Assembly: GCA_004431415.1 (NCBI GenBank)
Contig: QPMI01000200.1
Span: forward strand, 62,001 to 126,000
DNA length: 64,000 bases
Origin: Cyanophora paradoxa CCMP329
Taxonomy: Eukaryota > Plantae > Glaucophyta
Direction of reading: 5' to 3'
In this document: one piece after another, positions 1 to 64,000 of the stretch
Layout of the letters: every line of letters starts with the position of its first letter
Position numbering within the stretch: the first letter of the stretch is position 1
Made by a program: the position numbers and the translations under genes
Notes under the pieces: model-generated
Told to the model about the DNA's origin: nothing
The model's input: the letters and a program-made list of their open reading frames with translations, nothing else
Database searches by the model: none

Positions 1-3000
1 GAAGATGGAATGGGGACTGAGGTGATCGAGCTGAAGGTGATGGGGAAATGACGTGGGCCACAATCCCTTCTGCAGAGGGCCCGAGAACAGGCGAAGATGA
101 CAGCCGTGCTGCCAGGCCAGGGACCCCCTGACAAGCTGCGGCAAGAACGAGCATTGCACATGCTTGAGATTGTGGTCCCTCTGCATCTGATGGCCGTGCA
201 GCAATTGCGGCAAGGGTGTCAACTGATGAACCACTCGCAGCAAGCTCCTCCGCGCATCTTGCTGATGCTCGACAAACATGTAGCAGCACCTACGCAAGCA
301 TCGATACTGGCCTCGCCGAGACGATAGGGAATCCAATCGTGGTTGCACCTGTACGGCTGCAAGGCGGGCCTCTGAGCGAACAAGCTCACAGACTCGTTGG
401 AGAGCACTGCGCTGCAACAGCTCGTCCGCAACAGCAGATCCAACCTGTAGCCGGATGTTCATTAGGAGACGATCCTTTGGGGCGAACAGATAACGTACAA
501 CCACATCAAGGGCACGGTCTTGGAGTTCAACTGAAGGCGGAAGAGATGGCCGGGCTGTCTCAGATCCTCCATTCGCCGTGGCTGGGTCATCACGAGGTGG
601 ATAGGGGAACGGCAGGACATCAACAACAGCACGTGGATTCGCGCCGTTGGCAGGCGGGGTCTGAAGGAGGTGTGCTAACGCCTTGAGAGCAGCAATCGCA
701 ACGCGATCAGGCTGTTGAAGGCAAGCAACCAGCGTAGATGGTACGCGCACACTGTCTTTATGTCAGTGCAGATTGATCAAGCGTGCTATGGCAAAACTTA
801 CGTTGGGTCGACAAGCTGCAAGAAAAGGGGGCGGGACGAGAACACAGCACTGCCTGCCTGATGGAGCAATACCGAGACGCACTGCTTCTTGTTGTGAGAA
901 ATGCAGTCATTGAGGGTCATGAAAGAATGCTAGGACGCACGGTGAGGGATTCTTCTTGCACAGCAAGTGTGGAATCATGTGGATAAACACAGAGGCGGTG
1001 AAGGAGAGGGAAGAATGCGTTGGCGTAGACTGCGGGAACCGGGGGTGCTCTGAACCCTCCATCGGAGGAGAACGATACCTCTGCCACAACGCCGACACAT
1101 CGTACTACCTCGCAAATGACGTCCGGAGATGCGGCATCCACTGGCACGTTGAGAGCAGCCTTGAGCAGGCATAACAGGAGTGAGGGCAAGTTCGGAGCGC
1201 TGGCAAGCACGTCGAGGGCAGGATCATCGGGAGGCTTGCCCAAGGCAAGCAGGTTCGTGACGAGGCGAAGCACAGAGCACAGGGAAGATTTGTACACCGA
1301 GCCTCCATTCCGCAATCCTTCAGGGGCACTCTACCGATCTGGTTAAACGAGCGCCACATGACTGCCTGCTGGCACGCACCGTGATAAACTCGATGATGCG
1401 CACGCCAAGAGCTCGATCTCTTCGAAGACGTGTGGATCCCGGCTCCTCTTGTGAAGTAATCTCAAATTCCGTCCATTTGTCCTCAGGAGCAGGCTGCGAG
1501 GGTTGCACCACAGCCATGCGTGATGGAGGACTCTGGGCTGGCTGTATTCACGGTGAGACACATGCCGACAGAATGATACGGCGTACATGTGGGAAAGGCG
1601 CACCCTAGAAGTGGCCTTCGATGCAGAGCCTGGTGCATCGCGCGGCGAACCTGAAGGCGCAGCACCCGCAGAGCCAGCACTCGTAGTGCTGACGGTGCGC
1701 GGAAGAGCAGACGACTTGACGCTGTGGGCTCCTGAAGGTGAGGGCGCTGGAGGTGGTGCTGTACCACCAAGGGCCGGAACTCCAGGGCGTCGAGCCACGG
1801 CAGCAGGAGCGGTTCGAGGTGCCTTCGCATCCGTTGCAGGCACCTGCGAGAAATCAGATTCAACAATAGCATAGGGAGACATGCGGCGCTCACAGCCTGG
1901 GGTCGCGCGGGAGAAGAGCGGGGTGCGGCTGATGCTGGTTGGGCGCTGGGAGATGCAGCCGCGGCTGTGGCTGGCTTCCGGACACCAGGGCGTGTGGAAC
2001 CCGCGGAAGTTGGGGTGGTTGCTTTATTACTCTTGACCTGCGTTCGCCGTCAGGATAAGATAAGAGAACTGCGAAGCTGAGCGTTTACGGAAGTGGATGA
2101 CGGAGATGGTTCTGATGTGAGAGCCTGCGCGTGGGGTGTGGTGGAGAGACTGGAGGGTGCACTGGATGGCAATGTGCGTGGAAAGTCGGGAAACACGTCG
2201 AACTGATTCGCACGCCACGGCGGGGGTGGTTCGTGCCGTCGTGACCACTCAATCCTGCGAGGAAAGCGGAATCAGGCGTGTGTTGACTGTTCTGGGGCCG
2301 AAGGCGTGCCTGTCCTGCTCAGTCTCTTTCACAAACGGGTGGTCGCCAAGCTGGGGCCACGCGAGCCGATGTTGTGGGGCCTTGTTGAGAAGACCTTTGA
2401 GGAAGCTCTTGAACTGCGGGCTACATGATCGTGTCAAGAGGCATCGACAGTGACAAAACTGCAGGAAGACACGCCTCATGTTATCGGGATACTTCACAGG
2501 ATCTTTGACGATGAGATGGATGAGGGAGTAGATCGAGTTCGTGTAAAATGGTGGCTGCCCAACAAAAAGTTCGTAGAGAATGACACCAAGAGACCAGAGG
2601 TCGGCCTTCTCGTTGTATGGCTGCTCTTGAACAAGCTCCGGTGCCATGTAGAGAGGAGTGCCTGTGAAAGCTTGAATACGCGAGGGGTGGAACGAGAACG
2701 TGGAGATTGAGTACGAACCCTTGATTGAGGTAAGCACCATTGTGTTGCACGACATAGCGCGAGCGAAGCCGAAGTCGCAGAGCTTAACTGTGCCGTTGGC
2801 TGCGATGAGAATGTTCTGCGGCTGCAACGAAGGCTTAGCAGACCGAACGAAGGTATGCATACAAGGAACGTAGTGAAACACAGGAATAATGCTTCAGTGA
2901 GAAAACCCCCAAAAGAAAAAAGAAAATTAATCAACTGTAGACTGACAGAAACACTCACTTTCATGTCTCTGTGAATGATGCGATTCGAGTGCAAGTAGTA

Positions 3001-3464
3001 CAGAGCCTTGACAAGCTGCTTGGCGATCTTCTGGACCTCGGACTCGGGAAGGCTGTGATCGTCCTCGAGAATCTCAAAGAGCTCCCCCTGAGGCCGTGCC
3101 CTGTCAAAGAAGCGAAGCTGGCGAGCAGACTGGTGGGTTGCGCAACCTGAGCGTATTCTGTGACAACGCAGAACTCGTTCTTGGTCTCGAAGGAATCGAG
3201 CATTAGAATGATGTTCTCGTGGTTCAAGCCGCGCAAGATTTCAATCTCCTGCCGCAAGTTCTTAATGTCCTTCTCGCTCTTGCCATGCTTAGCGATGAAC
3301 TTGAGCGCGACTATCTGCCCGCTCCCTTTCCGTCGGCCCTGTCGGACGTGTACGATACAAGCGTAAGCTTCACCGTCCAGCAGCGGGCGCTTCGGCACAC
3401 GCGCCTTGTAAACTTTGCCGAAGCTCCCCTCGCCGATTAGCTCGAGGATGTGGTAGGCGTCCAT
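1..3464 (-). CDS. STK36: Fused/STK36/TIO-family Ser/Thr kinase (multi-exon; C-terminal part runs off the window start)
   Basis: Spliced translation from ATG at 3464: [20 protein letters not shown]|[15 protein letters not shown]...HRDMK|PQNILI...[23 protein letters not shown]|[15 protein letters not shown]. The [24 protein letters not shown] segment is characteristic of Fused/STK36. Intron 1 is GC-AG. Confidence 0.92.
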
Positions 3465-3503
3465 GTAACGCACGCTATGCGCTATACGCTACGTGAAATC
3501 TGC

Positions 3504-3562
3504 CGCTCGGCCGCTGCTCGGCCGCTGGGCCGCTCGGCCGCTGCTCGGCCGCTGGGCCGCTC
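3504..3562. repeat. 27-bp tandem duplication upstream of STK36
   Basis: ggccgctgctcggccgctgggccgctc occurs twice in tandem. Confidence 0.8.
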
Positions 3563-4052
3563 AGGTCCTCGGCGCTGACAGCTTTTGAAACTCGTCGCAC
3601 GCCCTCCGAGGCGCCTCGTCGCAGCGCGGCCCAGCCCTCCTTCCCGAGCGATAGGCCGCCGTCCGAGGACGTCGCTGAGCCGTGGGCGGCTTGCACGTCA
3701 CCGCCGAAGCAGCCGCATCCAGGGTACGGGTCCAAATTCGTCTCGCGCTGCTCGCATCGAGTCGGCGTCACCCAGTCCAACCGCACGCGCTGCATCGCTC
3801 GAGGCCCATACCAGCGGTCTCCAGCACACACGCGCCGCTCGCGCAGCCGTGCAGTAGTTAGAAAGCGCTGCGCCGCGGCTGCACGTCGCCATTCGGAGCG
3901 CTGCAGCGGGCAGGCGTGTAGTCGTGTCGTCGTTCGCAGTGCAGTGCATGCGCCCAGAGTAGCTTGAGGCGGCCTGGTCGACGCCGTGGACGCTCGATCC
4001 AGCGCCCCGCACGCACGACGGGCTTTCTTTCAATCGAAGCTGTTTTCAAGCG

Positions 4053-5032
4053 ATGCCGCCCAGGCTTGCATACCTTGGACCTGAAGGCTCCTTCTCCCAC
4101 GAGGTCCGTCGCGCCGCGTCCCGCTGGTTTAGCTAAAGGGACGGGCAGCACAGCTAGCGCGGTTTAACTAGAAGGTCGGCGACATATCGCTAACTGGCTG
4201 TGGCTGGGAGCAGGCCGCCTCACCGCTCGCGCGAGAACTCGGTGCCGATCTTATCACGCTGGGATCGATTGGAGAGGTTGCGGCCTCGATCGGGAGGAGC
4301 ACGGACCTCGGTCTCGTACCTCTCGAGAACTCTGAGGCGGGCTTCGTCCCTGCCACCCTTACGGCTCTAGCACGGGAGGCGCCCGGCCGACTACGCGCTG
4401 TGCGTGAAGCGCTGGTTCCCATTGAATTCGTCGTTTGCGCAAGGTAATCGCGGAGGCAGGCGAGGCCAGAGCTGATCTGATCTGACTGCAGGCCAGGGAC
4501 CGCGCTAGACGGCGTGAGCCGCCTCCTCTCTCATCCGATGGCCTTCGCACAGTGCGAGGATTGGATAAGGAAGAATCTGCCCAGCGCCCAGCGTATAGAG
4601 GTGGAAAGCACGAGCCTCGCCGCCCTGAGGGCAGCGGCCGAGGACGATGCAGCGGCTTTGGCGAGCTTCCATGCAGCGCAGGCCGCGAAGCTGGCGATCT
4701 ACGCGCGTGGAGTGCAGTCCAGCCCAAATAATATGACTCGCTTCCTATTACTCGCCCCCGCCGCGTCTTCGTGGCCGCTCCCTCGGCCGCTGGCAGGCCC
4801 GGTACGCGCCGCGTTCGTCGGCGAGATTGCAGCAGCGTGCGGGGTGCTGGCATCTGCCGGTGGGCGCATCTCGGCAGCGCTGCCCGTTGCGCCAAGTGGA
4901 GGGGGCTACGGCTACGTGGAAGGCCGTGTGGATGCCGAGCGTCTTTCCGAGCTCGCCGCCCCGGGGAGCTTCTTACTCGGTGCATGGGCACGGTCCGCCT
5001 CGCTGCCCGCTCTGCTGCGCAAGCACGCCTAG
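4053..5032 (+). CDS. Prephenate dehydratase module with divergent ACT-like tail; probably the N-terminal module of a longer fused gene
   Basis: Spliced: MPPRLAYLGPEGSFSHE|...GLVPLENS...|...LLSHPMAFAQC...VESTSLAA...NNMTRFLLL...FLLGAW. The LGPxGxFS, P[IL]ENS, SHPxAxxQC and TRF motifs of PDT are all present. Confidence 0.88.
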
Positions 5033-5059
5033 GCCTGACGGCCGCCCACGGGCGTCTAG

Positions 5060-8000
5060 GGCCGCCTCGCCTCGTCGACAGGAGTCACGCGAGCCACCGT
5101 TTCCTGAAAACCTTGAGGAGTCCGCGGTGCTGCGGAGATGCGTGCAAGAACTGCTACGGGACGGGGGCCTTGCAGGTCGCCTGGCTGTGTCGAACGTGAA
5201 GCGCATCGCACGAAACGGGACCAAAGAGTATCGCCGCAAGCTTGCATCCGCCATGGAGAAATCGTGGATACGCATCCTTGTAAGCGAGGAGGAGCGGACG
5301 GAGTACCAGCACGATCTGGTCGGCTTCCTCAAACTCCTTGACGTCGTTGCGGAGGCCAGGGGTGTCCACTCCTGTGACTGTATCCACGCCGTGCTTGACG
5401 GTACTCCGTGCATTCCGGCCCGCTCCTTGCAATTGGCACCGACGCTCTCGACGAAGGTGGCAGAAAAACTCGGAACTTCATCTTGACGCTTTTCTTCGGT
5501 TACCAGGTACCCCGTTCAATGCAGCTCTACGTCCAGGAGCTGACGCTCCTTGAGGGGTTGTACGAGCTTCCGGGGGGCGGGACGGCGTGGCAAGCGTCGT
5601 TGGAGGCGAGCGTCGCAATTGCGGAGCAATTGCAAGATCGTGGCCGCGACTGGCTCATCCTCTCCTCCTCAGGCGCGTACCTTCCTCCGCTTTTCACGTA
5701 CTCCTTGTCACACAGCAGCGTGCCGCCACCTCAGACTTCGATCTGCTCCCGGCGAGCATCACCGTTCAGGGACGGCCCCTCCGCGACATTGCTAAGGCCC
5801 CCGCCGACTTCGTGCGCCCGCCCACGCGCTGCTGCGGACCGCCGCCGACCCCGCGCAGGTTCTCTTCACCCAGCCCGTGCCGCCTGATATTGATGCGGCT
5901 GTGAGGGCATGTAGAGACGTCGTGCTTGCGGCCGCCGGGCCAGACTTTGCAAAGCTGCCGAACGAGCGAGCTGCCGAGCTGGTCCTCGACCTCGCCGCCG
6001 CCCCGGGCACCGAGCCCCGCGCGGCCGCTGACATGCGCTCCGCCGCCGCTGCCCTCCGCGCCCTTTCGAGCAAGGGCGTCGTGTGGGCCCGCCGAGATGG
6101 CCCCGACTTCGATTACGTGGGTGCGGGCCGGTCGCCGTGCCACAGAGCCCTCCGCCTCCTCGGGCCCCGCCCTCCTCTCGCTTACGCCCCTGCAGAGAAG
6201 CCGAGCGTGGGCGAGCTCTTCGTGCGCTGGGGGCGCCTTCCGGATGGGCGATCGGCGGAGATGCTCGCGAACATGTGCATGGACCTCCCCACTCCACAAC
6301 GCGTGCCGGCGCGGCGGGGCCTCACGCAGCGCAGCATGTACTGTGCAATCTCAAAGAGCGTTCTCGATCCGCTGCGGGCCGCCTTCGAGGAGGGGAGCCG
6401 GTACCGACCCGGGCGCCCCCTCCGGCACGCCATTCCGTTCGGATTCTACGCCACCCTTTGGCACGCCCCACGTGCAACTCAAGAGCAGTGGGACTCTGCA
6501 TGGGCTAGGGCCTTTCCTGCATTTCCTGCGGCCGGCTCAACGGGGGCCGACGCCGCCGCCCGCGCCGCCTGGACCGAGGACGGCCGGGCGTTGCGCCGCA
6601 TCGCCGCGAAGTTCATGGCAGTGCGCGGCTTGCGCATGCGACGCCTTGCCCGCTGCGCTGACACAGGGCAGGGGCGGCGAACGGTGGTCGCGTCTGTGGG
6701 GCAAGGAGCTCTCGTGGGGGATCTGGTAGGCTTTTAATCGAATTGGCCTGCCTTGATTTAGCTTTGGCCTCTTCAAACTCGACTTTTCAACCTTCTGATT
6801 GTCAGGGGGAGCCTGCACTGTATCTCGAGGCCTGCCTTGCCCGTGCCACGCACCCTGTCGCCCGCGCGGGTCTCGCCGGCCTCCCCGCGACTGGCTCCAT
6901 CCTCCGCTCCGCCGTCTCTGCTGCTGTTCGTTCGCCCCTGCGCGCGGGGACTAGCAGACAGGACGAGGCAGACACGCGGGGGGTGCAGGTAGCGGCCCAC
7001 GACCCGTCGCGTGTCCTCATCGTCGACTCCGCCCTCGAGGGCCCGGGCCGCATCCTCATCGACAACCGCCCCCGTGCCACCGCCCCCACCCCGACGCGGG
7101 CTTCGCATTCCTCACGCCGCCGCAGGGCCCGGGGCTGCCGATCCGCTCGTGGTCGTGATCTCGAATTCGCTCATCCGCGTCGCCGCCAGCCGCACACTCC
7201 TCATCGGCGCCGGCGAGTACCAACCCGCACCCCTCGAGGACCACGTCGCCCCGTCCGCACGCCGTGCCCACTCCGGCAGCGGGCCCCTCACCGGGGCTCC
7301 GCAGAGGCATTGTAATTGAATCGTCCTCCCTCGACCTGCCGCACGGCGGGCGCGTCGACGGGCCCTCCGCCCTTTTGGTTGGAATGGAATGGCCCCCGGC
7401 CCCCTCGGACCTTGACAGGGAGGGCCCGTACTTCCACCACCACCCCTGCCACGTGAGGCCTCACCACCCGCCCCCTGCTGGCGGCGCGCCTCAAGTCGCG
7501 CGGGAACAGGTCGCTGCCTGTGTCCGGCTGCTCGCGGACGACGGAGGGCTAGGGGGGGCCGGCCCTGTGATCCGGCCCCGCTTTCCCATTGGGCAGCGCG
7601 CGAACGAAGCGAGCGCAGCGCACGGCGGGCGGCGGCCCCTCGACCTCCCCCTCTTCGCCGGCCTGCATTTCGACGCCGCCTGCTCTGCCGTGCATGGGCC
7701 CCCCGCACGAGCCCCGCGCTCCCCGACTGCCCGCAGGTCGACGTCCCGCGTTCGGCAGGAGCCCGCGCGACGCTGCGGGCGCGCATCGCGGCGGCGGTGG
7801 CCTCCGGGCATGATTCGCCTGCGGAGGTGGAGCCGGCGCGGCTGGCGTCTCTCGACGGGGCGGCTCTCGACGCCCGCGTCGATGCCCTCCGGTCCTCCTG
7901 CTCTGGTCTCTTCCCCCGACAGCACCCCGCTCCAGCCCCCAGCACCGTCTGATGGGCCGCTGCAGGCGCCGAGGCGGCGCGCGCGCTTTTCGCCCTTGTC

Positions 8001-10428
8001 TTCGGAAGCGATGCGGAGGTGCGGTCCGGGCCCCTTTAATGAGCTTGCCCCGACCCCGCGAATCACCCCGCCGTAGGTCGTCGCGTCGGCCCCGGGGCGC
8101 CTCAATGGTGGCGCCGCGCATACTGATTGGTCGTTTGGGCCGGTGATGGGCTTCGCAATTCACAAACGGACCTACGTGGCTGCCTCGCGATGCCCCGCGG
8201 CGGGGCAATCTCTCGAGCTCTACTCCGCGGACGTGCCCATCGCACGCCGCGTTCGCCGGCCCGCTCCGCCCATCAACGAACTGCCCCTCCCCCACAACGA
8301 TCCCTCGGCCTGGTCCAACTACGTGCGCCGCTCTGCGCCAGCGCGCCCTGCCGGGCGCAGAGAGCGGCGGCAGGTGGTGGCGGCGGCGCGGGAGGCGGCC
8401 CGGGAAGGGTGCGAGGCAACCTCTGGGGTGAGGCTGCTGGTGGCGAGCGAGGTGCCGCAGGGGGCCGGCCTCTCAAGCTCCGCCGCCCTCGAAGGTGCCG
8501 ACCCCTTGATGCCATTCCCCCTCGACTTCGACTGATGCAAAGAAAAGTCGCCACCCTCCTCGCCCTCGCCCGCCTCAGCCCACCCGCCTCCGGCCCACTT
8601 GCATTCGCCGCGGGCACCGCCGTCGTGCGTTGCCCCGCGGAGACGCGCGCCTGCTGCTCCGACCCCGAGCCGCAGGACGAGCTTCCCGAAACGCTGCTGT
8701 TGGCTGTCTCGCGAATCGCGAACCGCGCCGAGAACTTGTACTGCAACGTCGCCTCCGGTCTTTTTGCCTTTCTTCCCTATGATGCTTTTCCAATTCGAAC
8801 TTCATTCAGGTTTTCTCGACCAGGTCAAGTCGCCCTGCTCCCGAACCCCCCGGGCCCGCGGCCGCTGAGGCGGCTCAGGGGGTCTCTGCCCTCGCCCGGG
8901 CCGGCTGCTTCACTGGGATCGAGTGCCGCGCCGACGAGCCGCGCCTCCTCGGCTCCTTCCCCTGCGCCCTTTCCGCCGCCGGCTACTCCCTTCTAGTCAT
9001 CGAAACAGGGAGTCAGGCGCCTCCTGACTCCACCCTCCCCGCGTTGCGCCGCGATGCAAGCTGCGCCCCGCAGCGGCGCCTTGCGGCCGGCGGCGCGGAC
9101 TCGGATGACGCGGCGTTGCCGCTGTGCGAGCGCCCACTGACCGAGTTTAATCGCCGAGTTCATCGTTACTGGCTCGCCGTCCGGGGCCTCCTCACCGCCC
9201 TGCCCCTCGGCCGCGACCGACGCCCCTTCACACTCGACTCCGACGCCAACCCCGCCCTCGCCTGCTGGTGCGCCGCTCGCTTTGCCCCGCCGCGCGGGCC
9301 CCTCCCCTTACGTATTGCTCCGGCCTTCTAACATGAATACTCGGCGCAGGCCGTGGGAACTCGAGGCCGCCCTAGCTGCAGCCCCGCCCTCCCTCCTGCT
9401 CGTCTGCGAGCCCGAGCTTAATCCCGCCAGCGACATCAACCGCGCCGCCGCGGTGCGGGGCCGCCTGCCGCCCGCCCCCTCGTGGCCGACGCGGAGCAGG
9501 CGCTGGGGGCGAGGCTAGGCTGCGGCGGTTCCGAAGGTGAAGGAGTGCCGGTGGCTCTGCGCCGCGAGGCCGGGGCGCCCCATGCACGTTACGCTTTCGC
9601 CGGATGTCTCCCTGCGAACGTCGAGCCCCTTGCCGCGGCCGCCGCCGCAGGACTTCCGGCCGAACTCCTCGCCACGGGTCCCCTCCTCGAGGTCGTCCGT
9701 GCGCAGCCCCAGCATAACCCTGGCCGGGCCCCGCTGACTTCGTCCAGGCTTCCATGTCCGCGAGGCGGCCCGCGGTGCGCAAGGGGCAAAACTGGTAAGA
9801 GCGGCAACAATACATACATCTTCTAACAAGGCGCGGGCGTGCAGTGCGCGCCCTCTTCGCTCTCCTCTCTCGGCAAGCACCGCCACGCGAGCTCGCCAGC
9901 TGGTGACGCGGATCCCCATGCCCATGTGCTGCTCTCAGCCTGACGCGACTTAAAAGGGTGGCGGCCGAGCTTCGGGAGCACGCGGCGGGCCTGCCTTCGA
10001 AGCAGGCGGCACGGGCTCGTCTCGAGGAGGCGGCGGCGGAGGCAGTGGCGGCGGAACGGGAGCTCTCGAGGCTCGAGGCGGCGGCGGTGCAGGCGGCCCT
10101 CGGGGACCTCTCCTGGGTGGACAAGCGGGACGCCTTCCGGGGGGACGGCCCCGGGCAGCCCCTCCAGCGCGCCTACGACGCCGCCGAGTCGGCTGCCGCC
10201 TTCGAGGCGACCGAGGGCCTGCAACTGCCCGACGTCGTGGGCAAGGTCGCGCCGGGGGCGGGCTGGGGCGGTGCCGTCGCGATTTGGGCAAAGCCGGCCG
10301 CGGTGGAGCGCGTGCGCGCCTGCGTCCTTGAGGCCCGCGCCGGCGTCGATGTGTGGTCCGCCACCTTCTCCCCTGGGGCGCGCCTCGATTTCGATGGCGT
10401 CTCCGGATCCGTAGCGAGACAGCGCTAG
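5060..10428 (+). CDS. Multi-exon sugar-phosphate nucleotidyltransferase-like domain + beta-helix-like region + galactokinase-like GHMP kinase
   Basis: Spliced motifs in order: AVLD|GGRKTRNFILT (LAGGxGTR-like), ILSSS|D, KGVV...YV|EKPS, GDL|GEPALYLEACL; then SAPGRLNGGAAHTDW, WSNYV, VPQGAGLSSSAALE, AENLYCNVASG|FLDQ, PGAGWGGAV. Stop at 10428. Confidence 0.75.
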
Positions 10429-10736
10429 CTGGCGCTGGCATTCTCGAACGTACTAGTACGGTAGCGTGTGGCTAGTTTGGATCCTCGAACGCTTACAGAA
10501 TCTGAAAAATATATCCTTCTGCGTAAGCAAATCCGCTGGCCTCATGGCCACTGCCCTATAGCCTAGTAGCTAGCTCAGGCTAGTGTACCCCCTATCTGGC
10601 ATCGCGTGTCAGCGGTGCGTCAGAGTTCGCTAAGAGCTCGAGCATGCGCGTGACTAGCTGAAAGATCTGAGGCGCGCGCGGGACCGCTGACGGCGCGCGC
10701 AATCTTTTTCACGCGATTTCGCGTGCGCAGGTCACG

Positions 10737-12262
10737 ATGACGGTCGAGAAGCCGACAATGAAGCCTGCGTCGCCTTGCTTCGGATCGGGCCCCTGCAAGA
10801 AGCGCCCAGGCTACACCGTTCAGGAAGCGCTCAAGGACTGCCCCTTGGGGCGTTCGCATCGCTCGGAGCTCGGTCTTGGCAAAATTAAGAAGGCTATCGA
10901 GGACACGCACAAGCTGCTGGGCCTCCCCGATGACTACGTGGTCGGGATCGTCCCCGCATCGGACACCGGCGCCGTCGAGATGGCGATGTGGTCGATGCTG
11001 GGCCCGCGCCCCGTCGATATCTGTTATTGGGAAGCGTTCGGACAGGGCTGGTACGATGACGCCGTCAAGCAGCTCAAGCTGAAAGACGTCGCCAACGTCA
11101 AGGCGGACTACGGCAAGCTCCCTGACCTCTCCCAGGTCCGCCCCGACCACGACGTGATCTTCACGTGGAACGGCACCACTTCTGGTGTGAAGGTGCAACA
11201 CGCCGTCTGCTATAAGCGCCCGGGCGGCTGATGCGGGCGCGGGCAGGTCCCGAACAGCGAGTTCATTAGCGACAACCGCGAGGGCATCGTCATCTGCGAC
11301 GCCACGTCCGCGATCTTCGCGCAGGTGCGCAGAAGTGCTCGCCACCAAAGTGCGCCTGCGCGACGCCGCGGCGGGGTCTGACCCACTCTTTCCTTTCCCG
11401 CAGGATATGAAGCCTTGGAACAAGCTCGACGTGATCACATACAGCTGGCAAAAGGCGCTTCCTACGTATAATCTCTTTCCGACGAGACTCCGGCGACGCG
11501 CTGCCCGCAGGTCCTTGGGGGGGAGGGTGCTCACGGCGTGATCATCCTGAGCCCGCGCGCCATCCAACGGCTCGAGTCCTACACTCCCTCGTGGCCGATG
11601 CCGAAGGTACTGTCCGGCCGCGCGCACGACGAAGGCCGCGGCGCCGATGGCGGGGCCAGATCTTCCGCATGACGAAGGGCGGGAAGCTGAACCGGGAGAT
11701 TTTCGAGGGCTCGGTGATTAACACGCCCTCGATGATGTGCGTGGAGGACTACCTCGACGCTCTGGAATGGTCCAAGGTCCGCCCCGCTTTCCCTCCCGCC
11801 CGCCGGTTCCGAACCGAGTCGTGCCCGGCAGTCCCTTGGCGGCCTGGACGCGCTGCTGGCCAAGTCGAAGCGCAACTTCGCCGTGCTGGAAAGGTGAGGG
11901 GGGCGTGGGAGGCGGCCGGCTGGGGCCCGACGCGGCGCAGGTTCGTGGCGGAGAATGACTGGATCCACTTCCTGTGCGAGGACCCGGCGATCCGTTCGAA
12001 CACCTCCGTCTGCCTTACCCTCGACCTCCCCGCGGACAAGGCGCGCTCGCTCGCGCGGCGGGGCGGGGTGGGGCGGGGGCGAAGGGGGCGGCAGGTGAAG
12101 CAGCTGCAGAAGCTGCTCTCCTCGGAGAAGGTGGCGTACGACATCGGGAGCTACCGGGACGCGCCGGCCGGCCTTCGTATCTGGTGCGGCTCCACCGTCG
12201 AGGAGGCCGACCTCGAGGCCCTCTGCCCCTGGATCAAGTGGGCCTACCACCAGCTCAAGTGA
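10737..12262 (+). CDS. serC: Phosphoserine aminotransferase, alphaproteobacterial/Methanosarcina-type SerC; 8 exons
   Basis: Clean spliced ORF with [45 protein letters not shown]|VLGGEGAHG (PLP lysine), NTPSM and [17 protein letters not shown]. Seven introns, two of them GC-AG (11455, 12041). Confidence 0.93.
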
Positions 12263-12304
12263 TCGCCCTCGCCCCCAGCCTCCTGTGCGACGCTTCACTT
12301 GGCC

Positions 12305-12366
12305 CTACTGTATTTCAGATATGACTCACACGATATCTGGACTAGCCCAGTAGCTGTTCGGACTAT
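12305..12366. repeat. Dispersed repeat family, short copy A
   Basis: ctactgtatttcagatatgactcacacgatatctggactagcccagtagctgttcggacta matches the start of the copies at 29421 and 48668 and the fragment at 39831. Confidence 0.85.
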
Positions 12367-12444
12367 CCACGGGTGGGGGCGGGACGGGGGGAGGTGGGGG
12401 AAAGCGGAAGAAGGAAAGGGTCTCCGTGTGGCCGTGTGCGTGTG

Positions 12445-14964
12445 CTAGGAGGGTTGAGGGGCGGCGGCAGCAATGATGGCCGCCTCGACGCCAGCGGGGT
12501 CCCCCCCCGCGAGGGCGAGGGCGAGGAAGTCAAGCGAGGGCATCTGCGCCGCGTGCCTCGGCGGGGGCACGGGTGCGCGTGGGGCCGAGGGAGGGCGTCG
12601 CACGACGGGCCGGCCGCGGGCGCGGAGGGCGGCGGCGAGGCGCCGGTCGGAGGTGACGAAGAGGGCGTCGGGCGCGCATCCGCCCCGCGCGATGGCTGTG
12701 AAGAGCTCGTCCGTCGTCCTGTGTTCCGGCTGCGCGAAACTGACCTGCCGCCCCGTCACGCGCCCTCGCGGCGCAGTCGCGGGGTCGGCGGGGCCGCGCC
12801 TGCAGGGAGCCCGGGGCAAGGGCGGGGGCTGTGGCCGGAACGCGCGGCGGGGGCGGAACGCGGCGGTCGAAGACGAGGCGGACGGCGCCGGCAATGCCGA
12901 GCACGGGTGCCCGCCCGCCCCGGTGCCCCCGCAGCGCCCCCGCCAGCGCGGCCTCCGCCTCCGCCGCGTGTCCCAGGAAGACCAGCCGCCGCAGACACCC
13001 GACGCTGCCCTCGCGTCAAACCGGCCTCGCGCCTGCACCCGCGGCGCAGACCAGTGCAGCAGGTTGTTGCCGTCAACGTACGCCAGCGCATACCGCGCCT
13101 CCGCGTGTGGCTGCCCCAGGGCCGGGTTTGTGGACGTCGCTGCTCCGGGGGCGCATTGCTCGGCGTCGTCGACGGCGGCGGCGCGCTCGTGCCGGCCGAT
13201 CTCGTCGCTGTAACTCGCGTCCAGCGCCTCCCCGCCGTCGGGCGCGTGCCGCGGCGCGCGCGGGGTGACCACCTGCGGCTCGTCGAGCGGCGCGCGGGGC
13301 AAGGGGCGGCGGGGCACCTTCGGGTGGGGAAGGGCGGCGGAGAGCAGCGGCCGGTAGCGCTTAGGGAGGGATCCGCGGGCGGCGTGCGCGAGCAGAAAGT
13401 CGCGGAAGAGCAGCTCCGAGAGGAGCGAGTAAGGGGCCCACATGCCGCGCCCTCCCCGGCCTCCCGCCGGCCCCTCCACCCACGCCCCCATCCCCAGCTC
13501 TCGGTACGCCTCCCGCGCCGAGACGCTGCGCCCATGTGGGCGCCCCGGGCGGCGAGGCGGGCCGGGGCGCGCGCCTTCCGAGCCGGAGGGCCGTGGAGAG
13601 CGGGTGGCGCCAGGCGGCGAGGTGAAGGCGCCAGTCGAGCGAGGCGCCCCGGAGGGCCGCGAGCGCGTCGTTCTCAAGCTCCGGCGCCGCCTCGAGGTCC
13701 AGCGCGAAGGGCCCCTCCTGCAAGCCCCTCAGCGCCACGCCCCGGGGCCCCCGTGAGCGCCTCGCACCTCTCCGCGGCCTGCATCGAGAGCGAGCCTCGC
13801 GATCACGTCCGGCCCCGGCAGCGGGCCAAAGTTCGGGGCGGCCGCTGGCGCCCGCACGAAGAGCCGCACAGCGCGACGACTGCGGCCCTCCGCCCCAAAC
13901 GACGCGCGCGGCCGCAGCAGGGACTGCTTGAAGTCCAGGAACGACGCTGGGGGCTGCTACGTGGTGAGGCAGAACCGAGATCGCGCGGCGGCCCGGGAAG
14001 TGCGCGATGGGCAGACCTCGCGAAGCTGGGGGTAGTCGGCAGGGTCGAGCAGCGTCGGCGGCTCGGAGATATTCAGCGCCACTCCGGAGGCTTTCGAAGC
14101 GGCTCGAGCCCGCTCGAGGGTATCGTCAGCGGGCAGCCCTGAGCGCCACGTCGGTGCGTTGAGCAGGGCCGAAGCCAGGGTCGGCGCCTGCTCCCTCACC
14201 GGGAGTTATGTGCACGGACGCGACCGCGCAAGAGGACGATGACGCGAGCATCCGAGGCACCACGTCCCGCGCCGGACCGACTGCCACGACCAGGTCGCTG
14301 CCGCGTTCCCGCAGGCCGCGCTGCAGCGAGCTCACTGCTCTCCTCTGATGCTCGAAGTGATCGAGCTACCGGAAGCGTTCGTCAGGCGCGCGATTTATAT
14401 GTGCTGCAGCAGTAGCCGCACCAGCATGCCCTCCAGATCTTCACGGATACGCGGGAGGGCACGGATTGCTCCTGCTGCCCGCTCGTAAGGTCTGGCGAGA
14501 CTGATCGTCAGGTCTTCCCGCACAATCTAGTTCAACACGCAATGCCTTACCGTGGATCGAAGACGTACACCTGAGCACTCATTCAGCCGGATCGCCGACT
14601 CCTGGTCAAGTCATTGCGCACCGGTACGACGGGCAGCCCAGTTTGAGCAGCGCTGATGAGGGAACTGTTATCTCTCAGCCTGCGCAAGCACGCAATCAGC
14701 TCTGCAGCTCGGCGCCGGAGGGCTTTGCAGCTGGAGCTGGACGATGCACCTCAACAACCCATCGGACACAAGGGCGATCGCACACTTGTCGCTGGCATTA
14801 GCATCGCTTGCTATTGCTCTGATCCGAACCGCGCCTCCGCTGTTACCTCGAGCTCGACACCCGCGGACACGCGGTGTGCTCAACCGCGGTCGCCCAAAAC
14901 GATCGGGTCGAAGAGGCCCTACAGATTTTCGACACGGCGCTGGAAGGCACGCACAGAAATCCAT
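12445..14964 (-). CDS. Photolyase/cryptochrome-like N-terminal region (C-terminally truncated, PHR2-like) fused to a YacP/Rae1-like NYN ribonuclease domain
   Basis: Spliced: DGLLR|[19 protein letters not shown]|VYVFDPR|...[18 protein letters not shown]...LSTALRLG|[11 protein letters not shown]...SELLFRDFL. The same open frame continues into AYVDGNNL, followed by LVFD, TTDE and FVTSDRRL. The start at 14964 is tentative. Confidence 0.78.
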
Positions 14965-15150
14965 CCGATCCAGCGGCGGCGCCGCCGCATGCGCAGCGCA
15001 GCGGCGCTCCTGCCAGCGGCGCTGTCGCCGCGCTGAGCTGTGGGGGGTACAGTCTACTTAGGTTCGCGCGAGACGCTCGCAGGGTTCGGCCCGCAACAGG
15101 AGAAGAGCGGACTCTCAGGCGTTGCATCGCTAGGCTTCAGGGCGTAGAGC

Positions 15151-18100
15151 ATGGCGTCCTCCGCCCCGGTCTTCAAGGGGAAGGGTTCGAGCGAGAGCTT
15201 CAGAGAAAAGGCCAAGGAGACGGTACGCGAGCTCTCCTAGAGCAGGCGACCGGACATGATTTGTCTCACTGCCTGCGGTCGCTTGCAGTCTGTGCGGACA
15301 TCCAACATTGTCGCCGCGAAGGGTCCGCTGGGCCGCGCCGCGCGAGCGCCGCTCCTCTGTTGGCTCTCGACTCATTGCGCCGTGTGTCGCAGCCGTTTCC
15401 GATGCCGTCCGGACGTCGCTCGGGCCAAAGGGAATGGACAAGATGGTGCGCTTCCATTTTTGCAGAGCCGGTCGCCAAGACCCGACATGTGGCCGGCCGA
15501 GCGCTTCTGTCGCACGTTGACACCATTTCCGGATCGCCGCAGGTCCAGACTGGCACTGGCGAGGTCATCATCACGAATGACGGCGCGACCATCTTGAAGC
15601 AGATGGAAGTGCTGCACCCGGCAGCAAAAATGGTGCACTAGCGGCCTGATGTCTTCCGTATTCCGATGATTTGGAGAGTTACTAAGCGCATGTGCAGCTC
15701 GTCGAACTCTCCAAGTCACAGGATGTCGAGGCGGGTGATGGCACTACCAGCGTCGTCGTCATTGCCGGCTCGCTGCTGAACGCTTGTCTTGGTCTCCTTG
15801 AGAAGGGTTCGTCGGCTCGTGGCTCCGTCGCGTACGCGCCGCAGGCGTGGTACTGAGGTCTCGCCAGGCATCCACGCGAGCGTGATCTCGGAGGCCTTTG
15901 GCAAGGCCGCAGATAAGGCGGATCAGATTCTCACTAGCATCGCGCAAAAGGTCGACCTGTCGGACCGCGAATCCCTTCTCAAGAGCGCTTCCACCTCCCT
16001 CAACTCCAAGGTGCGGTCTCGCATGTGTCCGCCTTTACGCCTTTCCCTGCTTCTGGAAGGATGGTAATAAACTATAACTTAAGACGTCCTAGCCACGAGC
16101 TGGTGACACAATGGTTTCACAATTGCTGACCCCAGAACACTCCCCGGAATGCTTTCTCGCTGCCTAGCACGTCGCTTCCTGACCAGCTCTTGTTTTTCTC
16201 CTGGCAGGTCGTGTCCCAGAACTCTGCTCAACTCTCTCCCCTCGCCGTGGACGCCGTTCTGCGCGTCATCGATCCGTCCGCCGCAACGAATGTCGACCTC
16301 CGCGACATCCGGGTGCGCTCCGCACTTCACGGAGCGGGAGCCTGTCTCATGCGAAGCGCGCGCAGATCGTCAAGAAGCTTGGTGGCACGGTCGACGACAC
16401 GGAGCTCGTCGACGGCATTGTCTTCACTCAGAAAGCCAGCCACGCCGCAGGTGCGCCCTCATCCCTGCGCTCCGCCAGCGGCCTGTGCTGCGGCTTCTTC
16501 TTGAATTAGCTAATGTTTGTTTGAATGTCGGTCTGGCCGCGCTAACTTTGGCGCGTGCGCAGGGGGCCCGACTCGAATCCAGAACTGCAAGATCGGCCTC
16601 ATCCAGTTCTGCCTGTCGGCTCCCAAGACCGACGTGCGCACCCGTGAGTACGCCACGGCTGTCCTGCGCTTGACCTCCAGCGACAGATGGAGAACAACGT
16701 CGTGGTGAACGACTATCAGCAGATGGACCGCATCCTTCGGGAAGAGCGGGATTACATCCTGAAGATGTGCAAGAAGATCCAGAAGGCTGGCTGCAACGTC
16801 CTCCTCATCCAGAAGTCGATCCTGCGCGACGCCGTGAACGACTACTCCCTCCACTTCCTCGCCAAGATGAAGGCGCGCCCGGGAGCCCCCGCCGGGAGGG
16901 GAGGCGAGGGCGTCTGAGGCTCGGCGGCGCAGATCGCGGTGGTGAAGGACATCGAGCGGGACGAGATCGAGTTCATTTGCAAGACGCTCGGCTGCCTGCC
17001 GATCGCCTCCATCGACTCGTTCGCCCCGGAGCGCCTCGGCAAGGCTGACCTCTTTGAGGAGGTCTCCACCACCGATGGCAAGATCGTCAAGGCAATTCCC
17101 GCCCTACGCCCATACCCCCGTTCCTCACGCGTCGCAGATCACCGGCGTGCCGAATCCCGGCCGCACTGTCTCCGTCCTCGTCCGGGGCTCGAACAAGCTC
17201 GTGCGACCTCCCCCCCGAGAGCCGTCGTACCGCCCGTGCCGAGCCGGTGCAGATGATCGACGAGGCGGATCGCTCTCTTCACGACGCGCTGTGCGTCATC
17301 CGCTGCCTCGTCAAAAAGCGTTTCCTCGTCGCCGGCGGCGGCGCCCCCGAAATCGAGGCCCGCCTCGTCGCGCGCCCTGTCCCTGCGCCGTGCCGAGCCA
17401 GCTCGCGCAGGTGTCGCAGCAGCTTGCGGAGTGGGCGAAGACCCTACCCGGGATGGAGAGCTTCTGCGTGCGGGCCTTCGCCGACGCGATGGAGATCGGT
17501 GCGCCGCCTCGACCAGCCTGCCCCCGACCCCCTCTAAACGTTGACGCAGTGCCGTACACACTGGCGGAGAACGCCGGTCTGAACCCGATCCAAATAGTCA
17601 CCGAGCTCCGCAACAGGCACATAAACGGCGAGAAGACCGCCGGCATCAACGTCCGCAAGGTCCGCCCCCCAAGCCGCCCCCGTCGAACCCCGCATCTTTT
17701 TATCTGCGGGGCACATTGCTCTTGGTAGCAGTTGGGCTTCCGTTAAATACAGATGCCAAAGCGAGCAAGTGCGGGCTCTGCACGCGGCTCCGCCGGTTCT
17801 TGGCGCCGCGAATGTTTTTCCCGCTTGACAGACCAGCGACCTTGCCCTAGAACTTACCTCCTATCCCCCCGTTTTTTATATCGATGAGCGGTTTTGTCGT
17901 ATTTTTATTTCTACTTCCCTGTGGCGAATCGCATCCGCCCCTTTGGAGTGTGCCCGCTTTTCATCTTACTCGTCTGGCAGGGCTGCATCACGAACATCCT
18001 GGAGGAGAACGTAGTGCAGCCGCTGCTCGTATCCACTAGCGCGATCAAGCTGGCGACCGAGACCGTCCGCATGATCCTTAAGATCGACGACATCGTGAGG

Positions 18101-18161
18101 CCATCCCCCTCGGCGCACTGGCCTCCCGCTGACGCCTGCCTCCCAGGTCGCGGTACGATGA
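15151..18161 (+). CDS. CCT4: T-complex protein 1 subunit delta; 17 exons
   Basis: Spliced: [27 protein letters not shown]...TNDGATIL...[13 protein letters not shown]...[35 protein letters not shown]...[11 protein letters not shown]. Confidence 0.96.
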
Positions 18162-19007
18162 GTCTCGCCCCCGCTTGTAGCTCTAGTGCAGAAATTGCGT
18201 GTGCTAGTCGTGAGCACATCCAGTTCCCCCGGCGTTCAGTAATTTGCGGCGCTTTTCAGCAACACAACGCTTGAATTCGTTCGTGGGCTTTGATTTTTGG
18301 AGCACACCTTGAGAACGGTAGCCCAGTGGAGGCGGGCTTTAGTAAAATTGTCCCTGCGGCAAGAGTGGCCTTGGGGTCTTGGGGCTTCAAGGCGAGAGAG
18401 GGGCCCCTCTTTTGTTTTTAAACGGCGGGGGGGGGGGGGGGGCCATGCCATTGGCCACATGGACCGGGCCATGATGATGCCGCAACGGCTTTGGCACCCG
18501 GTGACCGGGCCGCTCGGCCGCGGCATGGGCGGATCGATCCGATGATCAGAAGTGTTATAATTAGCTGCCAGGCTGCATGCAGGCCGATTTAATTTGCAAG
18601 CTGCCCGGCCGCCGGGCCGCCGGGCCTGCAGCTGGCGGACAAGCTCCGAGCCTCGCCGAGCTCGAGAGTACTAGAGTACTAGTCCGACCGTCGGACGCCC
18701 GGCCGTGACGGTCGGAGGCTCAGCGGCTCGGAGGACTCTGATTTCGTCACGGCGTCGACATCCGATGATCCCGCGGCCGGGACCGGCCTGGCGGGGGAAT
18801 TAAATCAAATTAAAGGTCGTTCTTCCCCAACTTGCCGCATTGACAGCATGCACATGCGCAGCTGCTCATCATAGTCATCACTACTGCTGCGAGGCTCTTG
18901 AGTCATTGATATCCGATGATTACCTCCTTCAAAAAATGTGAAACTCACCTATATATGTAACAGATCTAGAGGCTGCCCTAGTGGGGCTACATAGCACATT
19001 CTGCGGC

Positions 19008-21119
19008 CTAGCCGGCCTTGGAAGCGGCGGCGGCAGGGCGCTTGATGAGGTGGGCGGGGCGGGCCTTCATGGGCTGCCTTTCGGGCTCGCCCACATCCTC
19101 CGCGCCCTGCCTGTCGCTCTCCCCGTCCGACTCGTAGCCCGTCGCCGCCGTCGACCCGTCTGCCTGGTTCTCTCCGAGGACGGCAGGCCCGCCCTCGCTC
19201 ACAGCTTGCGCCTCCCGCGCCCGCTCCTCCTTTCCGGCCTGGAGAGTCGCCTGGAGAGTCTGCGGCGTCGTGAGGCAGCAAGTCGCCTCGCGGAGAGGAG
19301 GGGGCGGGGCCAGCGGACCGCCTCGTACTCCCTCGTAAACTTGACGAAGTAGTAGTTGGCGCCGTTGTACGTGCCCCAGATGAGGACCGCTGCGCCGCGT
19401 CAAGCGCCAGCCCCGCCGAGCAGGGGGAGGGGCGGAGCGCGGCTCACAGAGGAGGTAGAGGAGGTGGAGCCAGAAGTAGCGGAAGAGGAGGAACCCCGGC
19501 AGCATGCAGAGGACTGTCGGGGCGCGGCGCGGACCCCGGGCCGTCAGCGGGGCACCGCGCTGGGCGCGGCCCCCGCGCGCACATGTGTAGGCGAATTGCA
19601 GCCACATGTACATAATCAGCACGGCCCCGCGCCCGCGCTTCGCGTACTTGGCGCAGGTGCGGCCAACGTAAGTCTGCGGGGACGGTCAGCACTGCGCGCG
19701 GGGGCGGGGGGGGGGGGGGGGGGGGAGGGGGGGCGGAGGGGGGGGAGGGGGGGGGGGGTGCTGGCCCGAGTGTCGGAGGTGAGCCAGCGGAAGGAGGTCT
19801 GAAGCTCGGGGTCGCTCTCTAGCTTCGAGCCGTCCATGACGTCCGTCTTCAGCCAGTACAGCAGCTGCCACCCCGCGTACGCCACGACCGGGTACACGAT
19901 CGCCGCTGCCCCGCGCTAAGCGCCCGGCCGCCCGCCACCGCGCGGCGCGCACCGCTGAAAGAGAGCCACGCGCCGGGCGTCTCCTCGACGACGAAGCCCT
20001 CGGGGGTGAACCAGCGGAGCGAGAAGGTGACTGCGGCACGTCAGCGAGCAGCGTCCCGGCGCGCCGGCGGGGGGCAGGACCGAGCGGGGGGAACGCGTGG
20101 ATGAACATGGAGGTTATTTTATCGATATCGTGGAAGACCAACGAGTTGCGCCACGTCGGGATCGCCATCCCCAGCGGGCCGTTGATCGACACGAATACAG
20201 TCTGCCGCGGGGTCGGGCACGGCGCGGGCGGGGTCCGGGCGGGCGCGCCTGGAAGAGCAGAGGGCTGCGCGGCATGCAAAAGATGTTGAAGAGGAGGAGG
20301 ACCTGCACGAAGTAGCAGAAGTCCTGCGCCCCTCCGTCGGCGCCCGGATCGGGTACCGGGCAGGCCCCACGCACGAGCATAAAGTAGTGCCATTTCTGCG
20401 GGTGGTAATTAATGTACCGAAGCGCCATAAGCTGCGGAAGCCGTCAGCCCGGGCCTTGCGAGGCACTGCGCTGCTCTGCGCGGCGCGGCGCGGACTCACC
20501 GGGGCCAGAGTGAGCAGATACCATATGTAGAAGCGGGATGGGGAGTGGACGAGGATGAACTCTGTGAGGCACAGAAAGATAACTCCGGCGCAGAAGACGA
20601 CCTGCAGCGCGCTCAAACGCCGCGGCGAGCGGCGGTCTGCCGACGGACCTTGTCGACGACACGTTGGTACGTCCCCAGCTTTTTGACGATCTTGTCGCGC
20701 TGCGCGACGTGCGAGGATCGACGTAATGACCAGCGCGCTCGCGTAGACGAGCACCTTGTCCTCTACCAGAGCGTGGAGAGCTTGCCTGCGCATGAATCGG
20801 ATCTCACTGCGGCAGGGGCAGTCTATGCATGCTCGTTGGGAATATCAGCGCACCTTCGCTTCCGTAGTTCGGTCCGTAACCGGCCTCTCCTATGCAGCGA
20901 TAGTCTTTCTCGAAGCCTCGCGTGCTCCTCCTGCAGCCCCGCGCGCAACGAGGCGGGTAGATTCGGAAGTGCCTCGAGGCGGTCGAACGATGCCTTGAGC
21001 TGCGAGCAGATATGAGCGAAACAGACCGGGGCGCCGCAGGCCGGACGCACTTCCTTCTCGTCCCCGTGCGCGCCAGCGTCCCGCTCTATTCGCGCGACCG
21101 TAGACGCTGCTTCCTCCAT
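19008..21119 (-). CDS. GPC1: Glycerophosphocholine acyltransferase (GPC1/DUF2838 family), multi-pass membrane protein
   Basis: Exons encode KWHYFML|DFCYFVQ, NGPLGMAIPTWRNSLVFHDIDKITSMFIHAFPP and ELQTSFRWL, which are family motifs. Confidence 0.85.
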
Positions 21120-21282
21120 CGCCGGCTAAATTGCGTCGTTGCAAGGAAGTGTGTGGGAGTACCCCTTGTGAGCGTCCCCGGACTGCTGCTTCCGACGCCC
21201 TGCGGCACGCGCGCGCCGGCCTTCGAAGCATCGCACTTGCTGTAGCTAACATGGCGTGCTCATTAGCAACGGAAGATTGAGC

Positions 21283-24200
21283 ATGGACGGCCCCAGCGGC
21301 TGTAAGCGTAGCTAGGCTAATATGCTGCTACACACAGAACACAACACCACGCGCCGCGCGCTATGCACGTCGTGCGGACAGGACCTAGCAGATCTCGGGG
21401 TCGTGGAGCGACAGCGCCATCTCAATCGCTGCCTCTCAACAGTCCGCACAGGGCCCCCACCAGTTGTTCGCGTTCGCGCCGCGGACAGGACCGAGCAAGG
21501 TGAGCTCCTGGTGTGCCTTGTGAGCGCTTCTAAGAAGCTTTTCGCAGAGAAGCGCGAGCGCGAGCGAAAGGAGGATGAGAGGGGCGCACAGGTCGCGTTC
21601 GCAAAGGCTCTCATGCAGCTGGATGGCGCCCTGCTTGCATCCTGTCCAGTGTGTGCTAAGGATCTCGGGAGGACCATGGAGAAGAACCGGTGCTGACTCC
21701 GGCCTTGCCTGCCAAACTGGCGCTCACCTCCGCAGCAGGGCAACGCACGTACGCGGGCAAGCATGCGTTTCAGCTCCAAAGACACATTTCTCGGCGCGTT
21801 GACTTACTTCCGGGCAACACAGATGTGCGAAGAAGGCGAATGCGGACTTGAGAGTGCTGGCCGAGAAGCTAGTGGCGGCATCGGCACGCTTGGCCGAACG
21901 CGGCTTGTCCTCCCCCAGCTTCCTCTGCCGCGAGGAGGCACCTGGAATCAGTCACGCGGAAGGCGACGCCGGCGCCTCGCCCCACATCACCGCGAACCAG
22001 GCTGGCTCGGACGGAAGAGACGGGGCTGCGGAATCGCTGGCGGCCCGAAATCGTACGCTCGACATCGGACGCCATGTCTTTCGCTCCGGCGAAGCCGGGC
22101 AAAGGCTCAGCAAGTTCCAACAAGGGGCACCGTCCTCCCGCAAACCCATCACGTCACCTCTCGGAGCCGTCGGCGCGTCGCTCCCACCCGTGCTGCGTGC
22201 CCCTTCAACTGAGTGCGGGGGTACAGAAGACACGGCGCAGCAGGAGGCTCTGGAGCTAGAGACAGTCTCGCCGGCCCCGGATCCTGCGTCTGCCTCGCGC
22301 AGCGTCGGCCCCACAGAACCTCCTCGCCTCGACACCGCTGAACCTCAAGAACACCCAGGTTCTTCACCGGGCCCCGGGCGGGACCCGCCCTCCCCTACAC
22401 CTGCCGCCGCCACCGCCGCCGCCGCCGCCGCCCGCCGCATCTCTTCTCCCATGCCGAGCCCAATGCCCGGCCGCAACAAGAAAGTCCAAGAGAGTGACCG
22501 ACTCGAGGAATGTTCCCTGCTTGGAGCGAATCGCAGGCAAAAAGTGCGCCGCGCCGGCCATGCGTCTGCGGGCTACCCTAGGCCCTCCCGACTCGAGTCG
22601 CGCGCAGCGGGCAAGGCCGGAGCCGTCCGGCAAGGCACGAGCGAAGGTGACGGCGGCTTCGGCGGAAGAGTCGAAGGAGAACTGCAGCCACCCCCCGGAC
22701 GCGGAGCAGGGGGCGGGGAGACCGCAGAGGCGGGCGGCGAAGCGGGGCCGGCGGCAGGTCCCCGGCCTGGCCGGCGGCACTGCCGGCACCGCCATCGACC
22801 TCGACCGGCGCCAGGCCGCCGCCGGCGCGCCCTGGGGGCTCACTCCCGCGCCCCGCTCGCCCGCCCTGCGCGACTCGGAGCCGCCGAGCGGGACGCCCCC
22901 CCTCCCGGCGAGTGGATTTGCGGGGGGAGAGGCCTGCGGCGAGGCGGCTGCCGCGCTGGGGGGCCGCCTGGCGAAGGAGCAGGGGGCCACGCTGTGGGGC
23001 CTCTCGACGGGGGCGGCGGACGAGGGGCAGCACTACGCGCGGTGCCGCCCCGGCTGCGCGTACCGATCCCTGCTCCTGCGCACGCGCCCCTCTCTCCTCC
23101 CGCCCCTCGCCTACGAGAGCCCGCCCCGCGACTCCCGGGCCTCGGGGGCGGCCCCCGACGGGGTCCCGGGCCCCCGCGGCTCGGGCTGCTCAGGGCTTTC
23201 TGACGGGCGCGGCCGCCTGTCGGAGCTAGTGGCGGCCCTGGGGCCCGACCCCGCCGGCGAGGCCTGCGACGAGGGCGGGCCCTCCGAGCCCTCCACGGAG
23301 GCGGAGGGGGCGGAGCCCGAGGAGGAGGCGGAGGCGGAGGCCGCGGAGGCGGCGCTCGCGCGGAATCCGGCGGCCGACGGGGGCGCCGAGGGGCGCGCCC
23401 TCGCGCGCCTGCGGGCCGCGCGCGCCGCCGCGGAGGCCCGCGCCGAGGCCGACATCGCTGCCGCCCGCGCCCAGTGCGAGCGGGAGGCGCGCCGCCCGCC
23501 TCCCCGCCCCGCGCCTCCGACGCCCCGCCGACGCGCCGCGACAGGTCGCCGCAGCGGAGGCCGCGTACAAGCGGCGCGTCGCCCGCCTCCGCGTCCGCCG
23601 CGGCGAGCTCCGCGCCGAGGAGGTGCCCCTCGTGGCGCGGCGATCCCGGGGGTCCCTCACGGCGGCGCAGGAGACCCTGCGGCGTGCATCGGAGCGGGCG
23701 GCGGCGGCGGTAGAGGAGCGGGCGCTGCGCGAATGGGACCCCGACGCGTGGCCCATAGAGGCTCGTCCCAGGGCCGCCGCCGAGTGTGAGAGAGCGAGGA
23801 GTTCCGCCGCTGATCACCGGCCGCAGGTCGAGCTGCCGGAGGAGCTGCACACGGGGGAGGCTTCCGCCGAGGCGCCCGTCCCTCTGGAGGCGGAGGAGGC
23901 GGAGGAGGGCGCGCTGGCGCTCGAGTCTGGGGGCGAGCTGCCGCGCGCATGCGCAAACGCTTGCGAAGAAGACCTCCGCTGCGGCGCCCGAGGACTGACG
24001 GGGCGGGGCGAGCTCGAGTCGTCTCCTTCGCGCGCCGCAACGGGGCGAGCGGTGCCGGTGCGAGAGGAAGTGTCGTGCCGGAAGGAACTGGCGGACCCAC
24101 CGGTGAGGGCGCTCTCGGCCGACGCGATGGTGCGGGGCCCCACGCAGGGCGGCGGCGCGGAGCTGAGAGCGAGAGCGTGCAGGAGCTCGGGCGAGGACCG

Positions 24201-25319
24201 GGAGCCGACGCGTGGGACGAGGAGCCGTCCCTCGGCGGCGTGCCGCGCAGCCTGGAGCTCGTGCCCCAGCGCCACTCCCCTTCGGCCCGGAGCCCGCCCC
24301 GCCCGCCTCCCTGCGTGCAGCCGCGCACGTGGCCCTCCCCATACCCTCCCTGGCCCCCCACCGGTGCGGAACCGGTAGTGGCCGAGGGGGGCATCACCGA
24401 GGCGGCCACTTGCGAGTCCCCCCTGCGATGCCCGCGCAGTCGCCTCTGCCACTCCTTCTACCTCGACGTCTCTCCGCCCTCTCCCGCGGCCGCCGGCGTC
24501 AGCCCGATGCTGCCCGCCCCAGCTTTGCCTCAAGCCAGCCCGGCCGAGCGCCGCTCTTGGATCAGCACATGGGGATCCGGTTCGCCAAGGGGCGGCCCGG
24601 CTGGGGACCGGGGTGAGGATGCCGGGCGGCGGGCCTCGCAGGGTACTCCCGATTTCGAGCGGATGCCGTTGTCCGAGCTGAAGGTTCGCCGCTGTTTTTC
24701 CGCGCCCACCGCTGGCGCTTATGCTCGACATATAGGCGCACTACAAGCGAACAGGCTTGCGCCCTGGCCCCGAAGCGTACATGCGTGCGAAGCTCCGGCA
24801 GATTATGCTCGATCAGAGCATCCCGTCCTCCGTTCCCGCCCTAGGCCCGGGCCCTGCCCGCGCCGCTCCTCGTCCATCTCCCTCGAGGACCCGTGACCAG
24901 AAGTAGTTCCATCTCCCTCGAGGACCCGTGACCAGAAGTAGTTTCGTCGCAGAGTTACCAAGTTAGGCAGAAGTGCCACGGTGGGTCGAAATGCACTGCA
25001 CTGAGTACCGTCAAGGACGGCGTGGATGCAGTCGCGCGGCGGCCCCCCATCCCATTCGAATCTAGCGGTTCGGAAATCGTTTGAAGTTCGAGCCCGTTTC
25101 CCTTCAGCCTCGCTGGCTCCGCGTAAGACACTGAGAATGGCGACTCGGAACTTAACAATGGCTCGGCAAATCCGGACAAGGGCTCGGCGCGGGGTCTGCT
25201 TGCCGCCAGCCTGGGGAGGCCAGAGGACTCAGCGGTTGCAGCAGGTGAGCGTCCGCCATACAGTCGGCGCCCATGCTCTAGTCGATCTCCCGCTCGGCAG
25301 GCTGATCTACACCGCTTAG
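21283..25319 (+). CDS. Putative SLX4-like DNA-repair scaffold (tandem UBZ-type zinc fingers, low-complexity middle, SAP-like domain); boundaries approximate
   Basis: N-terminal CTSCGQDL...RQRHLNRCL and CPVCAKDL. C-terminal TPDFERMPLSELK|AHYKRTGLRPGPEAYMRAKLRQI resembles the SLX4 SAP motif. A 35-bp tandem duplication lies at ~24875-24942. Confidence 0.5.
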
Positions 25320-26182
25320 ATGTCTGCAATTGAAGTGCGCATGTGAGATCACGGACATGGCCACACGACGAGGGGCGGCCAACGCACCAGCGATGGTGAC
25401 CTCGACCTCAACACCGGGCTCGATGCTGATGGAAGTCTGGTAGAGCGCTTAAGTCAAGGATAGTTGTCTGGAGCGGACGTCGCGGTTGCGCAGCGAAACG
25501 CAAGGACAGAAGGGGATGTTCCGTCCGAGAACTGAACGGCCCGCTACAAGCGAAGCGGGTAATTCGAAAACAGACGAGTGCTATCCGCCCGAGCCATTAA
25601 ATCATCTCTCATAGCAGCCCGAGGGTGCTGGAGACGACTGGTAAATGAGCGGTGTGCAGCCCCTGGAAACGGGGCGCTTCGCGGCCTATAACGATTCTAC
25701 GCAGTGGAAAAGGCGGGTAGCTTAGAGCAAAGCAAGCGCGTGAAGTAAAAAGGATACGATCTGCTTGACGATCTCGGACGGGCTGTGCAGGTCGATGAGG
25801 CGCTTGTGGATGCGCATCTCGAAGCGGTCCCAGGTGTTGGTACCTGCGCGCACGCGATGAGAGGCGTCCCGCCACGTTCCCGGGTGGGGTTGCCACGGAC
25901 CCTCTCCGCAAGGCGACTTGCGGGTCGTGATGTGGAGCACCTTCGTCGGAAGGCGGACGGGGCCCTTCACCTTCAGCTTCTTGTCCTTGGCGCCCTTAAT
26001 CAGGTCAGCGCACACTGCGACCGCGGCGGGAGCGATTAGCCGCGTCGCAATCGCGCCGCGCGGGACGACTCCGCCGCACCCTTCTCGAGGTTGCGAACAT
26101 TCCGGCTGGTGAGGGTGATACGGATCCTGTGGACCTTCGCCTCCTCCTCGAAGCCCTTCTTAGCCGGAGCAGCGGTCGCCAT
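25316..26182 (-). CDS. RPS20: 40S ribosomal protein S20 (uS10); 5 exons
   Basis: [34 protein letters not shown]|[10 protein letters not shown]...RKSPCGEG|[28 protein letters not shown]|[16 protein letters not shown]|DI*. Confidence 0.97.
25437..25757 (-). ncRNA. Candidate structured intronic RNA (snoRNA-like or regulatory) in the 321-nt RPS20 intron
   Basis: The intron is several times longer than typical introns here. Nested helices are visible on the minus strand (ggatag/ctatcc, gtctg/cagac, cccgct/agcggg, ttgcg/cgcaa). No family recognised. Confidence 0.35.
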
Positions 26183-26493
26183 CTGCTGCCTCAATGAGCT
26201 CAAAGGAAGCTATGACTGCGCAAGCACCGGCGCCTAGGCTGCCGGCTTTGTGCTAGGCTTGCTGGCAGCGATCACGCACTTTTGCTGATGTACCCCTCCC
26301 GGTAACCCTCACCTGTACCCATGGCCAATTTACCTTTGGCGCGGCACTGGCTGAATTTTAAACGCTCCCGATTCGAGCCGGACATTTTGTAGTTGACCTG
26401 TACCCAGCGGCTTTCGCTGCGACGCCGTCACCAGCCCAGCCTTGGCGGCTTTGGAAGCGGTCTTTTCTGGCAGTGCCAACCTCAGAAAAGGAC

Positions 26494-28287
26494 ATGGGCG
26501 GTGCGCACCCAGACCAGCGACCACCGTCTAGCTTGAACGCAGAACCCGTCTTATGCCGCCGCTTGTACCGTGCAGATCGCTACAGGAGGCGGGACGAAGA
26601 CGAACGCGGAGGATACAGGCGCCGCGACGACGTCGACGACCGGGACCGGTTTCAGCGGGACAAGCGCCGCCGGTGCGCTCCTGCTCCGCGTAACGCGTCA
26701 TTTCTCGCACTGAATGCATCGCTAACTGGATCAGTGAGGACGACGATGCCGGTTTCCGTCGCGGGCCGCCCGGCGCCGGCCGGGATCGCGAGCTCACTGA
26801 GAAGATATACATTCGTGACGACCGGGCGCTGCCGGGCAGGATCATCGGCAAGGAGGGAGCTATCATCAAGGTCCGTTTTCCGTTCCAGGCCGCCTCTTCC
26901 GGCGCGTCTTTCTATTCGAAGCCGCCTCGCAGCGCATCGAGCGGGAGTCGCGGTGTCGAGTGAACATTGTGACGCCGAAGAAGCCGGGGGATGAGGCGCC
27001 GCACGTGAGTGTTAGCGGCGCTCCAGAAGGTCCGCACAGCGCCCGAAGGTTGGTACCGTGGCTGACCGGCTTCGCGAAGACATCTCGAGGGCCAGAGAAG
27101 AAATAATGAAAGTGCGTTGTTTCTTTTTTTCTTTCATAGTGGACGGGCTATGTGCAAGAAGACGGTGGGAGATTCTGGCCACCAAGATGAGCGCGTCAGC
27201 TGTGAGACGGCTGGGCGGCTGTGAGATTCGAAGGCTAGCAGCGATCGAGGATTCTCGGCCGAGTTTTCCAAGCGTTGATCTTCCTGCCTCCGGAGTCTGC
27301 TTGACACAAACAACGGTACTGCGGAGCCATGCACGCGGGGCGATCGGCTGAAGGAAGACGTGCTGGCGCATGGTGGGCCCACGAAGATCGAGGTGTGGCT
27401 AGCCGGAAGCAGAGGATGCCAAGATCGCAGCAGCTGGAATGGCGACAGTCAATCGAGCGTTGATGCATCTGAACTTGCGGATTGGAGGCCAGCGGATGGT
27501 TGCTCGAGCGAACAGGCCCTGCGAACGTAAGAAGGATCAGCGAACACGCAAGCTCCGTCGGATCCAGCCGCAGCACGATGGCTGGAGCTGGCTCGGATAG
27601 GCTTCGAGCATCACAGCGGCTCCGAATGGGGGCCGGGAGAGAGGAGGGGGGGAGGGGGGGGAGGGGGGGGGGGGGGGAGCACCCTCGCGCGGGGCCCACC
27701 GACCGACCCCTTCTCGCGCATTAGGTGATCCACCAGTATGAGCGAGAGAACAACCTGCCCCTTTCGGATGGTGCGGCCAGCTCCCCCTTGAACGCAGGTT
27801 GGAGCGGCCCTTTCTCACAGAAAATCTCTGGAGTAGGTTCACCAGGTGGCTTCAACGGCCCTCCTGCCGCCCCGAGCCACGGTGGGGGGCAAAATCTCGG
27901 CAATTTTCTCGGAGGTAGGTGCCCACTCAGGGGCACTCCAGACTTGCGCTCTCTCTCCGCGCATCGCTTTTCGGAGGCTCTTGTCGAGGCCAGTTTCAGC
28001 CACATCGATGATGCGAACCGCCGCGCACACTCTGCTCTCGCTCTGTTGGGGGCAGCATGCACTCGCTATTCTTTTTGAGCAGGCCGGGCATATACTTTTT
28101 CTGGCGGATCCTTTATCCGAGAGCTTTGAATTTCAATATCGTCCGCTGACAACCGTCGCACAGGCGCTGCTGGCGGTTATCCGGGTGCCTTTGGAGGGAT
28201 GCCGACCCCGCATGGCCCCCCTTCGCCCCGACAGCAAGGTCAGCAGCAGCAACTGCAACAGGTGTGGCCCCCGCCCCTCTTTCTCAA

Positions 28288-28320
<33 letters not shown>

Positions 28321-29421
28321 AACTGCTTCCTTCCTTTAGGAGGCGATGCAACCACGTGTTGCGGCCCTCAATCCCCCCCTCTCGATCATACAAGAGCCAT
28401 TCCACCATCTAACCGAATGCATTCTAGCTTTTCCGGATTTCCAAAGAATCTTCGAACTTTGACACCGCGGCACAGCATCCGCTGTACACGGCGCTGCAGG
28501 AGAAGTTCAAGAAGGAGCAAGAGGAACTCGTGCAAAAGTACAAGGCGCGTGAGGATAACGAGAACGCCCGTCACCAGGCCGAACTCAAGGTGCCCCAATC
28601 CAGGCCGCGTCCAGAACAGGCTGTGCTCCTTCCAGCTGACTAACGCATGCCGGAAGGCAATTACGGACGAGCTGAGTGCAGAGCTGAAGACGTTGAGCGA
28701 GCGACAACACACGCAGGTCCGGCCCCTCTCATGCCGCTTCTATGGTGCTTCTGATAGTCCAGCGAGCAGAAGATGGAGTTCGAGAAGAACCTGAAAACCC
28801 TTCTTGCCGCCGTCCTGCAGCAGGCCCCGGGACCTGCGGGTGGCGGAATGTCCGGCGCCTTTCCCTCGCAGCAGCCTGTCATGCAGTACGGCCCTGGATT
28901 TTCAGGGGGGCAGCCTCAAGGAATGATGATGGGCGGCCTCCAGCACCCCATCCCACTCCCGCAAGCCCCGCAGCAGTCTCCTCCACAGCAGGCCTCCATG
29001 CTCGGACAGGTGCCTCTTTCTTCCAAGCTCCCTGTCTTCCTTCGTGCTGAATGAGTACCCCGAGCTTCAGATGAGTGGCCCGGGACAGCGTGGTGCAGGC
29101 GGGCCTAGCGGATTCGGGGGGCAAGGTGGCCATGGCGGCCATGGCGGCCCGTTCGGTGGCCCTGGAGGCGCCCCGCAGCAGAGCCCCTACGGACCGTCAC
29201 CTGGTGGGCAGGCGGGGCCCCGCCCCCCTGCGGCCCCGGCACCCGGGATGGCTCCCTCCCCATATGGAATGACCAGTGGGATGCCGGTCGCGGGTTTCGG
29301 TGCAGGCCCAGCATCAGGAGGGCTGCCGCCAGGTCAAGCACCGTTGCCGAGCGCCGACCAGATCAGCATGCTGCAGGCTATCCTCGCCGCCCAAAAGCAG
29401 CAGGAGAACAGACCCCGATAG
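26494..29421 (+). CDS. KH-domain RNA-binding protein with RD-rich N-terminus, coiled coil and G/P/Q-rich tail; central exons uncertain
   Basis: PGRIIGKEGAIIK|RIERESRCRVNI carries the KH GxxG loop. The last exon ends ...AAQKQQENRPR* at 29421. Confidence 0.7.
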
Positions 29422-29703
29422 CATTTCAGATATACACACGCGTTATCTGGACTAGACCAGTAGCTGTTCGGACTAGCAGTGTACGCTGAGCAATCCGTGG
29501 GCTCTCTTGGATAGGCAAATCGACGTCGAGATCGAAATCGAAACCGAGGGGCCAGGGCAGGCAGGCCAGGAGCCCCGAAGCTGGGGCCGGGCCTTCGATC
29601 TATATATATATTTTTCTATATTTCTATAATCTCAATTTGAGGTTTTCTGCAAGATAGGCACAGACCTAAGGGCCGGCGCCTCTCCCGGAGTCCTTTCAAG
29701 TTC
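29421..29703. repeat. Dispersed repeat family, long copy B (~280 bp)
   Basis: Near-identical over most of its length to 48668-48930 (e.g. gggctctcttggataggcaaatcgacgtcgagatcgaaatcgaaaccgaggggccaggg...ctctcccggagtcctttcaa). Confidence 0.9.
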
Positions 29704-29749
29704 AAAAAATCAAAGCGAAATCAATTCAAGTTCAGGGCCTCACTGAGTC

Positions 29750-30272
29750 ATGATCAGATCCAAATCAAAGCTTTAAGCCCCCGCCCCCCCGCCCTCAGCT
29801 CTCAGAGTCTGCCGGCGCTAGCCTCAGATCCAAATCAAAGTCGTGATCAAAAGCTCATGATCAGATCCAAATCAACGCCACACCCCGCCCCCCCCCCCCC
29901 CCCCCCCCCCCCCGCCCCCGCCTCAGCTCTCAGAGTCTCAGAGTCTGCCAGCCCCAGCCTTAGATCCAAATCAAAGTCGCGATCAAAGGCTCATGATCAG
30001 ATCCAAATCAAAGCCCCCGCCCCCGCCCCCGCCTCACTGAGTCAGCTCTCAGAGTCTGCCAGCCGGCGCCTCAGATCCAAATCAACTTGGCAAAGTCGCG
30101 ATCAAAAATTTGAAGGCCAAATCCAAATCAAAGTCTTAAGCATGGCGCTCTCAGATCCAAATCAAAGTCGTAACCGGCGCAGTGCCCCTCCGCGCTCTTA
30201 CGTAGTACGTTCTGCCAAGGGGGTACTGGAGCCGACAAATAGTCCAAATCGAAGATCCAAATCAAAGTACTC
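29750..30272. repeat. Irregular array of ~9 copies of (C)AGATCCAAATCAAAG
   Basis: Copies near 29755, 29825, 29862, 29962, 29998, 30073, 30121, 30152 and 30254. The intervening sequences are related to each other (cagctctcagagtctgcc, gatcaaa..ctcatgat). Confidence 0.85.
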
Positions 30273-30390
30273 TTGGGATATAGCTCGACGCACTTCTCAC
30301 CAACATCACTGTTCTTTACAGCCGCTGCACTCGTGGGGCACTGCCTCGGGAGGCGTGTTCCACTGCATGCAAGTCACTACGTGAGCCAGC

Positions 30391-30921
30391 TCATCGCGCG
30401 CATCGAGGGCAGCGCACCGGGCCGCTCGGCATGGGCGGAACGTCATCGCGCGGATTCCTTTGCATTCGGCTCAGAAGTGCTGCGCCCTCCTGCTTCGAGC
30501 GGATACTATGCGTCGCCCTGCAAATGCGTACGCGTCAGACCGGCAAGCCGAGGTGGTCCGTGCGGCGCGTGCGCAGCTGCATCGCACCACAACGCCATCG
30601 AGCTCAGACCAAAGGCTGCCATTGCGAAGTTGTTAGCGCGCATGACATCCTCTGCGACATATGGCACAGTGAGGCGCCGTCAGCAACAAGAGCGCGGCGG
30701 AGCGCACTCGATCTCGCGTACACGAGTCCGCCCACCACTGCAGCGCTGAGGGCTCCGAAACCCATCGCTTTCCTGAAAGGCTCGAGGCCGACTGTCTTCT
30801 TCAGCTGGTCCGCGAGCAGCGCGTGCTTCTGCGTCGAGTTCTGGCCCCAGACGATAGCCGAATCCGCATCGCCCGTCTGAACGCCGGGCTCGGGCGCTGG
30901 AGAGCGGCTGCTCCCAGACAT
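30391..30921 (-). CDS. Small two-TM protein resembling cytochrome c oxidase assembly factor COX20
   Basis: Spliced: MSGSSRSP...EPFRKAMGFGALSAAVVGGLVYARS|xDVMRANNFAMAAFGLSSMALW|ATHSIRSKQE. The AxNxAxxxFxxxSxxxW pattern fits COX20, but the usual cysteines are absent. Confidence 0.5.
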
Positions 30922-31152
30922 CACGTGTACGCGTACGGGTGCTGGCTGCAGCTGGAGGCTGCCGGCTTCGAATCCGATCCTGCGCACTGCGCTTCGTACA
31001 TATACGTACCCCGTGCCGAGCCCCCGGCGGCCCCGGCCCCCGCGGCCCCGGCCCGCCGGCCCGCCCGGCCCGCGGCCGGCGCCGGCCGGCGCCGCGGCGG
31101 CCTCGGCCGCGGGGATCCGGCGAACTGTACATGTCGCGGGCCGAACCGCGCC

Positions 31153-31262
31153 ATCGTAATTCTAGGCGATCGTAATCGTAGTTCGGTCGTAATTCTAGGC
31201 GGTCGTAATCGTAGTTCTAGGATCTTTGGCTTCTCGGTCGTAATTCTAGACGATCGTAGTCG
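31153..31262. repeat. Short degenerate tandem repeat
   Basis: tcgtaattctaggcg(a/g)tcgtaatcgtagttc twice plus a third diverged copy. Confidence 0.75.
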
Positions 31263-31343
31263 TTCAGCTTAGCTCTTATAGCTCTAAATCCGCGATATTG
31301 AAATCTACGTATACAAGGTAGCTACGGTTCAAACTCCTAGCTC

Positions 31344-33368
31344 TTAGAGCTCGCGCTCGAGCTCGAGATCCTCCGAGTCCGGCGAGCGCTCCTGTTGGCC
31401 GATGTAGGGGGGGTCGTCGTACTGCACGACGCAGACGCCGCCTACCCAGTTGATGAGGGGAGGCGGCCATCTCCTCCCGGTCCGCCTCCCCGTCACCTCC
31501 TCCGGAGGGCGGTTCGGCAGCACGGCCAGCGGCTGCTCGCCTGGCTCGGGCTGCGCTTCATTCGCAGCACTCGCCCCATGGTTCTGCCAATGGCAGGGCC
31601 ATACGTCATCGTTCGGGCACTGCGTGGTGCGGTTAGGGAGATCAGACGCACAAGGCGGGGCGAGGCGCGCCTGCGTGGCCTGGAATATCTCGGAGTCGAA
31701 GAGCCAGTCGCCGAGCGGCGAGAAGCACGGGGGATTGTAGCGACCCTCGGGGTTGTCGATCGCCGACGTCACCTGGCGCGACGTCAGCGCTGGCGGGGCG
31801 GGGCGTGATTGGGCGGACGGACCCCAATGTGGCGGTGCAGATTGTAGCGAAAGGCCATGTTGCGTCGCCCCGCGACGACTCTGGGTAGAGCTCACACGGA
31901 TCCGGAGCAGCCTCAAGGGGGCAGGGGTCCCACCGGCGGGCCTCCTCTGTCTCGGCAAGATACCATTCGGAGGCGAGGTGGTCGGGCGGGCGCCGCTGGT
32001 AGCCCGCCCGAAAGTAGTGCGCGATGGCTTCCACGTCCCGCCCCTTGACGACCAAACCATTGAGACCGTACGAGACGCTGCACTCTCCTTCAGGCGTGGG
32101 CTGTCTGCCCTGCGAGACCCACGCGAGGCGCACCGAAGGGCGGCCCAGTCGTGGTACGCGGAGGCGCGCTGCGGGCCTGTGAGCGACATGGGCGGTGGGC
32201 GCGGGCGACGACGCGCGGGCCTGAATGAAATGAACGAGGGCAAGCCATGCGTTCTGGCAGAGGAGGAAGTCGTCCTGCAGGGCTTCAGCTGGGGGGCAGG
32301 GCCGGCGGGCCCAAGCGGCGCGCGCCTCCATGAACATGAAGTTTTCTGGTGCCGGCGGCGGCAAGCGATCCCGCCGCGTCTGCTCCCCACCCTCGAATGC
32401 TGCGAGGGTGTTGATCGAGCGGGGATGGGCGTGGCCGGGTGCAGACCACCGAGAGCGTCGTTGGCGGCCCAGAGGGAGGCCCGCAGCATGTACACGAGGT
32501 CCACCGTCTGCTGCTGCACCTTCGGCGACGGCTGGACCCTTCCGCACCCCGTTGACGGCAATTCATGATCCGGCGCGCGCCGCGTGGCCGGCGGCGCACC
32601 CGTCGGGCTCCGGGTTGACAGGCATCGTCTCGAGGTCGCCCTTCTTATCAACGAAACGCACGTACTGACCCTGCACGCCGCTTACGGCAGCGCTCTCTCC
32701 CGGGCGCTGAACTACGGACCTTTGAGCGGTGTCGCGAGTCCGGAGCGAACAGCCTGCGGGCGCGCTCGAAGACCTTGTGCTCCCCGGGCCGCATGTTCAC
32801 CACCACCACCCGCACACTATCGTAGAACGGATGCGACGCATCCCCAGGGAGCCTGTCGCTCCCTATCGGCCCCTGAAGCGCGAGTTGGGCGCGACGTGGC
32901 TCGCGGCTCACTGGTCGAGGATCGAGTCGAGGGTGGGGACCAGGTAGTCGATGTCACCTGCGCGAGGGACGCTCGGCATTCCAATGACAAGCCATTTCCG
33001 CCTCCCTGCTGAACGCTCCTGCGCGGTCGGCGTCACATCGCCGCTGCCAACGCGGACCGCTTGCGCCCGGCGGTCACCTCCTTCAACTGCCGAGCCTGCC
33101 GCTGCGCTGTTGTTGCATCGCCCCGCGCTTCCTCCAACGCGTGTCGAAGCTCGCTCTTCGCGCGGCGGAGGTCTTCGACCTCCCGCAGCGCGTCGACGAG
33201 GCGCGTTGAGAGCGCATCCTGTGCGGCTTTGCTGCGCGAGAAGTGCACGACGAACCAGAGGACCACGCCGATGAGCAGCAGCCAGGGTCGCCTAAAGACA
33301 TAGGCCGCGAGCCCTCTCCGTTTGGAAGAACTGCGCCCGCCAAACGCGGACGGCGAAAGCGCCGGCAT
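31344..33368 (-). CDS. Type II membrane glycosyltransferase, GT54/MGAT4 (GnT-IV)-like
   Basis: N-terminal TM plus coiled coil, then WLVIGMPSVPRAGDIDYLVPTLDSILDQ, KVQQQTVDLVYML, FMFME|DDF and GLNGLVV...YQRRPPDHL, paralleling GT54 motifs. Confidence 0.7.
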
Positions 33369-33765
33369 AGAGTGCCCGCTATGAGCGACCCGACTTTACG
33401 TGCATGCGCATATGCATGCTGCAGCGGGCAGTGCTGCGGCACTGTGTCAGATGCTGGCAGCTGCCACGCACCCCGGGTATGTCGTATAAACGAACTCCAC
33501 CCGCAGCTGCACCCCCGCAGCTGAGCCGCTGCAGATTGCCTCAGTTACGCCTCCTGCACTGGCGTTCGCAGTTGCGCCAGCGGGCATCTACCGTCCTTGC
33601 CAAGCCGTCCTGTACGCGCGCTGTCAAGTCCCCTGCCTCCTGCCAAGCCCGGGCCGTCCTGTACGCGCGCTCGGACGAGCGGCTCGCTCTTTCAGTTTCG
33701 GCAGAGCGCCTTCGAGGCGGCGCCACAGCTTCGCCGCCCACGTGCACGTGACGGCGACGGCGTCG

Positions 33766-36139
33766 ATGAATAGCAACCAGCCCTCCGACGGTCACGTAGT
33801 CGATCTCGAAGATGTCGGCACAAAGTTCTCTCACGCCGATGCTTATCATGCGTTCACGCCTGTTGAATGTGTCGAAATCGGGCACAAGCTCCTTAGCTGG
33901 TTCGACAAGAGCGTGCGCAGGCAGAGTTTCCCCCTCGCTTTTAAGCGTGTGTATACTGATCGGCGCCGTCGGGACAGCACCGCAAGCTGCCCTGGAGAGT
34001 CATCGGGGACGCCGTTGACCCCTACGCCGTGTGGATCAGCGAGATCATGCTGCAGCAGACGCGGGTAGAGACCGTAATTCCGTACTTCGAGCGATGGCTG
34101 GCGAAGTGGCCTACGGTGGACGCCCTCGCATCTGCAACCGGTGAGGAGGTCAACGCTGTCTGGTCGGGCTTAGGGTATTATAGGTACACGTACACGCCGC
34201 CTCTCCTCGTTTTCCCTTTTCCAACAGCGCTCGACAGGCGCGCGAAGTTCCTGCACGAAGGGGCGAAGTACGTGATGCGGGAGTGCGGGGGGAAGCTCCC
34301 ATCCAGCGTGGCCGCCCTGAAACGCAGTGCGTTTGCATGCCCGCGTATGGATCCATGATGACGGCCGCTTCCGCTAGCCGCTTCCGCTTCCGCTTCCGGA
34401 TCCACATTGACGGCCGCTAGGCGCCGCTAGCTATAGCTTCCGCTTCCGTTTCCGCATCCACTTCCGCTGAGATTGGATTGCGATTGCGATTCGGAGAGGC
34501 AACTTTCAACAGCCCTATAGCTTAGGCCCGATTGACGATCCTCAGTCCCTGGAGTGGGTGACTACACCGCGGGGGCCATCGCGTCGATCGCGTTCGGCGC
34601 GCGCGAGGCCGTAGTGGATGGGAACGTGGTATGTTCTAGCTGACGCCGCGAGGCCCCGCCTCCGCACACCTGCGCCCTGCCAAGCTGCTAACGCCCTTCG
34701 CTGCAGATTCGAGTGCTCTCTCGGCTGCGCGCTTTGCCGATGGACCCGAAGGAGAAGCGCTCAGTCGAACTTCACTGGCGGCTCGCGCGGGCTCTAGTGG
34801 AGCAGCACCCCGAGCGCCCCGGTGATCTCAACCAGGTGCAAGAGCTCTGTGGGGAGGAATACGTACTGGCGCCGCCCTGACAGCCAGCCCCACACAGGCC
34901 CTGATGGAGTTCGGGGCGACCCTATGCACCCCGCAGTCGCCATCCTGCTCGTCATGTCCCCTGCGCCCTCACTGCCGCGCCTTGGCGGAGACCACCGGCG
35001 GCGCTGCTCCAAGGACTGCGACCGTCCCGCCGCCGGATTGCAGCCTGTGCAAGGGGCGCGAAGACCCTGCCATGCGCACCGTGAGCGTCGAGAGGTGCGC
35101 TCACCATGGCACCAGCGATACATGTGGCGCAGCGACCGGACTGCGGCAGGTACCCCACAAAGGTTGAGAAAGCGAAGCAGCGAGAGGAGAATGTCGCGGT
35201 CGCCATCCTCAGCGGCAAGGACAGGGCCGGCACTCGCCGGTGCACATTCAATGCGTGCTACGCGAACCATCTTGTAGATTCCGACCTACGTGCGCAGCTT
35301 TTTGATGGTACAACGGCCCGACCAAGGCCTCCTGGCAGGTCTCTGGGAATTCGCAGCGGTGGTCGTTCCCGAGAAGGACATAGGGGCGGCCAGGCGGCGG
35401 GCTGTCGTCGAGAGCCTCCTCGCGGACCTCGGCCTGCCCCCCATTCCTGCGGGGGCCCCCCGCGTCGAGGTGCTTCCCCCAGCTCCTTTTGTGTCTGGAC
35501 CCGCATGGCAAAATGTCGCGGTTCAGCTTGGCGAGGTTATCCATCTCTTCTCGCACATCCGGCAGCGTCTTCTGGTAGAGTCGATCGAGGTGTCTGCGGC
35601 CTTCCCGCCGACTGGTGACCCCTTCTTGCACCCATGTCCCTTCCACGCCACCCATTCGCACGGCAGGCTCCGGCGAGGGCATGGTGCATGTGCATGCAGC
35701 GAGCAGTGATCGGGAAGACGAGGAGGCTGAAAATGCTGGGAAGAAGCGCAAGGGGAATTCGAAGACGAAGGGCGCCGGCGGGAAGAAGAAGAGCGGCGGA
35801 AGCGGGGCAATGTTGGAGCCAGGGCGACGAGCATGGAGATGGACGACGGCAGAGGAGATGGAGGAGCTTGGCGTTCCCACGGTCGCCAAGAAGGCACACA
35901 CCTCCGCTTCCCCCCCCCCCCCCCCTACCTATGCGCGCTCACCTTTCCTGCAGGTGTTTGCCCTTTACACCGACAGGCACGGCGCTGGCGCTGGCACTGG
36001 CGCTGCAGGAATCTCGAAACCGGGGGCCGGCAAGGGCCGCAAGCGCAAGCCGGCGCCGGAAGCGGCGAACGAGCAGCCCAATATCACCAACTTCTTCCAA
36101 GCCAAACTGCAGCCCAAGAAGCTTAAGGATCCAGCATAA
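33766..36139 (+). CDS. MUTYH: A/G-specific adenine DNA glycosylase MutY homologue (start could lie further upstream)
   Basis: LPWR...[16 protein letters not shown]...WSGLGYY...[16 protein letters not shown]...VVDGNV...NQ|[26 protein letters not shown] (4Fe-4S motif), [12 protein letters not shown], and a C-terminal PIP-box-like QPNITNFF. Confidence 0.95.
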
Positions 36140-36636
36140 CTCTACACGTGTACGTACGCTTGTAGGTATGAGTTGCAATTGGGCGTCCAGATCTAGACGC
36201 ACGCTAGCGCTATATATTTGAGCCATGCGCATGCATGCACATGTCACAGTGTGCTGCCAAATCTCCGAGATCCGCCGCGGCACGCGCCGCGACGCGCGCG
36301 CGCCGTGCCGCGACAACCGTTGAACGGTCCGACGTTGACCCAGCTGCAGTGCGCGCGTCATGCCATGATCATGATGATCAACGTCAACGTTAACGTTTCA
36401 TGATCATGCCCGCCGCTGCAGCTGCCTTCGGCCGCGTGCACGCTTTTATATTTTTGGTGGCCGCGTGCACGCTGATCGAACTGCCTGTACTAGCTAGGTA
36501 CTCTATAGCTAACTGCTCGAGTGACTGCCCGGCGGCCTGCTCACTGCGGCGTGAAACTGCCAACGCGAGGGGGTACCGAAATCGACGGAGATTAGCGTAG
36601 AGAGATCGTACTGCTCGCTAGCCCGCGGACCTCGAC

Positions 36637-38881
36637 ATGGAGGACGCTGTTGACATCGTGACAGCTATCGCGGCGGAACCGTCCCAGTGCGTATCGCGGA
36701 GCGCGCGCGCTGTTCCGCGAAGCGCGTAACCTGCCCTGCTCCGCGTACAGAGGTCTGAAGGAGCGGTACGACGAGACGACGAGCGCTTTGGAGCTTCTCT
36801 CTGTATCAGCGCGGGAGCCAGAAAAGCGGAAGGCGCTTGAGGCGGTCGTGCCGTCATGTTCAGCAATCTTCTCAGCGGCTGCGCGTGTAGCATCGCCCGC
36901 CGGCGACACGGTGGAATCGATGCTATCAAAACTTCACTCCATCAGCTTATCTCACGACGAGTCGAACGGGGCGGCGCCCTCCGCATCGGAAGCAGCGCTG
37001 CGTGTGGCGACGTTGGCTGCGCGCGCCCTGCGGAACATCATGGCAGGAAGCGCTGCCGCGCAGCAGGCATTCTTCAAGAGCGGATGCTTGGATGAGGCAG
37101 CGAGGCTGATCGTTGCCCTCTCCGATGCAGCGCGCGCGTCCTTGCAGGGGGTCGCTGCGAAAGCCATCGCGCGCGCCGAGGCGGCCGCCGAGGCCGCTTC
37201 TAAGGCCAGCGATGGTGAACCCGGCAGCGGAAGCGGCGTCGAGCAGGAGGGAGCGGCGGGCGGGGAGGAGGCGGGAGACGGGGGACCGGACGCCGGGCAC
37301 CGGCACAGGTTGCTCGTGCTGGCGCTGCGGACGGGTGCGCGCACATCCACCCGAGCATGCAGATGTGACCTGAGGCGCCGGCGCAGTACTGCAGATGTTG
37401 GGGAATGCGGTGGTGGAGAACAGCGAGGGCAAGGAGAAGGCGTGGGCGGCCGTACACCCCGGGCCGCTCCTGGCGGCGATGCAGGATCCCGTCGACGAGG
37501 TCGCCTTCTCGAGGTGCGGACGGCCACGTGCGGTGCGGTGCGGGCGTGACGGCGCGCCAGCGCGACGATGGTGCTCTACAACGCCGCCCGCGGCGAGAAG
37601 GCGCGCCTGGAGGCCCTCCTCGCCGGCGGCGCGCCCCTTCTCCGGGCCGCCCTCGTCGAGCTCCACCGCGCCGGCGCCGAGGCCGCCGAGCGCGAGGAGC
37701 CGGCCCCCGCGGAGCCCTTCGAGTGGTGCGCTCGCCGCCCCCTCCGCCGGGGCCCGCCGGTCGGCGAGCCGCAGGGGCGCAGGGTTTTCTACCTGCTCCA
37801 GCACCTCGTCTCCGAGGGTGCGCCTGCCCCGCTGGCGGCGGCCTGTGCGGGGCGAGTCGAGCGCCGCGCAGGCCTCCTCGAGCGGACGTACCGGGCAATG
37901 GGGGACGGGGATGCGTCGGGGGTGCCGAGCGTGGAGCAGGTGGAGCTTCTCGCCTTTGTGGGGGACGTCGTGCTGCACCCGGCCCTCGCCGCCGCCCCCT
38001 CCGCCGCCCCGCTCCCCGCCCCCGGCACCGCCTTCCTCGCCTCCCTCTTTGCCTCCCTGCCCCGCATGGCGGCCGTGCACGGGCCGCCTCCAGCCCACGA
38101 CGACCACTCCCTCGAGCGCAACGTCCGCCCGCCCCGCCCGCTTCGCCGCGCCCCGCTTACCGGCGCGCAGGGCCGGGCGTGGCGCATGCTGCTGGCGGTG
38201 CAGGCGGCGCCGGGGCGACGGGGCGCGGCGGCGCGGCGGGCGTGACTGGGCGGCAGATGCTGACGGAGGTGGCGAGCGTGGGAGAGGCGGCGGTGCAGGA
38301 CCTTCTCGTCCGCTCTGACGCCCTCCCCATCGCCGTCGGTCCGCCCGGGTCCCGCCCGCCCAGCGCGCGCCCGAGGGGCCCACGCCAGCACAGAAACGCT
38401 CGTGGCGCTGGTAAAGCGCGACGCCTCGGCGGCCGCGGGCCACGGCGTGGAGCCCCACCCGCACCTCTTCGCCCTCAAGGCGCCGGCCTGCCCGCCGCGC
38501 GCCCCGCGCCGACGCTGACGCGGCGCAGAGCGACCTGCTGAGGTTCATTGCGGCGGCGGCGTACGGGCACGCGGAGGCACAGGCGCTGGTGACCCGCCTC
38601 GGGGGCTTCCAGGCCGTCGTGCAGTGCTGCTCCATCGAGGAGCACAACCCTCGTGCGCACGGCCCGCGCGTCACCGTGCCCGCCGCCGGGCCCGACGGGA
38701 TGAGGCAGAGATGGCGGAGTGCGCGGTGCTCTGCATCCGGGCTCTCACAGACGGCAACGAGGAGAACGGCAAGATCCTCCACGCCATGCAGGTGACTCCG
38801 TCGCGCTCCCCCGGGCCCGTGATCAACGTGTCCCGGCAGGAGGAAGCCGCCCATCGTCGCAAGCCCGGCCCCGCTCGCTGA
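36637..38881 (+). CDS. ATXN10: Ataxin-10/Ctr86-like ARM-repeat protein
   Basis: Helical repeats (RALRNIMAG...AQQAF; LQMLGNAV) and a C-terminal GFQAVVQCCSIEEHNP|xMAECAVLCIRALTDGNEEN segment matching the ataxin-10 domain pattern. Confidence 0.75.
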
Positions 38882-39620
38882 TCCTCCTGCATTCGGGTTT
38901 GCTTCCACCCTCGGCGGGGGCCGGCGCGGCCCCGAACCTCCGAGCCTCGCCGCCCCCGCGTCGATGTCGACGTCTTCCACTTCGGCTCGGCTCGGCGACG
39001 CCCACCATTCCCTGCCCCCTTTCTCACGGGTCTTTTTTCAATGTTTCCATCGAGTCTTCGCCACGGTCTTGCGCGGCGCATGCCCGGCGCGTTGCGCCGA
39101 CCGCGGCGCGCGCGCGCGCTCCGACGTGGAGCCTCGTAGTGGACTCGAAACGCAGCTTCGCCATTCGGGATCTCGATCTGAGTGATGAAACGTGAACGCT
39201 TTAACCTTCACAAAACGAACGCGCACGCTGCAAGCCGCTAGCGCTGAGCTGCTCGAAGCTTCAAGCAAGTTGAAGCAAGTTTTCAAGCAAGTTTTTTTTA
39301 AGCAACCAGAGGGGGGGTACGCCGGTACCGCCCGGACGTTGTGGCGCCGGCTCTCTAGATCTCTCACTTTCTCTTTCGGCGGTTGTACGTCTGGACCCGT
39401 CGATCAGCGCTACGCACGGCAGCCCCGGTTCAACATTCGTCGTTTTGCCCAAGTTGCGAGGTTCCGAGGCGTTAGGGCTAAGCAGCTTCCGTTCGTAAGC
39501 GGCGAGGGCTTCCAGTTGTAAGCGGCCAGGGCTTTCGAGCGTTAGCGGTCAGGGCGTTCGTTCGAGGCAGCCAGTTGCCAGTTGATTAGCGGGCGTCAGA
39601 GCGAAGCTTTTTCGACGCCA

Positions 39621-42600
39621 ATGTCTTCGTCTAGCGTATTGTCAAAAGCCCCAATCGTTCCGGGCCCGGACGGCGTAGGTCAGCAGCGCAGCCTCGCAGC
39701 AGCCACGTACACCCAATTGCTCACGAATTGGGCCCGCGCTGTGCCATCGACGGTGAAATGTTCACGGGAGTCGCAAGCATCGTGCTGCGGTAATGGCAAG
39801 GTACGGCAAATTGTCGTGCCTCCGGTTTAGCTACTGCATTTCAGATATGACTCACGCAGGTCGATGGGAACGAGGTGCGACGCTCAGTGCTCCCCGGAAT
39901 AGCTGCTGACTCGTGTTTGACCTGCGACGCGAACGTAGGAATGCGATCTGGGTGCGCCGCCGTTACATGGGCCTTCACCCCCTCGAGCTCAGCTGCAGGG
40001 CCCTCAAATCCAAATCAGTCCTAATGGTCGGGGACGCAGGGCTGAGCCTCAATGGAAAAGGCGACCCATGGGACATTCCGGTACTGGTTTTACATCACTC
40101 GCATAGATGAAATAAATCCGCACCTGACCTTCATCATCAGTGTAACGAAAAATGCCAACTACGCCCGTGGTGCGGAGATGGAATTCAGGTGCTACCGGCG
40201 CCAGGGCAGCCGGGCGGGGCCTGGGCCAGGGACAGCATTCGATGATCGATCTCGGGCAGGGGCCAAGCAACATCGGCCACGACTGCGAGACGTGCGCCCT
40301 TAGCTGGCGCTTGCTGCGGAGCCCTCTGACTCTTTTCGGCAGCTGCGACGATGGTCAAAAAACCTTTGACACCGCGACCCTGACCTTGCTGACACCGTGA
40401 CTCCAACCAGGCGCGAAGAACGGACGTGGCTTCTATGATAAATGCGACCCGCTCTGGCAAGTCTACTCCCCCTCGCTCCACTTTCAGACCGCTAAGATTA
40501 CGATCGTTAGCTGCCCTGCTCCGATCCAGCGCCTAGCTGACTTCCGTGACGTTCCTGCGCAGCAACGTAAAAGTAATCAATCTCGATATCATCCCCTCCT
40601 CCCCTCTCCCCCCCTCCCTTCCACCCCCTACCCCTCCCCACCCTTCCAGTGCCAACCCTCTCCTGCCCCCCCCTCCCCCCCCTCCCCCCTCCCCCCCCCC
40701 CCCCCCTCCCCCCCCCCCCCCGCCCCTCCCCGCCCTCCCCCACCCCTTCCTCTTCCCTCCTCTTCCTCCCCCTCTCTTCCCCCCCTCCCTCCCCCTCCTC
40801 TTTCGCCTCTCCTCTCCCCCCCCCCCCCCCCCCCACAAACACACTCACACACCACCCCCACACATCTTCCTATCCCTTCCCCAGCCCCTAGCCATCCACA
40901 GACCCCGCCTTCCGTCTCACTCCCTCCTCTCCACTCCCATTCCCTCCTATTCTCCCCTTCCGTGTCCCATTCCCACTCTCTGCCGTTTGCCCTCTTCCCC
41001 GCGCGTGTGCACAGATAGTTCCGCACCTGACACACATCATGTGAAGAACTATTGCGGCGACGGGAAGGTTGATCAAACCACCTATCGCGTCTATACACGG
41101 ACTGAAAACGGTACCTCTGTCACATACGACAACAGTGCGCCTCCCTCATCCCCTCTCTTTCTCTCCACCCCCCCTCCGCTTCCCCCAATTGATCCATGTT
41201 CCAGAGAAGAACACTATCGTCCAAAACGGCGTCGCCCGCACAGAAGAATGTTCGTCATTCCTCTGCACTACCACCCCTCCCCCCTTCCCCCCTAGAGAAA
41301 ATGCTCCCAAGCCTCCTCTTTCCAATGCTCCGACGTGCGCAGGTGATGATGGTGAGTCAGCAAAGATACAGAATGTTGCATGTTTTTCTCTTAGCCACGG
41401 GATTTTTCTTTATTCATTGCAGGAACATCAAACGGCAGTCTTAACAAGTGCACAAAAGAGGTACTGCCTATCGTAAATCAATCCCGCCAGAGCGCCTCTA
41501 ACTGCACGACAGTGCAAGCTCCCTATCTGCGGTTCGTCTCGCAAAAAGAATAAATCTGCCTCCGGTGCTGTGCAATTCACCTCCTTGGCGCTAGGCGATG
41601 GAATTCTCAACAAGACCGGCGAGCTGTGTGGTCCGTGGAGTGCTATGCGTCCGCTTGCACAAGTTGGCGTGCCTCACGGTATCCATCTCATTCGGGCAGA
41701 TGAGGGCGCCAAGAATGGGGGCGTCGACGCGTGCACGAAGACATGCGGTGAGCATGAGTCTCTCTCTGAGAGCTGGTCTAGTGGCCCCGTCTCACGGGCA
41801 ACACAGTCCGACCTGCTTGCGGCGATGGCCTGCAGAACCAGAGCTCCGAAGTGCGCTTGCGGCCTGCGATCCAATCATAAATTTGAAATCATGGCCCAAG
41901 GTGCCATGTGTCTACAGACAGCCGATAACTGTGCCTGCAGGCATGTGACGCAGGATCCGAAAACGGCAAAATGGGCAAGTGCACGACGGTGCATTCTTTC
42001 TTGGATCATCTACTTCATCTTTTGCTCGCAAAGGCTCACGGACTCGGGGGCCGGGTGTTGCTGCATCCCCTCAGAGCTGCAAGCTGCCCACTTGCGGTTC
42101 GAGTGTCTCTTGCAATGGACCCGCCCAGTGCAGCTTGAGCTGACTGTGCGTGCGTGACTACAACAGGGGACGGCGTCATCAATCAATTCAGTGAAGTGTG
42201 TTGCGGGTTTTATGACCCCCCTTTTTATTCAATGTGCTCATAATCAGCAATAGATTTGCGATGATGGCACCACTAATGGTCAACCTGGGAAGTGCTCAAA
42301 GGCATGTACATATTTTTTTCTGTTCAAGATGATCTAGAGATTTGACTGAGAATCCATGGGCACTCGCCTTCCATGAAGACTTGTACGTCGCCTCTATGTG
42401 GTGACGGTATCAAGAATTTCAATGGCGAGCAATGTGACGATGGGGCTGAGAATGGGAGGATGGGCAAGTGCACGGCGGTACGCCCACCGTCCCTCCTCCC
42501 ACGCTTTGGTCTCTCTCGCTGTACCCCATATTTTCCTGATTGTACTCTCCCACTCTCCCAGAGTTGCAAGCTTCCCGTTTGTGGTGCATTTTTCCGATCT

Positions 42601-45600
42601 GCTGATATGGTGGCAACACTCCATTGCTACTCACTGTTGCGCATCGATAACAGGCGACGGTCTGGTTAATGCTACTGGCGAGGAGTGCGCCTGTTTTATT
42701 CATGGCATTTGCAACTGGAGCCAGCTGCAGTTCAGCTGTGCTTATGGTTAACTGCCGCCATGCCAGGTGTGATGAAGCCACAGCGAACGGCCAGCTCAAC
42801 AAGTGCACTGCAGTGCGCACGGCCCTTTGAAATTCTTGAGCCCCTGTCCTGCAGCTGCTGTGCTGTTACTGACACTTCCGCCGGCGCTTGCAGACCTGCA
42901 AGCTGCCGATTTGTGGTGCGCTTCATGTAGTTTTGGGCATAGGGCGCTACGCCACAAGTTCCATGCATCCACTTCATGGTTATGTGCCCCTCCTCCCGCT
43001 AGGCGATGGAATTCTCAACAAGACCGGCGAGCTGTGTGGTCCGTGGCAGAGTGCTATGCGTCCGCTTGCACAAGTTGACGTGCCTCACGGTATCCATCTC
43101 ATTCGGGCAGACGAGGGCGCCAAGAATGGGGGCGTCGACGCGTGCACGAAGACATGCGGTGAGCATGAGTCTCTCTCTGAGAGCTGGTCTAGTGGCCCCG
43201 TCTCACGGGCAACACAGTCCGACCTGCTTGCGGCGATGGCCTGCAGAACCAGAGCTCCGAAGTGCGCTTGCGGCCTGCGATCCAATCATAAATTTGAAAT
43301 CATGGCCCAAGGTGCCATGTGTCTACAGACAGCCGATAACTGTGCCTGCAGGCATGTGACGCAGGATCCGAAAACGGCAAAATGGGCAAGTGCACGACGG
43401 TGCATTCTTTCTTGGATCATCTACTTCATCTTTTGCTCGCAAAGGCTCACGGACTCGGGGGGCCTGGTGTTGCTGCATCTCCTCAGAGCTGCAAGCCGCC
43501 CACTTGCGGTTCGAGTGTCTCTTGCAATGGACCCGCCCAGTGCAGCTTGAGCTGACTGTGCGTGCGTGACTACAACAGGGGACGGCATAATCAACCAAGT
43601 GAATGAGGTGGGTTGCATCCGAAATACACCGTCTTCTGAACCTTGACACAAGACAGGTTTGTGATGAAGGAAATGTGAATGGGAATGTTGGTCGCTGTAC
43701 AAAGGTTCGTGTTTTGGGCAGCTCCGCATGCTCCTTTCGCATTCTTATGTTTCGAAATAAATGTATCGTTCTGTTGCAATTGACATCGCTTTCACTTGAA
43801 GGCCTGCCAAGCCCCGAAATGCGGTACTTTCTCCCTTCAGGCCTTCATCGTTCTTGACGCTGACACATGTGTATGCGCTCTCAGGCGACGGCCTGCTCAA
43901 TGTCCTCGGAGAGGAGGTGCGTTGCAATGGCAACTCGTGAACATCGTCTTACGTGTATCTAGTGTGATGCCGGAGCACAAAACGGAGGATTCGGCCAGTG
44001 CACAACTCTGTGCCGCAAGCCAGTGTGTGGCGACGGAGTAAAGAACACAAACGCGGAACTGTGCGATGATGGTGCTCAAAACGGAATGCCGGGCAAGTGC
44101 ACGACAACCTGCACCATGCCCGTATGTGGTATGCTCTGTAAATAGCGTCTCGCTTTCGTCGTCGAGTGCGTTTTTAGGTGATGGAGTCAAGAATGCAACT
44201 TCAGAAGAATGTGGTGCGTTCAAGTGCACTCTCCCATCCATGTCCTGTCTGACACTCCAGATAGACGATGGGCGCCTCAACGGTTCTTTAAACAAATGCA
44301 CGGCCAGTTGCCAGTTGCCCGAATGCGGTTTGACTTGCTCTTTGTACTTGTAATTGTTTCAAGCCTGACTTTGTCCAAGGCGATGGCATCGTGAACATGG
44401 CAAACGAGGAATGCGGTAATCACACAGCGATGTACGTGTGTACATACCCTGTTCAATCATGCTGACGACAGATGCTGGGGAGAAGAACGGCACAGTTGGC
44501 TCATGCACGAAGTCGTGCAAGCTTCCCACTTGTGGTTCGAGCTCTTGTTTCGTTTTGTATTCTAAAGCTTATGATCTGTCGGACATGTCCTTCTCAGGCG
44601 ACGGCATGGTTTGTGTTTTTCTCGTTTGTTTCATGCTTTCATGAGCCGCTGATTGTTGGCATGCATCCATCAGGTGAATCAAGCCAGCGAGCGCTGGTTC
44701 GAATTTGTGTATCGCTAAGCCTCTCAAAATATGGGCCATTGCGTTATTCTTATCATCATTCCGTGAACACAGCGATGATGGGGCCGACAATGGCAAGCCG
44801 GCAAAATGCTCGGTGGTGCGCATGCCGTACGTGTGCATTCCTGGATGCTTATAATTGATTTATGCCTGGCATCGCTTTGTCGCTCTGCAGACGTGCAAGT
44901 TGCCAATTTGCGGTTCGGGTTCCTGCACTTGTTTTGCATTCGATGACATGAACACATTTTATGACAGGTGATGGCGTGATCAACCAGACAACCGAGGAGT
45001 GCGATGAAGGAAGCCAAGCAAACGGCACCATGGGCAAGTGCACACGCACCTGCAACCTCCCAATCGTATGTATATCCTCTCTACATCGTACACTTGCTTT
45101 ATGGATGCCGATACTATTAGTGTGGCGATGGTGTGAGGAACAAAACCGACGAACAATGCGACCACGGGGCTGAGAATGGGAGGATGGGCAAGTGCACGGC
45201 AGTACGCCCACCGTCCCTCCTCCCACGCTTTGGTCTCTCTCGCTGTACCCCATATTTTCCTGATTGTACTCTCCCACTCTCCCAGAGTTGCAAGCTTCCC
45301 GTTTGTGGTGCATTTTTCCGATCTGCTGATATGGTGGCAACACTCCCATTGCTACTCACTGTTGCGCATCGATAACAGGCGACGGTCTGGTTAATGCTAC
45401 TGGCGAGGAGTGCGCCTGTTTTATTCATGGCATTTGCAACTGGAGCCAGCTGCAGTTCAGCTGTGCTTATGGTTAACTGCCGCCATGCCAGGTGTGATGA
45501 AGCCACAGCGAACGGCCAGCTCAACAAGTGCACTGCAGTGCGCACGGCCCTTTGAAATTCTTGAGCCCCTGTCCTGCAGCTGCTGTGCTGTTACTGACAC

Positions 45601-47605
45601 TTCCGCCGGCGCTTGCAGACCTGCAAGCTGCCGATTTGTGGTGCGCTTCATGTGGTTTTGGGCATAGGGCGCTACGCCACAAGTTCCATGCATCCACTTC
45701 ATGGTTATGTGCCCCTCCTCCACGCTAGGCGATGGAATTCTCAACAAGACCGGCGAGCTGTGTGGTCCGTGGCAGAGTGCTATGCGTCCGCTTGCACAAG
45801 TTGACGTGCCTCACGATATCCATCTCATTCGGGCAGACGAGGGCGCCAAGAATGGGGGCGTCGACACGTGCACGAAGACATGCGGTGAGCATGAGTCTCT
45901 CTCTGAGAGCTGGTCTAGTGGCCCCGTCTCACGGGCAACACAGTCCGACCTGCTTGCGGCGATGGCCTGCAGAACCAGAGCTCCGAAGTGCGCTTGCGGC
46001 CTGCGATCCAATCATAAATTTGAAATCATGGCCCAAGGTGCCATGTGTCTACAGACAGCCGATAACTGTGCCTGCAGGCATGTGACGCAGGATCCGAAAA
46101 CGGCAAAATGGGCAAATGCACGACGGTGCATTCTTTCTTGGATCATCTACTTCATCTTTTGCTCGCAAAGGCTCACGGACTCGGGGGGCCGGGTGTTGCT
46201 GCATCTCCTCAGAGCTGCAAGCCGCCCACTTGCGGTTCGAGTGTCTCTTGCAATGGACCCGCCCAGTGCAGCTTGAGCTGACTGTGCGTGCGTGACTACA
46301 ACAGGGGACGGCATAATCAACCAAGTGAATGAGGTGGGTTTTGAGCAGCTCATGTGGCTTTGGACTTCTGCTGACATTCGAATGGTCGTCAGTCCTGTGA
46401 CTCTGGTAAAGACAACGGTCGTATTTGCATCTGCACTTCAAATTGCAGTGCGCACTTTCACATGCTTTTAATGCCTCATATCTCTTACATGCTCGCAATA
46501 ATTTTTCAGAGACACCTTCTTGTGGTAAGTGCAAAAATTTTCCAGAGACACCTTCTTGTGGCATTGAGAGTTGTCACCGCGAAAATAGGCGATGGAGAAA
46601 TCAACAAGGCGCTGGAAGCTTGCGACGAAGGAAGCCTTAATGGTGGAATGGACAGGTGCAGGCAACAGCAGTGCACACTGTCACGTGCTTTTTTAACGTC
46701 TCATACTTAGGTGTACAACATCTTGTCAGGTGCAGCGATCACTTGAATAGCAACCTCTGATTCCAAGACTGAGCTCGAGGCCCGGGCTGAGGCATATGGA
46801 TCACACTTTTTGGGTTCAACAGATCCCGTTCTGCGGTTTGTGCGGTTTTTGTGCTTATGGCGTGCAGTTGTCTGATTTCCGACTCCTCAGGCGATGGAGT
46901 GATCAACAAGACTGGCGAACTGTGCGGTCCGTGGCCAGGGGCTGTACGCCTTCTTAACGTGATTGTGATTATTGTTTGCAGATGAGGGTCAACTAAACGG
47001 CAGCATCGGGGCTTGCACAGTCGCCTGCCTTCCCCCGCGTTGCGGCGATGGTCTTACCAATACGACTTTGGAGCAATGCGACAATGGCAAGGTGCGTCGG
47101 AAAAAGGGCACCCAAACTAGGCTCACGCTGGCGGGCTCAGGCGAATGGGACCCTGGACGACTGCACACTGGAGTGCCAGATGCCTCGATGCGGCGACCTT
47201 CTTGTTCGCCCTCGCCTGGACGTGATTTCGTTCTTCTTCAACTGAGCTCATATTCGCAGGTGAATCGCGGAGCCGAGGAATGCGATTTAGGTTTGTGCTG
47301 GCCCTACAGCCCCGGTCCACGAGTTGGCCACCCCTGACACGTCGTAGGGCCGAGCAACGGCGCAAGTCAGTGCTCTGCCTCCTGCTCCCGTGGTGCGCCT
47401 CATGCATTTCAGACGCGCTTCATGCCCACCCGCGCCGCGCTCTGATTATGACGTGCGGGGCACAGTGGCGATGGTATGCAACCTTCAGAGGACAAGCAGC
47501 GCGAATTTGAAGCCAGGCTCAGGAGTGCGGCAGGTGGAGGAGTCGCTGGACGTCGACGAGATGCTGTTCGAGGCCACCGGCTGCCTACTCGTCGAGGCCC
47601 CTGAT
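39621..47605 (+). CDS. Large Cys-rich repeat protein (~25 myxobacterial-type/DUF4215-like repeats) encoded mostly by microexons; ends approximate
   Basis: Splicing at mostly GT-AG sites yields a continuous unit CGDGxxNxxxExCDxGxxNGxxGxCTxxCxLPx, e.g. CG|DGILNKTGELC|DEGAKNGGVDACTKTC|VRPACGDGLQNQSSE|ACDAGSENGKMGKCTT|SCKLPTC. Confidence 0.8.
41591..46340. repeat. Recent intragenic segmental duplications including introns
   Basis: A ~600-bp block occurs at ~41591-42183, ~42999-43610 and ~45725-46337. A ~1170-bp block occurs at ~42442-43614 and ~45166-46340 and is nearly identical. Confidence 0.93.
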
Positions 47606-48235
47606 GCTGTGCGCACCCGTAAGGCGCTGCCTGGCTCCTTGGGGCTCGCCTTAAGCGGCGGCAGGGGGCTATCCTTGTGGAGGAGCTGGGGGCAGAGCTG
47701 GCCGAACTGGAGCTCGCTGAGCTCTTTGCCTGGTCCTCCGATGTGGTGCGGCTGACTGCCCCATCCGCCCTGCCTCGCTAAGCGCCCCCCCCCCCCCCCC
47801 CCCCCTGCAGGATTATTGACGAATCCCGGAGAATACGGCATTTTCGCAATCTGGCATTATTTACTTTGTACGTACTTTATACGCGACAAGATCATCGGAT
47901 CTCCGAGGCTCGATCCCCCTGTTCCGGGGATCCTCGCGATCGAGCCGCCGACCTAGACGTATAGCATAGTATATAGATCTCGTGTAAACACTGTTACTGT
48001 TACAGTTACAGAGTCGAATCAAAACGTTAAACTGCAATCATTGAATGTGCACGTACGCGTGCACGACCGTACGCGTCGGATCCCGCAGTCACTGAGTCGT
48101 AGCTATAGTATACGTACTAGAGTATTTATACGTATACGTATATACGTAGTCACGGATCTGCGCGCGCGCGGCCGCGGCCGGCGCCGGCTGTGGAGCACAA
48201 CTGAGTTTAGCGCGCGTACCCCCACCCCGACTCCC

Positions 48236-48642
48236 ATGTTCCGCTCAGTTCTCGGCACCAGCCGCCGTGCAGCACGGGCGCTCCACTCAACGGCGGCGGC
48301 GCGAAGCGCTGTGGTTTGAGCCCTCCGCCGCCGCGCCGCGCTCCATGTCCGACGCCCCTGCAGAGTCGGACGCCCGAGACGGCCGAGCTCGTTGCGACGA
48401 AGGAGCGCATTGCCATTACGGGAGAGGTTGCCGTTATCGCCGCGGGCGGCCTGGCCATCTACGTCATGTATGACGGCTACCTCGCCGGGGTGCGGCCCGC
48501 CGGCGCGCGGCCCTGCGCAGGCTGACGCCCCGTCCAGCTCGAGCGCATTGAGATGGCGAAAGAGGCGGAGAAGAAGCGTCAAGAGGAGCGCGCGTTGAGG
48601 AAGAAGGAGCTGCTTGCGAAAGCAGGCATCGTTCAAGCATAA
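48236..48642 (+). CDS. Small (~100 aa) single-TM protein with mitochondrial-presequence-like N-terminus; 3 exons; function unknown
   Basis: MFRSVLGTSRRAARALHSTAAARSAV|SRTPETAELVATKERIAITGEVAVIAAGGLAIYVMYDGYLAG|LERIEMAKEAEKKRQEERALRKKELLAKAGIVQA*. Confidence 0.7.
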
Positions 48643-48667
48643 AATCGGACGATGGCGTCATTGGACA

Positions 48668-48930
48668 TAGATGTGACTCACTCGTTATCTGGACTAGCTC
48701 AATAGCTGTTCGGACTAGCGGTATTCGCTGAGCAATCCATGGGCTCTCTTGGATAGGCAAATCGACGTCGAGATCGAAATCGAAACCGAGGGGCCAGGGC
48801 AGGCAGGCCAGGAGCCCCGAAGCTGGGGCCGGGCCTTTGATCTATGTTTTTTCTATAATCTCAATTTGAGGTTTTCTGCAAGATAGGCACAGACCTAAGG
48901 GCCGGCGCCTCTCCCGGAGTCCTTTCAAAG
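48668..48930. repeat. Dispersed repeat family, long copy C
   Basis: Matches copy B at 29421-29703 and the head of copy A at 12305. Confidence 0.9.
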
Positions 48931-49379
48931 TTTCACTGAGTCAAGTTCAAGGAGCGGTACTGCACGGCGGGCTGGGGCCGGGAGCGGTACTAGTACTGCA
49001 CGGCGGGGCCGGGGGCCGGCACCAGCCGCGGCGCCTCGCCGTCGGCGGGGCCCAAGCACAGGAAGAGGACCGACGGCGCCGATGTGGACGGCCGCGAGGT
49101 AGACCCTTGCTCCCCTTGCGAGCGCCGGCTCCCCTTGCGAGCGCCGGCAGCTGCGGCACGCTTAAGCTTTCTGCATTCACGGTGGAGTCCGCGTCTAGGA
49201 GGGGACGGCGCTTGCGGCTCCGACGTTGGGATCGGTCTCGCAGGTTCGGGGGGGAGACGGTTGGACGCGTATACGTACGCCGTGACGGGGGGGATTAACA
49301 GGATCGCATCGCATTTTATTTGTGCGTTCAGCATAGACACGGCTGTGACCTACGCCAGGCCGTGGTCGCAAAAAAATAT

Positions 49380-52300
49380 TCATTTTTGCCAGGAACAAAC
49401 CTCTTCTAGCTGCCGGCAGACCCTATTCGGAGGGGTCGCCTGCCGTCCTTTGGGGCCCTCTCGGGCCCCTTGGCGGCGGAGACGTGCTCGGAGACGAGGC
49501 GGAGGCGGCAGAGGTTGCGGACCTCGGCGGAGAGCTCCGCGGCGCTCCGCATCAGCTCCCGGCACTGCGCCGCGGCCACGGGCAGCGACGCGTCCGGGTC
49601 CCCCTCTGCGCGCTGCCCTCAGCGGGTCGCCGCGGGGCGGGGGTGGCGCCGCGGCGGCACCGGAAGGAGCGTCGTCGGCGAAGGAGCAGGAGACGGGCTC
49701 GCCGTCTGCCCGCACGACCACGCCGCGCCCGTGCCGCCGCGCCCCGCACAGCCCCCCCACGTACAGGTCCCCGGAGGGGTACGCAATGAGGCCGGCGGTG
49801 CGGAGCGGAGCGCCGTCGGGGGCGGCGAGGGCGGCGGGGGCGCGGTGGGGGTCGGGGGCGGCGGCGTCGAAGTAGGGCTCCCCCGCCGCGTCTGCGCGGT
49901 CGACGAGCGCCTCCACCAGCGCCCTGCGCGCCCGCCCCCTCAGTCACCCGCCCCGCCCCGGCGCGGCGGCGGCGCGGGGCGCGGGGCGCGGACCCGGCAG
50001 CCCAGTGGCCGGCGAGGACGACGGTGCCGAGGGCGAAGGCGCCGGGGCCGTGCGGCGCGTCCTCCCGCCACGCCCCGAGTACGCCGCCCCGTCCGGCCAG
50101 CTCTGCGCCCCGCGTCGGCCCCCGGCCCTGCCCCGCGGCGGACGGCGCGCCTTCTTCCCTGGGCCGGAGAGGGTGTAGCGGTGCCAGCGGCCGGCGTAGA
50201 GGGTCCCGTCGCGCCACGCCTGGGGAGGGTCGGCGGGGCGGCGCGGGTGGGCCGGCGGGGCGGGGCGCACGTAGACGCCGACGCCGTGCGGGAGGCCCCG
50301 CTCGAAGTCGCCCTCGTCTGCGCCCACCTTCGCGCGCCGGCGGCCGCGCGGGGCGGGGCGGGGCGCACAGAGGTCGCCGGAGGCGAAGCGCCAGGTGCCC
50401 TCGCCGTGGGGGAGGCCGGCGGCGAGCTCGCCGGCGTAGAGGGCGCCGGTGGACCAGCGCAGCTCGCCGACGCCGTGCGGGCGCCCCTCGTAGAAGGAGC
50501 CTGCGTAGTGCACCGCCGCCCCGCCCCGCACCCCCGCCAGCCGCCCCTCCCCGCTGTACCGCCCGAACCGGAACTCGCCTGCCCGCGAGACATTGAGCGG
50601 AGGCGAGCGGCGGGGGCGGCGGGGGGCGGGCCCTGGTACGCGTCGCCCTGGGGGCTGGAGAGGGCGCCCTCGCCGTGGAAGAGCATCTCCTCTAGCTCGC
50701 CAGCGTAGTGCCACGCCCCCGTCCGCCCCCCGCCCGCGCTCCACTCCACCGTTCCCCTCTGCCCGCCCAGCTCGCCGACCGCACCCAGCGCGGCGCGGGG
50801 CGAGGGACGGGGCGGCGCGCCGTCAGCTGGCCCCGCTCGAAGCGCCCGGAGAGCTTGCGGCCGTCGGGAAAGACCGCGGCGCCGCCGCCGTGCACCTCGC
50901 CCTGCGCCGCCCGTCGCCGCCGGGGCCCCCGGGCCGGGCCGGGGCGGCACCGCGGCGTCCAGGTCGCCCTCGTAGGCCGGCCCGCCGGGGAAGCGCTTGA
51001 GGCCGTGGCCGGCGGCGGGGCGCCCGACGGCGTCGAACTCGCCCTCGAGCTCCACGCCGTCGGGGAAGCCGCGCACGCCGCGGCCCCCGATGCGGTCCAG
51101 CCTCCACTCCCCCGCGAACCAGCTCCCGTCCGGCCACACCGCCTTCCCTTGCCCGTGCTGCGACTTCCTGCGTGAGGCGCGCGGCGGGGCGGGGGGAACG
51201 GGGGCGCGCCGCGCGGCCGGCGAGGAGGGCGCCGCGGTAGACGGTGCCGTCGCGGAAGACCTTCACGCCCTTGCCCGTCACGCTGCCCCCGCTCCACGCC
51301 CCCTGCCCCCGCCCGTCACGCCCCGCCGGCGCCCCGCGCAGCCGCCGGCGACCCCACCTCCAAGCTCGAGCCATCCGGCCACGTGAGCTTCCCCTGGCCC
51401 GCCCAGCATCCGCCCCGCCAGACCCCGAAGAACCTGCGCGGCGGTGAGCGCTCAGCCCCCCACCGAGAGCTGTGCCCGGCGCCTGAAACGCACTCTGTGC
51501 CGTCGGCGTACACGCAGCGGCCTGTTCCGGACGGCTGCGGGGCCGCGTCAGCGCGCGGGCTGGCGGGCATGGGGCGGGACGGTACCTCGCCGTCGCGGAA
51601 CTCGCCGGTGTACTCCCAGCCCTCCTTGGCGCTCCTGCGCAGGGTCGCCAGATTGCGCGCCGGGGCCGGCCGCGCGCGGCGCACTTGAAGCTGCCCGTCC
51701 CGTCGAACTCGCCGACCTTGAATCCCCCCTCGTAGACGTCCCCATTCAAGTGCAGCTTCTATCAGCGCGGGTCAGGCGCGCCCCTCACGAGGCAAAGCGG
51801 GGGCGGGAGCTGACGGACCCTGCCGCGGCCGTGCAGGGCGCCGTTGACCCACTGGCCGCTCATGTACTCCCCGTCGGGTGAAGTGAGCTCGCCGTCCCCG
51901 TGCGGCCTGCGACTCGAGGTCGGTGCAAAGCGCACGTCTTGCAGCCGCGCGCTGCTCGTGCGCTGCGCAGAGCGCTGCGCCGCGGCGCTCACCTGTCAGC
52001 CTTGAAAAAGCCCGTATAGATGCGGCCCGAGGGCCACCGCTTCGTGCCTCTACCTTCCAGACTTCCGTCCTTGAACTCTCCTTGAAAATCGCCGCAGTTA
52101 AGCCGGGCTCGGCGCGACGCTACCGGCACAGAGTACGGCGACAAGCGAACAAGCACCTTCAAGTACGACCCCGTCCGCAAGCTGCGAAGCGGCATCACAC
52201 ATAGCGCAAGAAATGCAGATGATGATCACCTTCAAACGGCCCCTTCCATTCGCCTTCCCGCCCACCAGCGGGCCTTCGTAAGTCGCCCCACCTGGAAGGT

Positions 52301-52418
52301 CCTTCTGAGAGGAAAGGTGAGCCCGCGTGCACACGCCTGCAAGCGGCCAGGTTCTCACCACCACATGCTCGACCTTGCCGCCGACCCTCGGGCGCTGAGG
52401 TGAGCCGGCCCTGTCCAT
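49380..52418 (-). CDS. MORN-repeat protein, multi-exon
   Basis: Many YxGxFxxGxxHGxG units, e.g. YEGPLVGGKANGRG, YEGGFKVGEFDG, YAGSFYEGRPHGVGELRW, YVGGLCGARRHGRG. Confidence 0.85.
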
Positions 52419-52812
52419 CTTGCTTCCGTGTCGACTTAGCGCTGTTCCATGCGCTGTTCTTGATCAATCAATGCGCTGTAGATCGACTTAGGGTGCGGCG
52501 CGACCTGGCATGGTCCGTGCCAGGCGCAGCTGGCCGCGTAAGCGCCCCCAAGCTAGCTAGCGTAGCTAGCGTAAGCGCCCCCCAGCTGCAGAGCTGTAGC
52601 AAGTCGCTGATCAGGCGCTCGGTATGGGGCTATAGCTAGCCCTGCAGCGCTATAGCCTGCCGCGGTGCACTGCGGGCAACGTACAGGCCCAGCAGCTGCT
52701 ATAGCCCATACCCCGGTTCCAAGGCGTCTTGAGGGCTGCGCCGGCGAGACTAGTACTAGCCTATTAGTACGTAAACAGTACTCCCGCGAGAGTCTCGATG
52801 GGAATGCGCGGC

Positions 52813-53492
52813 CAGTGCTGTCATCATGATGCACACATCATGATGACGCCATCATGATGAGACGTCATTAACGCATCATGATGACCTCGGATTATGATGA
52901 TCGTCATCATGATGTGAGGGGGGGTACCTGTACAGTGCACAAATCTCGTGTTTCTGGTCGCCTGCGCTGTTTTAACGACCTCTTATGCGATCTAAACAAC
53001 TTAACGACACCGTATATGCTAGTCAGAGGAGGTTTGGAGCGATTCTGACGATGCTGAAAGGCTGCTGTGTTGCCGTGGGGGGTACAGGGGGCACCACCCT
53101 TTGCCACTGGCGATGCAAGATCGCACCGATTCGCACTTTGAGAATGGGTGCGGAGACGCTTAACACAGCTTTTAAAACACATAACACACCATCTTGACAT
53201 TGAAGGAGGTTGATCAACCACTCCTCTGCCTCAAAAATCTTGGGAAGAGGGGGGTGTGGACCTCTTTCAGGCCAACCCTGGGCCCAATATCTATCCAGAC
53301 TGGTCAGAAATGAGTCTTAAACACGTCGCGATGCATTAGAAACGCAGCAGAGAGCCCGCGCAGCGAAATAGGAGTGGGAAATGCCCTGGGAAACGATTCT
53401 GACCGCGGGAAGACGTCATGATCGATCATGATGGATCATAATTGACGCATCATGATGCCTGGACGGCCGTGTGCATCATGATGACAACACTG
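52813..53492. mobile_element. Non-autonomous hAT-type MITE (680 bp)
   Basis: 24-bp TIRs CAGTG(C/T)TGTCATCATGATGCACAC (23/24 match), a perfect 8-bp TSD TGCGCGGC (52805-52812 and 53493-53500), and multiple subterminal ATCATGAT palindromes. Confidence 0.93.
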
Positions 53493-54369
53493 TGCGCGGC
53501 TGTGCGCCTCGATGGGCCGGGCCCCGGACCCCGGACCCTCCAATTGCAATTGCAAGCTGTCTCTAGATCTAGATCTAGAGCTGTCTAATAGTTAGTGTCT
53601 ATCTATAGCTAGTATTGCCTCACGGCTTTATGCCGTCAGGAGCCGGCGCCCCGAGTCTCGCTACTCGCAGTGCTTGGCCTTAGTCTCCGCAGCTCTCACA
53701 TTGAGTGCGCCGATTGGACCCCCACTACTTTTCATGTACCCCTCCCGGGCTGACACCCCGTGCGACACACTTGTACCCTGTACTTGTGCTTGCTCCTGGA
53801 ATACCAGCTCTGCTCGCTCTCACCGCCAGCTTGCTAGAACTGCACAGCACGCATGGCTAAGCCTAGCAGCACCATAAACTAGGCTCTTCTGACCCTCGCC
53901 GGGCCTCGTCCAGCCATCCGACCCGCCAGCCGCAGCCAGGCGTGGTCGGACCGCTGGGCGAAGCGATCCGTGGCCGGAGGAGCGCGTTTCGGAGGACAGT
54001 ATTGCGAATCCGCCGCCGCACGCCGACGCCGGACTCGCTAACGGTCGCCTCGTGCATCCGCAGTCCGCGGGAATCGACTGGCACGCCCCCGTCCCACGAC
54101 GGACGCGGAATCGTTGCTAGTGGCATCGGCGACGCTCGGAAACGGTGGATCGTCGACCGGACGCGCCCGTCACCGACCGACATCGACCGACCGACCTCGC
54201 CCCGCCGCCCGCTTCAGCGCCGCGCACTTCTTGGCCTTTCGAAGGGGGAGACTCTGTCAAAATTTCCGGCGGATTCAGCCCTTCGACTCGCCGGTGGACC
54301 GCCGACGCTCAGCTGCGGACTTACCTCGCGATCACTTCCCCCGCCCCCACTTTCTCCCGCCCACGTCTC

Positions 54370-54880
54370 CGCCGCGCTGCGGACACGTGAACCTCGCCGG
54401 AGATCACCGATCGCAGCCGGCCTTCCCGCGTGGAAGCCCGGTCGGCGATCCTCCCTCGGCTCCTCGGACCTCCATCTTCGTCGCTTTCCCCGCCCACTCC
54501 CGCCCGTCGGCCGACGTCCATACGTCGCCGACATCGATTTCCGCACCCGTCATTCCTTTTCCCGGCCGCCGTCGCTCGACGACGCCGCGCCGTCCGTTAC
54601 TCGCCCTTTCCCGCCCTCTCCCCTCGGCTCTCCCTCGCCTCCGCCTCGCTGCGGACGCTACGAGCCTCGGCGGAGACCTCAGATCGCAGCCGGCCCTCCC
54701 GCGCGGAAGCCCGGCCGGTGATCTACGTGCGGCGCCTCGAACCGCCCCCGTCGCCCTTTCCCGCCCTCTCCCCTCGGCTCTTCCCTCGCCTCCGCCTCGC
54801 TGCGGACGCTCCGAGCCTCGGAGGAGATCTTAGCTCGCAGCCGGCCTTCCCGCGTGGAAGCCCGGCCGGTGATCTACTCG
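54370..54880. repeat. Three copies of an ~85-bp unit in the leader of the gag-like element
   Basis: cgctgcggac...cctcg..ggaga....tcgcagccggcc.tcccgcg.ggaagcccgg.cgg.gatc near 54375, 54647 and 54797. Confidence 0.85.
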
Positions 54881-55097
54881 CGGCGCCCCGGCTCTCACCC
54901 GTCGCCGCCGTCCTTGCCCCGCCCCGCCCGCTCGCCAGCCGACGCTCGTTCGTCGCCGGCACCACCTCCCCGCCCGCTGCACTCCGTCCCGATCCCGGCC
55001 GCCGTCGCGCGTCGACGCCGCGCCGGATCCCCCGCCTTCTCGCCCCCGCTCCGCGGCTCCACGTCGGTCTCCTCCGTCTCTGCCGCGTGCAGACACG

Positions 55098-58000
55098 ATG
55101 GATTCCACGCACTTCGGTGACGCGCCACGCCGGCGGACGGCGACCAACTCCATCCTTCAGGAACTGACGGACATCGCGGCGGTCAACTCCTTCGCATCAG
55201 CAGAACGCGATGCCCTCAACTCTCTCTCCAACACGGAGCAACCTACCCTCATTGACTGCGGCGGAGGCATCTACATTACGAGCCCGGGCAATCCGCTTAC
55301 GCCGCAAGGCGTCGTTGCCTGGCGGGACGACGCCAAGCGGGCGATTGACTCAGACACGAAGCGCTACTCTGACGCGGACGACGGCTCGAAACTCGCATTC
55401 GCGGCGGCAACCATGACAGCCAAGGCGCTCCCGTCACAGTACCAGGCCTCCATCCTTGACATGATCGAGTTCACGCATACGCTCACACGCAAGCTCGCCA
55501 AGACCAAGGAGGAGCTCCGCGATGCAGCCGACACGCTTAACGACCACATCAAGGAGAAGGGCCGGAACGTGGATGACCGATCAGCGGAGACGCGCGAGCA
55601 CCGCCTTACGCTCCTGATGCGACGCGACAAACTTCAGCAACAAATCCGGGAGCTCACCGAACGGATCGAGAGCCACCACTGCATCCGTGGATTCCCGTCA
55701 CTTGTACGCTGGATGGCCATCAACATTACACGACAGGAGCGCCTGCGCACGCAGAACGCCCTCCTTCAACCTTACAACGGGTACCCGCTCCCGACGATGG
55801 TCAGCACCGTGGCCAAGGTCCTGCGCTACGTCGGGGCGGGCGCGATCTGCGCGCTGGAGGGCCAGCCAACACCAATGGAGGTGTACGACCTCATCAGTCA
55901 GATGATCGACGCCAAGGAACTTGACAGCGGACGCTACCCACAGCGGTACGCGTTTGTATGGGCCCATAGACTTGGAAGAATTAACGCTTGGTGGTTAAAA
56001 CTCTGTGTAAAAGCGGTAAGTTTGTTACGTCTACACGTAATTGGTAAGCTCGGAACTTGGACTTGACAATTTAGCGTACCCCGGTTCCTGCCCTAGGTTG
56101 GACTTCGCCGCGGCGAAACCGGCGCAAACCGGCTCCCTGGATCTACAAAAAAGCGACCCCGCCTACAAAACTAAGGTAGATAGATGCTAGATGAGCACAA
56201 CGGCGCGCTCGCGGCGCATTTGGCACGTTTGTTTTCAAGTTCCCACGTTGCGACGATTCCCGGCCGGTCTAGTTTGCAGCTGGCACAACGGTCAAGTTGA
56301 AAAAAAAGCGAGAAAACTTTTGAGTTTCCATTAGCTATTAAGTTAATACTGGCTATACGCGATCGCCAAGATATGGTAAATCTAAGTTCCGCGATCGCCA
56401 AGAATTAACCTTCCATGTCTATGGCGCCATACAAACGCGTACCGCTGTGACCCCATCGGTGACTACCAACAGGCCAAGCAGGATAACTTCAAACAGGCTC
56501 GGAAGGCCCTCCCGACACTCAAGGAGACGGCGACGAAGTACCAACCAGCGGACGATGATCTCGGTGACATCAAGGCGTGCAACGACGCGATGGAGAGTTT
56601 CCTACTTGACGTCCCGTGGAACCTCCGCCGCTTCCCGTGGAAAGACGTCTCCCGCCGCTCCGCGACTGTTGCCCCGCCTGCCTCGGCCTCCTCTTCCCGC
56701 TCCGCCGAGAAAACGACCGCCCGTGCCGCGAGCACGCGCGAACCGTTCGACTCCTCGGCCTCCGTTTCCGACGAGCAGCTGGCCGCCCGTGCCGCGCGCA
56801 CGCGCAACCAGCGCTCTCATGACCACGACGACGAGGAGGACGTAGACCACGAGCACACCAAGCCCCGCTCCTCCCAGTCGTCCACGTCGTCGCACCAGCA
56901 TCACCTCGGCTGCTGCGGCGGACAGTACGACAACATGTTCCGTGCAAGCGCCGTCTCGGACCGTGTACTTCAGTTCCAGCTCGGCCAGATCTCGATGGCC
57001 CGCCTTCTCCAAGACTCGCAGGGCACGGAATTTGAAACTCCGCCGACGGATACGATGGTTTACGGCGACGGTGACGAGCCCGAGTACCCGTTCAATTACG
57101 CCGACATTGGTTACGTCTACCAGAATGCGACGGCCCCGCAGACCGCTCCTCTCTACCAGGCGACGGCCCCACCACCCGCTGGCTCGAGCGCGAACTCGAC
57201 CCGGCCCCAGACGCGGCCCTCCGACCATAACTTCAACCTGCCTCGCCTGCAGACGAAGACGGATCTCCTCGCTGGCCTCAACATCCTTCGCCCCGACAAG
57301 CCCGTCCGTCCTAACGGTACACGCTGGCTCTGTGAACGCTGCGTGAAGGCTGGCCTCCCAGAGGACGCCTGCTGGAACTTTGGCGACGATTACCTCCTCT
57401 GCACGACCCACTGGTACCGGTCGGAGCTGCGCAACTTGCCCACCTCCGACCCCATCGTCGCCCAACTCCACCGCACCCTCGGCTTGACCCCGTCTACCTC
57501 GACGTCGACGGGCGTCCCGACCGCTGCGCTACGGACTAAACAGCCTGGCGCTTGCTACCTTTGCGGGGCCTACGGACACTTGGCGGCACACTGCGAGTGG
57601 GTCGACAGGTGTCTCCGCTGCGGACAGAAGGGCCACATCATGAAAGACTGCCCCAACCCGAACGGCGGCGGCCCGGGAGGCCGCGGCGCTGGACGCGGCG
57701 GCCCCGGAGGCGGTCGTGGCGCTCCGGGAGGCGGCCGCGGAGGCTCTGGCGGTGGCTACGGCGGCGGACGTGGTGGTGGTGGTGGCGGCGGCCGTGGCGG
57801 CGCTCCGACGCAGCCCCAAGGCGTCCCCTTCCAGGCCGCGACCTGCACCTCGCGCCCGCCGGTGACGATGGGCATCTCCTACACGGCCTGCCCCCCGCCG
57901 CCCTCCGCTCCCCTCGACGACGAGCCCATGCCCGACGCCCCGACCGCGCCGTCGCACGTCGACGCCGCAGCCTCGGCCTCGCAGTCGGATCTCGTCTCCT

Positions 58001-59754
58001 CCTCGACCAACTCCGCGCCGTCGCACGCCGACGCCGCGACCCCAACCCTCCCGACGGCTGTGCCCTCGCGCGTCGAGGCTGCAGTCGCCGTTCCTGCCCT
58101 CCCCGTCGCTGCCACCCGCGTGCCGTCGCGCGACGACGCCACTACGGGCACGACTGCGATTACTACGACACAGGCCCCCGCTCCCGCCTCCTCTACGAGC
58201 ACTCCCTCGACCGTCGGGACCTCGGTACCTCTGACACCGTCGCGCGCCGACGCTGCCACGACTCCTACGGTCCCTGCTGCCTCGACCCGCTTCACCCCGC
58301 CCGCCGCCAAGTCTACCGCACCGTCGCCCGTCGACGCTGCGCGGACGACTCCCGGCCTCAAGACGTCCAAGGAGCTTGCACTCGAGGTGAAAGCACGGCT
58401 CAAGGCGGCGCAGGTCCGGATCCAGGAGCAGGCTCATTGGGCGGCGGAGCGCGCCCTGGGCACCCACGGCTCCAACGTCGCGGCGGTCCGCGTCTGCCCC
58501 GTCAACGTCACCACCGGCGGCCGCTCCTCTCCCCGTCCCCGCTCCGCCCTCAACATCGAGCGCGAGGCGCGCGCGGTGCTTGCTGCAACGCAGGCGATGG
58601 TCATGGGCTCGACGTCTGCACCCCAGCAGCCCGCTGCTTCCAGCAATGCAAGCGGCGCGCCGGCTTCTTCGACCGCTCCGACGGCCGGCCCTCTCACGCC
58701 GGAGCCTGCGCCGTCCAACGTCGACCGCGACCACATTACGCCGGCGCTCCAAGTGTACGGAGCACCCGTTCCCGGCGCGGAGGACGTTGCGCGCCCGTAC
58801 CTCGAGCTCCTCGCCTACGCTGCACACGCCAAGCGGCAGGACAATATCAACTACCCTGCCGACGTCGTCAGCTCTGCTCACTACCCGACGGGCTTCCCGG
58901 GAGGCGACTTCCGCACGGTTACGTTCGAGGCCCTCCTCATCGTTCCTGTGCAGGGCAAGACGTTGGCGATCGCTGCTCCCAGGGGACCCGCCCTCTGCTC
59001 GCGGCAAGCCGGCAAGCGGCCGCGCGGTTACACTTACGACTCGCGAGTCGCCGGCGAGACTTCGTCGTACTTCATCAAGCCGCACCACAACTTCCGCCCC
59101 TGCTTCATGCAGGCGCAGGACGACGTGACGGACTTGTATGCGGTCGACCTCCGCACGGACAGCTCCTCCGCTGCCGCCGGCAAGCAACAGGAACCCGACT
59201 GTACCGCTTCGCACGCAAGGCGCTTCCAGTCACCCGTACTACACGGTCCTGATGGCGGCCGGCCCGGACCTCCCCGACGGCAAGGCAACCCGCAGGGCTT
59301 ACCAGAAGGCTTTCGCGGCCGTCGTGGATGGTACGGCGACGAAGGAGCAGCAGGACGTGGTACTCCGCGAGGGCGTTCGGCAGCGTCCGCACACCAACTG
59401 GCACCTGGCCCACGCCTCGAGCTCCAAGGCCTCGGGGACTCCGTCGTCTTCGTCGACGCCCTCCCGCCCGACAGCGACCACGGCCGCGCAGCCGTCGTCA
59501 CACGCGCAGCCTACACCGCCCGTGCAGCTGTCCTCGTCCACGGCCACGCAGCCGTCGACGTCGTCAGCCCCACACGCGACTCGGACCTCGACCGACGCCC
59601 CGTCCGACGAGATGGCGTTTCCGGCGTGCACGCAGAGCGCGTTTGCCCAGACGTATGCAGACCTGTACACCCTGCAGCTCCGCCGCAGGGGCGACATCCG
59701 CTTCGACAGCTGGTCCTCGGTGGTGCACGACATCATTGCGTACCTGAAGACTGA
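55098..59754 (+). pseudogene. Gag-like zinc-knuckle ORF (1380 aa when reconstructed), interrupted by a MITE
   Basis: Removing 55939-56452 joins ...DSGRYP|IGDYQQAKQDNFK... in frame with no stop through to the Met at 56590. Confidence 0.8.
55939..56449. mobile_element. Non-autonomous TIR element (511 bp), CAC...GTG ends and 3-bp TSD (CMC: CACTA/Chapaev-like)
   Basis: 40-bp TIRs CACAGCGGTACGCGTTTGTATGG..CCATAGAC.TGGAAG (37/40 match), TSD ACC (55936-55938 and 56450-56452), and an AT-richer interior. Confidence 0.92.
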
Positions 59755-62700
59755 GAAGCCGCCCCGCCCGAAGCTTGCTCTGGGGGTCGCAATGCACCTT
59801 ACGGGCACGCCCTCCTTCGCTCACCTGCCGGCGCTGGATCCCGTTGCTCTCTCGCGCGAGTTCGGCCTCAGCCCCATCCCCATCTACATCCCCCCCGCCT
59901 TCCCCGCTGCCGCGGCTCCGACGCGATCGGACCCGCCGCATGCTGCGGTGCCAACGACGGCGACGACGAATCAGCGTCCCGCGGGGCCGCCGCACCTCAC
60001 GGAGCCCTGGCCACCCCTAGAGGTGCTTGGTACGGCGTTGATCATGACCCCGGCTTCTGCGAACCCGCCGATCGCAGCAACGCTGGCCACGATGCCCTCG
60101 ACGCCGGCGCCCCCGCCCGCGCTCTCCGACTCGACGATGGCGACGTTCCGCAACACCATCCGCGCTTGCCTCGCTACCCCGGCACTTTTGGCTCACCCAC
60201 GCATTGCGTCGAAATTTGAGTCATTTTTCGACGCAGTGCTCCGAAATTTCACGCAATGCTTGAAAATGCGTCGGGGTTTCAAGCAGCGCTTGAAACCCCA
60301 CGCAGTGCGACGCAGCTGCCCGAAACTTCGAAGCACCGCGACTGCGCCAAATTCCCACTGCGTCTGGCTGCGTCGAGCGATGCAGCCTCAGGGCCTGGCA
60401 GCGCTAGCAGGCGCTATAGCTAGTACTAGTAGCTCGTAACCCATGCGGATTGCGGATTCAATGATTGCAGCGCGCGCGCTCGGATCCACTGGGGCAGATC
60501 CGAGTGCGCGGGCGGATTGCAGCGCGCGCGCGGCTGTACCAGTACCGCAGTACTAGTATATACGTACGTGCATGCTTAGTTTGCTCGCGCTTCTGGGCCG
60601 CTGGGCCGCGGCCGGGCCACAGCGGCGACAGGCCCGTGGCCAGCTATTGTGAATCTGTGGCATGCGCTGTTCATAAAAAGATGATGAACTGGAAGTATAC
60701 AGGCTGTCCGGGATCCGAAATCTATCACACGCACCAGCCCCTGAAGCCCGAATCCGAGCGCTAGCTAGTTGCCGAGAAAACGAAAACTAACTGCAATCAG
60801 CTGCCGAACAGCGGGAAGTGCTGCTGTCCTGCCTGCAGCATCGTCCGCCGGCGGCACAGGCAGAATGCGCCCTCGCCGCACTCGCTGCGGCAAGTCACCG
60901 CGCTCGCTGCGCTCAGAATAAGCGGACTCCTAGCTTAAAGAGAGAAGTGGGAAGCAAGGGGACGTCTGCGCACCGAGGAGAGGGTAGCAGTCCCGCTTCC
61001 TCCGCATCCAGCATCCCTTGCCCGTGCCCGACGTCGAAGGCAGAGCGCTCGCTGCGCACGGAGAGGAATGTCAATCTAATGAAAAGAGAATGCGCGCCGA
61101 TTAACAGACCGCACCTGCGGCCGAGCGCCCACACCATGGACTGGAAGAGCGCCTCCTCTGGCCAAAAGGGCGGAGGCGTTGATGGCGCTCGCCGCGCTGC
61201 GGCATCACGGTCAGCGCGCGGATCGAACGAAGATAAGCGAGTGGTGACCGGCAAACGGACCGCTGTGCACCACAGCAGGGTGAGTGAGCAGCAGGCCGGC
61301 TCGCGCCGCGTCCGGGCCGGTCCGGCATCCCTCGACCGCGATGCCGAAGCTGCGTTCGGAGCGTCAACCGAAAGAAGAGAAGAATGCGCGCCGGCAAACG
61401 ACCGCACCTGCCGCACCTGCGCCCCAGCGGCCGCAAGCACAAGAACTCCGAGGCCGCGGCCGTCCAGAAGCCACGCGTCCGAGAACGGCACCCGCTCCGC
61501 TGCGCACGCGGCCGGCGTCACAAAAACATCAACGCGAGAGTAGCGGAAACAAGAGCGAGCACCTGGCCTGCGGGAGAAGACGCTAGGCGAACTGGATGGT
61601 GGTGCTCTGCTCGCGCGGGCCAGTCACCCCGTTCCCTGGACCGCCAGCGGAATGAGGGATTGGGGCAAAGGAGATGAAACGAAAAAGCACCTTGCTTCGC
61701 ATCGGCAGCCGCCTTCTCCTTTTTGCGCGAGCCGACCAAAAGAAGGAACACTTGGCGGCGGCGGCCGGGCTAAGAATGCAGATCAAGGGCGCTTGAAGAG
61801 GCAAGAACGACGCGTACACGAGCGCTCTTCGCCACGAGCGGGCGCCCGCCGCCCTGGGGCAGCGCTCTGCTTTTGAAATCAGGCCGGCGACAGGCGGGGG
61901 ACGCGAGAGGATGCAAGTAGGCACCTTCGAACGTCGTTCGCGCTCGAGGCTCGTCAAGTTCGCGGCAGCTGTGCGGACTCCGTTTGACCTGTTTGAAATT
62001 GTGGAGTAAGGGAGACCAGGATGCGCTGCGGTGGAGAGCCAGCGCCGACGCACCGAGATTGCATTGCGTCCCGTGCTGGAGGCCGCAGCCAGTTCTTGCC
62101 CTGCGTGCTCTTCAAAGTGCAAGGCCGGAATTCGGGGTACACAGCTGTTGGGCGAAAGCGGCAGCGACACCAACAGCGATATCGATCGAGGATGCTTGAG
62201 GTTGCCCTTCGGCTCAGCTTTCCGAGGAAGCCTGAGCGGTCCCATGCTCCTTCGCAGCTCGCTCGGCCGCGGTGCCGAGCACGTTGGCGGAAGCTCGCAG
62301 ATGCGGCGCGCGGCCCTTTCGTTAGCTATAGCTAGGCGCATGTGGCCCGTGTTCTCGCAGCTGCATGTCTATGCCCTGGCGTGGCCGTGTTTCCGTGCGG
62401 CGCCGCGTTCACGGCCTGCCTTCCTCCCACAAACCGACGACGTGCGTCTATGCCGTGCCCTCCGCGTTCCACGCGTGACGTACAGCTCACTCGATTTCGC
62501 AGGGATCGCCGGCGGTGAGCCCGTCGGCCCAGTTGGTTGGCCCTGCGCCCAAGCCGAGCCAAGGTGCGGCGGCCGCCTGGCCGGGAACGGGGGACAGGCG
62601 AACTGCCGCACGCTTCTCGCTGTTGATCTCTCCTTCGTAGCGGGCGATGGAGTGCCGGCACGCCGCTGGCGGCGAGCGCGCCCTGCCGAGCGCGTCGCCA

Positions 62701-63309
62701 TCGCCGGGGGTGGGCCACCGGACCATAGCTTTGCGTCAGCGGCGCGCGAACGCATGTCTCACGATTCTTGCTTGCGTTCCAGGCGCTGGATCGCGCGCGC
62801 CGTCTCCAGGCTCCGAATTCTGGACCCCTCTTCCACAGCTTGGTGAGGCTCAGGCCTAGACGAGGTGAGTTGAGCGGTCTGTGTGCGTACGCGTCGCTGA
62901 CAAGGCGCTCCTGTCGCGCAGGATGATCGAGTCCCGGGGCGATGGTCGGAGGAGCGGAGGGCGGCAGCATGGATTGCACGGCGGGGCGTAGGATCGGCGG
63001 GCGGCGGCCCGGGGCGCACGCCTCGCGCGCCGCCGGCTGCCCGCCCGCCCCGGCCCGCCCCGGCGCCGTCGCTTCGCCCGCCCCGGCGCCTTCGCCCCGC
63101 TCCGCCCCGTCGCTTTCGCCCCGCCCCGCAGAGTCGGTGCGCCGTGCTGAGCGCCCTGCCCGGCACAGCCCGGCCTGCCTGCTGCTGACGCCCTCGCAGC
63201 TCTCGAGGATTTTGAATTTTCGGGGCGTCCCGCTGCCGCGGGAGAGGATCTTCGAGCGCCCCGCCGCCCCCGCCGTCCTCAGGGGACAGCGCCGGGGGTC
63301 GCGGAAGCT

Positions 63310-63685
63310 CAGCAGGCGGCGGCGCGGCTCACCTGGCGGGGCGGAGGCGCGGCGGGCGGCGGCACGGCTCGCCGGGAGGGGCGGCGGCGCGGCGGGCGGC
63401 GCGCAGCTCGCCGGGCGGGGCGAGGGTGCGGCGGGCGGCGGCGAAGCTCGGCGGGCGGGGCGCGGGAGCGGCGGGCGGCGGCGCGGCTCGCCAGGCGGGC
63501 GGAGGCGCGGCGGGCGGCGCCGCGGCTCGCGGGGCGGGGCGGAGGCGCAGCGTGCTGCGGCCCGGCTCGCCGCACGGGGTGGAGGCGCGGCTGGCGGCGG
63601 CGCGGCTCGCCAGGGGGGCGGAGGCGCAGCAGGCGGACAGGACGGCAGGCGCGGCGGGCGGCGGCGTGGCTCGCGGGCGCCGCGG
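63310..63685. repeat. Very GC-rich degenerate tandem repeat
   Basis: Recurrent gcggcggcgcggctcgcc(a/g)ggcgggg-like unit, roughly 8 copies. Confidence 0.7.
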
Positions 63686-63939
63686 TGGCGCGACGCGGCT
63701 TCGATTCGTGATCACTGATCATGAGCGTGATGATCTCTTGTCATTCAATTTAAACAGATCCGAGGCTGCGCTGCCCTGCAACTTGGCACAAATGAAGTGT
63801 TGGCAATTGGGGCCCACTATTGCTTGGCGAGGCACCAGCACCTTTTCAGCGCTTGCCACTATTAAAATCAAATCTAGCGCCTTTGATATAGTCCAGGTAC
63901 GCTTCTCCAGTCAGTGAAAAGGCCGGGATCTTTTCCTGG

Positions 63940-63975
63940 CTTCATGATCAATTCTCATGATCATCATGAACACTG
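63940..63975. mobile_element. Possible solitary hAT-type terminus
   Basis: ...tcatgatcatcatgaacactg reverse-complements to CAGTGTTCATGATGA, resembling the 52813 MITE ends. No partner TIR or TSD found. Confidence 0.35.
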
Positions 63976-64000
63976 CATGCATGGGTGCTCAGATCCTCAC

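What the first reader, a model, noticed from the sequence alone, without database searches (positions are those of the whole stretch)
12445..14964. Photolyase/cryptochrome-like domain fused to a YacP/Rae1-like NYN ribonuclease: candidate chromophore- or light-coupled RNase
Seen: spliced exons give the photolyase alpha/beta-domain motifs (LRLRDNxx[19 protein letters not shown]) and helical motifs (LSxxLxLGxVSxR, ELLFRDF at ~13396-13416). The same stop-free frame runs through a linker into VDGNNL (~13060-13077), and later exons give LVFD, TTDE and VTSD. Known: plant PHR2 proteins are photolyase homologues lacking most of the C-terminal FAD-binding region; xDGxN / VFD / T[AT]DE / TSD are the acidic motifs of NYN_YacP, and B. 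subtilis Rae1 (YacP) is a ribosome-dependent mRNA endonuclease. Inference: the C-terminal FAD/repair half has been replaced by a nuclease that keeps its acidic residues, and the Arg-rich N-terminus may be an organellar transit peptide. I do not know this architecture from any characterised protein.
Basis: partly seen in the sequence, partly recalled or inferred. Interest (0 to 1): 0.85.

Follow-up and report, generated by a model that had tools for sequence, protein, structure and literature searches.

The report
Blind photolyase fused to RNA nuclease
One expressed gene of the alga Cyanophora paradoxa joins a truncated DNA-repair (photolyase-family) fold that has almost certainly lost its light-absorbing cofactor to an intact-looking RNA-cutting domain; this pairing was not found elsewhere, and it hints that such 'blind' photolyases work in organelle RNA processing rather than light sensing.

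Summary
The fusion is real; the light-coupling is not supported. RNA contigs from two studies define a 13-exon, 617-aa minus-strand gene (14964-12445) of Cyanophora paradoxa, matching gene model tig00000842_g4843.t1. One contig joins the last photolyase helix to the nuclease and the stop. A ~50-nt G-rich stretch inside exon 9 is unbridged, but it lies between two motifs of one photolyase domain. The N-terminal half is a CRY-DASH/PHR2-type fold cut where plant PHR2 ends. It lacks the flavin-ring motifs and Trp chain and is more eroded than PHR2. The C-terminal domain has no direct Pfam hit, but its relatives are NYN_YacP, its model's best match is Rae1 (Z 11.8, next 5.6), and all four acidic site residues are kept. 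It lacks Rae1's GYN motif and basic C-terminal helices, so it is YacP-like, not a Rae1 orthologue. The leader resembles a cyanelle transit peptide. No second example of the fusion was found. Best reading (0.5): a light-independent organellar endoribonuclease whose dead photolyase fold docks it on RNA or ribosomes. The scan had not noted this before; it noted an analogous RNase III-dead flavoenzyme fusion in this genome (unchecked).

The parts
12376..15021 (-). Transcribed span of the gene (13 exons; CDS 14964-12445, 617 aa); Cyanophora paradoxa tig00000842_g4843
   Evidence: RNA contigs; model; identity with EukProt protein P0001 over 573 aa
14750..14964 (-). Exon 1: putative organellar transit peptide (aa 1 to ~50; Phe3, 12 Lys/Arg, 2 acidic, I-R-A before a possible cleavage) and first strand of the photolyase domain. 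The deposited model splices out aa 5-44; RNA retains them.
   Evidence: cyanelle transit-peptide features from PMC4510345
14622..14679 (-). Exon 2 (photolyase alpha/beta domain, LRDN motif)
14551..14570 (-). Exon 3, 20-nt micro-exon encoding most of the VYVFDP motif
   Evidence: table 5c
14422..14491 (-). Exon 4
14200..14365 (-). Exon 5 ([10 protein letters not shown])
14017..14138 (-). Exon 6 (eroded antenna-site helix)
13768..13953 (-). Exon 7 (end of alpha/beta domain, interdomain linker)
13575..13717 (-). Exon 8 (start of the helical-domain remnant)
13318..13525 (-). Exon 9: helical-domain remnant ending in ELLFRDF plus 26 residues; ends where PHR2 proteins end
13052..13272 (-). Exon 10: ~60-aa acidic, Ala/Pro-rich linker and first NYN strand (VDGNNL; Asp463 at 13074-13072, equivalent to Rae1 Asp7)
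12800..13004 (-). Exon 11: NYN helices and LVFD (Asp516 at 12868-12866, Rae1 Asp53)
12604..12744 (-). Exon 12: TTDE (Asp550 at 12711-12709, Rae1 Asp81) and VTSD (Asp571 at 12648-12646, Rae1 Asp104)
12445..12543 (-). Exon 13 coding part: two C-terminal helices with no basic residue, then stop
13918..14754 (-). Photolyase alpha/beta domain (PF00875, E=1.7e-14; nearest NCBIfam model is DASH TIGR02765, E=1e-8, far below cut-off)
12499..13095 (-). YacP-like NYN (PIN-fold) nuclease domain
14919..14990 (-). Out-of-frame upstream ORF (23 codons, Arg-rich start) inside the RNA leader, overlapping the main ATG
   Evidence: role untested

Best explanation
A single nuclear gene encodes a light-independent, metal-dependent endoribonuclease that most likely works in the cyanelle (plastid). 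SHOWN: one spliced, expressed gene; a CRY-DASH/PHR2-type fold without its FAD half; a YacP-like NYN fold with four aligned Asp residues. INFERRED: (1) the leader imports it into an organelle, plastid more likely than mitochondrion; (2) the four Asp bind a divalent metal and cut RNA, as in Rae1; (3) the chromophore-less photolyase fold is a docking or specificity module that stands in for the basic C-terminal helices this NYN lacks, and brings it to a ribosome or RNA precursor; (4) the fusion arose when a PHR2-like gene, already truncated, was spliced at intron 9 onto a downstream NYN module.
For: One gene. NYN identity: 7 of 8 phmmer relatives are YacP-like and several pass the PF05991 cut-off; their profile hits Rae1 at E=2e-12 with D7/D53/D81/D104 aligned; model pLDDT 81; Foldseek and VIA top hit Rae1, Z 11.8 against 5.6 for the next; D7N D81N is the Rae1 catalytic mutant (PMC10351889). 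No chromophore: motifs absent or eroded. Leader: Phe3 and I-R-A fit cyanelle transit peptides (PMC4510345). Precedents: Arabidopsis PHR2/GERALT is stromal, and its mutant is albino without UV and has lower PEP-dependent transcripts (bioRxiv 2024.08.16.608208); trypanosome mt-SAF35 is a photolyase-fold mitoribosome assembly factor whose knock-down destabilises 9S rRNA (PMC8784144). Intron 9 (phase 0) falls 27 residues after ELLFRD, inside the 21-42 residues at which PHR2 proteins end.
Against: No activity, localisation or substrate data. Only one species carries the fusion in any search, so selection on it could not be tested. The photolyase branch is about ten times longer than PHR2 branches, which also fits decay. 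The leader is Arg-rich and Ser-poor, with Arg at -2, which also fits a mitochondrial presequence. No protein labelled photolyase, cryptochrome, YacP or NYN appears in the supplements of one cyanelle proteome (names only, low-abundance protein). Most of the DASH nucleic-acid groove is in the missing half (own knowledge), so RNA binding by the remnant is not given. The closest eukaryotic NYN relatives carry PB1 or UBA/CUE domains, which points to cytosolic roles.
Confidence: 0.5

Rival explanations
1. Passenger fusion: a PHR2/DASH-like gene and a YacP-like NYN module were joined by chance in a genome rich in domain shuffling. The NYN works alone, or borrows only the transit peptide, and the photolyase part is decaying.
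For: No second example among 1.84 billion representatives or in 55 loci of NYN relatives; very long photolyase branch and loss of residues that PHR2 keeps; ~60-aa low-complexity linker; other readers report several PIN/NYN fusions in this genome (unchecked).
Against: The alpha/beta domain still folds with confidence and keeps the family's core motifs across 8 introns; the frame is open for 617 codons; both halves have independent links to organelle RNA.
Confidence: 0.27
2. One reading: the photolyase half still binds a chromophore (MTHF-type antenna or a loosely held flavin), or pairs with a full-length CRY-DASH, and gates the RNase by light.
For: The alpha/beta (antenna) domain is whole; an acidic pair lies at or next to the DASH Glu-Glu site depending on gap placement; the two residues shared by all family members (Arg of the LRL motif, Ser of the LSPW motif; PMC4564169) are kept; GERALT affects light regulation of POR genes.
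Against: SNRxRQN, DYD, NWGNW and the WxxGxTG Trp are absent; the RN and S-S/T-K phosphate-side residues, the Arg of KTGxxR and four conserved Trp are substituted. An antenna has no acceptor without FAD (established photolyase chemistry). The GERALT authors themselves argue against direct photoreception.
Confidence: 0.1
3. A DNA nuclease for organelle DNA repair: the photolyase remnant finds damaged or single-stranded DNA and the PIN-fold domain incises it.
For: DASH proteins bind single-stranded DNA (PMC4564169); FEN-type 5' nucleases share the fold and rank next after Rae1.
Against: FEN hits are at background level (Z 5.6 or lower); no FEN DNA-binding helix-turn-helix follows the domain; lesion-pocket Trp residues are lost; GERALT does not colocalise with nucleoids.
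Confidence: 0.07
4. Two separate genes merged by annotation.
For: No listed RNA contig spans the whole gene; about 13450-13496 is unbridged in all three RNA runs; the runs are only guessed to be RNA and are kept as contigs.
Against: The gap lies inside one open exon between two motifs of the same photolyase domain; the upstream part has no stop; the downstream contig already joins the photolyase ELLFRDF helix to the NYN; contig depth is similar on both sides; the independent gene model agrees.
Confidence: 0.04

Closest known systems
PPL/PHR2 subfamily (Arabidopsis GERALT At2g47590; Closterium P0026, Chlamydomonas CPH-like P0027, oil palm P0030)
   Same: DASH-derived alpha/beta domain; chain ends shortly after the ELLWRD helix; loss of the Y..RNG motif; lengthened variable loop before that helix; top two pairwise scores; probable plastid location.
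   Different: ppl1-3 motifs not matched; further losses at the antenna and phosphate sites; very long branch; carries a C-terminal NYN domain that none of the three PHR2 has; orthology neither shown nor rejected (AU p 0.44-0.56).
CRY-DASH (Synechocystis 1NP7, Arabidopsis CRY3, TIGR02765)
   Same: Best structural match (Foldseek E=7e-10; VIA Z 19.1) and best NCBIfam model; three-sequence DASH profiles score as well as or better than the PHR2 profile.
   Different: No FAD_binding_7 domain, so no flavin pocket, Trp chain or lesion pocket; 34.5 bits against a cut-off of 317.
Rae1/YacP of Bacillus subtilis (PF05991; 5MQ8/5MQ9)
   Same: Fold, strand order and four acidic site residues.
   Different: GNN instead of GYN; no basic residue in the C-terminal helices; no direct Pfam hit; about 20% identity; fused rather than single-domain; ribosome dependence untested.
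Eukaryotic PB1- or UBA/CUE-coiled-coil-NYN proteins (rotifers and unnamed protists; P0003, P0004, P0009, L007-L063)
   Same: Best sequence hits (32-43% identity); share DGNN, LRR, QPxxRTTD and FVTSDR motifs.
   Different: Other N-terminal domains and no photolyase part; the query falls outside their clade (98/99) and lacks their K-P-x-x-W/F motif.
Trypanosoma mt-SAF35 (7PUA chain Ff)
   Same: Photolyase fold reused in organellar RNA biology.
   Different: Mitoribosome assembly factor of 848 aa; no nuclease domain reported; analogy only.

Membership tests
Photolyase/cryptochrome family (fold) | PF00875 alpha/beta domain above the curated cut-off | tested here: met
   54.5 bits vs 26.6, E=1.7e-14; structure matches
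Photoactive photolyase / cryptochrome | FAD_binding_7 domain with SNRxRQN, DYD and NWGNW motifs and Trp chain | tested here: not met
   No PF03441 hit; all motifs absent, ~190 residues missing relative to DASH
Photoactive photolyase / cryptochrome | Bound chromophore and photocycle | not testable with these tools
   needs spectroscopy
CRY-DASH | TIGR02765 score above cut-off; MTHF-site Glu pair and Arg | tested here: not met
   34.5 vs 317 bits; Arg lost, Glu pair displaced or reduced
PPL/PHR2 | Truncated FAD domain ending just after the ELLWRD helix | tested here: met
   Homology ends at ELLFRD; PHR2 end 21-42 residues after it
PPL/PHR2 | Motifs ppl1, ppl2, ppl3 (PMC9498864) | tested here: not met
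   Only the PVYxFDPR core of ppl1 is present; ppl2 and ppl3 positions differ
PPL/PHR2 | Phylogenetic grouping with plant and green-algal PHR2 | tested here: inconclusive
   Long branch, unresolved; AU p=0.44 and 0.56; grouping with an algal DASH equally not rejected, p=0.54; no red-algal or other glaucophyte sequences available
PIN-like superfamily, NYN/YacP-like fold | Fold and at least four acidic active-site residues | tested here: met
NYN_YacP / Rae1 sensu stricto | PF05991 hit | tested here: not met
   No hit at E<=10; 6 of 7 aligned relatives do hit
NYN_YacP / Rae1 sensu stricto | GYN after the first Asp (PMC5499597) | tested here: not met
   GNN
NYN_YacP / Rae1 sensu stricto | Two C-terminal helices with conserved basic residues (PMC5499597) | tested here: not met
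   Helices predicted but no Lys/Arg in the last 32 residues
NYN_YacP / Rae1 sensu stricto | Translation-dependent mRNA cleavage on the ribosome | not testable with these tools
   needs in vitro translation assay
Eukaryotic PB1/UBA-NYN family | Nesting within the clade; PB1 or UBA/CUE domain | tested here: not met
   Outside the clade at 98/99 (only three bacterial rows, no cyanobacterial or plant YacP); no such domain
Cyanelle-targeted proteins | Phe in the first 10 residues; V/I-x-A or Arg at the cleavage site; about 60 residues | tested here: inconclusive
   Phe3, I-R-A at 48-50 and ~50 aa fit; Arg-rich, Ser-poor make-up also fits mitochondria; no predictor or import assay available

The most novel reading that the evidence does not exclude
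The protein is a light- or ligand-gated plastid ribonuclease: its intact antenna domain binds a non-canonical chromophore or docks on a full-length CRY-DASH and switches the NYN nuclease on plastid mRNA or rRNA. This would be the first cryptochrome-family effector with a built-in enzyme acting on RNA, and it would point to the role of plant PHR2/GERALT.
Probability: 0.1. Interest if true: 0.85.

Novelty: new variant of a known kind. Interest (0 to 1): 0.52.

Why it matters
Plant PHR2/GERALT is needed for chloroplast greening, yet its biochemistry is unknown and it has lost the machinery of DNA repair and photoreception. A PHR2-like fold fused to an RNase in a glaucophyte gives a concrete, testable lead: truncated photolyases may be docking modules in plastid RNA processing or ribosome biogenesis, as mt-SAF35 is in trypanosome mitochondria. 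The lead rests on one species and on unproven orthology, so it suggests an experiment (RNA and ribosome binding, rRNA maturation in geralt) rather than settling the question. It also gives Cyanophora a candidate plastid RNase that annotation misses twice: Pfam does not see the NYN domain, and the gene model cuts out most of the transit peptide.

Tried and rejected
Pfam, NCBIfam and PDB sequence searches of the NYN part alone: no hit. P0002 (5486-aa Ig-like protein) rejected as a low-complexity match to the Pro/Ala loop. Word-based homologue searches with residues 66-427 of the long ORF and 20-340 of P0001 returned only the gene itself (candidate cap reached). Genome-contig scan found only class I-type photolyases through a chance peptide; used as outgroups. 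A mixed two-domain alignment (A3) misaligned, so no full-length model was made and domain contacts are untested. No photolyase gene beside four short bacterial NYN loci, and no NYN beside a shortened bacterial DASH, so no operon origin is shown. No NYN relatives in viral contigs or plasmids. No second copy of either domain in the window. Repeats in the locus are chance GC-rich matches. No paper holds photolyase + fused + NYN domain + nuclease. The primary Rae1 papers were not held, so Rae1 numbering comes from the 5MQ8 alignment and PMC10351889. Trees could not place either domain.
Full report
Verdict. The proposed light coupling is not supported by the sequence. I rate it a new variant of known kinds, interest 0.52.

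Source and gene structure. The window is from Cyanophora paradoxa. Contigs of three runs guessed to be RNA (two studies) and one DNA-like run were laid on 11900-15600. The RNA runs show joints for nine introns directly and a micro-exon (14570-14551) that defines two more; intron 1 follows from contig coordinates. The DNA run shows none of the listed intron joints. The resulting model has 12 introns of 45-70 nt (ten GT-AG, two GC-AG) and is open for 617 codons, 14964 to 12445 on the minus strand. It equals the deposited protein over the last 573 residues. The deposited model removes residues 5-44 as an intron, which two RNA runs retain.

One transcript or two. Contig X1-2 runs from about 13440 to 12376 and carries ELLFRDF, the linker, the whole NYN domain and the stop; run X5 has a contig with 133 nt upstream of intron 9 as well. 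Contig X2-15 runs from 15021 to about 13500. About 50 nt (13450-13496, estimated from bin depths) are unbridged in all three runs; they are a run of G-rich sequence inside exon 9. The gap lies between the LGxVSAR motif and ELLFRD, which align co-linearly with the helical domain of DASH and PHR2 in a profile built without the query (hhalign E=3e-4; score above all 500 shuffles). The upstream part has no stop. A split there is unlikely (0.04) but only a long read closes it. Contig depth is 4-9 against 150-480 for both neighbours; contigs cannot rank expression, so this is only a hint of a low level.

The photolyase half. PF00875 hits at E=1.7e-14; PF03441 does not hit. The nearest NCBIfam model is DASH, far below cut-off. 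The nearest proteins are PHR2-type sequences from Closterium, Chlamydomonas and oil palm, and DASH proteins. The ESM Atlas lists ~320-350-aa truncated photolyase clusters, bacterial and streptophyte, at 0.94-0.95. The model (pLDDT 66, higher in the alpha/beta domain) matches Synechocystis DASH best; its alignment was DASH-rich, so this ranking is not independent. Homology stops at the ELLFRD helix, where PHR2 proteins end (21-42 residues after it) and about 190 residues before DASH proteins end. The missing part holds SNRxRQN, DYD, NWGNW and WxxGxTG, which by established photolyase structure supply the flavin-ring contacts, the D-R bridge and the Trp chain. The remnant has also lost residues that DASH and mostly PHR2 keep: the Arg of KTGxxR, the S-S/C-K before LSPW, and four conserved Trp; the Glu pair of the MTHF site (cry3 Glu149 is essential, PMC4831468) is displaced or reduced to Asp depending on gap placement. 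The PPL motifs of PMC9498864 are not met. Trees give a branch about ten times longer than PHR2's and cannot choose between PHR2 and DASH (AU p 0.44-0.56). It is PHR2-like in architecture; membership is not shown.

The nuclease half. A phmmer scan of 1.84 billion representatives gave seven real relatives at E 1e-5 to 3e-4; six of them hit PF05991, four of these above cut-off. A profile of their alignment with the query hits B. subtilis Rae1/YacP at E=2e-12 and lines up Asp463, Asp516, Asp550 and Asp571 with Rae1 Asp7, Asp53, Asp81 and Asp104; D7N D81N is the Rae1 catalytic mutant (PMC10351889). The model is confident (pLDDT 81). Its best matches are Rae1 by Foldseek (E=1.8e-4) and by an independent structural scan (Z 11.8, rmsd 3.3 over 126 residues; next 5.6). 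Two features that define NYN_YacP in PMC5499597 fail: GYN is GNN, and the last 32 residues have no Lys or Arg. The closest sequences belong to a eukaryotic family with PB1 or UBA/CUE domains and coiled coils, from rotifers and unnamed protists. In a tree the query lies between that family and three bacterial YacP-like proteins, outside both, and profiles of the two groups score it alike. No cyanobacterial or plant YacP could be fetched, so a plastid origin is untested.

The leader. Residues 1 to about 50 have Phe at position 3, 12 Lys/Arg, 2 acidic residues and I-R-A before the first conserved element. Cyanelle transit peptides carry Phe in the first ten residues, have a median length of 63, and favour Val, Ala and Arg at -3 to -1 (PMC4510345). 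An Arg-rich, Ser-poor leader with Arg at -2 also suits mitochondria, so I put plastid at about 0.55-0.6 (judgement). A name search of that proteome's supplements found nothing. An out-of-frame 23-codon uORF starts at 14990 inside the RNA leader and overlaps the main ATG.

Distribution. No other photolyase-NYN fusion appeared: none among the phmmer hits, none among 19 photolyase relatives by their Pfam lists, none in 55 loci of NYN relatives, and no paper. These searches are single-sequence or word-based and can miss a diverged orthologue in another glaucophyte or a red alga. All sequencing runs listed carry one organism label, and the DNA run showed no differences, so selection could not be measured.

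How it most likely works. Shown: a single gene, both folds, the four acidic residues, and the absence of the FAD half. Inferred: organellar import; metal-dependent RNA cleavage; and a role for the dead photolyase fold as a docking module that replaces the basic helices this NYN lacks. Two published cases make this plausible. Arabidopsis PHR2/GERALT is stromal, does not colocalise with nucleoids, and its mutant is albino without UV, with lower PEP-dependent transcripts; the authors argue against repair or direct photoreception (bioRxiv 2024.08.16.608208). Trypanosome mt-SAF35 is a photolyase-fold assembly factor of the small mitoribosomal subunit (PMC8784144). Intron 9, phase 0, lies 27 residues after ELLFRD, within the range where PHR2 proteins stop, so the nuclease was probably appended to an already truncated gene (inference). 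Confidence 0.5. Rivals: a passenger fusion with a decaying photolyase part (0.27), light or chromophore gating (0.10), a DNA-repair nuclease (0.07), two genes (0.04).

Earlier notes and limits. The scan had no note on a photolyase in this genome. It lists other PIN/NYN fusions and an RNase III joined to an eroded acyl-CoA dehydrogenase fold, a parallel I did not check. My joined spliced model was kept inside scripts and never sent to a search tool; the joined search step was left out, and searches used exon or ORF references and the tool-returned P0001. No full-length structure was predicted because the mixed alignment failed.

Noticed in passing
window 14964-15221: Head-to-head with a TCP-1/CCT chaperonin gene (delta-like, + strand, ATG ~15151): RNA contig ends at 15021 (-) and ~15049 (+) are about 30 bp apart, which suggests a very compact bidirectional promoter.
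   Followed up: partly
window 10737-12376: Downstream neighbour on + looks like a phosphoserine aminotransferase (recognised from motifs, not confirmed by a family hit); its RNA ends at 12352, 24 nt from this gene's RNA end at 12376. It has a GC-AG intron at about 12041-12094.
   Followed up: partly
window 14919-14990 (-): Out-of-frame uORF of 23 codons with five Arg after Met, overlapping the main start; could damp translation.
   Followed up: no
window 14833-14952 (-), approximate: The deposited gene model splices out 40 codons of the putative transit peptide; RNA contigs of two runs retain them, so the public protein is probably wrong at its N-terminus.
   Followed up: yes
L007-L063 (e.g. 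L041:91-1197, L045:410-1600, L048:1556-2959, L051:646-2523): A widespread eukaryotic family of PB1- or UBA/CUE-coiled-coil-NYN proteins (rotifers, protists) that Pfam mostly misses; four acidic residues kept. Looks like a ubiquitin-linked RNase family; I did not check whether it has been described.
   Followed up: partly
ESM Atlas clusters; L068:6001-7197: Bacterial DASH-like proteins truncated at ~320 aa (Verrucomicrobiota) or ~398 aa exist, so PHR2-like truncation may have arisen more than once or before plants.
   Followed up: partly
window 14551-14570 (-): A 20-nt micro-exon encodes the best-conserved photolyase motif; two of the 12 introns use GC donors (13574, 12799).
   Followed up: yes
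window 12308-12363: A short stretch between the two 3' ends attracts several other DNA contigs at high summed depth, suggesting a small dispersed repeat.
   Followed up: no
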